Source: Chloroflexota bacterium
Lineage (GTDB): Bacteria > Chloroflexota > Dormibacteria > DASZGP01
Reading direction: 5' to 3'
DNA: 41,685 bases
Assembly (NCBI GenBank): GCA_034666445.1
Contig: JAXDLV010000068.1
Span: 1-41,685 of the forward strand
The notes under the pieces were generated by a model. That model made no database searches. It saw only the letters and a list, made by a program, of their open reading frames with translations, and had not been told where the DNA came from. How positions within the stretch are numbered: position 1 is the first letter of the stretch; each line of letters opens with the position of its first letter. Positions 1-41,685 of the stretch are shown piece by piece. Made by a program: the position numbers and the translations under genes.

Positions 1-384
1 GAAGCCGAGGTCATCTTCTTTCCCAGCGCGGCGGACTTTGAGGCGTGGCTCGAGGCGAACGTAGCCCTGCACGCCGGTGTGTGGCTGAAGATCGCCAAGA
101 AGGGCTCGGGCGTTGCGTCCCTGACCGACAACGAGGCGGTCGACCTGGGCCTCTGCTTCGGCTGGATCTCCGGCCAGCGCAGGGCCCTCGATGCCTCCTA
201 CTACCTGCAGAAGTACGTCCCCCGACGGCGCGGCAGCATTTGGTCGAAGGTCAACGTCGCGAAGGTCGAGCAGCTGACCGCAGCCGGCCGCATGCGCCCC
301 TCCGGGATCGCGGAGGTCGAGGCGGCAAAGGCGGACGGCCGCTGGGCGGCGGCCTACAGCTCCCGCCGCACCCCCGCCTCCTGA
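1..384 (+). CDS. YdeI/OmpD-associated family protein (5' end outside window)
   Basis: Frame +1 is open from base 1. The translation EAEVIFFPSAADFEAWLEANVALHAGVWLKIAKKGSG...CFGWISGQRRALDASYYLQKYVPRRRGSIWSKVN...EAAKADGRW fits my memory of the YdeI/DUF1801-type family. The GTG at 79 used by the ORF track is probably internal. Confidence 0.7.
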   Translation, partial: EAEVIFFPSAADFEAWLEANVALHAGVWLKIAKKGSGVASLTDNEAVDLGLCFGWISGQRRALDASYYLQKYVPRRRGSIWSKVNVAKVEQLTAAGRMRPSGIAEVEAAKADGRWAAAYSSRRTPAS

Positions 385-422
385 CGCCGCCCGGACCTCG
401 CCCCGGGAGCGAATCCACCCGT

Positions 423-431
423 TGCTACAAT
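423..431 (+). promoter_or_regulatory. Extended -10-like element TGcTACAAT upstream of tRNA-Gly
   Basis: TG (423-424) + TACAAT (426-431) lies about 39 nt upstream of the tRNA 5' end, in the only AT-richer patch of the 385-469 spacer. There is no convincing -35. Confidence 0.3.
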
Positions 432-469
432 GTGTCGACCTCGCCGCCGGGACCGGCTGCGAGTCCCGC

Positions 470-544
<75 letters not shown>

Positions 545-563
545 GCCCCAGAGACGCCTCGCC

Positions 564-1754
564 CTAAGGCGACTCTGCGTACCGGGCCAGCACCTCGAGC
601 GTAGGGTCGCCGGGCTTGATCGCGTAGTCCTGCGCCGCGGGGGACTTGCACTTGTCGGCGGGGAGGCACCAGGCCCAGGCCAGCCAACCCACCACCGGCG
701 GGGAGTTGTCGAACGACGCCTTGAGCTTGCGGTCGAAGAGCTGCGCCCGGCAGGCCAGGGCTGAGCTGCAGGAGCCGCCCACGGCCTTCGTGGCCTCCTC
801 CTGGCTGATGCCCACCTCCCCCATGAATGTCGGCTTGCCGATGTCCCGGCATTCCGAGATGTGGGCCTTGTCGGGGTCGATCAGCGCGGTGGTCGAAAAC
901 CCGTAATCGTGGATCTCGCAGAGGTCCACGTACTCCGACCTGTGGACGTACTGGTAGTTGCTGGTCGCCCCGGCCGCCCTGGCCGCGGGGCCGGCGGGGC
1001 CGAGACCGCAGCTGGTGGTGTTCCCCATGCTGACCAGGTGGTTGTGGTCCAGCGCCTTGATCAGGCCGCCGACGTCGTCCGCGAACGCTCGCAGCGCCTC
1101 CGCCGCGGCGTCCTCCAGGCAGTAGGGCGCCGACAGGCTCCGCGGGTTGGCCTCGTTGATCATCTGCCAGGCGAGGATGGTGGGGTCGGAGGCGTAGCGC
1201 GCCACCACCTGGCCGACATACGTGCGATACGTCGATGACATCCCCGGGTCAACGACGGTCCGGTAGCCGCTGCGGTACCACTGGAGGTAGCGCTTGTCCT
1301 TACGGCTGCCATCGCATTCAGGGAGGTCGTTGCTGAGCGTGGCGATCACCCGCTCGCCGTGGTCGCGGGCCACCTGCAGGGTCTTGTCGAAGGCCGCCCA
1401 GCGATCATCGCCGATGCCGAGGGCCATCCCCTGGAAGAACCACGCGCGGAACACGTTCTGGCCGCCGCCGATCTTGTCGAGCGACTCGTTCAACAGCGGC
1501 GGGGCCTGGCCCCGGGGGCCCATGCTGTAGAAGCACGGCGGGGGGATGTCGCGATCGTTGGCGTTGAAGATGTTCAGGCCCTTGAAGCGGTACGGCTGGC
1601 CGCCGAGCGTGAGCGTGGTGCCCGTGCGGCGGATAAAGCCCTGGGCCTGGCTGGTGGGTGATGCCGTCGGCTGGCTCGGGAACAGGTCGCAGCCCGCCAG
1701 CAGCAGCGTGGCGCCGGCCAGTAGGAACGCGACGCGCCGTCGTTTGTTTCTCAG
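564..1754 (-). CDS. Glycoside hydrolase family 5 (mannanase/cellulase-like) lipoprotein
   Basis: ORF track 564..1523 has GH5-like motifs (acid/base region AWQMINEANP, nucleophile region KPTFMGEVG). The frame stays open upstream to a stop at 1844-1842. It encodes RNKRRRVAFLLAGATLLLAGC (signal peptide + lipobox) and FIRRTGTTLTLGGQPYRFKGLNIFNAN. No ATG/GTG/TTG precedes the signal peptide. The only candidate is CTG at 1754-1752 with AGGGG 8 nt upstream, so the 5' end is provisional. Confidence 0.75.
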   Translation of the reverse strand: MRNKRRRVAFLLAGATLLLAGCDLFPSQPTASPTSQAQGFIRRTGTTLTLGGQPYRFKGLNIFNANDRDIPPPCFYSMGPRGQAPPLLNESLDKIGGGQNVFRAWFFQGMALGIGDDRWAAFDKTLQVARDHGERVIATLSNDLPECDGSRKDKRYLQWYRSGYRTVVDPGMSSTYRTYVGQVVARYASDPTILAWQMINEANPRSLSAPYCLEDAAAEALRAFADDVGGLIKALDHNHLVSMGNTTSCGLGPAGPAARAAGATSNYQYVHRSEYVDLCEIHDYGFSTTALIDPDKAHISECRDIGKPTFMGEVGISQEEATKAVGGSCSSALACRAQLFDRKLKASFDNSPPVVGWLAWAWCLPADKCKSPAAQDYAIKPGDPTLEVLARYAESP

Positions 1755-1818
1755 AGCTCGGGCCCCTGGTGGTGGTTCGACGCGGGGATGGTACCCCGCC
1801 TCGATTAGATCGCCGTTG

Positions 1819-2817
1819 CTAGTACTTCGCCGGGATCCAGTTCAGCGACTCCTTGGGGGGTCGCTTGTAGCCCGGGTCCTCCTGGCGCTTGGGCAGCTTC
1901 AGCTTGGGGTACTCGACCTCCTGGTAGGGCACCAGCGAGAGCAGGTGATGAATGCAGTTGAGGCGCGCCCGCTTCTTGACGTCGGCGTCCACCTCCCACC
2001 ACGGCGACTCCGGGATCGATGTGTTCTCCATCATCACGTCCTTGGCCTTGGAGTACTCGATCCACCGGCTCCGGGACTCGAGGTCCATGGGCGACAGCTT
2101 CCAGCGCCGGGTGCGGTCGCGGAGGCGGTTCTTGAAGCGGCGCTCCTGCTCGTCGTCGCTGACGGAGAACCAGTACTTCACCAGCTGGATCCCGGAGCGG
2201 ATGATCATGCGCTCGAACTCGGGGGCGGAACGGATGAAGTCCCAGTACTCCTGGTCGCTGCAGAAGCCCATCACACGCTCGACACCGGCGCGGTTGTACC
2301 AGGAGCGGTCAAAGATCACCATCTCCCCGGCCGCGGGCAGGTGTTCGACGTAGCGCTGGAAGTACCACTGGGTCTTCTCCCGGTCGTTGGGCGCCGGCAG
2401 CGCGGTCACCCTGCAGAAGCGCGGGTTGAGGGGGTCGGCGATGCGCTTGATGGTGCCGCCCTTTCCGGCCGCGTCGCGGCCCTCCATCACCACCACCAGG
2501 CGGTGGCCGCTCTCGCGGACCCAGTCGAGCATCTTGACCAGCTCGAGTTGCAGCTTGGCCAGCTCCTCCTCGAACTCCTTGGTCTTCATCTTCTTGGGCG
2601 AGACCTCTTTCAGCTTCACCCGGGGCTCGACCCTGGCGGCCTTCTTGCCCCCGGCCCTGGCGCTGGGCTTGCTCGCCGGCTTGGCGGCGCCGTTGTCGGA
2701 CGCGGGCCGGGCGCGCCGGGTGACGGGCTTCTCGCCCAGGGCCGCCGCCGTCCGGCTCGTGCTTGTCCTGCCGTTACCGCTCGTCGCCTTCTTGGCCATG
2801 CTCACTCCCAAGTCCAC
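1819..2817 (-). CDS. ppk2: Polyphosphate kinase 2 (PPK2) family protein
   Basis: VVVMEGRDAAGKGGTIKRI (P-loop), FDRSWYNRAGVERVMGF, YWFSVSDDEQERRFKNR, WKLSPMDLESRSRW and a basic low-complexity N-terminal tail. This is the classic single-domain PPK2 pattern. Confidence 0.9.
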   Translation of the reverse strand: MDLGVSMAKKATSGNGRTSTSRTAAALGEKPVTRRARPASDNGAAKPASKPSARAGGKKAARVEPRVKLKEVSPKKMKTKEFEEELAKLQLELVKMLDWVRESGHRLVVVMEGRDAAGKGGTIKRIADPLNPRFCRVTALPAPNDREKTQWYFQRYVEHLPAAGEMVIFDRSWYNRAGVERVMGFCSDQEYWDFIRSAPEFERMIIRSGIQLVKYWFSVSDDEQERRFKNRLRDRTRRWKLSPMDLESRSRWIEYSKAKDVMMENTSIPESPWWEVDADVKKRARLNCIHHLLSLVPYQEVEYPKLKLPKRQEDPGYKRPPKESLNWIPAKY

Positions 2818-2860
2818 CCGTGGTCGAAGAGCCTCAGTCTAGTCGGCCCGTACCGGCCGG

Positions 2861-3766
2861 CTACAGCTTCGGCAGCTTCTGCTTGAGCTTCAGCACGGGG
2901 GCGAACAGGTCGCCATCGGCCTCCACCCGGGCGACCACCTCGTCGCCCGTGAAGGCGAGTGTCTCCAGCTCGCCATCGGCCATCGCCTCGACCTCGTGCC
3001 AGTGCACCGGCGCCGACACCGTCGGCTGCTCGCGGGCACGCATCGAGTACACGCAGACAGTGGTCTTGTGGTCATCGTTCTGGCTCCAGTCGACCAGCAC
3101 CTTGCCGTCGCGCAGCGACTTCTTCATCGACGACACCACCGCGGCCGGGTTGGCCGTCTCCAGCTGCTTCGCCACGGCCAGGGCGAACGGCTTGGTGTCC
3201 TCGTACGTCACCTTGGTGTTCAGCGGCACGTACACCTGGAGCCCCTTCGAACCCGACGTCTTGGGGAACGACTGCAGCTTGAGGTGGTCAAACAGCTCGC
3301 GCAGCGCCAGCCCCACCTGGCAGCACTGGCGTATCGCCGCCGGCGGCCCCGGGTCCAGGTCGAACACCATCATCGTGGGCGCCTGCGGGTCCTTCGCCAC
3401 GGAGAGGGAGGTGTGGAGCTCGATGCTGGCCATGTTGGCCACCCAGATCAGCGAGGGCAGGTCCTCCACGACGCAGTAGTCGATGCTGGCGTCGTTGCTG
3501 CGGCTCCACACGGAGGCGGTCTTGAACCACGGGGGCCGGTGCTTGGGGCAGTTCTTCTCGTAGAAGAACTGGCCGTCGACGCCGTTGGGATAGCGCTTGA
3601 GGGTGAGGGCGCGGCCCTTCATGTGCGGCAGCAGAGCGGGTGCGATCCGCGTGTAGTAGTCGATCACCTGCGCCTTGGTGAAGCGACTGGCGGGGTAGAA
3701 GACCTTGCCGAGGTTCGAGAGCCGGACCTGCCGACCACCGACCTCGACCTGTACGCTCTCGCTCAT
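2861..3766 (-). CDS. NHEJ LigD polymerase/primase domain protein (stand-alone PolDom)
   Basis: GRQVRLSNLGKVFYP, LTLKRYPNGVDGQFFYEKN, IWVANMASIELH, VFDLDPG, PKTSGSKGLQVYVPL. These match the AEP primase-polymerase domain of LigD. No ligase or Ku gene is in the window. Confidence 0.85.
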   Translation of the reverse strand: MSESVQVEVGGRQVRLSNLGKVFYPASRFTKAQVIDYYTRIAPALLPHMKGRALTLKRYPNGVDGQFFYEKNCPKHRPPWFKTASVWSRSNDASIDYCVVEDLPSLIWVANMASIELHTSLSVAKDPQAPTMMVFDLDPGPPAAIRQCCQVGLALRELFDHLKLQSFPKTSGSKGLQVYVPLNTKVTYEDTKPFALAVAKQLETANPAAVVSSMKKSLRDGKVLVDWSQNDDHKTTVCVYSMRAREQPTVSAPVHWHEVEAMADGELETLAFTGDEVVARVEADGDLFAPVLKLKQKLPKL

Positions 3767-3811
3767 CCCATCAAGATTGCCGGAAATTCCCGAGGGGGAG
3801 ACGCAGCACCT

Positions 3812-3831
3812 GTTTACAAATCGTTACAAAA
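3812..3831. promoter_or_regulatory. Tandem GTTTACAAA/GTTACAAA repeat in a divergent promoter region
   Basis: tGTTTACAAAtcGTTACAAAag: two copies with a 10-nt period, in the AT-richest patch of the 106-bp spacer between the LigD-PolDom start (3766) and the M23 peptidase start (3873). Confidence 0.25.
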
Positions 3832-3872
3832 GCCCGTGGCGCCTGCCGGGGGCAACCGTCAGATTGTCCCTG

Positions 3873-5234
3873 ATGCCTCGCATTCCGTCTCGCCGCGCCA
3901 TCGGCCCGGTGATCGCCCTGGTGGCGCTGCTGCCCGCAGCCGCCTCCGCGGCGGTGCCGTCGCCCTCGCCCAGTCCCTCCGCGGCCTCGCGCTGCCAGGT
4001 TCCCCAGGGAATGGAGAGCGACCCCGAGGAGCAGGTGCTCCTGGCCCAGTGCCTGAGCAACGCCAACCGGGTCGAGGACCAGAAGACCAAGCTCAACGAC
4101 AGCCTGTCGCTGGCGCAGGGATCCGCCATGAGCCTCCAGGACATGCTCGCCCAGACCCGGCAGGCGATCAAGGACAACCGCGCCGAGCAGGACAAGACCC
4201 GCGCCAGGATCCACGACCTGCAGGTGCAGGAGGCCCAGACGGCGCAGCAGATCACCGCCACCCAGCAGCGGCTCGAGCAGCGCCGGTCGGAGTACGCGGC
4301 GTTCGTCCGCCTCAGCTACAAGTACCAGCCGAACCTCTTCGAGTTCATCGTCCAGAGCCGGGGGATCAGCGATTTCCTTGACAAGGCCTCGGCCCTGACG
4401 CGGATGCGCGAGTACGGCGTCGACCTGCTGCGCAAGATCCACGACGAGGAGGACCGCCTCCAGGCCCAGCGCGACCAGCTGAACCACGACCACCAGGAGG
4501 CGCAGGCCAGGTCTGACGAGCTGGTCAAGGCGCAGCAGGACTTGATCGACAGCTCGGTCCGCGAGGCCGGCATCCTGGCCCAGCTGAACGCCTCCATATC
4601 CTCCGCCAAGAACGCGCTGGCCATGGCCGACGGGCAGTCCGCCGACCTGGTCGCCCGCATCGTCGCGCAGCAGATCGCGCGCCAGAACTACCTGATCCAG
4701 CAGGCCAACGACGCCGCCTGGGAGGCGGCCCGCGCCTGGATGGCCAGCAACAACGCGAGCTTTGTCAACTCGACCGGCCACACCACCAAGTACCCCTTCC
4801 TGTGGCCCGCGCAGAAGGGCACCATCAGCCAGTGGTTCGGCCCCACCGACTTCACGATGGAGCCCCCCGCGTTCGGCGCGGCGCACTTCCACGCCGGCAT
4901 CGACATCGCCTACAAGGCGGGCACGCCGGTGCTGGCCGCCGATGACGGCGTCGTGGTCGCCGCCGAGGACAGCAAGCTCAACGGCCAGCTGATCGGCTAC
5001 GGCAGGCACGTGATCATCGCCCACCGCAACGGCATGATGACCCTCTACGGCCACCTCGACGGCTACCCCGTCAAGGTCGGTGACCGCGTCCAGCAGGGCC
5101 AGATGATCGGCGTGATGGGCTCCACCGGCATGTCGACCGGCCCCCACCTCCACTTCGAGCTCAGGATCAACAACACCCCCACCGATCCCAAGCCGTACCT
5201 GCCTCCAAACGGGCCCAACGACTTCAGGGGCTGA
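3873..5234 (+). CDS. Coiled-coil M23/LytM family metallopeptidase (EnvC-like architecture)
   Basis: Signal peptide MPRIPSRRAIGPVIALVALLPAAASAA, a long Q/E/A/R-rich coiled coil, and a C-terminal LytM domain with HAGIDIA and GSTGMSTGPHLHFE. I moved the start from 3705 to ATG 3873, because the upstream part overlaps the PolDom gene and precedes the signal peptide. Confidence 0.85.
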   Translation: MPRIPSRRAIGPVIALVALLPAAASAAVPSPSPSPSAASRCQVPQGMESDPEEQVLLAQCLSNANRVEDQKTKLNDSLSLAQGSAMSLQDMLAQTRQAIKDNRAEQDKTRARIHDLQVQEAQTAQQITATQQRLEQRRSEYAAFVRLSYKYQPNLFEFIVQSRGISDFLDKASALTRMREYGVDLLRKIHDEEDRLQAQRDQLNHDHQEAQARSDELVKAQQDLIDSSVREAGILAQLNASISSAKNALAMADGQSADLVARIVAQQIARQNYLIQQANDAAWEAARAWMASNNASFVNSTGHTTKYPFLWPAQKGTISQWFGPTDFTMEPPAFGAAHFHAGIDIAYKAGTPVLAADDGVVVAAEDSKLNGQLIGYGRHVIIAHRNGMMTLYGHLDGYPVKVGDRVQQGQMIGVMGSTGMSTGPHLHFELRINNTPTDPKPYLPPNGPNDFRG

Positions 5235-5255
5235 TCCCCCACGGTACCGATTTTC

Positions 5256-5261
5256 GATACT
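5256..5261 (+). promoter_or_regulatory. -10-like GATACT, 5 nt upstream of ATG 5267 (possible leaderless mRNA)
   Basis: cGATACTTGGtcATG. The same GATACTTGG nonamer recurs at 17512-17520, again just upstream of an ATG. Confidence 0.25.
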
Positions 5262-5521
5262 TGGTCATGGCCTGGGTAGTGATGCGCCGGTTCCGGACCG
5301 GCGGCGAGGCCGCGAGCACCAAGTCCTTCAAGCACGAGAAGGACGCCATGGCGGCCGCCGACGAGTGGGCCAAGGAGGGCTGGGAGGTCGAGGTCGTCTC
5401 CGCCCACATGCGCGGCGGCCCGCGTAAGCTGCGCGTCCCCGACCCGGAGGCGGCCGACCGGCCGGACCAGCCCGGCGCGGAGGCAGGACCCGCCGGGGAG
5501 GTCTCCCCTAAATCGAAGTAG
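5261..5521 (+). CDS. Hypothetical small protein (start more likely ATG 5267)
   Basis: Third-codon positions are strongly G/C-biased, like the real genes here. There is no shadowing gene on the other strand and I recognise no family. Confidence 0.4.
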   Translation: MVMAWVVMRRFRTGGEAASTKSFKHEKDAMAAADEWAKEGWEVEVVSAHMRGGPRKLRVPDPEAADRPDQPGAEAGPAGEVSPKSK

Positions 5522-5547
5522 GGCAGCCGCCCTAAACTTCATCCACG

Positions 5548-6120
5548 ATGTGGCTGGCTCGGGCGGGCGCCCTCATCACGCTGGTGGTCGACGCCGGCTA
5601 CCTGCGGCTGCTGAATGAGCAGGGCGGCCCGGGCGAGGAGACCCTGCGAGTCCCCTTCGTCGCCGGCACGATAGCCGCCATGGCACTCCTGGCCCTCCTG
5701 GGTTCGCTCCGGCCGCTGGAGAGGCTCAGGCCCGTGCTCCTCGCTGTGAGCTTCGCCGGCCTGGCGGTGATGGGCGCCCTGGCGATCTTCTCCATCGGCC
5801 TGGCGCTCTTGCTGGCCGCGCTCCCGATCGGACTGGCCATGCTGCGCTCGACCTTACGGCCGAGCTGGGCACCGCACCTGTTGCAGGGCGCTGCCGGGAC
5901 CCTCCTGGGACTGGCCGTGGTTGTTGGCGGGTTCGAGGCCACCGAGATCCCAACATCCTGCCCGCCGCGCGGCAGCGGCGGGGGCGGCGGGTCAAGCCTG
6001 CTGTCCGGGCCCTACGTCTACACCTGCTCCAACGGGAAGCTGACGGTCAGCCACCCGGGCTGCAACGCCACCAGCACAAGCTTCGCCTCAGACGGCACGG
6101 TGACGACCACTTGCCAGTGA
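5548..6120 (+). CDS. Hypothetical integral membrane protein (about 4 TM) with a Cys-containing C-terminal tail
   Basis: Hydrophobic segments LITLVVDAGYL, IAAMALLALLG, VLLAVSFAGLAVMGALAIFSIGLALLLAALPIGLAML and LLGLAVVVGGF. The tail has 4 Cys and coding-like GC3. Confidence 0.5.
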   Translation: MWLARAGALITLVVDAGYLRLLNEQGGPGEETLRVPFVAGTIAAMALLALLGSLRPLERLRPVLLAVSFAGLAVMGALAIFSIGLALLLAALPIGLAMLRSTLRPSWAPHLLQGAAGTLLGLAVVVGGFEATEIPTSCPPRGSGGGGGSSLLSGPYVYTCSNGKLTVSHPGCNATSTSFASDGTVTTTCQ

Positions 6121-6130
6121 GCGCCGGTCG

Positions 6131-6622
6131 CTACATGGCCGCCGGGATCGTTGTCGTGGCGACGTGCCAGACGCCGCCGACGCCCTCACCGGTCGTCTGG
6201 CTGGGGCCAGTGTCCCTGGCGTAGAGGTACAGCGGGTGGCCGTTGTACTCGACCTGGCGCCCGTTGCCACTCTCCACGACGGTCAGGGTGCCCGTGACCC
6301 CGGTGCCCGCGGTGGGGTTACCGGTGGCCTGCAGGATCGGCGGCCACACGGCCGCGCACGCGCCCGTGCAGCCGGCGACGGCGGAGGTGTCGTTGGTCCG
6401 GTAGTACAGGGTGTAGCCACGGCCGTCGGTGAGCACGATCACCGAGGCGCCCGCCACCGTGACGGGGGCGGAATTGATGACCGCGGCCGCGGCGGCGCTG
6501 GGGCTGGCGGCGGCGGAGGCCGCCGGGCTGGTGTCGCCGGACGTGGTCGTCGACGACCCGCAGGCCGCGAACGTCGCGGTCATCAGGGTGGCGATGAGCA
6601 ATGGGCGCGTGAGTTTCATCAT
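6131..6622 (-). CDS. Lipoprotein with two 'secreted repeat of unknown function' repeats (COG4315/PF03640-like)
   Basis: MMKLTRPLLIATLMTATFAACGSS (lipobox). Repeats are GYTLYYRTNDTSAVAGCTGACAAVWPP and GHPLYLYARDTGPSQTTGEGVGGVWHV. A strong AAGGAGGA Shine-Dalgarno sits just upstream of the ATG. Confidence 0.75.
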   Translation of the reverse strand: MMKLTRPLLIATLMTATFAACGSSTTTSGDTSPAASAAASPSAAAAAVINSAPVTVAGASVIVLTDGRGYTLYYRTNDTSAVAGCTGACAAVWPPILQATGNPTAGTGVTGTLTVVESGNGRQVEYNGHPLYLYARDTGPSQTTGEGVGGVWHVATTTIPAAM

Positions 6623-6675
6623 CCTCCTTGGTCTTTGGTTGACCGCTGCTGCCAGTCAGTACGCGTCGAGGTTAC

Positions 6676-7920
6676 TCAGGCGGCCGCGGACGGCGCGGAT
6701 GCAGCGCCGACGCGACGCTCGAGGCGGGCCTCGCGCCGCGTGAGGTCCTCCAGGCAGCGCTCGTCGAGGCCGGAGCGGACGTATGTCGCCTCCAGCGCGG
6801 CGCGCGCGGCGGAAGTGACCTCGAGGGCGGCCGAACGGTCCCGTCGCCGGTGCTCGAGGTCCTTGGCCAGCATGATCGCCGCCTGCCATGGCGCGGGGTG
6901 GGCCCGGAGGATCGACTCCAGGACCGGCTCGGCGGCGGCGTGCTCGCCGCGGCGGCGGCGCGCTGACGCGAGCCGCAGGCCGAGGACGTACCCCAGCTCG
7001 ACGGGGGTCCAGCTGCCAGGCCAGACGTCGCCGTCCCAGCCGCCGTCGGCCTCCAGCCACAGCCCCTCGTAGAGGGCGAGCGCGCGGTCGGCCTGGCCCG
7101 CCGCCTCCAGCAGGCGCGCCGCGCCGAAGCGGTCGAGGGGGTGCGCCCCTCCCCCGTCCTCCAGCAGCTCCAGCAGGTGGTCCAGGAGCAAGCTCAGGGA
7201 CACCACGTCTTGCCGGTTGTGGGCGATCACCTCCCGCAGCACGCCCGGGTCACCGGTCCGCAGGTAGGCGAAGTAGGTCTCGGGGATCAGGAAACCGGGG
7301 ATGTCGTCGCCGCGGTCACGGCCCAGCACCATCGACTCCACCACCGGGAGGTTGCACTGGCCGAGCCGCGCCTTGAACACCCGGCGCACCGGGTGGAGCA
7401 GGTCGAGGTGGGGCAGGCGCAGGCAGTCGGGGGATCGCCGGGACAGCAGCAGGCGGCCCTCGAGCACGGGGCTGTCGAAGGTGCGGCCGTTGTAGCTGAC
7501 CAGCGCGCAGCTGGCGCCGAGGTCGTCGGTCACCGCCTGGAGGAAGCCGCCCTCGTATGCCGGGTCGGGAAGGATGTACTGCCGCAGCAGCAGGCCCCCG
7601 GCGTCGCGGTGGGCGGTGGCCAGCAGGAAGACCTGGTTGCCGACGCCGCCGGAGAGCCCGGTCGTCTCGGTGTCCCAGAAGCAGAGACCACCGTCGTGCA
7701 GGGGGGCGTCGCCCAGCCCGGCGACCAGCGCCGACCCCGCGAGCCCCGGCCGGGACGGCGGCATCGGCCACACCTCTTCGAGGACCACGTAGCGGCCGCC
7801 CGCGTTCTCGCGCACCTCGGCGGAGAGCTCCGATGCAAGGCGCTCAAGGTCGGCGTCGCGGCGGGGGGCCCGGGCCGACGGCTGCCGGCCCAGGCGCTCA
7901 AGCCGGTCCCGCAGCAGCAA
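6676..7920 (-). CDS. mrfB: RNase-H-fold DEDDh exonuclease, YprB/MrfB-like, with helical-repeat C-terminal domain
   Basis: CFWDTETTGL, VSYNGRTFDSPVL and IAHNRQDVVSL (Exo I/II/III-like motifs), directly downstream of the DUF1998 helicase. Start set at TTG 7920, with GGAGG (7931-7927) 6 nt upstream. The track start at 8040 would overlap the helicase by 143 nt. Confidence 0.7.
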   Translation of the reverse strand: MLLRDRLERLGRQPSARAPRRDADLERLASELSAEVRENAGGRYVVLEEVWPMPPSRPGLAGSALVAGLGDAPLHDGGLCFWDTETTGLSGGVGNQVFLLATAHRDAGGLLLRQYILPDPAYEGGFLQAVTDDLGASCALVSYNGRTFDSPVLEGRLLLSRRSPDCLRLPHLDLLHPVRRVFKARLGQCNLPVVESMVLGRDRGDDIPGFLIPETYFAYLRTGDPGVLREVIAHNRQDVVSLSLLLDHLLELLEDGGGAHPLDRFGAARLLEAAGQADRALALYEGLWLEADGGWDGDVWPGSWTPVELGYVLGLRLASARRRRGEHAAAEPVLESILRAHPAPWQAAIMLAKDLEHRRRDRSAALEVTSAARAALEATYVRSGLDERCLEDLTRREARLERRVGAASAPSAAA

Positions 7921-10231
7921 GTGCAGCCTCCGCGCCGGCCAGGCTGCCCGGCCCGGCCCTCGCAATGCTGAGCGCCGCCGCCTTGCAGTCGACCTCCCGC
8001 TCGTAATCGGCGGCGGCGCCGACACACGCCGGGCACCCACGGGTGCACTCGCAGGACGACACGAGGTCCGCAGCGGCCGCCAGGACGCGGTCGTGCAGGT
8101 CGAACAGCCGCGGACTGAGGCCGACGCCGCCCGGGAAGACGTCGTAGACGAAGACCGTCGCCCCGCCCGTCCGGGGGGAGCGCACCTGCACGGCGACGCC
8201 GAGGTCCCGTGGGTCGCACATCAGGTGCACCGCGGCGGTGTGGCGGAGCACGTGGGCCAGCCCCTGCAGTCCCGCCTGCAGCTCCAGCCGCGGGTAGGTG
8301 GCGGCCAGGTCGTCGTCGACGCGCAGCCAGTAGCCGGTGGTGTGGAGGTCGACCTGCGGCAGGTCGATGGGACCTGCGCCCACGGAGAGGTCCAGGTGAC
8401 GTCGCTGGCCACGATATTCAAGAAGATCCGCTTCCACACCCACGAGGCCGTGGGCGCGGGTGAGGTTCCCGGGGGCCGAGTCGAAGGCCTCCAGCACCTC
8501 CACGCTGGCGCTGCGGTCGGCGTCGGTGTAGTAGTCGACGTTGACCGGGCGCACATATGCCTTCTTCTCGCCCCAGTCGAGCTTGTCGACGTGGTACTGC
8601 TGCCCCTCGTGGATGTAGATGGCCTGGTCGTGCAGGAGGGTCTGGGCGGCGAACTGGTCCATCTCGCCGATGACGCGGGCGCCAATGCTGCCGGGGGCGG
8701 CCGCGGGCGCGTTGCTGGTGTCGATAATCACCACGTTCTCGGCCAGCACGGTGCGGAGGCTGACCTCCGCCGCGGGGAACGCCTCCGAGGACCAGAACCA
8801 GCGCCCCTCCGAGTGGTGCGCCTGGCCCTCGTCGGCGAGCAGGTCGAGCAGGTCGGCCACGTCGGCCGTGCCAAAGCGCTCACCGTCCGCCAGGGGAACC
8901 TCGAAGACCGACGCCTGCAGGTGCCCCAGCAGCACCAGCAGGTTGTCCGGGTCGATGAGGCCATGCTCCGGCGAGCGCCCCAGGAAGTACTCGGGGTGGT
9001 GCGCGAGGAACTGGTCGACGGGGCTGCTGGAGCACACCAGCACGCCAACGGCGGGCTCGTCGCGGCGGCCGGCGCGGCCCAGCTGCTGCCAGGTCGACGC
9101 GATGCTCCCGGGGTAGCCGCAGAGCACGGCGGCCTGCATCTGGCCGACGTCGATGCCCAGCTCCAGCGCGTTGGTGGCCACCACGCCCCGCACCGCCCCG
9201 CTGCGCAGGCCGCGCTCGATCTCGCGGCGCTGCCCCGGGAGATAGCCACCCCTGTAGCCGCGGACATCGCCGTGGCGGCCGAGGCGGTCGCTGAAGGACT
9301 GCTTGAGGTAGGTCAGCAGCACCTCGACCTGCAGACGGCTCCGCCCGAACACGATCGTCTGGGCGCCGCCGCTGAGGAACCGCGACGCGATCCGCTGGGT
9401 CTCCAGCATCGACGAGCGCCGGATGCCGAGCTCGGCGTTCACCACCGGCGGGTTGTAGAAGACCAGGCGCCGCGGCGGCGACGGGGCGCCGTTGTCGTCG
9501 ACCACCGCCACCGGCCGCTCCAGGACCTTGCTCGCCAGCTCGCCCGGGTTGGCGATGGTGGCCGAGGCCAGCAGGAAGGTGGGCGACGCGCCGTAGAAGT
9601 CGCAGATGCGCTTCATCCGCCGGACGACGTTGGCGAGGTGGCTGCCGAACACGCCTCGGTAGGCGTGGAGCTCGTCGATGACCACGTACTCCAGGTTCTG
9701 GAAGAGCTTCAGCCACTTGGTGTGGTGCGGCAGGATCGCGGAGTGCAGCATGTCGGGGTTGGTGATCACGACGTGGCCGGCCTCGCGAATGGCGGCCCGG
9801 GCGGCGGCCGGGGTGTCGCCGTCGTACGTGAACGTACGGATCCCCGCCTCGAGGTGGCCGGACAGCTCGTGCAGCTCGGCAAGCTGGTCCTGGGCCAGCG
9901 CCTTGGTGGGAAACATGTAGAGGGCCCGGGCGTCGGGGCGCTCCAGGACGCGGCTGAGGACCGGCAGGTTGTAGCAGAGGGTCTTGCCCGAGGCCGTGGG
10001 CGTCACCACCACGACGTCGCGGCCCGCGGCAGCGTGCTCGAAAACCTCGGCCTGGTGGCTGTAGAGCCGCTCGATGCCACGGGCCCGGAGGGCCTGGCGG
10101 AGACGCGGTGGCACCCCTGCCGGGACCTCGGCGTACCGCGCCGGGCGCCCCTCTACCAGGTGGTCGAGGCAGACCCCCTCACGAAACTCGCGATCGTCGA
10201 GGAGGCGATCCAGGATCTCGATGGCGCCCAT
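7898..10231 (-). CDS. mrfA: DEAD/DEAH-box SF2 helicase with C-terminal DUF1998 zinc domain, YprA/MrfA-like
   Basis: TPTASGKT (motif I), VVIDELH (DExH), LASAT, GRAGRR, and a C-terminal CECTRGCPACV...C four-Cys module. At 777 aa it is typical of the YprA/MrfA class. Confidence 0.85.
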   Translation of the reverse strand: MGAIEILDRLLDDREFREGVCLDHLVEGRPARYAEVPAGVPPRLRQALRARGIERLYSHQAEVFEHAAAGRDVVVVTPTASGKTLCYNLPVLSRVLERPDARALYMFPTKALAQDQLAELHELSGHLEAGIRTFTYDGDTPAAARAAIREAGHVVITNPDMLHSAILPHHTKWLKLFQNLEYVVIDELHAYRGVFGSHLANVVRRMKRICDFYGASPTFLLASATIANPGELASKVLERPVAVVDDNGAPSPPRRLVFYNPPVVNAELGIRRSSMLETQRIASRFLSGGAQTIVFGRSRLQVEVLLTYLKQSFSDRLGRHGDVRGYRGGYLPGQRREIERGLRSGAVRGVVATNALELGIDVGQMQAAVLCGYPGSIASTWQQLGRAGRRDEPAVGVLVCSSSPVDQFLAHHPEYFLGRSPEHGLIDPDNLLVLLGHLQASVFEVPLADGERFGTADVADLLDLLADEGQAHHSEGRWFWSSEAFPAAEVSLRTVLAENVVIIDTSNAPAAAPGSIGARVIGEMDQFAAQTLLHDQAIYIHEGQQYHVDKLDWGEKKAYVRPVNVDYYTDADRSASVEVLEAFDSAPGNLTRAHGLVGVEADLLEYRGQRRHLDLSVGAGPIDLPQVDLHTTGYWLRVDDDLAATYPRLELQAGLQGLAHVLRHTAAVHLMCDPRDLGVAVQVRSPRTGGATVFVYDVFPGGVGLSPRLFDLHDRVLAAAADLVSSCECTRGCPACVGAAADYEREVDCKAAALSIARAGPGSLAGAEAALAAAGPA

Positions 10232-10293
10232 CGGCGGCGATCATAACGCACACCTGTTCGCCACACAAGCGTTCGCCCCTCGCGGGCGGCGGG

Positions 10294-10965
10294 CTACTCG
10301 ACCAGGGCGGCGGTGAGGAGCAGGCGCGTGCTGTAGCTGTGGACGGCGGCCAGGTACGTCCCGGAGCAAGTGATCAGCGTGATCGTGGGAGTCCCCTCCC
10401 GCGCGTACAGGTCGTCCGGGATCGTGGAGTTGTAGGCCACGGTGCGCGACCGGCTGACGGCAAAGTGGTGCGTGGTGCCGTCGGCCGCGGTGAAGCTGAT
10501 GCGGTCACCTATCGACAGCGTGTGGAGGTGGTAGAAGACAGCCGGGCCGGTGTACCAGTCGAGGTGGCCCTCGATGATGGCGTTGCCGGGCTCGCCCGGC
10601 CTCACGGCGCGGTTGAACACCCCGACGTCCCAGATCCCGGGGGTGGTGTCCATGGCGCCGGCGCGTGTCACGCCGACCTCGCGCGCCACGGCGTTGACGC
10701 TGATCCTGGGGATGGAGAGCATCCCAATTGCGCCCGCCGGCAGCGCCGGCCGCGGCGGCGGCGGGAGGTCGGGGGCGACGAGCAGCGCGTGGTGCCCGTC
10801 CTCGGCCACGATGGCCACCACCGCGGGGGTTTCGGCGGTCGCCTGCTGCACCGGCTCGGTGAACGCGGCGGACCCAGCCACGATCAACGCCATCAACAGC
10901 GCCACCGGCATGACGCGCGCCCACGGCGGGAGCAGCCTTGGATTCATGGGTGCATATCCTGCCAA
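10294..10965 (-). CDS. Sortase family transpeptidase (class E/F-like)
   Basis: N-terminal TM anchor, LSIPRISVNA, catalytic His in IIEGHLD, TLITCSG (TLxTC Cys), and conserved Arg in YSTRLLL. Confidence 0.8.
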   Translation of the reverse strand: MAGYAPMNPRLLPPWARVMPVALLMALIVAGSAAFTEPVQQATAETPAVVAIVAEDGHHALLVAPDLPPPPRPALPAGAIGMLSIPRISVNAVAREVGVTRAGAMDTTPGIWDVGVFNRAVRPGEPGNAIIEGHLDWYTGPAVFYHLHTLSIGDRISFTAADGTTHHFAVSRSRTVAYNSTIPDDLYAREGTPTITLITCSGTYLAAVHSYSTRLLLTAALVE

Positions 10966-10993
10966 GCCGGCGGCCGGATGTCATTAACCATGC

Positions 10994-11833
10994 TCAGTTG
11001 GACCACGCCGTGATCTCCCTCCCCAGCCAGCTGGCCAGCTCCCGGTTGGGAGCCGCGAAGTGCTCCTCCAGGCGGGCTCGAACGTCGGGCTCCATCTCGG
11101 GGTAGGCGGCCTCGTCGCGGTTCAGCCTGTCGAGCCGGCGTGCCAGCCCGGGGGCGATGCTCCACGCACGGACCCGCATCATCGCCTTGCGCAGCCGCCA
11201 GGAGCGGAAGCTGTGGCTGGCGTTGAAGACCTCGCCGAGGTTGGGCGGGGTGAAGGCCTCCTCCACGCCGAGGAAGCGATGGAGCTCGGACAGCACTGCC
11301 TCCGGGGCATCCACCATCTCCTCCAGGATCATCACGTGGATGGCGGCGCGGGGGTAATGCTCCGCCACGTTGCGGAGCTGGGCGGCGTAGTGGCCCAGGC
11401 CGATGTAGGCGCCGGGCTGAGCCGGGCCCGGTACCAGCGGGCGCGGGTCGTCGATGTCCATCGCCTCGGCAAAGGAGCGGAGGTCGGTGCCACGACGGCG
11501 CACCTGCCAGTAGTGCGAGTAGGCGCGCTCGATCGGGTTGCGCAGGATGGCGACCAGCCGGGCGTCGGGCAGAAGCTCCGCCATCCGCCGCGGCGCGTCG
11601 GGGTCGACCATGTAGGTGGGGGTCGCCTCCCCCACCGCCTTCTCCGAACCGGCGCGGGCGAAGTGCGCCAGGTACCACTCCGGACCCTCGCGGTGGCGGC
11701 GGTCGAAGTAGCGCAGCTCCTTCTCGGGCGCCATGTAGACGTCCGGGTGGGCGCCGAGGTAGCGCGCCAGGGTCGTCGTCCCCGACTTGGGCGCGCCGAT
11801 GACCAGGAAGGTGGGTAGCCGGGACTCCGCCAT
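10994..11833 (-). CDS. Sulfotransferase domain protein (PAPS-dependent)
   Basis: FLVIGAPKSGTTTLARYL (5'-PSB loop) and ILRNPIERAYSHYW (3'-PB motif). It ends 28 nt upstream of the sortase. Confidence 0.8.
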   Translation of the reverse strand: MAESRLPTFLVIGAPKSGTTTLARYLGAHPDVYMAPEKELRYFDRRHREGPEWYLAHFARAGSEKAVGEATPTYMVDPDAPRRMAELLPDARLVAILRNPIERAYSHYWQVRRRGTDLRSFAEAMDIDDPRPLVPGPAQPGAYIGLGHYAAQLRNVAEHYPRAAIHVMILEEMVDAPEAVLSELHRFLGVEEAFTPPNLGEVFNASHSFRSWRLRKAMMRVRAWSIAPGLARRLDRLNRDEAAYPEMEPDVRARLEEHFAAPNRELASWLGREITAWSN

Positions 11834-11885
11834 CGGTGGCTATCCTCTCAACTGACCGGCGACTTTGTCAGGGAGCGTCACGACG

Positions 11886-12464
11886 ATGGGACAACCAGGC
11901 GGCAACGCGGTCGAGACCGAGCTCAAATACCTGGGCGCCGACGCCGGCGCCGTCCGCGCCGCGCTGCAGGCGGCCGGTGCGAAGCTGGAGTCGCCGCGTC
12001 AGCTGGAGGTCAACCTGGTCTTTGATGACGAGGCGGGCAGCCTGCGCGCCGCCGGCCGCCTGCTGCGCCTGCGCGACGGGCACGAGCTGACGGTCAAGCT
12101 GCCGCTGGAGGACGACCGCTTCAAGGCGCAGCGGGAGATCACGGTCCACGTCGCCGACGGCCCCGTCGAGGAGCTCCTGGGGGGCCTCGGCTACCAGGCC
12201 CGGGCTCGCTACGAGAAGTACCGCGAGGGCTGGGACCTCGACGGCATGTGGGTCACGATCGACGACCTGCCCTTCCTTGGCACCGTCGTCGAGATCGAGG
12301 GCGACCGCGGCGGCATCGACGCGGCGGCCAAAAAGCTCGGGCTGGGGCAGGCGCAGACGTCCACCCGCAACTACCTGGCGCTCTTCGCCGACTACGCGGA
12401 GGCCCACCGCCTGTCCCCCGACCAGATGACGTTCGCGGCGGCGGGGTCGCAGCCGGGGGCCTAG
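11886..12464 (+). CDS. CYTH domain protein (class IV adenylate cyclase / triphosphate tunnel metalloenzyme family)
   Basis: N-terminal VETELKY (ExExK signature), LRLRDGHELTVK and WVTIDDLPFLGTVVEIEG. Start set at ATG 11886 rather than TTG 11865. Confidence 0.8.
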   Translation: MGQPGGNAVETELKYLGADAGAVRAALQAAGAKLESPRQLEVNLVFDDEAGSLRAAGRLLRLRDGHELTVKLPLEDDRFKAQREITVHVADGPVEELLGGLGYQARARYEKYREGWDLDGMWVTIDDLPFLGTVVEIEGDRGGIDAAAKKLGLGQAQTSTRNYLALFADYAEAHRLSPDQMTFAAAGSQPGA

Positions 12465-12513
12465 GTTGTTCGGCTCACGAGATCTGCCGACAGCAGCGGC
12501 TGATCTGTAGTCA

Positions 12514-12693
12514 CCAGGGCGGCCGACGCCGCACATCCTGGGGGTTCATCCGGCCGGCGCTGCGACCAGGCCTTTCACATCGCACCGCGCCGGCCTGCCT
12601 GCGCGGGCGTCCGCGCTGACATCAGCTTTAGTTCTCTACTCTCCCGCCCGCTCCGGAAATCACCCCCAGGATGCGCGACGCCGTCCGCCCTGG
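12514..12693. repeat. Left stem-loop module of the foldback (32-bp stem enclosing 116 nt)
   Basis: 12514-12545 pairs with 12662-12693: 28/32 Watson-Crick, and 31/32 with G-U if read as minus-strand RNA. An inner 9-bp helix GGCCGGCGC 12552-12560 pairs with GCGCCGGCC 12587-12595. Confidence 0.6.
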
Positions 12694-12878
12694 ACTGCGC
12701 ACCACGGCGCCGCTGCTCTGATCCGCGATGTCCTCATCGGAGGTGGGATCAGCCGTTGACGGTCTGTCGACAGCGGTACGGCAAGTGCAGCGCTGTTGAG
12801 CTGCCGAAGGTCGCCTGAGGCAGGTTTCACCTCTAACAAGTCATCGCGGATAGAGCGACAGCTGCCCCCGCGCGCAGT

Positions 12879-13054
12879 CCCGAGTGCCGGGTGCTGCAGA
12901 CCCGGGGGCGATTTACGGAGCGGGCGGGATGTGCATCTGGCATGAGCTACGCAGATCACGGCCGCACGCGCAGTAGGCCGGCGCAGTGGCATCGGACTGC
13001 TGGACGCAGCGCCGGCCGCATGAGCCCTCGGGTCTGCGGCTCCCGGCGCCAGGG
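12879..13054. repeat. Right stem-loop module of the foldback (31-bp stem enclosing 114 nt)
   Basis: 12879-12909 pairs with 13024-13054: 25/31 Watson-Crick, and 28/31 with G-U if read as plus-strand RNA. An inner 9-bp helix pairs 12976-12984 with 13009-13017. Confidence 0.6.
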
Positions 13055-13103
13055 CCACCCGATACCCGCGGCAGCTGTCACGTTATCTCGTGAGCTGTAC
13101 CCC

Positions 13104-14198
13104 TTAGGGCGGGGCGCCCGCCTTCAGCCGCTCGATGATCGCGTCGGCCACCTGGCTGGTGCCCACGGCGGTGGGGTCGTTGCGGTCCGCCTTCATGTCG
13201 TAGGTCACGTTCTTGCCCTCGGCGATCACCGCGGCGATGGCGTCCTCCAGCCGCTGGGCGGCGTCGGTCTCCTTCAGGTAGCGCAGCATCATGACGCCCG
13301 AGAGCAGCATGGCCATCGGGTTCATCTTGTTCTGGCCGGCGTACTTGGGGGCGCTGCCATGGGTGGCCTCGAAGACCGCGATGCCATTGCCGACATTGGC
13401 GCCGGGAGCCAGCCCCAGGCCGCCGATCAGGCCGGCGCCGAGGTCCGACACGATGTCGCCGTAGAGGTTGGGCAGCACCAGCACGTCGTACAGGTCAGGG
13501 TTCTGGACGAGCTGCATGCACATGTTGTCGACGATGCGGTCCTCGAACTCGATGTCGGGGTAGTCGCGCGCGACCTCCTGGGCGACGTGGAGGAAGAGGC
13601 CGTCGGTGAACTTCATGATGTTGGCCTTGTGCACCGCGGTGACCTTCTTGCGGCCATTGTCGCGGGCGTAGTCGAACGCCGCCTGGACGACCCGGCGGCT
13701 GCCGAAGATGGAGATTGGCTTGATCGTGATGCCGGAGTCCTCGCGGATCGTGCGGCCGGCAGCCTCGCTGAGGAACTCGATCACCCTGTGGGCCTCGTCG
13801 GTCCCCTCCTGGAACTCGATGCCGGCGTAGGCGTCCTCGGTGTTCTCGCGCACCAGGACGAGGTCGATGTGCTCATAGCGGGAGCGGACCCCCGGGTAGC
13901 TCTTGCAGGGACGGAACAGGGCGAAGAGGTCGAGCTCCTTGCGCAGCGCTACGTTGACGGAGCGGATGCCCTTGCCGATCGGGGTGGTGATGGGCCCCTT
14001 GATGGCCACCTTGTTGCGGCGGATCGACTCCAGCACATGCTCGGGGAGCGGCGTGCCGTGCTCCTCCATGACGTTCTCACCCGCCTGGAGGACCTCCCAC
14101 TCGAAGTCGACGCCGGTGGCATCAAGCACGCGCATCGTGGCCTCGCTGAGCTCGGGGCCGACGCCATCGCCGGGGATCATGGTGGTCTTGTAGGCCAT
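13104..14198 (-). CDS. Isocitrate/homoisocitrate dehydrogenase family protein (NAD-IDH-like)
   Basis: [61 protein letters not shown] and [19 protein letters not shown]. Start set at ATG 14198, with a GAAAGGGAAG purine-rich SD upstream and 23 nt after the previous gene. The track start at 14312 overlaps that gene. Confidence 0.85.
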
Positions 14199-14221
14199 TG
14201 TGTTCTTCCCTTTCTTTTCGG

Positions 14222-15220
14222 CTAGATGACGAACTGTCCGTCCCGCATCAGGTACTGACCGTCGACCTTGATGGTCGAGCGGGTGGCCACGACATCGCAG
14301 TGGCTGGGGCAATCCCAGTCGGCGCCGGTCTCCTGCCCGTAAGGAAAGCCGAAGGCCACGTGGACCCCCGGGATCTTCTCATCCTGCAGTAGGTTACCGG
14401 TTAGCTTCTTGAGGGCGACGTTGGTACCGATGGCGAACTCGCCGGCGCGGTTGCTGTTCTCGTGCTGGGCCAGGTACGCCTCCATCTCCTGGCGGATTTC
14501 GTCGTCCGGGTGGGTCACCTTGCGCACCCTGCCGCGGTCGACCTCGAACAACATGGGGTGCTCGAGGACGCCGTACCTGGCGGAGAAGTGGTCGCCGAGG
14601 ACCTCGGCGCCCAGCACGCCCTGGAGCGAGGCCGGCGAGGTGAACGTCTCGCCCTCGGGCAGGTTGCCCCACTCGCCCGGCGCGTGGTAGATGCCGTTGC
14701 ACGGGTGCCAGCGAAGCCGGCCGGGGTCCAGCTCGGCGCGGGCATCGGTCCCCGACGGGGCGGTGACCTCCACCAGCCGGGCGTCCTTGACCACCTCGTT
14801 GACGCGCAGGGTGAGCCGCGAGATCTCCTCGTAGTCGGCCGCCATCCCCTCCTCCATCAGCTGCACCGTGATGCCCGGCATGTGGCCGTGGCGAGCCTTG
14901 AGGTCGTAGATGACGTGCCTCGTGAGCGGGGCGCGGAGAGCCAGCTCGCCCTCCAGTGACTGGGCGGCATAGAAGGAGACCGTGGGGTGGAGGTCGTCGA
15001 TGCGCTGGAGGAGCTCGTCCGGCAGTCCCTGGGCGGGCCGGGTGGTGAAGTCCTCCAGCTTGAGAACGGTGACCGGGGCCTCGACCAGCTCACACTCCGC
15101 CGCGAGCGCGTGGCCGATCTCCCCGGTCGCCTCGTCGGTGATCACCAGGACCTTGTCCCGGGGGCCGATCCCCATGCAAACGTTCACGGCGTTGGCGGCG
15201 CCCTGGCGAAGGTCACCCAT
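14222..15220 (-). CDS. Aminopeptidase, M29/AmpS (aminopeptidase T)-like family
   Basis: 332 aa with [25 protein letters not shown] and IPGVHVAFG. This is as I recall for COG2309-type thermophilic metalloprotease-like proteins. The family assignment is from memory only. Confidence 0.55.
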
Positions 15221-15228
15221 GGCGCGGC

Positions 15229-15432
15229 CTACTTGTAGCGGTAGACGATCCGCCCGCGGTTCAGGTCGTAGGGAGTGACCTCGACCTTGATCCGGTCGCC
15301 GAGCAGGATCCGAATGTAGAACTTGCGCATCTTCCCTGCAGCGTAGGCGATCACCTCGTGGCCGTTGTCCAGCCGCACCCGGAACATCGCATTGGGCAGG
15401 GGCTCCACGACCTCGCCGTCGAGCTCGACCAC
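15229..15432 (-). CDS. infA: Translation initiation factor IF-1
   Basis: [59 protein letters not shown] is the unmistakable S1-like IF-1 core. GTG start with AAGGAAG just upstream. The exact N-terminus is uncertain (see findings). Confidence 0.9.
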
Positions 15433-15600
15433 CTCTTCCTTCTTGTCCGGCGCGTCCTCGGTGATGATGACGCGCTTGCGCGGCCCACCTCTCGGCGGCC
15501 GGCGGGGACCCTTCCTAGCGATCTCGGAACCTCATCTGGGGGGAGTTTAGCAGTGGAGGTTGGCGCTCACGCCTCACTGCGCGCACGGAGCACCCCGAGA

Positions 15601-17268
15601 TCAGGTGACTCGAAAGATGGTCACTTTGCCGTTCTCGTAGACGGGCTGGAGATAGCCCTCGGTTCGCGGCTCAAACGCCACGGTCGCGGCCTCCAGCACA
15701 CCGAAATACAGGTAGCTGACGCGGCGCGCGCGCAAATAGCCGTGGCGGTCCATCTCACCCGGGCGGAAGAACTGAGCGGTCGCCCGCTCCTCCGCATCGT
15801 AGTCGGGCGTCATGGACGCGTTGCCAAACGCCACGTGACGGACCCCGTAGGCTGCAATGAAGCGCGCTGTCGGTGGCGTCGCGAGGATCACTGCGTCCGG
15901 CTCGGTGTGTCCGCGGATCCAGGCCATCGCTTCGGCCCCACCCGGCTCGAGATATAGGTCGCGCGCGCCGTTTACGGGGGTGGCGCTGAAGGACACCAGC
16001 GTCACCAGCGTCGTCGGCACCGCGGCCAGGACGACGAGGTTGATGGCAAGCGACCGCAGCCGCCGCCGATCCATGGGCAGGCCCCGCCAGGCCGCGAGCC
16101 GGTTAAACCAGCCGGCACGGCCAAGGCGCGGCACCAGGCCGTGGACCAGCGCGCCCGCGGCGATGCCGGCAAGGGCAAGCTGAACCCCCTCCAGGCGGTG
16201 GTCGACCAGGTCGGTCGGTATGCAGGTCTCGAGCACGCTGGCGACCACGAAGGACCACGCCACCACCTGCCCGGGGGAGGCCCTGCGCAGGCGCGCGCGC
16301 GTCACCGGGGCCGCCCAGAGGGCGAGGAGGCCGGGTAGCCCAAGCCCGAGGAGGTAAAAGAGGGGGTTCGGATTGGGCAAGTGGGATCCTCGGAGCGCCA
16401 GGCCGGCGCTCTCCGGCCGGCCCAGGACCAGGACCAGGAGAACACCCAGCCAGGCCGAGCCGGCAGCCACAACCAACCCCAGCTGGCCGAGCAACGGGAG
16501 CCGGAACGCCTCGCGCGGCGCCAACCAGAGGACGGCCAGAGCGGCGGTGAGGAGGAGGACCGCGACCTTGTCGGGATGCACCATCGCGACGACTGCAGTC
16601 GCCGCTGCCGCGACGCCGGCCGCTCGCCAGTTTCCCTGGGGCCTCGACAGGAGCGACAGAAAAGCCCGCATCGCGAAGATGAACGCCAGCAGTACCAGCC
16701 CGTGGTGAGGGACGCCGATCAGCGCGCCAAAAGTGCTGCTTTCGCCGAAGTACAGGTCCCACAACCCGCGGGGAGCCTCGCGCAGGGCCGGGACGGCCAG
16801 CTCGTAGAGGCCGAAGCCCGATCCGAAAAAGGCGAGCAGGAAACCCACGCGCCGGGCCACCAGGGACGGCGTGACCTCGCGGAGCAGCTTCCACGCCTGC
16901 CACAGGGTGAGGCCGGCAATGACCAGCCGAGCCGCCTGGTAAGCGAACCCGACGGAGGTGGGGCCAAACACGGCGCCCGGCACGAGGTGACCCAGGAGAG
17001 AGTAGAAGGGGAAGAGGGGGACGTTGGGCATGGGCTGCCAGGTCCAGACGTTGACGAATCCCCACTGGCCGCCGCTACCCTGCCCGGCCTGCGCGAGGTA
17101 GATAAAGGAATCGCCCGGGTTGACGTAGATCCAGGTCCAGGTTGCGCCAGGCGGCGTCAGGGCCACCCCCACCACCAGCGGCAGGGCCAGCATGAGCATC
17201 AAGATGCCCGACCACTGGATCGCGAAACGGCGGTCACCCCCTCCGGACGGGGGCCGCTCCGCCGTCAC
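15601..17268 (-). CDS. Polytopic membrane protein, GT-C-like (paralog A of 33407..35101)
   Basis: At least 10 hydrophobic segments and a C-terminal soluble domain of about 130 aa. Collinear similarity to the 33407..35101 product. No family name is recognised and the glycosyltransferase-C call is a topology-based guess. Confidence 0.55.
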   Translation of the reverse strand: MTAERPPSGGGDRRFAIQWSGILMLMLALPLVVGVALTPPGATWTWIYVNPGDSFIYLAQAGQGSGGQWGFVNVWTWQPMPNVPLFPFYSLLGHLVPGAVFGPTSVGFAYQAARLVIAGLTLWQAWKLLREVTPSLVARRVGFLLAFFGSGFGLYELAVPALREAPRGLWDLYFGESSTFGALIGVPHHGLVLLAFIFAMRAFLSLLSRPQGNWRAAGVAAAATAVVAMVHPDKVAVLLLTAALAVLWLAPREAFRLPLLGQLGLVVAAGSAWLGVLLVLVLGRPESAGLALRGSHLPNPNPLFYLLGLGLPGLLALWAAPVTRARLRRASPGQVVAWSFVVASVLETCIPTDLVDHRLEGVQLALAGIAAGALVHGLVPRLGRAGWFNRLAAWRGLPMDRRRLRSLAINLVVLAAVPTTLVTLVSFSATPVNGARDLYLEPGGAEAMAWIRGHTEPDAVILATPPTARFIAAYGVRHVAFGNASMTPDYDAEERATAQFFRPGEMDRHGYLRARRVSYLYFGVLEAATVAFEPRTEGYLQPVYENGKVTIFRVT

Positions 17269-17293
17269 CGCAACGGCCCTGGTCGCTGAGTGT

Positions 17294-17369
17294 TGGTGCC
17301 GAGAGGCGGATTCGAACCGTCGACACCTGGTTCTTCAGACCAGTGCTCTACCAACTGAGCTATCTCGGC
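17294..17369 (-). tRNA. tRNA-Phe (anticodon GAA), CCA encoded
   Basis: Minus-strand cloverleaf: GCCGAGA/TCTCGGC acceptor, GCTC-AGTTGGTA-GAGC, CTGGT-CTGAAGA-ACCAG, T arm GACGG-TTCGAAT-CCGCC (one A-C mispair), then A-CCA. Confidence 0.88.
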
Positions 17370-17387
17370 ACGTCGGGCGATTTTACT

Positions 17388-17461
17388 TGGGCGGAGCAGG
17401 GCTCGAACCTGCGACCTCCTCGGTGTAAGCGAGGCGCTCGTACCAGCTGAGCTATCCGCCC
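17388..17461 (-). tRNA. tRNA-Val (anticodon TAC), no encoded CCA
   Basis: Minus-strand cloverleaf: GGGCGGA/TCCGCCC acceptor, GCTC-AGCTGGTAC-GAGC, CCTCG-CTTACAC-CGAGG, GCAGG-TTCGAGC-CCTGC. It lies 18 nt upstream of tRNA-Phe. Confidence 0.9.
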
Positions 17462-17508
17462 CCGGCGACAGGCACAGTCTATTGGTCGTCGGAGCGACCG
17501 CGACTGGG

Positions 17509-17517
17509 TGTGATACT
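17509..17517 (+). promoter_or_regulatory. Extended -10-like TGtGATACT, 8 nt upstream of ATG 17526
   Basis: TG 17509-17510 + GATACT 17512-17517. It shares the nonamer GATACTTGG with 5256-5264. Confidence 0.25.
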
Positions 17518-17525
17518 TGGCGCCG

Positions 17526-19133
17526 ATGCGCAGTAGCCGCTGGTCCAGGGCGGAGGTGCCTCTCTGGCTGGCGCCTCTTGTGCCATCAGTGGTCGCTGTC
17601 GTACTCGTGGCGTGGTTCGACCGTGCACCCGTGCCGGCCCTGAGCGACGACTGGGTCTACATGTGGGACGTGCGCCACCTTCTCAGCGCGCATCAGCTGG
17701 CCGTGTTCCCGGAGCAGTCGGCGTGGGGCCTCATCCAGGTGCTCTGGAGCGCCGTGGTAACCCTGGGCCACCCGGAGCCGGCCCTTCTGCGCTTGAGCCT
17801 GCTGCCATTCCTCATCGCGCTTGGCCCCTGCTCCTGGCTGCTGGGCCTCGAGGCGGGAGCCTCCCGCTTCTGGGCGCTGGTGGTCACGGGGTCGGTGCTC
17901 TGCGGCCCGGTCCTCCTGTCGATGTCGGTAGGGTACAACACCGATATCGCCTACCTCGCGCTGGTTCTCGGCGCCGCCCTCTTCGGCGCGCGGTGGGTTG
18001 GCGGGCGCGGCGGCATGTCTGCCTGCATCATCCTGTGCGTGCTCGCGACGCTGCAGCGAAATGTCGGCGCCGGTGCCGCCGTGGCCATCGCCGCCACCCT
18101 CGCTTTCTCCTGGCGAAGGACCCCGCGCAGCCGCGCCGACGCCATCGGCGTCGTCGTGCTGGCCGGCCTGGTTGCTGCGGCAGTCGCCGCGCCATACCTG
18201 ACACAGCAGGCCAGCCCGTTCATGCGCGGAGCGATCCTGTCCCGGGCCTTCTCCCTGCGGCCTGCCATCCAGACCGGCCTGCGATTCGGTGCGACGATCG
18301 GGCTTCTCACGGTGCCGTTTGGGCTGGCTGCGCTCACCGCGTCGAGAGACCGCCGCGATCGATCCCTGCTCGCCATCGCCGTCGGGATCCTCGGCCTGGT
18401 CGGGGTATCGGCCGCGCTGACGGGCGGCGTCAACATCTTCGAAGGCGAGATCCTGTCGTCCGCGGGCCTCGGCGCAGACCCGCTGCTGGGACCCAAGCCG
18501 ATGCTCTATGGCGCCTGGTTCGTGGTGATCGAGCTGCTGGCGGCCTCCGTGATGCTGGTGATACTGGTGTTCCGGAGCGGCCTGTGGCGCCGGCTACATC
18601 GCCCGGTGCACCTGCTGCTGGTGCTCACGGCTCTTTCCCAGCTGGCCCTGCCGGCGGCGCGTGCCCCGCTGGACCGATACATGGTGGTCGCCGTGGTACC
18701 CCTGCTGCCGCTGGTTGGGGCGCTTGTCTCCCGGCACCTGCGTTGGCAGGTCGCGGCACGGGGCTGGGCCGTCGCGGCGCTGTTCGCCGGGGTTGCGGTG
18801 TTTGCGATTGGCGAACAGGACCTGCTCGCGTGGGAGGCCGCCAGGTACGAAGCCGCCAGGCTGGCCTTGGAGAGGAGTCCGGGCCTGGAGGTCCAGCTCG
18901 GGTACACGGCCAATGCACTGCTGGTGGAGATCCCCTACTTCGACTCCACCGGCCGCCTGCCCCCGGATACGCTGCCTGACAACCCGTGGGCCCTGCGGGG
19001 ACCGCTGAGCCCCACCACGAGGCTCTGCTTCGCCACGCTCGACGATCCGCGGCCCGGCGCCACGTACTCGTCGCTCGCGCCTGGCCGCGTCGTGGTCGAC
19101 TCGGTGGCCTCGCCGCTGCCGTGCGGGGTCTGA
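17526..19133 (+). CDS. Polytopic membrane protein, GT-C-like (ArnT/PMT-style topology)
   Basis: About 12 hydrophobic segments, an acidic DDWVY motif after TM1 (position typical of GT-C catalytic Asp) and a C-terminal soluble domain. Start set at ATG 17526, because TTG 17517 overlaps the -10-like element. Confidence 0.5.
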   Translation: MRSSRWSRAEVPLWLAPLVPSVVAVVLVAWFDRAPVPALSDDWVYMWDVRHLLSAHQLAVFPEQSAWGLIQVLWSAVVTLGHPEPALLRLSLLPFLIALGPCSWLLGLEAGASRFWALVVTGSVLCGPVLLSMSVGYNTDIAYLALVLGAALFGARWVGGRGGMSACIILCVLATLQRNVGAGAAVAIAATLAFSWRRTPRSRADAIGVVVLAGLVAAAVAAPYLTQQASPFMRGAILSRAFSLRPAIQTGLRFGATIGLLTVPFGLAALTASRDRRDRSLLAIAVGILGLVGVSAALTGGVNIFEGEILSSAGLGADPLLGPKPMLYGAWFVVIELLAASVMLVILVFRSGLWRRLHRPVHLLLVLTALSQLALPAARAPLDRYMVVAVVPLLPLVGALVSRHLRWQVAARGWAVAALFAGVAVFAIGEQDLLAWEAARYEAARLALERSPGLEVQLGYTANALLVEIPYFDSTGRLPPDTLPDNPWALRGPLSPTTRLCFATLDDPRPGATYSSLAPGRVVVDSVASPLPCGV

Positions 19134-19174
19134 CAGGTCGATCTCGCCAGGGTCATCAACCCGGTCGGCGCGGG

Positions 19175-20104
19175 TCAGGCGGAGCGGAGTCTCCCTATGA
19201 GGCGGTCGCGGTCGACCTGGCGCTCGGCGTGGTAGGAGCTGCGCACCAGCGGGCCTGACTCCACCCAGCGGAAGCCGAGGTCGAGCGCCTCGACCTTCAG
19301 CGCGTCGAACTCGTCGGGGTGGTAGTAGCGCACCAGCTCGTGGTGCTTGACGCTGGGGCGCAGGTACTGGCCGATGGTCAGGATCTCGACGCCGGCGGCG
19401 CGGATCTCGCCCATCAGCTCCGACAGCTCGTCGCGGGTCTCCCCCAGGCCGACCATGAAGCCGGTCTTCGACTGGGTGCCGGGATCGAGCTCGCGGGCCC
19501 GCCTGAGCAACTCGAGGGACTGATCGAGGTCGGCCTTGGGGCGGACGCGGCGGTAGAGGCGGCGGACGGTCTCGACGTTGTGGTTCAGGATCTCCGGCTG
19601 CGCCTCCATCACCGTCGCCAGCGCATCCCAGTTGCCCTGGAAGTCGGGCGTAAGCACCTCGATCGAGGTGGTCGGGCAGAGCTTCCGCGTCTGGCGGATC
19701 GTCTCCGCGAAGAAACGCGCCCCGCCGTCGGGCAGGTCGTCGCGGTCCACCGACGTGATCACGGCGTGGACCAGGTTGAGCTTGGCGATCGACTCCGCGA
19801 CGCGCCGCGGCTCGTCCTCGTCCAGCCACGTCGGCCGGCCGGTCTTCACCGCGCAGAAGGCGCAGGCGCGCGTGCAGGTGTCGCCCAGGATCATGAACGT
19901 CGCCGTGCCGGCGGTCCAGCACTCGCCGATGTTGGGGCAGTGGGCCTCCTCGCATACGGTGTGGAGGCGCTCCTCGCGCATCAGCTCCTTCAGCCGTGAG
20001 TAGGTCGGTCCCGCAGGAAGGCGCACCTTAAGCCAGTCGGGGCGGCGGCCACCGAACGCTTCGGGGCTGCCGCCAACGCCCGCCAGGACCGGGAGCTCCT
20101 CCAT
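19175..20104 (-). CDS. lipA: Lipoyl synthase
   Basis: [13 protein letters not shown] plus the radical-SAM motif [10 protein letters not shown], and [10 protein letters not shown]-like [11 protein letters not shown]. Start at ATG 20104, 2 nt after the E2 stop. The track ORF to 20563 is a spurious extension through E2. Confidence 0.92.
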
Positions 20105-20106
20105 CG

Positions 20107-21489
20107 TCAGTAGACCGGGGTCCCGGGGCCCATCGCCTCGAGCGCTTTCTTGACACCCTGGATGAAGCCCGCGGCCTGCATGCCGTCCATCACCCGGTGG
20201 TCGAAGGAGAGACCCAGGAACATCATCGATCGGATCCCGATGAGGTCGCCCGGCAGGACGACGGGGCGCTTGACGATCGACTCCATCGTCATGATCCCGG
20301 CCTGGGGCTGGTTGATGATCGGCGCCGAAAGCACCGTCCCGTAGGTGCCGGGGTTGTTCACGCAGAAGGTGCCCTTCTCGACGTCCGGGAGCATCAGCTT
20401 GCCGGCGCGGGCGCGCGCGGCGACGTCGGCGAGCTTGTGCGCCAGCCCCGAGATGCTGAGCTTGTCCGCGTCGTGGATCACCGGCAGGATCAGGCCGTCC
20501 TCCAGCCCGACGGCGACGCTGATGTTGATCGCCTTGCGGCGCAGCACGCCGTCGGCAGTCCACGTGGCGTTGACCTCCGGGTGCTCCTTCAGCGACTCAC
20601 ACGTGGCCTTGATGACAAACGGCACGTAGGTGAGGTCCACGCCCTCGCGGTCGCGGAACTTCGCGCGCTCGGCGGCGCGCAGGGCGACGACGTTGGTCAT
20701 GTCGACCTCGGTGGCGCACCACGCGTGGGGCGAGGTCTGGCGGCTGCGCACCATGTGCTCCGCGATCGCCTTGCGCATCGGGCTGAGGGGCACCAGGGTG
20801 TCGCCCTCGGCAGTGGTCACCGAGCCGGCCGGCGGCGCCACCGGCGCGGACGGGGCGGCTGACGGCGCGGCGGCGGTCGCGGCCGCCGGCGCAGACTTCG
20901 CGCCGCCCGAGGCGATGAAGTCCTCGACGTCCTTCTTGCTCACCCGGCCGCCCATGCCGGTGCCGCGAACGAGCGAAAGGTCGAGGCCATGCTCGTCGGC
21001 CAGCCGCCGGACTGCCGGGCTGGCGCGCCCGGCCCTGTCGGCGCCGGTCGCCGCCCTGCCGTTGCCGCCCGCCGCGGGAGCCGCGGCAGCCGCGGGAGCC
21101 GCTGCCGCCGGTGCCTCGGGTGCCGCGACCTCCGGGGTACCACCACCTGCCGGCTCGCCCGCGGCCTCAGCGATTCCCGCCGCGGCCCCGCCCGACGACG
21201 CGTCGATGGCAGCGTTGGCCTCGGCCGACCCGGCCTCGGCGCTGGTCATGCTGCAGATCAGCGTGCCCACCTCGACGGTCTCCCCCTCCTGCACGTTGAT
21301 CTCGACCAGCGTGCCCGAGATCGGCGACGGCACCTCGGCGTTGACCTTGTCGGTGATCACCTCGACCAGCGCCTCGTACTTGGCGACGGTGTCGCCGGGC
21401 TGCTTCAGCCAGCGGCTGATCTGGCCCTCGGTGACGCTCTCACCGAGCTGGGGCATGGTGACTCTGGTGAGCTTCTCGGTCTCCGCCAT
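20107..21489 (-). CDS. Dihydrolipoamide acyltransferase, E2 component of a 2-oxoacid dehydrogenase complex
   Basis: One lipoyl domain ([11 protein letters not shown]), an Ala/Pro linker, a peripheral subunit-binding domain ([22 protein letters not shown]) and a catalytic domain with SFDHRVMDG. Confidence 0.9.
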
Positions 21490-22517
21490 CAGTACGCCGC
21501 CAGGCGGCGCATGGCCGAGAGGATCCGCTTGGTGTCGGGCAGGAAGAACTCCTCCATCGGGGGGCTGAACGGCATCGCCGGGACGTCCGGCCCCGCCAGC
21601 CGGACCACCGGCCCGTCGAGGTACTCAAAGCACTCCTCGGCGATGATCGCGGCCACCTCGGCGCCGACACCGAGGGTGCGGTTGGCCTCGTACACCACGA
21701 GCGACTTGCCGGTCTTGCGCGCCGACTCCAGGATCGCCGGGCGGTCCAGCGGCTTGACCGTGCGGAGGTCGATGACCTCCACTGAGTAGCCGTCCTCCGC
21801 CGCCATCTGCTCGGCCGCGGCGACGCAGTAATGAACCATCAGCCCGTAGGCGAACACCGACATGTCCTTGCCCTGCCGCGCCACCCGGGCGCGTCCGATG
21901 GGGACCGAGTAGTTCTCGCCCTCGGGGACCTCGCCCTTGACCAGGCGGTACGCCTTCTTGTGCTCGAAGAAGAGCACCGGGTCGGGGTCGCGGATCGCCG
22001 ATATCAGCAGGCCCTTGGCGTCATACGGCGTGGAGGGGATGACCACCTTGAGGCCGGGGACGTGGGCGAAGAACGCCTCCACCGACTGCGAGTGGTAGAG
22101 CGCGCCGTGGACGCCGCCGCCGAAAGGCGCGCGAATGACCATCGGGACACTCCAGTCGCCGTTGGTGCGGTAGCGCATCTTGGCCGCCTCGCTGACGATC
22201 TGGTTGAAGGCGGGGTGGATGAAGTCCGCGAACTGGATCTCGGCGATCGGCCGCATGCCGTTGAGCGCGGCCCCGATGGCGACGCCGACGATCGCCGACT
22301 CCGCCAGCGGGGTGTCGATCACCCGGGTGTCGCCGTACAGCACCTGGAGGCCCTCGGTGGCCTTGAACACGCCGCCCTTGGCGCCGACGTCCTCGCCCAT
22401 CAGGATCACCGACTCGTCGCGCTCCATCTCGTCGCGCATGGCCGACTGGATCGCCTGGATGTAGGTCATCTGCCCGGCCGACGTCTCGACCGTCTTGTGG
22501 GTGCCGAGGCCGGCCAT
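21489..22517 (-). CDS. 2-oxoacid dehydrogenase E1 component, beta subunit
   Basis: MTYIQAIQSAMRDEM, GEDVGAKGGVFKATEGL and IDTPLAESAIVGVAIGAA. ATG 22517 overlaps the E1-alpha stop (ATGA), and its own stop overlaps the E2 ATG (ATGA at 21489). Confidence 0.9.
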   Translation of the reverse strand: MAGLGTHKTVETSAGQMTYIQAIQSAMRDEMERDESVILMGEDVGAKGGVFKATEGLQVLYGDTRVIDTPLAESAIVGVAIGAALNGMRPIAEIQFADFIHPAFNQIVSEAAKMRYRTNGDWSVPMVIRAPFGGGVHGALYHSQSVEAFFAHVPGLKVVIPSTPYDAKGLLISAIRDPDPVLFFEHKKAYRLVKGEVPEGENYSVPIGRARVARQGKDMSVFAYGLMVHYCVAAAEQMAAEDGYSVEVIDLRTVKPLDRPAILESARKTGKSLVVYEANRTLGVGAEVAAIIAEECFEYLDGPVVRLAGPDVPAMPFSPPMEEFFLPDTKRILSAMRRLAAY

Positions 22518-23635
22518 CAGGCCTCCCCTCCGAGGTCGGCGCGGGGGTCGCCACGCAGCTCGTCGGGCTCGGGGCCGCCCTCGCCGTACACGTGGAGGAG
22601 GGTTTCCTCGGGCGCGGGGTAGGGCGCGTTCTCGGCCGCCTCGGTGGCGGCGTCGATCTCGGCGAGCAGCTCGGCGCGGAGCGCCTTGTCGTCCTCCTCG
22701 GTGATCACCCCGGCCTTCAGCAGCTGGTTGCGGAAGCGCGGGACGGCGTCCTCGGACGCCTCCTGCTTGATCTCCTCGGCGGGACGGTAGACCCGCTGGT
22801 CGTCGTCGGAGGAGTGTGAAGTCAGGCGGTGGGTCTTGGCCTCGATCAGCGTCGGGCCCTCGCCGGCGCGGGCACGGGCGGCGGCATCGGACGTCAGCCG
22901 GTGGACCTCGAACACGTCCTGGCCGTCGACCACGAAGCCCGGGATGCCGTAGCCCGCCGCGCGGATGGCGACGTCCTGCACCGCCATCTGCAGGTCCTGC
23001 GGCACCGAGATCGCGTACTGGTTGTTCTCCACGAACATGATCACCGGCAGGCGGTGGACGGAGGCGAAGTTGAGCGCCTCGTGGAAGTCGCCCTGGCTGG
23101 TGCCGCCCTCGCCCACGTAGCAGATCGACACCGCCTTCTCGCCGCGGATCTTGCTCGCCAGCGCGGTGCCCACCGCGTGCAGGCACTGGGTCGCCACGGA
23201 GCTGCCCTGGGAGACGATCCGCAGCTTGCGCGAGCCGAAGTGACTGGGCATCTGACGGGCGCCGGAGTTGGGCTCGCCGGCGCGGCCCATCACGGACTTG
23301 AAGATGTCCTCCGGGGTCATTCCCAGCGCCATCACCACCGCGAGGTCGCGGTAGTACGGCACGAACCAGTCCTGCTCCCGGTCCAGCGCGAAGACGCTGC
23401 CCACCTGCGCCCCCTCCTGCCCCTGGCAGCTGATGACGAACGGCGCCTTGCCGCCGCGGTTGAGGAGCCAGCAGCGCTCGTCGGTCATGCGCGCCATCAG
23501 CATCGCGCGGTACATCGCCCGCTGCGTCGCCTCGTCCACCCCGCCCGCGGCGGCCGCGCGCCGGCGCGCCCCGTCGAGTGCCTTCGACGTCACCGCCGGC
23601 TCGGCCTCGCGGACCCTGGTCTTAGCCTCTGCCAT
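22517..23635 (-). CDS. 2-oxoacid dehydrogenase E1 component, alpha subunit (TPP-dependent)
   Basis: YVGEGGTSQGDFHEALNFASVHRLPVIMFVENNQYAIS (TPP-binding motif) and RLTSHSSDDD. Confidence 0.9.
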   Translation of the reverse strand: MAEAKTRVREAEPAVTSKALDGARRRAAAAGGVDEATQRAMYRAMLMARMTDERCWLLNRGGKAPFVISCQGQEGAQVGSVFALDREQDWFVPYYRDLAVVMALGMTPEDIFKSVMGRAGEPNSGARQMPSHFGSRKLRIVSQGSSVATQCLHAVGTALASKIRGEKAVSICYVGEGGTSQGDFHEALNFASVHRLPVIMFVENNQYAISVPQDLQMAVQDVAIRAAGYGIPGFVVDGQDVFEVHRLTSDAAARARAGEGPTLIEAKTHRLTSHSSDDDQRVYRPAEEIKQEASEDAVPRFRNQLLKAGVITEEDDKALRAELLAEIDAATEAAENAPYPAPEETLLHVYGEGGPEPDELRGDPRADLGGEA

Positions 23636-23694
23636 CTCTATCCGTACTCCGCATTGTTTCTCTTCTTATCCCAACGGCCCACGGGCCGGTTGCT

Positions 23695-25095
23695 TCAGAT
23701 GTGGATTGCCCGCCCGTCGACGGCCAGCGCCGCCTCTCCGATCGCCTCCGACAGTGTCGGGTGAGCGTGGACCGCGATGCCAACCTCCCAGGCGGTGCCC
23801 TCGAGCAGCTGGGCGAGGACGGGCTCGGCGACCAGGTCTGTCACGTTGTGGCCCACCAGGTGGGCGCCCAGCATCTCCCCCGTCGAGGCGTCGGCCACGA
23901 TCTTCACGAAGCCCTCGGTGTCGTCGTTGATCATCGCGCGGCCCAGCGCCGAGAAGGGGAACTTGCCCACCTTCACCTCTACCCCGGCGGCGGCCGCCTG
24001 CTCCTCGGTCAGGCCGACGCTGGCGACCTGGGGCCGGGAGTAGGTGCAGCGCGGCATCTTGTTGTAGTCGAGCGGCCCGGGCTTCTCCCCCGCGATGACC
24101 TCTACCGCGTGGATGCCCTCGTGGCCGGCGACGTGGGCCAGCTGGTAGCCGCCGACGACGTCGCCGATGGCGAAGATGTTGGGCTCCGCCGTGCGGAGGT
24201 CGTCGTCAACGCTGATGAAGCCGCCCTCGACCTTGACCGCGGTCTTCTCCAGCCCCAGGCCGTCGACCACGGCGCCCCGCCCCACGGCCATCAGCATCAC
24301 GTCGGCGCTCAGCTCCAGCGGCCCGCCCTCGGCATCGGCCTTCATCCGCACGCCGTCGCCCGACGCCTTGACCGACTTGAGGTCGAGCTTGGCGCCCGCG
24401 TGCACCTCGATGCCGCGCTTCTTGAACGCCCGTGTCATCACCTGCGACACCTCGGGGTCCTCGGCCGGGACGATGCGCGGCAGGGCCTCCACGACGGTGA
24501 CCTGGGAGCCGAGGTCGGCCCACATCGACGCGAACTCGACCCCCACGGCGCCGGCGCCCACCACGATCGCGGAGGCGGGGACGGCGTCCATCGCCAGGGC
24601 GTGGTCACTGCTGATCACGCGCTTGCCGTCGATCTCCACTCCGGGCAGGCTCTTGGCGTATGAACCGCTGGCGATGACGAAGCTGGTGGCCTCGATCTGC
24701 CGCACGCCGGCGCCACCCGACACCGATACGCGCTGGGGCGAGTCGAACGCGGCGGTGCCCTCGACCACCTCGATCTTGTTCTTCTTCATCAGGAACTGGA
24801 GGCCCTTGTGGAGCTGGTCGACGATCTTCTGCTTGCGGGCGTTGGCCGCCGGCCAGTCGACCTCCAGCCCACTCACCACCACGCCCAGGGCAGCCCCGGT
24901 CTTGGCCTCCTGGTAGACGTCGGCCGTGTGCAGCAGCGCCTTGGTGGGGATGCAGCCCTGGTGCAAACAGGTCCCGCCCAGCTTGGCGCGCTCCACCAGC
25001 GCGACCTTCTGCCCCAGCTGCGAGGCGCGGATGGCGGCCATGTACCCCCCGGTGCCGCCCCCTATGACGACGAGGTCGAAGCGGTCAGCCATCAC
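23695..25095 (-). CDS. lpdA: Dihydrolipoyl dehydrogenase (E3)
   Basis: VVIGGGTGGYMAAIRA (FAD), GGTCLHQGCIPTKAL (redox-active CxxxxC), VVGAGAVGVEFA (NAD) and HAHPTLSEA. Confidence 0.92.
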   Translation of the reverse strand: MMADRFDLVVIGGGTGGYMAAIRASQLGQKVALVERAKLGGTCLHQGCIPTKALLHTADVYQEAKTGAALGVVVSGLEVDWPAANARKQKIVDQLHKGLQFLMKKNKIEVVEGTAAFDSPQRVSVSGGAGVRQIEATSFVIASGSYAKSLPGVEIDGKRVISSDHALAMDAVPASAIVVGAGAVGVEFASMWADLGSQVTVVEALPRIVPAEDPEVSQVMTRAFKKRGIEVHAGAKLDLKSVKASGDGVRMKADAEGGPLELSADVMLMAVGRGAVVDGLGLEKTAVKVEGGFISVDDDLRTAEPNIFAIGDVVGGYQLAHVAGHEGIHAVEVIAGEKPGPLDYNKMPRCTYSRPQVASVGLTEEQAAAAGVEVKVGKFPFSALGRAMINDDTEGFVKIVADASTGEMLGAHLVGHNVTDLVAEPVLAQLLEGTAWEVGIAVHAHPTLSEAIGEAALAVDGRAIHI

Positions 25096-25105
25096 TCGTC
25101 AGGAC

Positions 25106-25131
25106 AAAAAAAGAGGCCGCCGAACGCAGCC
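25106..25131 (-). terminator. Intrinsic-terminator-like hairpin + T7 run between ctpA and lpdA
   Basis: The minus strand reads GGCTGC-GTTCG-GCGGCC (6-bp stem with one G-U) followed by TCTTTTTTT. The T-run ends 10 nt before the lpdA ATG (25095). Confidence 0.4.
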
Positions 25132-25218
25132 CCAACGAAGGCACGGCCGGGAACCCCGGCAGGCAGGCAGATCTTCACAGCAACGCCCATTCTAAGCCCC
25201 CCACCCGGCCGCGACGGC

Positions 25219-26517
25219 CTACTTCAGCGCCGTCAGCGCCGCCTGCAGCTGGGCGTCGGCTTTGGGGTCTGACGAGGCGTCGACCACGTCCCAGGCGTTC
25301 TCCGGCTTGTCGAGGGCGACGTCCTTGTCGGGCGTGATGCCGTTGCGCTCGATGGTCTCCCCGTTGGGGCGGTACCAGTAGGCGATCGTGAGATGGAGGT
25401 CTCCGCCGTTGCGGAGGACGAAGTCGTCCTGCACCGAGCCCTTGCCAAAGCTCTTCTTGCCCACCAGCGTGGCGCGGTGGTTGTCCTCCAGCGCGCCGGC
25501 CACGATCTCCGAGGCGCTGGCGGTGCCCTCGTCGATCAGGACCACCAGCTTCTGGGAGAAGGCGACGCCGTGGCCACTGACCTTGTGCTCGTCGCGCTTG
25601 CCATCGCGACCCACGGTGACGACGTTGATGCCGGACTGGACGAACTCCGAGGTGACCCGGTCGGACGCCGAGACGAAGCCACCGCCGTTGCCGCGGAGAT
25701 CGAGGATGACCCTGCTATCACCCCGGTTGAGGCCCTGCTGCAGCTGGGTCTCGAAGTCGTCGCCGGTCCGCTCGCCGAACTCGTAGATCCGGATGTAGAG
25801 CACCCCGGGGGCGACGTCCTTGCTGCGCACCGAGGGTGCGTTGATCTCCTTGCGGGTGATGTCGAAGTCCATCGACTGGCCGGCGCGGCTGACCGTGAGC
25901 TTGAGCGTGGTGTCGGCGTTGCCCCGGATGCGGTCGGAGACGTCGGTGATGGCGACGCCGTCCACGCTCTTGCCGTCAATCGCGGTGATGACGTCCCCGG
26001 CCTTGACGCCGGCCCGCTGCGCCGGGCTGTCCGGCAGGACGTCGATGATCGCCACCTTGCCGTCCTTCGCCCGCACCGTCACGCCGATCCCGGCAAAGCG
26101 CCCCGACAGGAACTGCTGGTTCTTGTGGAACTCGTCGGGCGTCAGGTACGCCGAGAAGCGGTCGCCGAACTTGTCGTTGAGGTACAGCTGCACCATCCCC
26201 TTGGCGGCGCCGTTGAAGGCGTCGTTCTCACTGAGGTCGGGGCGCGCGTACTGGGTGTTCATGAAGTCGTACACCTGCTGCAGCGTGCCGAAGTCCAGCC
26301 CGTTGCTGTGCCGGGCGAACAGGATCGGGCGGATCTGGGCGTCCAGCTCGGGACCGAAGTGGAACTGGGCCATCACCCCTCCGTAGAAGGACAGCGGGAT
26401 CACCAGCAGCATCAGGAGCCACGGGGTCCAGCGGCGCAGCCGGCCGCGGCGTCGCGGCGGCGCTACCGGCGCGGGCTGCTCGTCCTCCTCGAGTGGGTCC
26501 CCTTGGCTAACAGCCAA
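25219..26517 (-). CDS. ctpA: S41 family carboxyl-terminal processing peptidase with PDZ domain
   Basis: N-terminal TM, PDZ (IIDVLPDSPAQRAGVKAGDVITAIDG), DLRGNGGGF, catalytic Ser in GTASASEIVAGAL and Lys in KSFGKGSVQ. Confidence 0.88.
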   Translation of the reverse strand: MAVSQGDPLEEDEQPAPVAPPRRRGRLRRWTPWLLMLLVIPLSFYGGVMAQFHFGPELDAQIRPILFARHSNGLDFGTLQQVYDFMNTQYARPDLSENDAFNGAAKGMVQLYLNDKFGDRFSAYLTPDEFHKNQQFLSGRFAGIGVTVRAKDGKVAIIDVLPDSPAQRAGVKAGDVITAIDGKSVDGVAITDVSDRIRGNADTTLKLTVSRAGQSMDFDITRKEINAPSVRSKDVAPGVLYIRIYEFGERTGDDFETQLQQGLNRGDSRVILDLRGNGGGFVSASDRVTSEFVQSGINVVTVGRDGKRDEHKVSGHGVAFSQKLVVLIDEGTASASEIVAGALEDNHRATLVGKKSFGKGSVQDDFVLRNGGDLHLTIAYWYRPNGETIERNGITPDKDVALDKPENAWDVVDASSDPKADAQLQAALTALK

Positions 26518-27706
26518 CGTAGCGACAGGGGTCGACCGGGGACTCGTTGAGCCTGATCTCGAAGTGGAGGTGGGCGCCGGTGCTGAAGCCCGTGCTCCCC
26601 TCGTATCCGATCCGCTGGCCCTTGGCCACCCCCTGTCCGCTGCTGATGGCGAAGCTCGACATGTGGCCGTAGAGGCTGGCGAAGCCGTTCTGGTGAATGA
26701 TGATCACGTGGTTGCCGTACCCGTAGTTGCCCGGGTACGTGTAGGCGATGCCGCCGTCGGTGGCGTCGATCTCGCTGCCGTACGGCCCGCCGATGTCGAT
26801 GCCGGTGTGGAAGTAGGGCCGCGAGCCGGGGCAGGAGTAGCCGGAGGGCGGCGGCGGCTCACCGGCGAAGTCGGTGCAGCCGAAGTCCTGGGTGATCGGA
26901 CCCTGCACCCCCGGCCAGGCGAAGATGCCAGAGGAGTGGGCCCGGCCACGGGCCGCCTGCAGCTGGGCGATCTCGCTGTTCACCTGGGCCAGCGCCGCCT
27001 TGGCGGCTGCCACCCTGCCCGCGAGGTTGAGCTCCTGGCTGTGGAGCTGGGCCTTGAGGGCCGCCTGGCGCACGTACTGGCCCTGCAGCGAGCTGGTCTG
27101 GTCCTGGATGGCGGCGGTGGTGGCGGCCTGGGTGTCGCGCTGCCGGGCCTGCTCCGACAGCAGCCGCTCGATGTCCTCCTTGTCCTGCTTGATCTGGTTG
27201 ACCAGCAGCTGGTTGGCGTGGGTGACGTCGGTCATCAGGATGTAGCGGTTCAGCAGCTCCGAGAAGCTGTTGGCGGTGAAGAGGCTGTCCATCAGCTGGC
27301 TGTCGCCGCCCTGCTTGTAGAGGATGCGGTTGCGCTGGTTGAGGATCTGTTGCTGGCGCGCCTGCTCGGCCCGCTTGGCGTCGAGCTGGCGCTGCGTCTC
27401 GTCGAGCTGGCCAGTGATGGCGTCGAGCTTGGCGTTCTCGGTGGCCAGCTTCGCCTCCGCCGCGGCAACCTGCCCGTTGAGCACGTTCAGCTGCTGCTGC
27501 AGCGCCGCCTCCTGGCCCTGCAGCGACTGGATCTGCTGCTGGTTCTGGTTGATGCCGTTGTTGAGCTGCTGCTGCTTGGCCCTGGCGTCATCCAGCTGGT
27601 CGGCGACCACGGCGCTTGCCGGCGTCACCGCCAGCAGCAGGGCCAGGATTGCAACCAGCGAGACCAGCCGCCGCGCGCGGGCGTCCCGCCTCATCTCAGG
27701 AATCAT
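26507..27706 (-). CDS. Coiled-coil M23/LytM family metallopeptidase (EnvC/PcsB-like position after ftsEX)
   Basis: Signal/TM segment, Q-rich coiled coil (QQQLNNGINQNQQQIQSLQGQEAALQQQL), HTGIDIG and GSTGFSTGAHLHFEI. It overlaps ctpA by 11 nt. Confidence 0.85.
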   Translation of the reverse strand: MIPEMRRDARARRLVSLVAILALLLAVTPASAVVADQLDDARAKQQQLNNGINQNQQQIQSLQGQEAALQQQLNVLNGQVAAAEAKLATENAKLDAITGQLDETQRQLDAKRAEQARQQQILNQRNRILYKQGGDSQLMDSLFTANSFSELLNRYILMTDVTHANQLLVNQIKQDKEDIERLLSEQARQRDTQAATTAAIQDQTSSLQGQYVRQAALKAQLHSQELNLAGRVAAAKAALAQVNSEIAQLQAARGRAHSSGIFAWPGVQGPITQDFGCTDFAGEPPPPSGYSCPGSRPYFHTGIDIGGPYGSEIDATDGGIAYTYPGNYGYGNHVIIIHQNGFASLYGHMSSFAISSGQGVAKGQRIGYEGSTGFSTGAHLHFEIRLNESPVDPCRYVGC

Positions 27707-27710
27707 CGCC

Positions 27711-28596
27711 CTAAGCCTGCAGGAACCGCCGCACGCCCAGCCAGCTGCCGAAGGCGCCGAGGCCGACGCCGACCAGCGCCATCACCAGGCACAGCTGCCA
27801 GATGAAGCCGACGTCGTAGCTGAGCGGGAGGAAGGGGACCGAGCCGCGCACCGAGTCGACGAACGGCCGGTAGCCGCCCGCCACGACCACCACCGCCAGC
27901 ACCGACGCGATCATCCCGGAGAGCATGCCCTCGAGCAGGAACGGGCCGCGCACGAACCAGTCGGTGGCGCCCACCAGCTTCATGACCTCGATCTCCTTGC
28001 GCCGTACGAAGACGGCGGTCCGGATCGACATCATGATGATGAACACCGCCACCGCCCCCAGCCCGATCAGCAGGATGCCCCCGGCGACGCCGATGAACTG
28101 GCTGAAGAGGACGACACGGTCGATGACGTCCTTCTTGTAGTTGGTGGCCCCCGCCTTGTCGAGGATCGGGCTGTCCTTGACCTCGTTGGCGATCCCGTCA
28201 AGGTCCTGGATGTTCTTGACGTCGACGTCGAGGGAGGCCGGCAGCGGGTTCTGGCCCTCGAGGTTCTCGATCATGTCCGGCGGGATGCTGGGGTCCTCCT
28301 TGTAGCGCGCCAGCGCGCTCGCCTTGTCGACGTAGGTGACCGAGCGTACCCGCGGGTCGGAGCGGAGGCGGTTCTCCATGGCCATCGTATTTTGGAGAGG
28401 GGTGCTGTCCCGGATGAAGATCGAGATGGTGCTGGCCTTGGCCTTGAGGCTGCCGATGGCCTGGTTGAAGGAGTGCCCCAGCACCAGCGCCACGCCGGTC
28501 ATCAGCAGGACCACGAACATCACCGACACCGCGAAGGTGGACAGGCCCTTGTTGCGCCAGAAGTTCTGGATCGCGACCCGGGGCGCGAAGAGGACG

Positions 28597-28607
<11 letters not shown>
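27711..28607 (-). CDS. ftsX: Cell division ABC transporter permease FtsX
   Basis: TM1, a large extracytoplasmic domain, then 3 C-terminal TMs. It overlaps ftsE by 11 nt in typical ftsEX arrangement. Confidence 0.88.
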
Positions 28608-29364
<757 letters not shown>

Positions 29365-29558
29365 AATCTCCGAGGTCCCCGGTGACGTGACCGGGGATGC
29401 GGCCTCCTTCGGCTGGCCGGCGCCGTGCAAGCGGCCCTGACCATGGGGCTTTTCCAGGACGTTCCCACTATAGCATCCGCGTATTCGGCTCAAGATCAGA
29501 AATCGGCGGCTTACAATGGCCCCGTGGCGGCCCCCAAGACGTCCTTCCCGGGCCACGT

Positions 29559-30851
29559 ATGAGTCCCTTGCGGTCTGCCGCCACGGCCGCCGCGGAGGTG
29601 CCCGGCCGGGGCCTCAGCTGGCGACCAGGGCTGGGGACGGCGGTGGTCGCGGTCCTCTGCGTGGTCTTCGCGGGCTGGCTGTTCACGCCTGCGTGGGCGG
29701 ACCAGCGCGGCCCCGACAGCAAGGACTTCTATGCCGTCGCGACCCTGTCGGCGCGCGGTGGCAATCCATATGACCCGGCGCAGCTGGGCGCGGAGGAGGA
29801 CCGCCTCTACAACCGGGGCGGGGCCGTCCGCGTCGGCGACCCGGGCTATTACGCGTTCAACCCGTACGGCTACCCCCCGCTGGTAACCTCCGCCCTTCGG
29901 CTGGCGGAGGGCGTCGGCCCCGACGCCTTCTACCTCGGCAGCGCCATCCTGCTGCTGGCCGCCGGCGTCGCGGGCTTCGAGCTGCTGCTGGCGACGCTCC
30001 ACTGGCGGCGACGCTGGCTGGCCCGGCTGCTGTTCCTCGCCTCCACCCCCATGGCCCTCTCTGTCTTCACGGGCAACCCGTCGCCCATCCTGCTGCTCGC
30101 CTGGGCCGGCGCGCTGTGGCTGATGCAGCGCGGGCGGCCCGTCCTGGGAGGCGCGGTCCTCTCCGTGTGCCTGCTCAAACCGCCTGTTGGCCTCCCGGTG
30201 GCCGCAGCCCTCCTGCTGGTCGGCCCGGGGCGCCGCCCGGTGGCAACGGCGGGGTTCGCGGGTGGCGCCATCGCCTGGGCGGCAGCCAGCGTGGCGCTGG
30301 GTGGGGTCGAAGCTCACCTTCGCTGGATCGAGGTGCTCGTGGGCTACGGAGGCGGCCTGGGGCCCGGCGCGCGTGCGTCAGCGTTCTCCCAGCTCGGCCT
30401 GGTCGGGGTGCCTGCGCTGCTGATGGACCACGTGCCCACCGTCGTCGCGGTCGGCGCCGTCGGCGCGGTCCTTGGGGCCCTGGTCGCGTGGGCCTGGCGC
30501 GCGCCCGGGATGCAACCGGCGGTGAAGGGTGAGCGGTGGGTGGCGCTGGCCCTGCTGGTGGCCGCCGGCCTGGCCCTCACCCCCTACGTCCACCTCAACG
30601 ACCTGGTCCTGGAGGCGTTCCCGGTCCTGGTCCTCGCCTCCAGCCGGCTGGACATCGCCGGCCGCCTCACGCTCCTGGGTGCCGCCCTCGGCGCGCCGCT
30701 GCGGATCGCGCTCTCGCTGGTGACATCGGTGTTCCTCGGCAGCGCCCCGGGCACCGGCAGCACCCCCGGCTGGGGCGTGGCGCTGACGGCGATGCTGGTC
30801 GTGTGCCTGGTCCTGGTGGCGCGCCGGCCGGGCGCGGCGGTGTCGCCATGA
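29559..30851 (+). CDS. DUF2029/GT87-like polytopic membrane glycosyltransferase candidate
   Basis: KDFYAVATLSARGGNPYDP after TM1 resembles the DUF2029 (PimE-type) signature as I recall it, followed by about 10 further TM segments. Start set at ATG 29559, the first ATG before TM1. Confidence 0.6.
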   Translation: MSPLRSAATAAAEVPGRGLSWRPGLGTAVVAVLCVVFAGWLFTPAWADQRGPDSKDFYAVATLSARGGNPYDPAQLGAEEDRLYNRGGAVRVGDPGYYAFNPYGYPPLVTSALRLAEGVGPDAFYLGSAILLLAAGVAGFELLLATLHWRRRWLARLLFLASTPMALSVFTGNPSPILLLAWAGALWLMQRGRPVLGGAVLSVCLLKPPVGLPVAAALLLVGPGRRPVATAGFAGGAIAWAAASVALGGVEAHLRWIEVLVGYGGGLGPGARASAFSQLGLVGVPALLMDHVPTVVAVGAVGAVLGALVAWAWRAPGMQPAVKGERWVALALLVAAGLALTPYVHLNDLVLEAFPVLVLASSRLDIAGRLTLLGAALGAPLRIALSLVTSVFLGSAPGTGSTPGWGVALTAMLVVCLVLVARRPGAAVSP

Positions 30852-32263
30852 ACACGCCCGCGCTGAAGGGCGGCGACCCCCTTCGGCTGGCGATCGCCGT
30901 GTCCGCGCTGGTGGTGGCCGGCGCGGTCACGGAGCTGCTCCTCATGGCCGGCGTCCCCGGGCTGGCCTGGCCCCTGGTGCTGGCGGCGATGGTGGCGACG
31001 GTGGCCCTCTGGCGCCCGCGGCCCGAGGCCCTCGCCGCCCTGTTGCTGGTGGCCGGTGTCGAGCTGCTGCTGCCCGTACACACTGGCGGCGGCCGCTACA
31101 ACGACTGGCTCCTGCACTACGAGATCAGCCTCCACTACGCAGGGCTGCCGACGCCCGTGGACCCCGGCTTCCTCTCCGCCAGGACGCCGTTGTTCCACCA
31201 GCTCGCCGGGGCGGTGCTCGCGCTGCGTGCGGACTACTGGGTCTTCCAGCTGGTGGCGGTGTTCCTGAACAGCCTGTGGCTCTGGCCCGCCGGGCTGCTC
31301 CTCGGCGAGCGCGGCGGCGGACGGGCACGCCTGCTGGCGGTGGCGCTGTCGCCATTCCTGCTGGCCTACGGCGTGTACACCTGGCCGTGGGCCTTCGCGG
31401 GGTTCTTCATCCTCGCCGCCACCTACCTCGCCGGACGCCCCGGTCGGATGGCGTGGGCCGGCACCGGGGTGGCCATCGGCGCGGCCTTCCTGGCCCACTC
31501 CGCCACCGCCGGCTACGGCCTGGGACTGACGGCGTTCTTCGCCGCGCGGGAGCGCGACCGGCTGCTGCCCGCGCTGGGGATGGGGGCGCTGACCGCGGCG
31601 ACCCAGCTGCCGTGGACCTTCGCCATCACCGGTGGGGCCGGACCGTTAGGTGTGCTGCTGGCCGTGGACCCGGTCGTGCAGCGCGTCCCGGTGGACGTCT
31701 GGCTGCTGACCCGCCTGCTGGTCGTGGCACACTCCCTCATCCCGACGCCACCGCTGCTGCGCGGCTGGGAGGTGCCGGACACAGTGATCGTGGTGTTCGT
31801 CCTCAGCCTGCCGGGGGCCCTGATGGGCCTCCTCCTGGTCGCGCGCCGCTGGCTGCGCCGGCCAGGGCCGCTGCCCTGGATGCTGGCGTTCGGCGCCGGC
31901 CTCGGCCTGCTGGCCTATCCCCCGCAGCAGTTCCTCAGCGGGATGCTGGACGCGCTCTTCCCGGGCGTGCTGCTGCTGACCGTGGCCGTGGTTGCGGCGA
32001 TCCCGGATTCGATCGTGCGTCGGCTTCTGACCGTCCAGGCAGGACTCGCCGCGCTCTTCCTCGCCGCACTGGCGCTGGTCTCGGCGCTGCCGTCAGGCGC
32101 GGACCCCAATGTCGCACTCAAGCTTGGCTACGGGGCGCGCTTCGCGGTGGAGGCGCTGACGCCGGTGCCGGGCGTCGGCCTCCTTGCCCTCGCCGCGGTG
32201 ACCGGGTTTATCGCGCTTCGGCCTGCGCCCTCGTCGCCTCCCAGCGCAGGTAGCTCTCCATGA
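30848..32263 (+). CDS. Polytopic membrane protein, GT-C-like
   Basis: ATG 30848 overlaps the upstream stop (ATGA). There are about 12 TM segments, and a loop RYNDWLLHYEISLHYAGLPTP...ARTPLFHQL follows the early TMs. The 3' end overlaps the prfB 3' end by 56 nt. Confidence 0.5.
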   Translation: MNTPALKGGDPLRLAIAVSALVVAGAVTELLLMAGVPGLAWPLVLAAMVATVALWRPRPEALAALLLVAGVELLLPVHTGGGRYNDWLLHYEISLHYAGLPTPVDPGFLSARTPLFHQLAGAVLALRADYWVFQLVAVFLNSLWLWPAGLLLGERGGGRARLLAVALSPFLLAYGVYTWPWAFAGFFILAATYLAGRPGRMAWAGTGVAIGAAFLAHSATAGYGLGLTAFFAARERDRLLPALGMGALTAATQLPWTFAITGGAGPLGVLLAVDPVVQRVPVDVWLLTRLLVVAHSLIPTPPLLRGWEVPDTVIVVFVLSLPGALMGLLLVARRWLRRPGPLPWMLAFGAGLGLLAYPPQQFLSGMLDALFPGVLLLTVAVVAAIPDSIVRRLLTVQAGLAALFLAALALVSALPSGADPNVALKLGYGARFAVEALTPVPGVGLLALAAVTGFIALRPAPSSPPSAGSSP

Positions 32264-33372
32264 GGCCGTCGAGGTCGCCGGCCAGCACCCCGGTGGCATT
32301 GCCCACCTCGTAGCCCGTCCGGTGGTCCTTGACCTGCGTGTACGGCTGCAGGACGTACGACCGGATCTGGCTGCCCCACTCCGCCTTGACATGCTCGCCC
32401 TTCAGCTCCTGGACGTGGTCGAGGTGCTGCTCCCGGGCCAGCGCCAGCAGCTTGCTGCGCAGGATCTTGAGGGCGACCTCCTCGTTCTGGTGCTGCGAGC
32501 GCTCGTTCTGGACGCTCACCACGATGCCGGTGGGCAGGTGCGTCAGGCGAATGGCTGATGACGTCTTGTTGACGTGCTGGCCACCGGCCCCGCTGGACCG
32601 GAAGGTGTCACGACGGATGTCCTTGTCGTCCAGCTCCACGTCGCTCTCGTCGACCTCGGCCAGCTCCGGCACCACCTCGACGCGGGCAAAGGAGGTATGG
32701 CGGCGGTGGGCGGAGTCGAAGGGCGACAGCCGCACCAGCCGGTGGATACCGTGCTCACCGAGCATCCAGCCGTAGGCCCGGGGGCCTCGGATCGCGAGCG
32801 TGGCGCCCTTGAGCCCGGCCTCGTCTCCGGGTGTCGCCTCGATGACCTCCACCTTGAAGCCACGCCGCGCCGCCCAGCGCTGGTACATCTGCATCAGCAT
32901 CTCGGCCCAGTCCTGCGCATCGACCCCACCAGCCCCGGCGGAGAGCGACACCAGCGCGGGGCGGTCGGCGTAGGGGTCGGAGAACAGGAGGTCGATCTCC
33001 TCCCGGTCCAGCCGCTGTCCGAGCCTGGCCAGGCCCGCGCCCACCTCGGCGCTCAGGCCTGCGTCGGGCTGGTCGGCCAGCAGCTGCAGCATCTCCACCG
33101 CGTTGCTCGCCTCCCCCTCCAGCTCGTCGATGTCGCCGATGCGCTGGCGCAGCGACGCCGCCTCCTGGGTTATCGCCTGCGCCTGCCGCTGGTCGTCCCA
33201 GAGTCCGGGGTCGTTCAGCCGGGGCTCGAGCTCCTCGAGGCGGCCGGCGAGGGCAGGGACGTCAAAGATGCTCCTTCAGCTGCGCCACCCGGCTGTAGAG
33301 CCTGTCCGCCAGCTCGGCGAGCTCGCCGTCGGTGGATGTGGGCGCGGCCTGGTCGCGTGTCTCCTGGCTCAC
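32208..33372 (-). CDS. prfB: Peptide chain release factor 2, two frames joined by a programmed +1 frameshift (33372..33265 then 33263..32208)
   Basis: The track ORF 32208..33098 contains LSPFDS (SPF) and SSGAGGQHVNKTSSA (GGQ) but lacks the N-terminus. The same frame is open upstream to GAC at 33263 (DVPALAGRLEELEPRLNDPGLWDDQRQAQ...). A short frame-0 ORF (MSQETRDQ...RVAQLKEHL) ends at CTT TGA. The start is uncertain (GTG 33372 or TTG 33393). Confidence 0.9.
33261..33276 (-). promoter_or_regulatory. prfB +1 frameshift site: internal SD-like AAGGAG, 3-nt spacer, CTT TGA C
   Basis: The minus strand reads AAGGAGcatCTTTGAC. This is the canonical RF2 autoregulatory slippery site with an in-frame UGA followed by C. 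Confidence 0.9.
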
Positions 33373-35045
33373 GCCCCGAGTATATGGAGGCAACGCCGGC
33401 CGGCCATCAGCCGCCAACCCGGTACAGGGCGGTCGCGCCGCAGCGGTGGACGGGGGCGCCCGCGACCCGGGCCGGGTCGAGGCCCACGCCGGTCTGGCGC
33501 TCGCGCGGGCCGAAGTAGATCCAGTCCACAGAGCGGCTCACCATGTAGTCCGTCGCCGGCCGGCGACCGGCGAGGAGGTCGCGAGCGGCCTGCACCTCCT
33601 CGGCCGAGTGGGGCGTGTACGAGGGATCGCCATAGACGGCACGAACGTGGGCGTATGTGACGCTGAACCACTCGCTGTCGGGGCCACCGAAGACCACGTC
33701 GTCGCCGCGGGCGTTGTCTCGCAGCCACGCCAGGCAGGCGGTGTCGTCGGCGCTGACATACGGCGCGTCCGCGCCGGCCCGGGCGACCGCCGCCGGCACC
33801 AGCGTCAGCACCATGATCGACGGCGTCGAGGCCACCACCAGCGCAGCCGTGAGGAGGCGCCGCGGGCGAACCCCGCGCAGGCGCGGCAGGATATCGCGCG
33901 CCAGGGCCCAGCCGGCGAGGCCCGCAACGGCCACCGGCAGGCCCTCACCGGCGTGCCAGCCGCTGGCCTGCGGCGCCAGCACCAGCACCGGGGTCGCCAG
34001 CACCACTCCCCAGAGGAGCACCACGCCGGCATTCGCCGCACGCCCCGCCCGTAACAGCGACGGCAGCCCCACCAGCGCCAGCAGCCCCGGTATGCCCACA
34101 CCGAACAGGAAGTACGGCACCAGGGCGTGGATCGCCCCGGGGCTGTCCTGCGCCAGCGCCCCCTGGACCTGGGCGTCGGTGCGGGTGAGCCAAAGGCTGA
34201 GCAGGGCATAAGGCGCCCCCCCGGCCAGCACCATCAACGCCCTGCCCGCGGCGGCCGCCGGCGGCCTGCCGTCGCGCCACCACGTCCACCCCAGCAGCAC
34301 GGCGGCGGCCAGCGCCAGCAGGATCACCCGCTCGGGGTGGATCACGGACAGCGCAGCGGTGGCGGTCAGCCCCCAGGCCACCGCCCACCGCCGCCCGGGC
34401 GAGCCTGAGGTGACCTTCAGCAGGGCGCGGAGGACCACGACGATGAGCAGCAGCGTGGCCACCAGGTGCGGCTCCCGCACCATCGAGCCAAAGGCGCTGG
34501 CCTCCGCCAGCTGGAGGTCGAAGGGCGCGTCGCCGAAGCTCAGCGCGGGCACCAGCGTCGGCACCAACCCGAGGCCGGCGGTGAACAGCAGGAACACCAG
34601 CGCCAGGCGCCGCGACAGCCGTTCGGCCAGCGCCTCGGCATACAGCCGCCACGCCTGCCAGGCCAGCAGCGCCGACAGCACGACACGCGCCAGCTGGTAA
34701 ACCACCGCGACCACCGCCGGTCCCGCGCCAGGAGGGACGAGGAAGCCAAGCGCGCCGTAGAAGAGGTTGATCGGCAGCGCGGGCAGCTGCTGGTAGGTGA
34801 AGTAGGCGCGCCACATGCCGAGGTCGGTGTAGGCGTGGGTCATCGAGGTCAGGTAGCGGTACTCGTTCTCGGGCGCGAACAGCACGCCCGTGTAGGTGGC
34901 GCCCGGCGGCGTCGACAACAGGACGATGGCGTACGGGATGCTGGGGAGCACCGCCGCCAGCACGACGCAGCAGAGCAGGAACGCGCGGTCCCGGCGCGCG
35001 CCGCCGGGCGTCAGGACGGCCTGGGGGTTACCGCCAGCGGGTTGG

Positions 35046-37856
<2,811 letters not shown>

Positions 37857-37923
37857 CTGGTGACTAACGGTACAGGATCAAAATCGCCCCCCGGCAAGGT
37901 CCGTTCGGGCTGCTGCGCCGGGC

Positions 37924-38235
37924 CTAGCGCTTGTGTCCTTTGATCCGCTCCTTTCGCCGCCGCAGCTGCTCGTCGACCTTGTCGGTGACCAGGTCGACCG
38001 CCTCGCGCAGCCCGTGGGCGGTGACCTTGCCCTGCACCACGCCGCCGTTGACGTGGACGTGAAGCTCGGCGACCTTGGGTGGGTCGACGCTGTGCTTGCC
38101 GGCCACGTCAAGGTCGAGGCGGGCGTCGATGATGCGGTCGAAATGGCGGTCGAGCCGGCGCACCTTGGCCTCGGCGTACTGCCGCAGGCTGCTGGAGACG
38201 TCGACCGCGTGGGCCGCGTGGATCACGACATCCAT
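37924..38235 (-). CDS. hpf: Ribosome hibernation promoting factor / RaiA family, short form
   Basis: The pattern LRQYAEAKVRRLDRHFDRIIDARLDL...AELHVHVNGGVVQGKVTAHGLREAVDLVTDKVDEQLRRRKER matches the S30AE family. ATG 38235 overlaps the permease stop (TGATG). Confidence 0.8.
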   Translation of the reverse strand: MDVVIHAAHAVDVSSSLRQYAEAKVRRLDRHFDRIIDARLDLDVAGKHSVDPPKVAELHVHVNGGVVQGKVTAHGLREAVDLVTDKVDEQLRRRKERIKGHKR

Positions 38236-40784
38236 CACTCGTACCTCAGGCTGCCGACAACGGATGCGCGCGATGCCCGCCGCGCCGGGACGATCACCGC
38301 CAAAAGGCTCCCCGCAACCGCCACCAGGAGGACGCCGACGATCACGTTCCAGGGCACCACGTAGGCGGGCTGGAAGCCGAGGCTGGAGCCGGCCCGCACC
38401 ATCACCGCCACCAGGAGGAGGCCGACGCCGGTGCCCAGCAGGGCGCCGAACAGGCCGAACAGGCCCGACTCGGCGAGGATCATGTTGCGCACCTGGCCGC
38501 GGGTGGCGCCGACAGCGCGGAGCAGGGCCAGCTCGTGGCTGGACTCGCTGACGTTGAGCAGGATGGTGGTGACCACCGACAGCAGGCCGAGGATGACGCC
38601 GGTCAGGCCAAGCGCGCTCATCAGGAGCAGCAGGGAGTTGAGCCCCCGCTCCACCCCGGCGCGGACGTCGGCGACGGACTCCACCTGCATACCGTACTTC
38701 TCCGCGGCGCCCTTGAGGTCGGCGTCGAAGCCGGCCGGCACGGGACGCTCGGTGACCACCTGGAGGATGTTGAAGCCGTCCAGGCCGAAGTCCTGGCGCG
38801 CGTTGCTGAGGGAGATGACCACCGACTCGTCGCCCGCCGGGGAGGGCAGGCTGTGGGCGACGATGGCCGCGACGCGGTACTGCAGGTCCGCGCGGGAGCC
38901 GGTCAGGCCGATGCTGTCACCGACGTGGAGGTTCCGCGCCGACGCGACCCGGGTGGGCAGGAACACGGCGCGGCTGCCCTCCAGCTGGGTGTAGGGACTG
39001 GCGCCCCCGCCGTCGAGGAACTGCAGCCGCGACCCCGCGGCGTAGTCAAGCGGGTTGATCGCCACCAGGTTCACCGCCCGGTCGTCGGACTTCACAGCGA
39101 TGAAGCTGATCGGCGATGTCGCGGTAACGCCCTTGGTCCTGGCGATGTCTTGGCGGATCGCCTCGGTCTGGTGCACGGGCGACACCACCAGCCGGTCGGA
39201 CACGAAGATGCTGTCGACCCAGCCCTGGCCGGCTCCCAGCGCGCCCTGGCTCAGCCCCGACACGCCAATCACCAGCGCGGTGCTCACCAGCAGCCCGGCG
39301 ATCGTCAGGGCGCTGCGGTTGGGCCGCCGCAGGATGCTGTTGCGCGCCAGCCGGGTCTCCACCGGCGCCACCAGCTGGAAGGGCCGGCTGAGGACCCAGG
39401 TCACCGGCCGCACCAGCACGGGGGTGATGGCGACCACGCCCAGGAACACCAGCACCGTCCCCGCCGCGGTCAGCGCCAGCCGGCTGCCGCTGAGGCCGGA
39501 CTGGGAGAGGCCGGCGCGGAAGGCGGCGAGGAGCAGCCCGAGCCCCACCAGCAGCGCGCCGCCGCCCAGGAGGCTGACCCGGCGCTGGCTGCGCTCCACA
39601 GTGAACTGACCCTGCGGCCTGATCGCCTCCAGCGGCGGCACCGCCATCGCGCGGGTCGCGGGGAACACCGCCATGATCACCGTCGCCACCAGGCCGAGCA
39701 CCGCCACCAGCGCGGTGTAGCCGGGGTCGAACACGAAGGCCAGCCCAGGCTGGTCGCTGACGCCGCGCAGGTAGCCGATCAGCTCAACCGCCAGCAGCAC
39801 CCCGAGGCCGATGCCCAGCACCGTCCCGATGGCGCCCAGGATGCCGGCCTGGAGCAGGAAGAGGTTGCGGATCCAGCCCGGGGTGGCTCCCGCGGCCCGC
39901 AGCAGGCCGATCTCCCGGCGCCGCTCCTGCACGGTGACCGCGAGGTTGTTGTAGATCAGGAAGAGGCCGATGCCCAGCGCCAGCAGGGCGAAGAACACCA
40001 GCACCGGCTGTATCTCCAGGTAGGGGTCGCTCTGGCCGCCGACAAACGCGTGGTTGTCGCGCACCGAGTACTCCTCGATGGCCTGCTCGCGGAGGTGCTG
40101 GCGGAAGGGGCCGTAGGTGCAGGCGTCGTAGCTGCCCTCGCAGGTCGAGTGCAGGCCGGTGCTGACCTGCGTCACCCGCGAGCCGAGGTTGAACGCCTTC
40201 TGCGCCTGCGCCAGCGACACGAAGATCACCGCGCCGAACGACGACTGCGAGAACGCGGTGTTGCTGAGCAGGCCCTTCACGGTGTACTCGTCGGGGCCGG
40301 TGGTGGTGAAGAGGGTGATCTTGCTGCCGACGCCGAGCCTGTTATCGCCGGCCCACTTCTCGTCAAGCAGCACGGTGCCCTTGTCGGTGGCGGACAGGCC
40401 GTCGCCCTTCGCGACGGTGAACGGGTGCAGCTTCTGCTCCGCCTCGGGGTCGACACCCAGCATCTGGAAGGTCGTGGAGCGCCCGTCGACCAGGCCGGTG
40501 AGCCGCTTGGAGACCACGGGGGCCGCGGTGGTCACCTCGGGCAGCTTCCGGACGAGGTCCACCATCGCCGGGCTGAAGCCGGTGTCGGAGAAGGCAAACA
40601 CCTCGGCGTCAGCGCTGCCGATCAGGTCGGTGGCAGCCTGGCGCAGCTCGGCGCGCAGGGCCAGGGACGAGAGCTGGGTGCCCAGGATGAGGCCCACCCC
40701 CAGCGCCACCGCCAGGACGGTGAGCAGGGAGCGCTCGGCCCTAGAGGCCGAGTTGCGCCAGGCGAGAGATAAGAGGAGCGGCAC
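38235..40784 (-). CDS. ABC transporter permease with two FtsX-type domains (MacB/YbbP-like)
   Basis: Two repeats of TM + large extracytoplasmic domain + 3 TMs, with an N-terminus LSLAWRNSASRAERSLLTVLAVALGVG typical of this family. Start set at GTG 40784 (the track's 40832 is also possible). Confidence 0.85.
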   Translation of the reverse strand: MPLLLSLAWRNSASRAERSLLTVLAVALGVGLILGTQLSSLALRAELRQAATDLIGSADAEVFAFSDTGFSPAMVDLVRKLPEVTTAAPVVSKRLTGLVDGRSTTFQMLGVDPEAEQKLHPFTVAKGDGLSATDKGTVLLDEKWAGDNRLGVGSKITLFTTTGPDEYTVKGLLSNTAFSQSSFGAVIFVSLAQAQKAFNLGSRVTQVSTGLHSTCEGSYDACTYGPFRQHLREQAIEEYSVRDNHAFVGGQSDPYLEIQPVLVFFALLALGIGLFLIYNNLAVTVQERRREIGLLRAAGATPGWIRNLFLLQAGILGAIGTVLGIGLGVLLAVELIGYLRGVSDQPGLAFVFDPGYTALVAVLGLVATVIMAVFPATRAMAVPPLEAIRPQGQFTVERSQRRVSLLGGGALLVGLGLLLAAFRAGLSQSGLSGSRLALTAAGTVLVFLGVVAITPVLVRPVTWVLSRPFQLVAPVETRLARNSILRRPNRSALTIAGLLVSTALVIGVSGLSQGALGAGQGWVDSIFVSDRLVVSPVHQTEAIRQDIARTKGVTATSPISFIAVKSDDRAVNLVAINPLDYAAGSRLQFLDGGGASPYTQLEGSRAVFLPTRVASARNLHVGDSIGLTGSRADLQYRVAAIVAHSLPSPAGDESVVISLSNARQDFGLDGFNILQVVTERPVPAGFDADLKGAAEKYGMQVESVADVRAGVERGLNSLLLLMSALGLTGVILGLLSVVTTILLNVSESSHELALLRAVGATRGQVRNMILAESGLFGLFGALLGTGVGLLLVAVMVRAGSSLGFQPAYVVPWNVIVGVLLVAVAGSLLAVIVPARRASRASVVGSLRYE

Positions 40785-41553
40785 TGTGGTCCTGTCGGCG
40801 GCCGAGGTTGACGGTCTCGATGACCCGGCCATCTCGCATCACCATGACGCGGTCGGCGTAGGCGGCCGCCCGGGCATCGTGGGTGGCAAGGATCGCGGTC
40901 TGGCCGTCGTTGGCGCAGTGCGACCACAGCAGCTCGAGCACCTCGAGGCCGGTCTTGTAGTCCAGGTTGCCTGTGGGCTCGTCCGCCATCACGATGGCCG
41001 GCTTCATCAGCAGCGCCCGGGCGATCGCCACCCGCTGCTGCTCACCACCGGAGATCTCCTCCGGGCGGTGGCCCTGGAGGCCGCGGAGGTTGAGGTCGCG
41101 CATCAGGTCGGAGACCCGGTCGAACGCGCCCGACCGGGCGCCCGCGATCCGCAGCGGCAGGGAGATGTTCTCCGCGGCGGTCAGGTTGGGCACGAGGTTG
41201 AAGAACTGGAAGACGAACCCGATCTTCTCCCGCCGGAAGATCGTGCGGCCGTGCTCACTCATCGCGGTGATGTCCTCACCCTCGACCAGGACGCGCCCCG
41301 AGTCCGGTGGCTCGAGCCCGCCGAGGAGGTGGAGCAGCGTGCTCTTGCCGCAGCCCGACGGCCCCATCAGCGCCACCAGCTCGCCGCGGTGGATCGAGAA
41401 GCTCACCTTGTCCACGACGACGTGGGGGTTGGTGGAGATGCGGTAGGTCTTGGTCAGCCCGTCGGCGACGAGGATCTCGGACCCGGACGGGGTCATCGGG
41501 GACGGGCTGGAGTTGGTCTCCTCAGCCGGGGTCCCGTTGATGACCTCAGACAT
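40741..41553 (-). CDS. ABC transporter ATP-binding protein (MacB/LolD-type)
   Basis: [36 protein letters not shown] and ILATHD. Confidence 0.9.
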   Translation of the reverse strand: MSEVINGTPAEETNSSPSPMTPSGSEILVADGLTKTYRISTNPHVVVDKVSFSIHRGELVALMGPSGCGKSTLLHLLGGLEPPDSGRVLVEGEDITAMSEHGRTIFRREKIGFVFQFFNLVPNLTAAENISLPLRIAGARSGAFDRVSDLMRDLNLRGLQGHRPEEISGGEQQRVAIARALLMKPAIVMADEPTGNLDYKTGLEVLELLWSHCANDGQTAILATHDARAAAYADRVMVMRDGRVIETVNLGRRQDHSAAPLISRLAQLGL

Positions 41554-41685
41554 TCAGGAACAGTCTAAGGACCTGGTCGACGACGCTCTCCAGCAGCCCC
41601 TGGGGACCCTGCTCGCGGTCCGTGCCGACCACCTCGTTGCCGTTCCCCCCGGAGCCCGAGGTGTCGGCGCTGGGCGAGGGGCTGG
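41546..41685 (-). CDS. 3' end of an upstream gene (partial; product unknown)
   Basis: A minus-frame ORF is open from the window edge: ...SPSPSADTSGSGGNGNEVVGTDREQGPQGLLESVVDQVLRLFLNV, with stop TGA 41548-41546. It has high GC3 and overlaps the ATPase start by 8 nt (ATGTCTGA). It is absent from the ORF track because no start is in the window. Confidence 0.35.
   Translation of the reverse strand, partial: SPSPSADTSGSGGNGNEVVGTDREQGPQGLLESVVDQVLRLFLNV

Follow-up and report, generated by a model that had tools for sequence, protein, structure and literature searches.

A diverged 623-bp foldback of two inverted, self-folding units lies between convergent CYTH and IDH genes in a member of the Dormibacterota

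The locus described here lies within a 41,685-nucleotide stretch of DNA (hereafter the window) from a Chloroflexota bacterium of the lineage Dormibacteria (contig JAXDLV010000068.1). The window represents core chromosome, with genes for pyruvate/2-oxoacid dehydrogenase, SecA, RF-2, FtsEX, IF-1, and tRNAs, and none of its genes encodes a transposase, a RAYT protein (Y1 transposase), an integrase, or a reverse transcriptase. Gaps between genes in this host are mostly shorter than 100 bp. Two convergent genes, one for a CYTH-domain protein and the other for a protein of the isocitrate/isopropylmalate dehydrogenase family (IDH), are separated by 639 nt (12465-13103), and a 623-bp element fills this gap (Table 1). 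The sequence bears out the predicted length of the gap, the positions of both stop codons, and the distance of exactly 8 nt that the element leaves to each of them. The window has one other clean convergent gap (20004-20106), which holds a hairpin of only ~35 nt, and the element is ~15-20 times larger than that hairpin. The CYTH protein (P0001) has an exact match on a second contig, JGI Ga0467049_0000596. We also considered that the element might mark a replication origin or terminus, but this reading was dropped because no GC-skew switch was found.

Table 1. Coordinates of the foldback element, its predicted parts, and the flanking genes in the window
Feature	Position	Strand	Description and basis
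CYTH-domain protein gene (class IV adenylate cyclase-like), 192 aa	11886-12464	+	Stop TAG 12462-12464; Pfam PF01928
Left spacer, 8 nt	12465-12472		GTTGTTCG, between CYTH stop and element; sequence
Whole nested quasi-palindrome (foldback), 623 bp	12473-13095	none	Arm alignment, fold z, non-coding, no Rfam family
Left unit, ~258 nt	12473-12730	- (tentative; - reading pairs slightly better)	Local folds, consensus structure, wobble count
Left terminal inverted repeat	12473-12483		GCTCACGAGAT; 11/11 with 13085-13095; one strand of closing stem P0 (partner 12720-12728)
Left unit stem P1	12514-12545 with 12662-12693		32 nt, 88% complementary
Left unit hairpin P2	12552-12595		GGCCGGCGCTGCG 12552-12564 with CACCGCGCCGGCC 12583-12595
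Left unit stem P3 and junction	12603-12661		GCGGGCG 12603-12609 with CGCCCGC 12645-12651; conserved junction TCCGGAAATC 12652-12661
Central spacer, 111 nt	12731-12841		Small hairpins; symmetry centre CAGCGCTG 12788-12795
Right unit, ~254 nt	12842-13095	+ (tentative)	Inverted paralogue of left unit; local folds, consensus structure, wobble count
Right unit stem P1	12879-12909 with 13024-13054		31 nt, 81% complementary
Right unit junction and stem P3	12910-12969		Conserved junction GATTTACGGA 12910-12919; P3 12920-12926 with 12963-12969
Right unit hairpin P2	12976-13017		12976-12988 with 13005-13017
Right terminal inverted repeat	13085-13095		ATCTCGTGAGC; one strand of P0 (13084-13093, partner 12844-12852)
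Right spacer, 8 nt	13096-13103		TGTACCCC, between element and IDH stop; sequence
Isocitrate/isopropylmalate dehydrogenase family (IDH) gene, 364 aa	13104-14198	-	Stop TAA 13106-13104 (TTA on +); Pfam PF00180, twin-contig gene call, homologues

The original prediction held that the entire gap is a diverged foldback of two inverted copies that is neither coding nor recent, and this description is supported. Global alignment of the left arm (12473-12791) with the reverse complement of the right arm (12792-13095) yields 292 ungapped columns, of which 223 are identical (76%), and a further 39 columns with gaps. MAFFT, which introduces fewer gaps, gives 200/303 (66%), such that arm identity is best expressed as a range of 66-76% (24-34% divergence) whose limits are set by gap treatment. 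The comparison with shuffled sequence that had been suggested as a check on this identity is clear-cut, as the alignment score of 89 stands ~13 standard deviations above the value for 200 dinucleotide shuffles (-129 +/- 16, maximum -76). The blocks that had been aligned by hand are likewise reproduced: GCTCACGAGAT at the ends matches at 11/11 positions, 12546-12569 matches the reverse complement of 13000-13023 at 22/24, 12642-12667 matches that of 12904-12929 at 24/26, 12715-12730 matches that of 12842-12856 at 15/16 with one indel, and the palindrome CAGCGCTG sits at the centre (12788-12795). Five runs of at least 10 identical bases occur between the arms where 1.24 are expected (P = 0.002), so divergence varies along the stretches that separate the blocks.

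Folding of the whole gap gives -372.5 kcal/mol for the plus strand (z -12.6) and -395.9 kcal/mol for the minus strand (z -13.4), and 0 of 20 shuffles reached values as low. The element carries no coding signal, because the spread in GC content among the three codon positions (highest minus lowest) collapses to 0.02-0.10, compared with 0.5-0.7 in the flanking genes. Nowhere else in the 41.7-kb window does a non-periodic stretch reach the length of the element, and a 132-aa open reading frame inside the element has no Pfam match. The differences between the arms comprise 30 transitions and 39 transversions, with 13 wobble-compatible changes on one strand and 17 on the other, and this lack of wobble bias gives no indication of selection on arm-to-arm pairing. 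An earlier proposal that the element specifies one long hairpin transcript is hence only partly sustained. At equilibrium, the full-length duplex is 44-60 kcal/mol more stable than the two local folds and would be the preferred form if a full-length RNA were made, but the arms carry no wobble bias that would point to selection for such pairing.

The symmetry of the element is nested. It is composed of two head-to-head inverted copies of a self-folding unit of ~255 nt that are arranged around a 111-nt spacer. The predicted structure common to both units consists of a closing stem (P0, formed in the left unit by 12475-12484 with 12720-12728), a long stem (P1), and a three-way junction that carries P2 and P3. 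All four of the conserved blocks noted previously fall on P0, on P2, or on P3 and the junction. When folded singly, the arms reach -160 to -176 kcal/mol, and cores of ~190 nt have z scores of -4.9 to -8.4. The stem of P2 (the GGCCGGCGC hairpin) is nearly invariant between the units and its loop is variable, while the central spacer is the least conserved part of the element (62% identity, 11 gap columns). A small open reading frame behind GGAGGTG in this spacer was rejected as a candidate gene, as a usable start (20 codons) exists on the left alone, without a mirrored partner.

Local structure is conserved between the two units. The strands of P1 are only ~66% and ~53% identical between units (34-47% different), yet they remain 88% and 81% paired within units. 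The junction bases together with the P2 and P3 stems are identical at 59 of 64 positions (92%), compared with 42-68% for P1, P0, and the loops, and even the unpaired junction bases are ~90% conserved. The near-invariant sequences of this core are GAUUUMCGGA, GCGGGCG, and GGCCGGCGC. Among the 79 consensus pairs, 14 have changed on both sides and still pair, but this count is circular because the structure was drawn from the same two sequences. We therefore relied on cross-prediction, wherein a structure is derived from one arm alone and its retention in the other arm is judged against 5000 rounds in which the observed substitutions were randomised.

With the left unit read from the minus strand and the right unit from the plus strand (L-minus/R-plus), 69 pairs are kept versus 62.0 +/- 3.7 for the randomisations (P = 0.04) in one comparison and 77 versus 63.3 +/- 3.7 (P = 0.0004) in the other. 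The corresponding numbers of compensated pairs are 11 versus 4.4 (P = 0.002) and 8 versus 4.3 (P = 0.05). Retention is weaker for the opposite strand reading (P = 0.47 and 0.009), and the consensus fold also favours L-minus/R-plus (-107.5 versus -74.75 kcal/mol). A strand call from wobble pairs in the local stems was dropped, since the difference (10 for L-minus/R-plus versus 5) is not significant. This covariation rests on two sequences, for which selection and hairpin-templated repair could give the same pattern. Such template-switch repair is known at quasi-palindromes, which are hotspots for it (PMC7202029). Our search for strain variants or closer relatives that would add to the covariation returned none, as the best relatives are 69% (CYTH) and 89% (IDH) identical and the second contig is 99.99% identical.

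The orthologous site in relatives bears on the origin of the element. Homologues of CYTH and IDH assign the window to Candidatus Dormibacterota, and the nearest relatives have amino acid identities of 69% for CYTH (L001) and 89% for IDH. Ten relatives' loci keep the order of a helicase gene, the CYTH gene, a slot, and then the IDH and M29 peptidase genes convergent to CYTH, and it is the content of the slot that varies. Four loci, which encode the closest IDH proteins (87-89%), have an empty slot, and their two stop codons are 18 nt (L015) or 5 nt (L016) apart or overlap by 4 nt (L018 and L019). Elsewhere it holds a gene for a 115-aa rhodanese (L008 and L010) or for a 1079-1112-aa cyclase-AAA-TPR protein (L001, L012, L013, and L017). 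The element is absent from the CYTH/IDH junction in all ten.

Moreover, the element shows no similarity to the cyclase or rhodanese genes that fill the slot (tblastn/tblastx) or to the flanking genes. A remnant of a coding sequence was ruled out on the same grounds, together with the absence of a codon-position GC signal. Because the junction in relatives is empty or filled by genes that the element does not resemble, the element is a lineage-specific insertion or the residue of one. Only a few bases between the two stop codons could have accepted DNA, and the 8 + 8 flanking bases are not alignable to the junctions of relatives. There is no direct repeat common to the 8-nt flanks (GTTGTTCG on the left and TGTACCCC on the right), which agrees with the initial statement that a target-site duplication is missing. 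This absence counts against a mobile origin of the element.

The element had also not been recognised as tmRNA, RNase P, SRP, 6S, or a familiar riboswitch, and searches with Rfam 15 are in accord with this. At permissive and gathering thresholds, the gap matches no family, and the sub-threshold noise that appears (best scores of 24.8 bits versus 197 needed and 19.9 versus 43.2) is never mirrored in both arms. No promoter consensus, intrinsic-terminator consensus, or U tract was found on either strand, and the lack of both consensus signals is a further observation against the REPIN/foldback-like reading given below.

Further copies were sought with the core blocks (allowing up to 3 mismatches), blastn, nhmmer, and a core covariance model (R1). 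In the 41.7-kb window and 17 further loci (~130 kb), these methods recovered only the two arms, and the failure to see a second copy in this DNA again argues against a mobile element. Scans of genome and metagenome collections with a 23-nt core block (CCGCCCGCTCCGNAAATCNCCCC), and of a viral collection with a shorter 20-nt version, gave chance matches only, and plasmid and phage collections gave no match. The scans together produced four single-arm matches, all attributable to chance, of which the L006 match lies inside a repeat-protein gene. Because the host's own contig is not among the scanned collections and was not returned, these negatives say little about copy number. A Logan contig (L003) that ends 25 nt into the element was examined as a possible repeat boundary, but it is also cut off within a gene at the opposite end, and low coverage accounts for it more simply.

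Among known systems, the closest parallels are the REPINs and related BIMEs. REP sequences are short units of ~20-40 nt that occur in tens to hundreds of copies per genome, and a REPIN is usually ~100 bp long, or about one-sixth the length of the foldback element. A REPIN is formed by two inverted REPs and a spacer and is non-autonomous, depending on a RAYT protein (PMC3337134). Repeats of this type keep their complementarity while their sequences drift (PMC3337134, PMC3184786), as the units of the element do. Like REPINs and BIMEs, the element is a non-coding, non-autonomous, inverted pair of hairpin-forming extragenic units with a spacer. It is intergenic and sits in a convergent gene pair, a location that REPs favour. 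Likewise, a target-site duplication is not expected for RAYT-type transposition, and none is present. There are also clear differences. The unit of ~255 nt has a three-way junction rather than being a stem-loop of 20-40 nt, and the whole measures 623 bp rather than ~100 bp. In addition, only one copy was seen in the window and 17 loci, the window has no RAYT gene, and the arms are far more diverged than are the members of active REPIN populations.

Bacterial MITEs and foldback elements of the eukaryotic type provide a second point of comparison. MITEs exist in multiple copies per genome and are related to the ends of insertion sequences. Their classic form is a long stem-loop located between genes, and bacterial examples are generally shorter than 200 bp, with some of ~400 bp (PMC3184786). 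The element shares with them its 11/11 terminal inverted repeats, the lack of a transposase, the long stem-loop fold, the intergenic location, and a pattern of presence and absence at the orthologous site (empty in L015, L016, L018, and L019). In contrast to MITEs, it lacks a target-site duplication, its symmetry runs through the whole element and not only the termini, and its 623 bp exceed the described range (PMC3184786). The initial suggestion of a foldback MITE has presence and absence in its favour and the missing duplication against it.

Given these resemblances, our preferred interpretation, to which we assign a probability of roughly 0.4, is that the locus holds a REPIN/foldback-like element, present in few copies or as a relic, that today supplies both transcription units with their 3′ ends. 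A non-autonomous palindromic DNA, mobile or once mobile, would have inserted at a stop-stop junction that otherwise measures -4 to +18 nt. The preserved hairpin shape of the units might mean that a folded single strand (DNA or RNA) mattered, or perhaps that hairpin-templated repair restores the shape. If both genes are transcribed to their ends, each convergent transcript would, 8 nt past its stop codon, enter the same kind of GC-rich hairpin of ~255 nt. The likely present effect would be that both 3′ ends are blocked and are stabilised or protected. Read-through across the centre would generate an imperfect RNA duplex of ~300 bp. Among extragenic palindromic or foldback elements it stands out as unusually large and nested, and it is an orphan so far.

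The main rival, which we consider less likely, is that the units are two paralogous genes for a new structured RNA of ~255 nt, placed head to head and read outward from the spacer (left on the minus strand and right on the plus strand). In each RNA, P0 would close the structure, P1 would form a long covarying stem, and the conserved core of the three-way junction would bind a putative protein or ligand partner. Large bacterial noncoding RNAs such as 6S, OLE, GOLLD, the HEARO/omega RNAs, and raiA offer a precedent, because the unit falls in their size range and has a long covarying stem and a conserved multi-helix junction. Unlike them, it has no Rfam match, no conservation across species, and no promoter or terminator, and it is present as an inverted pair.

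Much of the structural evidence given above would be natural for such RNA genes. P1 is kept in both copies by compensatory changes, and the junction, P2, and P3 stems (59/64 identical) stand out from P1, P0, and the loops (42-68%). Runs of identity are clustered (P = 0.002), and the z scores of the core folds are -8.4 and -6.3. The L-minus/R-plus reading that divergent genes would require has the better consensus fold, more wobble pairs, and the stronger retention statistics. Persistence to 24-34% divergence suggests constraint, and RNA genes explain this persistence and the near-invariant junction core better than does a mobile element. Indeed, a junction core that is 92% identical amid drifting stems looks more like a functional RNA or protein-binding core than like mobile DNA.

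Weighing against RNA genes are the lack of a promoter-like site in the spacer and of a terminator, the lack of an Rfam family, and the absence of the units from the orthologous site in ten relatives' loci and from all other DNA compared. Furthermore, the wobble asymmetry (10 versus 5) is not significant, conservation falls mainly on stems and variation mainly on loops, which is the reverse of many functional RNAs, and with two sequences covariation is inseparable from hairpin-templated repair. The initial proposal of two inverted structured units thus fits the anatomy best in that each arm folds on itself and its long stem is kept by compensatory changes, whereas its claim that the units are RNA genes lacks promoter and terminator consensus, an Rfam family, and homologues in relatives. 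A more specific version, which we regard as somewhat less probable again, is that the units are undescribed three-way-junction RNA genes of ~255 nt that are confined to one Dormibacterota lineage and arranged as a divergent pair, with P1 and the core as a putative binding site. The foldback appearance would then be a by-product of the inverted duplication of a hairpin-shaped gene, a corollary that we hold with equally low confidence.

A neutral scar is a more doubtful explanation. A double-strand break, or the loss of a gene that formerly filled the slot, might have been followed by fold-back-primed repair that produced an inverted duplication of local DNA, with the arms drifting thereafter. 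Template-switch repair in the quasi-palindrome might then have kept the local stems complementary without selection, and quasi-palindromes are known template-switch hotspots (PMC7202029). The slot is indeed unstable across relatives (empty, rhodanese, or cyclase), and the closest CYTH relative (L001, 69%) carries a cyclase gene there. The missing target-site duplication also suits a scar, as do arm differences that look unselected (30 transitions versus 39 transversions, and no wobble bias). What a scar leaves unaccounted for is the content and the survival of the element. Neither arm has a trace of cyclase, rhodanese, or flanking-gene sequence, and the unpaired junction bases, ~90% conserved, are not explained by hairpin-templated repair. 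Inert DNA of 623 bp would also have had to survive to 24-34% divergence where gaps are mostly under 100 bp. The same long survival of useless DNA in a compact genome bears on the mobile reading, against which it likewise counts.

It is improbable that the element arose in situ as an oversized bidirectional terminator or insulator dedicated to keeping the convergent units apart. An intrinsic terminator lies directly behind the stop codon and consists of a short GC-rich stem-loop with a U tract on its 3′ side, and the TRIT repeats of mycobacteria are terminator-like repeats located between convergent genes. The SPRITE repeat of pneumococcus is of the same kind (cited in PMC3184786). As with these bidirectional terminators, a GC-rich hairpin usable in both directions directly follows both convergent stops, and the position proposed for a terminator therefore fits, since the element begins 8 nt past each stop, presents the same hairpin to both polymerases, and is very stable. 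The element differs in being ten to twenty times larger than such terminators, with a nested junction core, without a U tract, and dispensable in relatives. Four relatives manage with a junction of -4 to +18 nt, and neither the three-way junction nor the 111-nt spacer is explained by termination. Because the stops of relatives abut or overlap, and because the gap at 20004-20106 has only a ~35-nt hairpin, the element is not needed for termination as such. The terminator that was originally suggested is thus well placed, but is ~15-20 times the size of the hairpin at 20004-20106 and has no U tract.

Finally, although chimeric reads and assemblies are known to give rise to inverted repeats, an artefact such as a fold-back chimera is very unlikely, because the arms differ at ~70-100 positions plus indels where artefacts are near-perfect, the genes on either side are those expected from synteny and not mirrored copies, and the identical element occurs in the second contig (JGI Ga0467049_0000596), with its first 25 nt also in the Logan contig.

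To our knowledge, bacterial chromosomes rarely contain long palindromes, and the Dormibacterota have no cultured members, with almost nothing known of their non-coding elements. On present evidence the element seems to be a single orphan locus, and our claim for it is a modest one. If further copies exist, then the element would be related to REPIN-type elements but far larger and equipped with a junction, and it would flag an as yet unknown mobilising enzyme. If instead the units are a pair of RNA genes, they would represent a new class of structured RNA. Either way, the locus provides a natural experiment. The same two genes abut or overlap in relatives, and the effect of a 623-bp hairpin on convergent transcription would therefore be directly comparable between these organisms.

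When the left unit of the foldback element is read on the minus strand and the right unit on the plus strand, an assignment that is itself tentative, both units carry a CACCTC(C/T) motif similar to the 16S rRNA terminus that holds the anti-Shine-Dalgarno sequence. The opposite strand of these sites reads GGAGGTG and is ribosome-binding-like; only the left site is followed by a start codon, which opens a 20-codon ORF.

The only other clean convergent gap in the window contains a single compact, GC-rich hairpin, which gives a local picture of an ordinary bidirectional terminator. Another inverted repeat is located within coding sequence, at the overlap between genes for an FtsX/MacB-like permease and an ABC ATPase. 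One region, where GC content and AT skew both reach their extremes for the window (highest and strongest, respectively), holds no ORF that passes the GC3 filter, and the long ORFs located there have no Pfam match. Across the window, Rfam and ARAGORN matches are limited to three tRNAs.

Features of the window discussed in this part
Feature	Position	Details
tRNA-Gly(GCC)	470-544	
Sulfotransferase gene	10994-11833	
CACCTC(C/T) site, left	12739-12750	GATCCCACCTCC
CACCTC(C/T) site, right	12825-12834	TTTCACCTCT
tRNA-Phe(GAA)	17294-17369	
tRNA-Val(TAC)	17388-17461	
Convergent gap with hairpin	20004-20106	GGCGGCGGCC...GGCUGCCGCC, stem ~15 bp
Region of extreme composition	30852-32207	~1.36 kb
Long ORF in this region	30536-32263	plus strand
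Long ORF in this region	30584-31498	minus strand
Inverted repeat	40636-40763	27 nt, 74-nt loop, 81% complementary, fold z -3.6

One short-read Logan contig (L003, from SRR24887429) ends 33 nt past the CYTH stop codon, and thus 25 nt into the element. This end point is close to the behavior of a k=31 assembler at a repeat boundary. However, the opposite end of the contig likewise breaks within a gene, and low coverage is therefore an equally likely cause.

A sulfotransferase gene sits between the sortase and CYTH genes, an arrangement present only in the window and in L001, the closest relative as judged by CYTH; in the other relatives, sortase directly adjoins CYTH. The presence or absence of this gene is a second indel, adjoining the foldback element. 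In L001 (8928-10021), the IDH gene is called in two pieces, of 73 and 291 aa; the split points to a frameshifted gene, a pseudogene or a fault in the assembly.

Ten loci from relatives share the CYTH/IDH junction (L001, L008, L010, L012, L013 and L015-L019). Nothing lies between the two genes in four of these, a 115-aa rhodanese occupies the slot in two, and the remaining four carry a ~1100-aa class III cyclase-AAA_16-TPR protein. Every inserted gene is on the IDH strand. Within Dormibacterota, the convergent CYTH/IDH slot is a hotspot where gene content changes.

Follow-up and report, generated by a model that had tools for sequence, protein, structure and literature searches.

The 639-bp spacer between two converging housekeeping genes, those of a CYTH-domain protein and of isocitrate dehydrogenase (icd), in an uncultured soil bacterium of the Dormibacterota is an imperfect palindrome in which one unit occurs twice in mirror orientation; the two copies have diverged, and each is predicted to fold into a closed domain of ~265 nt (Table 1). 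It is a lineage-specific insertion and, as judged from sequence searches, an orphan among the collections searched. Base pairing persisted although the sequence diverged, suggesting a selected fold of RNA (or of single-stranded DNA). We tentatively propose that the spacer is a foldback element of two inverted units under constraint for a single-strand fold, probably acting as a block at the 3' ends of RNAs; as an RNA, the element is a candidate.

The coordinates refer to the window, i.e. the whole 41.7-kb stretch of DNA that was analysed. The element occupies all of the spacer between the two stop codons, with 8 nt between the CYTH stop codon and its first conserved block, and likewise 8 nt between the icd stop codon and the right P1 block. 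Beyond CYTH and icd, the next genes encode a sulfotransferase and an M29 peptidase. The CYTH product (192 aa as called), whose homologues are annotated as Dormibacterota class IV adenylate cyclase, has an identical copy in JGI contig L010, and the 364-aa icd product has an exact match on JGI contig L009. An assembly artefact was rejected, as arms with 36% divergence are not what a perfect chimeric palindrome would give, and the element recurs without differences in an independent JGI contig. No other large inverted-repeat cluster is present in the window, and no tandem repeats were found. The locus does not qualify as a replication origin or dif site, since the GC skew has no switch there and CYTH and icd are not replication genes, nor as a site of tRNA-linked integration, the tRNAs of the window lying at least 4 kb away. 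None of the four neighbours (CYTH, icd, sulfotransferase and M29 peptidase) is a reverse-transcriptase gene of the kind that would adjoin a retron msr-msd RNA.

Table 1. Coordinates of the element, its predicted helices and the flanking genes in the window.
Feature	Position	Strand	Evidence and remarks
CYTH-domain gene (class IV adenylate cyclase-like)	11886..12464	+	Pfam CYTH, E=4.9e-12
Whole element, imperfect palindrome of 639 bp, centre ~12785	12465..13103		Arms align end to end, 63.6% identity
Left self-folding unit, closed by P1	12472..12733	- (tentative)	RNA fold and consensus structure
Left P1, gene-proximal strand (block GCTCACGAGAT)	12472..12484		Pairs with 12720-12733 (block ATCCGCGATG)
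Left P2 (AGCAGCGGC), perfect 9-bp helix	12492..12500 with 12709-12717		G-U-disallowed fold; DNA fold
Left P3	12514..12545 with 12662..12693		28/32 Watson-Crick; 31/32 with G-U on minus strand
Left P4 hairpin	12552..12595		Invariant 9-bp GGCCGGCGC/GCGCCGGCC helix (12552-12560/12587-12595); variable loop
Left P5	12603..12651		Invariant 6-bp GCGGGC/GCCCGC, 12603-12609 with 12645-12651; variable distal part
Left copy of most conserved block TCCCGCCCGCTCCGGAAATC	12642..12661		One P5 strand plus junction strand into P3
Central spacer between units, itself palindromic	12734..12838		Small hairpins 12752-12782 and 12792-12821
Right self-folding unit, closed by P1	12839..13096	+ (tentative)	RNA fold and consensus structure
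Right P2 (GACAGCTGCC), perfect 10-bp helix	12857..12866 with 13070-13079		Inverted repeat; G-U-disallowed fold
Right P3	12879..12909 with 13024..13054		25/31 Watson-Crick; 28/31 with G-U on plus strand
Right copy of TCCCGCCCGCTCCGGAAATC block, reverse complement	12910..12930		Sequence match
Right P5	12920..12969		12920-12926 with 12963-12969
Right P4 hairpin	12976..13017		Invariant GGCCGGCGC/GCGCCGGCC helix as in left P4 (12976-12984/13009-13017)
Right P1, gene-proximal strand	13084..13096		Pairs with 12839-12852; equivalent of left P1
icd (isocitrate dehydrogenase) gene	13104..14198	-	Pfam Iso_dh, E=1e-105

In the predicted fold, each unit consists of P1, P2 and a 31-32-bp P3, followed by a three-way junction with the invariant helices P4 and P5. 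P1 has 12 pairs, ten of which are invariant between the copies and two, at its ends, compensated; one shared G.U (outward sense, see below) lies at 12726/12477. The GCTCACGAGAT block occurs at two sites only in the window, the left and right P1, and the terminal inverted repeats GCTCACGAGAT and ATCTCGTGAGC are found at 12473-12483 and 13085-13095. The right P2 differs from the left one in sequence and register, and both are perfectly paired. The mispairs in the left P3 (plus strand) are three A.C and one C.T, and those in the right P3 are three G.T, one A.C and two others. P4, with 12 pairs in the consensus (helix 12), and P5 (helix 8) do not vary between the copies, nor do most of P1 and the junction strands; the distal 3-bp hairpin of P5 contains two compensated pairs. 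The central spacer contributes consensus helices 1-3, with three compensated pairs.

The original prediction had described an identical 9-bp helix in both loops and a near-invariant block at the base of the stem. Both are present, the latter as TCCCGCCCGCTCCGKAAATC running into the stem base at 12642-12670 and 12901-12929, with 90% identity over 29 nt. The most conserved block, TCCCGCCCGCTCCGGAAATC, has only its two matches in the window, against 0.01 expected. Conservation between the arms is mosaic (p about 0.003-0.006), and includes six runs of at least nine identical columns compared to 1.9 expected (p = 0.0025). Directly above P3, tandem G.A/A.G mismatches are conserved in both copies in the outward sense, as read from the sequence.

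All hand pairing counts of the original prediction were reproduced on recomputation, including those of both P3 stems, and the homologous arms, put there at about 20/32 identical, proved to share 21/32 and 18/32 positions (left against the reverse complement of right). [quoted passage not shown] Over the whole unit, 15 of the 82 consensus pairs, spread across at least six separate helices, have changed on both sides and are still paired; this count derives from two paralogous copies at one locus, and the consensus structure was itself derived from those same sequences. The claim that the compensatory changes argue for selection on structure thus stands insofar as two-sided, pair-keeping changes go beyond independent divergence, and is bounded by the two copies and the single locus on which it rests.

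Alternatively, the palindrome might be a neutral relic, namely a one-off inverted duplication (e.g. from fold-back break repair) in the course of decay, whose stems and blocks are leftovers or chance. The single locus and the homologues not found would agree with this, and so would the left-with-right pairing that is given by any inverted duplication and is the thermodynamic optimum of the region. However, uniform decay gives no mosaic conservation. Moreover, a simulation of independent divergence leaves about 12.6 of 32 P3 pairs intact, compared to 25 observed (25-28 over the two stems), and yields six or more compensations with a probability of 7e-4. Shuffles give 7.4 compensated pairs, none of 500 reaching the observed 15, and slid controls give 0-1. 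At the composition of the window and with spacers of up to 200 nt, chance stems as good as 28/32 and 25/31 are expected 7e-5 and 0.03 times per window, respectively, and the best stem in five window shuffles was 24/32. A neutral relic is therefore disfavoured by the P3 simulation, the mosaic test and the compensation controls, and we regard it as very improbable. These data would rather fit two copies that are both constrained for a fold, in which the stems changed sequence yet stayed paired and the junction core kept its sequence.

Each module was folded in both senses, and all folds lie far below those of shuffled sequences (module z-scores -4.8 to -7.6). The left unit reaches -156.4 kcal/mol on the minus strand and -136.5 kcal/mol on the plus strand (z-scores -6.6 and -7.6), and the right unit -152.7 kcal/mol on the plus strand and -144.8 kcal/mol on the minus strand (z-scores -5.0 and -4.8). 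Reading outward from the centre (left unit minus, right unit plus) hence gains 20 and 8 kcal/mol for the left and right unit, respectively, and the consensus fold is likewise more stable outward (-109.2 kcal/mol) than inward (-76.3 kcal/mol). The z-scores do not separate the strands and were discarded as a means of choosing between them. Folds of the whole spacer have z-scores of -12.6 and -13.4. As had been suggested, left and right blocks could pair with each other in one long transcript to give mutually exclusive folds: this pairing is the predicted minimum-energy fold of a whole-spacer transcript, a giant hairpin 37-58 kcal/mol more stable than the two local folds, so that the local domains could arise only by folding during transcription.

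The strand hint of the original prediction, that six of the seven purine-pyrimidine mispairs in P3 become G.U in the outward sense, agrees with our recount. With helices defined without G-U pairs and independent events counted, there are eight outward G.U against two A.C; the asymmetry is weak (one-sided p about 0.055). Folding as single-stranded DNA gives the same fold and the same strand preference (-85.6 vs -72.7 kcal/mol), and RNA and DNA are therefore indistinguishable here.

The outward preference would also suit two paralogous small-RNA genes with divergent promoters of their own in the middle of the palindrome (left minus, right plus), producing RNAs of ~260 nt that would each end beside the stop codon of the flanking gene. 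In addition to the excess of G.U over A.C (8:2, and 6:1 in P3 alone) and the lower folding energy, the conserved tandem G.A/A.G mismatches would fit such genes, as would five of the nine one-sided P3 changes, which are C-to-T on the outward strand as expected for a non-template strand. The sequence scans, however, revealed neither promoter nor terminator for an independent small-RNA gene. On neither strand does a TANNNT hexamer lie between the two P3 stems, the two in the whole spacer are not positioned to drive unit RNAs, and the spacer has no sigma-70-type match; these negatives are weakened by the uncharacterised promoter consensus of Dormibacterota. The scan found no terminator-like site, hence no hairpin with a T-run (U-tract), and no run of four or more T or A exists in 12465-13103. 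Because read-through from the opposite gene also makes the outward sense, divergent promoters are not required. The two divergently transcribed RNAs of the original prediction thus gained no support from these scans, and a pair of small-RNA genes appears improbable to us.

The element also matches no known RNA family. In Rfam 15, no family reached its gathering threshold, and the best match was narK RNA with 19.9 bits (gathering 43.2, E=0.23); the others, at 13-20 bits, are at chance level, with the spacer alone searched up to E 10. Paralogous small-RNA pairs such as OmrA/OmrB and PrrF1/PrrF2 are usually direct repeats of ~80-150 nt with promoters and intrinsic terminators. Like the element, they are neighbouring, diverged copies of one structured non-coding unit, with conserved single-stranded blocks and differing stems that are still paired, whereas the copies in the element are inverted, ~265 nt long, devoid of promoter or terminator signatures and free of an Rfam match. 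Bidirectional intrinsic terminators resemble the element in placing a symmetric hairpin sequence between converging stops, and in giving both transcripts the same 3' structure. They are single short GC-rich hairpins with A- and T-tracts, in contrast to the two branched domains of the 639-bp element, which has no run of at least four T or A.

Hidden small protein genes were rejected as well. The spacer has no convincing coding ORF, the longest (132 aa) being without a Pfam match, and its ORFs of at least 20 aa are Arg/Pro-rich, as is typical of GC-rich non-coding DNA, and unconserved between the arms; moreover, the arms are separated by frameshifting indels of 1-2 nt. The same ORFs offer no candidate for a type I toxin-antitoxin system.

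Comparison with relatives revealed an aspect overlooked by the original prediction, namely that the element is a lineage-specific insertion. In pairwise alignments, the three closest icd relatives among those checked (L036, L038 and L046) are 87-89% identical in amino acids. Between the icd and CYTH stops there are 18 bp in L036 and 5 bp in L038, whereas the stops overlap in L046, and the element is absent in all three; the orthologous site is thus polymorphic for its presence, and the element is an insertion. Fourfold-degenerate sites have already diverged by 34-46% from these three relatives. The closest homologues found have 69% (CYTH) and 89% (icd) identity, and the element is absent from all seven relative loci examined. 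The insertion is clean, leaving both reading frames intact, and among the relatives the site holds nothing, a rhodanese gene or an 1100-aa cyclase gene. A decayed rhodanese or (guanylate) cyclase gene was rejected as the origin of the spacer, as tblastn, tblastx and blastn against those relative loci gave noise only. The 8-nt flanks GTTGTTCG and TGTACCCC form no direct repeat, and the empty sites of the relatives are too diverged to define a target.

These features could also belong to a foldback acting at the level of DNA, whether a MITE-like or foldback-like mobile element that is non-autonomous or the relic of one, which would sit between the two stop codons and have no RNA function. Pairing would then be kept because the two ends of each repeat must suit one DNA-binding or transposition machinery, or because template switching re-copies the arms. 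The clean insertion, the variable site and the nested inverted repeats accord with this explanation, as do the identical fold of single-stranded DNA and the promoter and terminator signals absent in our scans. Template switching during replication is documented to create and maintain multi-base compensatory stem changes without selection on RNA (PMC8794818), and bacterial MITE-like repeats with long hairpins are well known (PMC2229807). Nevertheless, the window ORFs scanned include no transposase or integrase, a target-site duplication could not be recognised, and an arm divergence of 36% with a mosaic pattern is unexpected for a recently mobile copy. Furthermore, compensation occurs in at least six helices in both copies and is interleaved with one-sided mismatches, so that several independent stem-wide template switches would be needed across spacers of 116-210 nt.

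Searches for further copies also speak against a mobile element. The window contains no second copy, and the most conserved 20-mer, searched for exact matches, gave only chance matches in 185,579 species-representative genomes, JGI metagenome contigs and viral contigs; an exact 20-mer scan misses diverged copies, and neither large scan returned the sequence of the window itself. The 27 matches are all single: two that were read (L005 and L018) are in coding sequence, and the remaining ones extend for ~20-26 nt only, except for L019 with 49 nt at 78%. A second conserved block matched seven viral contigs, all in different and apparently coding contexts. By blastn, plasmids and phages gave no match, and an nhmmer profile of the arms detected only itself in the window and in ~186 kb of retrieved loci. 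Against 1.84 billion protein representatives, the 132-aa ORF had one marginal match (E=6.7e-4), and concatenated six-frame translations found nothing among 5.8 billion protein clusters, i.e. no called ORF over a related element. Within the collections covered by the 20-mer, second-block, blastn and nhmmer scans, a multi-copy repeat accordingly found no support. On balance, a DNA-level foldback is in our view somewhat unlikely.

MITE-like hairpin families number tens to hundreds of copies in a genome, with lengths of mostly 100-170 bp and short terminal inverted repeats, accompanied in many families by target duplications, and can be cut by double-strand-specific RNases. The element, by comparison, is confined to a single 639-bp locus, its two mirror copies are 64% identical and their folds are branched, and neither a target duplication nor a further copy was detected. 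It resembles ERIC/IRU, Correia, YPAL and RUP (PMC2229807) in that all are non-coding, intergenic and composed of inverted repeats that form long hairpins; such families are often found at 3' ends, and their co-transcribed hairpins can influence transcript ends. REP, BIME and REPIN sequences are described (PMC3733652) as palindromic units in inverted pairs that are extragenic and typically located between convergent genes, with stabilisation of transcript ends and termination as proposed roles. However, REPs are simple palindromes of 20-40 bp in high copy with a RAYT transposase, whereas the units of the element are ~265 nt long, combine a stem of 32 bp with a branched loop of 115 nt and occur at a single locus, and no RAYT or other transposase was seen among the window ORFs scanned. 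Quasi-palindromes maintained by template switching (PMC8794818) also have arms that remain complementary through multi-base, apparently simultaneous two-sided changes, but template switching is a way of generating mutations, not a functional class. Alone, it leaves unexplained the invariant junction core, as well as compensation in many separate helices of both copies across spacers of 116-210 nt.

We therefore return to the block at RNA 3' ends. The fold would most likely act as RNA. Transcripts leaving CYTH or icd would cross both units, and the better-pairing sense (left minus, right plus) would be the one in which a unit is read as the distal one, just before the opposing gene. Its most likely job would be to provide the two convergent transcripts, at their ends, with a structural block of great stability or with a site for processing, and the long, near-perfect P3 duplex would be the type of substrate cut by double-strand-specific RNases. 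Such a block may reduce read-through into the opposite gene and its antisense transcription, and may protect the 3' ends. In a further, unlikely reading, the units might be the founders of an undescribed class of ~260-nt structured RNAs in Dormibacterota, mirror-duplicated on arrival and both under purifying selection. Each RNA would then consist of a long duplex with a three-way junction of invariant sequence as its cap, and might insulate the convergent icd and CYTH transcripts as a module for protein binding or processing.

A full-text literature search found no description of a non-coding RNA from Dormibacterota. If the element is a relic of a foldback that template switching has maintained, it would be a cautionary case in which pairing outlasts sequence between paralogous copies without an RNA function. 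If the fold is functional, it would represent a large orphan structured element whose two copies provide an internal comparison that already shows compensation, and a clear case of a palindromic insertion that provides two convergent genes with a common 3' structure.

The convergent CYTH-domain and icd genes are separated by a 639-bp spacer, which from stop codon to stop codon forms one imperfect palindrome, as seen when 12465-12790 is aligned to the reverse-complemented 12790-13103. Identity between the arms is 63.6% and mosaic (windowed variance p = 0.006), with runs of 14, 14, 11, 10, 10 and 9 identical columns; runs of at least nine columns number six against 1.9 expected (p = 0.0025). This element is the sole large inverted-repeat cluster in the window, and an independent JGI contig carries the identical spacer. 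An independent short-read contig from run SRR24887429 with an identical CYTH gene (L011) stops 33 nt into the palindrome, consistent with an assembler break at a hairpin-forming region.

Both long stems of the original observation (P3), which sit within this spacer, were recovered in place by a repeat finder and a pair-by-pair count. The 9-bp helix that the copies share unchanged is present too, as is the near-invariant block that forms the base of each 3′ arm. Left P3 has 28 Watson-Crick pairs, three A·C and one C·T mispair, and right P3 has 25 Watson-Crick pairs, three G·T, one A·C and two other mispairs. At this composition and within 200 nt, chance expectation per window is 7 × 10⁻⁵ for a 28/32 stem and 0.03 for a 25/31 stem; the best stem in five shuffles reached 24/32. 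Left P3 has CCWGG (CCAGG/CCTGG) at the start and end of both arms, a pattern of no established significance, and right P3 has CCCGGG and CCAGGG instead. Two mirrored ORFs that begin inside the P3 stems and read through icd and CYTH on the opposite strand resemble the antisense artefacts common in GC-rich DNA.

Coordinates of the CYTH-icd element, its neighbourhood and the corresponding junctions in relatives (window positions unless a locus is named)
Feature	Position	Strand	Remark
CYTH-domain gene	11886-12464	+	convergent with icd
icd	13104-14198	-	convergent with CYTH gene
P1			gene-proximal block GCTCACGAGAT with centre-proximal block ATCCGCGATG; 12 pairs
Left P2	12492-12500/12709-12717		perfect 9-bp helix
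Right P2	12857-12866/13070-13079		perfect 10-bp helix
Left P3	12514-12545/12662-12693		32 nt, 88% complementary, 116-nt loop
Right P3	12879-12909/13024-13054		31 nt, 81% complementary, 114-nt loop
P4			GGCCGGCGC helix on three-way junction above P3
P5			GCGGGC/GCCCGC on three-way junction above P3
GA/GA, left	12660-12661/12546-12547
GA/GA, right	12910-12911/13022-13023
GCGCAGU	12694-12700; 12872-12878
CGCGCAG	12597-12603; 12968-12974
CCWGG	12514-12518; 12537-12541; 12666-12670; 12689-12693
Antisense ORF through icd	12891-14225	+	444 aa, begins inside right P3
Antisense ORF through CYTH	11868-12536	-	222 aa, begins inside left P3
Sortase	~10294-10965	-
Sulfotransferase	10994-11833	-
Long ORFs without Pfam match (E<=1e-5)	15601-17268	-
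	17517-19133	+
	18594-19955	-
	30536-32263	+
	33407-35476	-
L011 contig end	L011 1806-1838		33 nt of palindrome
Stops abutting or overlapping	L036 2847-2864; L038 3211-3215; L046 3595-3598
Rhodanese gene at junction	L013 3102-3449; L015 3061-3408		115 aa
Guanylate-cyclase/AAA/TPR gene at junction	L012 3066-5573; L037 3617-6095		~1100 aa

RNAalifold yielded one consensus architecture for both arms, and the arrangement of helices P1~P5 thus makes each unit a predicted closed domain of ~265 nt. The P2 helices of the two units differ in both sequence and register, and the 105-nt centre between the units contains small mirrored hairpins. All orientations fold far better than shuffles, with z-scores of -4.8 to -7.6. 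Directly above P3 in both copies, 5′-GA-3′ lies opposite 5′-GA-3′ in the outward sense (left unit read on the minus strand, right unit on the plus), where, judging from the sequence, tandem sheared G·A pairs could form; in the inward sense these positions read as pyrimidine-pyrimidine mismatches. The heptamer GCGCAGU (outward sense), conserved and unpaired in the P2-P3 internal loop of both copies, may be a recognition motif or merely a GC-rich coincidence, and each copy has a second such motif, CGCGCAG, between its P5 and P4.

Comparison of left P3 with the reverse-complemented right P3 showed 15 unchanged pairs, six altered on both sides yet Watson-Crick in both copies, one base pair lost from both sides, one double change with pairing broken, and nine one-sided changes that each leave a mispair in one copy. 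When the same number of changes was simulated for each arm independently of the other, six or more compensations arose in 7 × 10⁻⁴ of runs, and a mean of 12.6 of 32 pairs survived, compared to 25 observed. Across the full consensus, compensation affects 15 of 82 pairs, a test resting on two paralogues in one locus from which the structure was itself derived; the compensated pairs lie in P2 and P3, at the ends of P1, and in the distal hairpin of P5 and those of the centre. The observed values were reached by 0 of 500 column shuffles, and 0-1 compensated pairs remained once the partners were slid by 1-3 columns. P4, P5 and most of P1 are invariant between the copies. The P3 simulation, the mosaic identity and the compensation test speak against a one-off inverted duplication that is decaying neutrally, and a neutral relic appears very improbable.

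Compensation across many helices in both copies, mixed with one-sided mismatches and an invariant junction core, is the usual pattern of functional structured RNA. A single-strand fold under selection, RNA being the simplest case, is somewhat probable when all its versions are taken together. The original interpretation is partly supported: pairing outlasts sequence, but the comparison has only two copies, and replication template switching has been shown to give rise to stems with compensatory changes of several bases and to preserve them (PMC8794818). A foldback element at the DNA level, with arms kept complementary by DNA-binding machinery or such template switching, is possible though rather doubtful; single-stranded DNA parameters yield the same architecture as RNA parameters.

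From the mispair classes of the two P3 stems it follows that six of the seven purine-pyrimidine mispairs become G·U in the outward sense, as originally counted. The consensus energy is -109.2 kcal/mol outward versus -76.3 kcal/mol inward, with per-unit advantages of 20 and 8 kcal/mol. To avoid circularity, we refolded with G-U disallowed and counted only symmetric mismatches inside Watson-Crick helices, which gave eight independent outward G·U events versus two A·C (one-sided binomial ~0.055); z-scores did not discriminate between the strands. A scan of the element found neither a sigma-70-type match nor a terminator-like site, no TANNNT hexamer occurs between the P3 stems on either strand, and the whole spacer is free of runs of at least four T or A. 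Moreover, read-through from the opposite gene would likewise yield each unit in its outward sense, therefore the strand hint needs no divergent promoters. Independent, divergent small-RNA genes, as first proposed, agree with the outward G·U excess and energies but not with this lack of signals, and are quite unlikely. The likeliest single reading, held tentatively, is a selected fold in read-through transcripts or at 3′ ends; any transcript leaving either CYTH or icd would cross both units. In a spacer-long transcript, a giant left-with-right hairpin (-372.5 and -395.9 kcal/mol) outcompetes two local halves (-335.8 and -337.8 kcal/mol), so the local domains could arise only by folding while transcription is under way.

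Judged by its CYTH homologues, the contig belongs to Candidatus Dormibacterota, and even the closest relatives sampled are remote (identity up to 69% for CYTH and up to 89% for icd); fourfold-degenerate icd sites differ by 34-46%, near saturation given the codon bias. The CYTH-icd junction is a variable spot in this group. In the three closest icd relatives checked, gaps of 18 and 5 bp separate the stops in two and the stops of the third overlap, other relatives have a rhodanese or cyclase gene there, and the window has the palindromic element. Derivation from either gene was rejected for want of similarity. The element is therefore a lineage-specific insertion, and neither reading frame is disrupted by it. 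In the stretch from the DEAD/MZB helicase gene to CYTH, a sulfotransferase adjoins a sortase, a pair found in the window and L012 only; the sortase stands without the sulfotransferase in L036, L038 and L046, and both genes are missing from L013 and L015. The element thus has another lineage-specific difference less than 2 kb away. The scanned neighbourhood ORFs are housekeeping where identifiable (2-oxoacid dehydrogenase complex, FtsEX, peptidases, LigD) and include no mobile-element gene, about half being without a Pfam match. The contig is 70% GC, and some of its long Pfam-less ORFs may be wrong-strand calls; a 532-aa product that the JGI contig L009 has called for 15601-17268 lacks a Pfam match as well, and its gene stands where L037 and L046 have lipoyl synthase upstream of infA.

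Rfam gave no family match, and the element is no intrinsic terminator, retron or type I toxin-antitoxin locus either. The best-conserved 20-mer found no relative among 185,579 species-representative genomes, JGI metagenome contigs and viral contigs, in exact scans that diverged copies would escape. The window itself came back from neither of the two large DNA scans, which therefore did not extend to the rest of this organism's genome. The 20-mer's 27 matches are all single, the inspected ones coding and the others matching barely beyond the 20-mer. A second conserved block had seven matches in viral contigs, all in different contexts and apparently coding. Negative results also came from blastn searches of plasmid and phage sequences, from running a profile of the arms over every fetched locus, and from two attempts to find related elements through ORFs spuriously called over them. 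Closest in working are bacterial MITE-like hairpin repeats and REP/BIME pairs between convergent genes (PMC2229807, PMC3733652), but of their defining features the element does not share the unit size, nor did the collections searched show it in high copy number; a target-site duplication is not recognisable. It also resembles paralogous small-RNA pairs, but without promoter and terminator signatures.

Pending transcripts or further copies, the element is at most a candidate: an orphan, possibly functional twin-hairpin insertion. As a selected fold, it might act as a stable block or processing site that insulates the two convergent transcripts.
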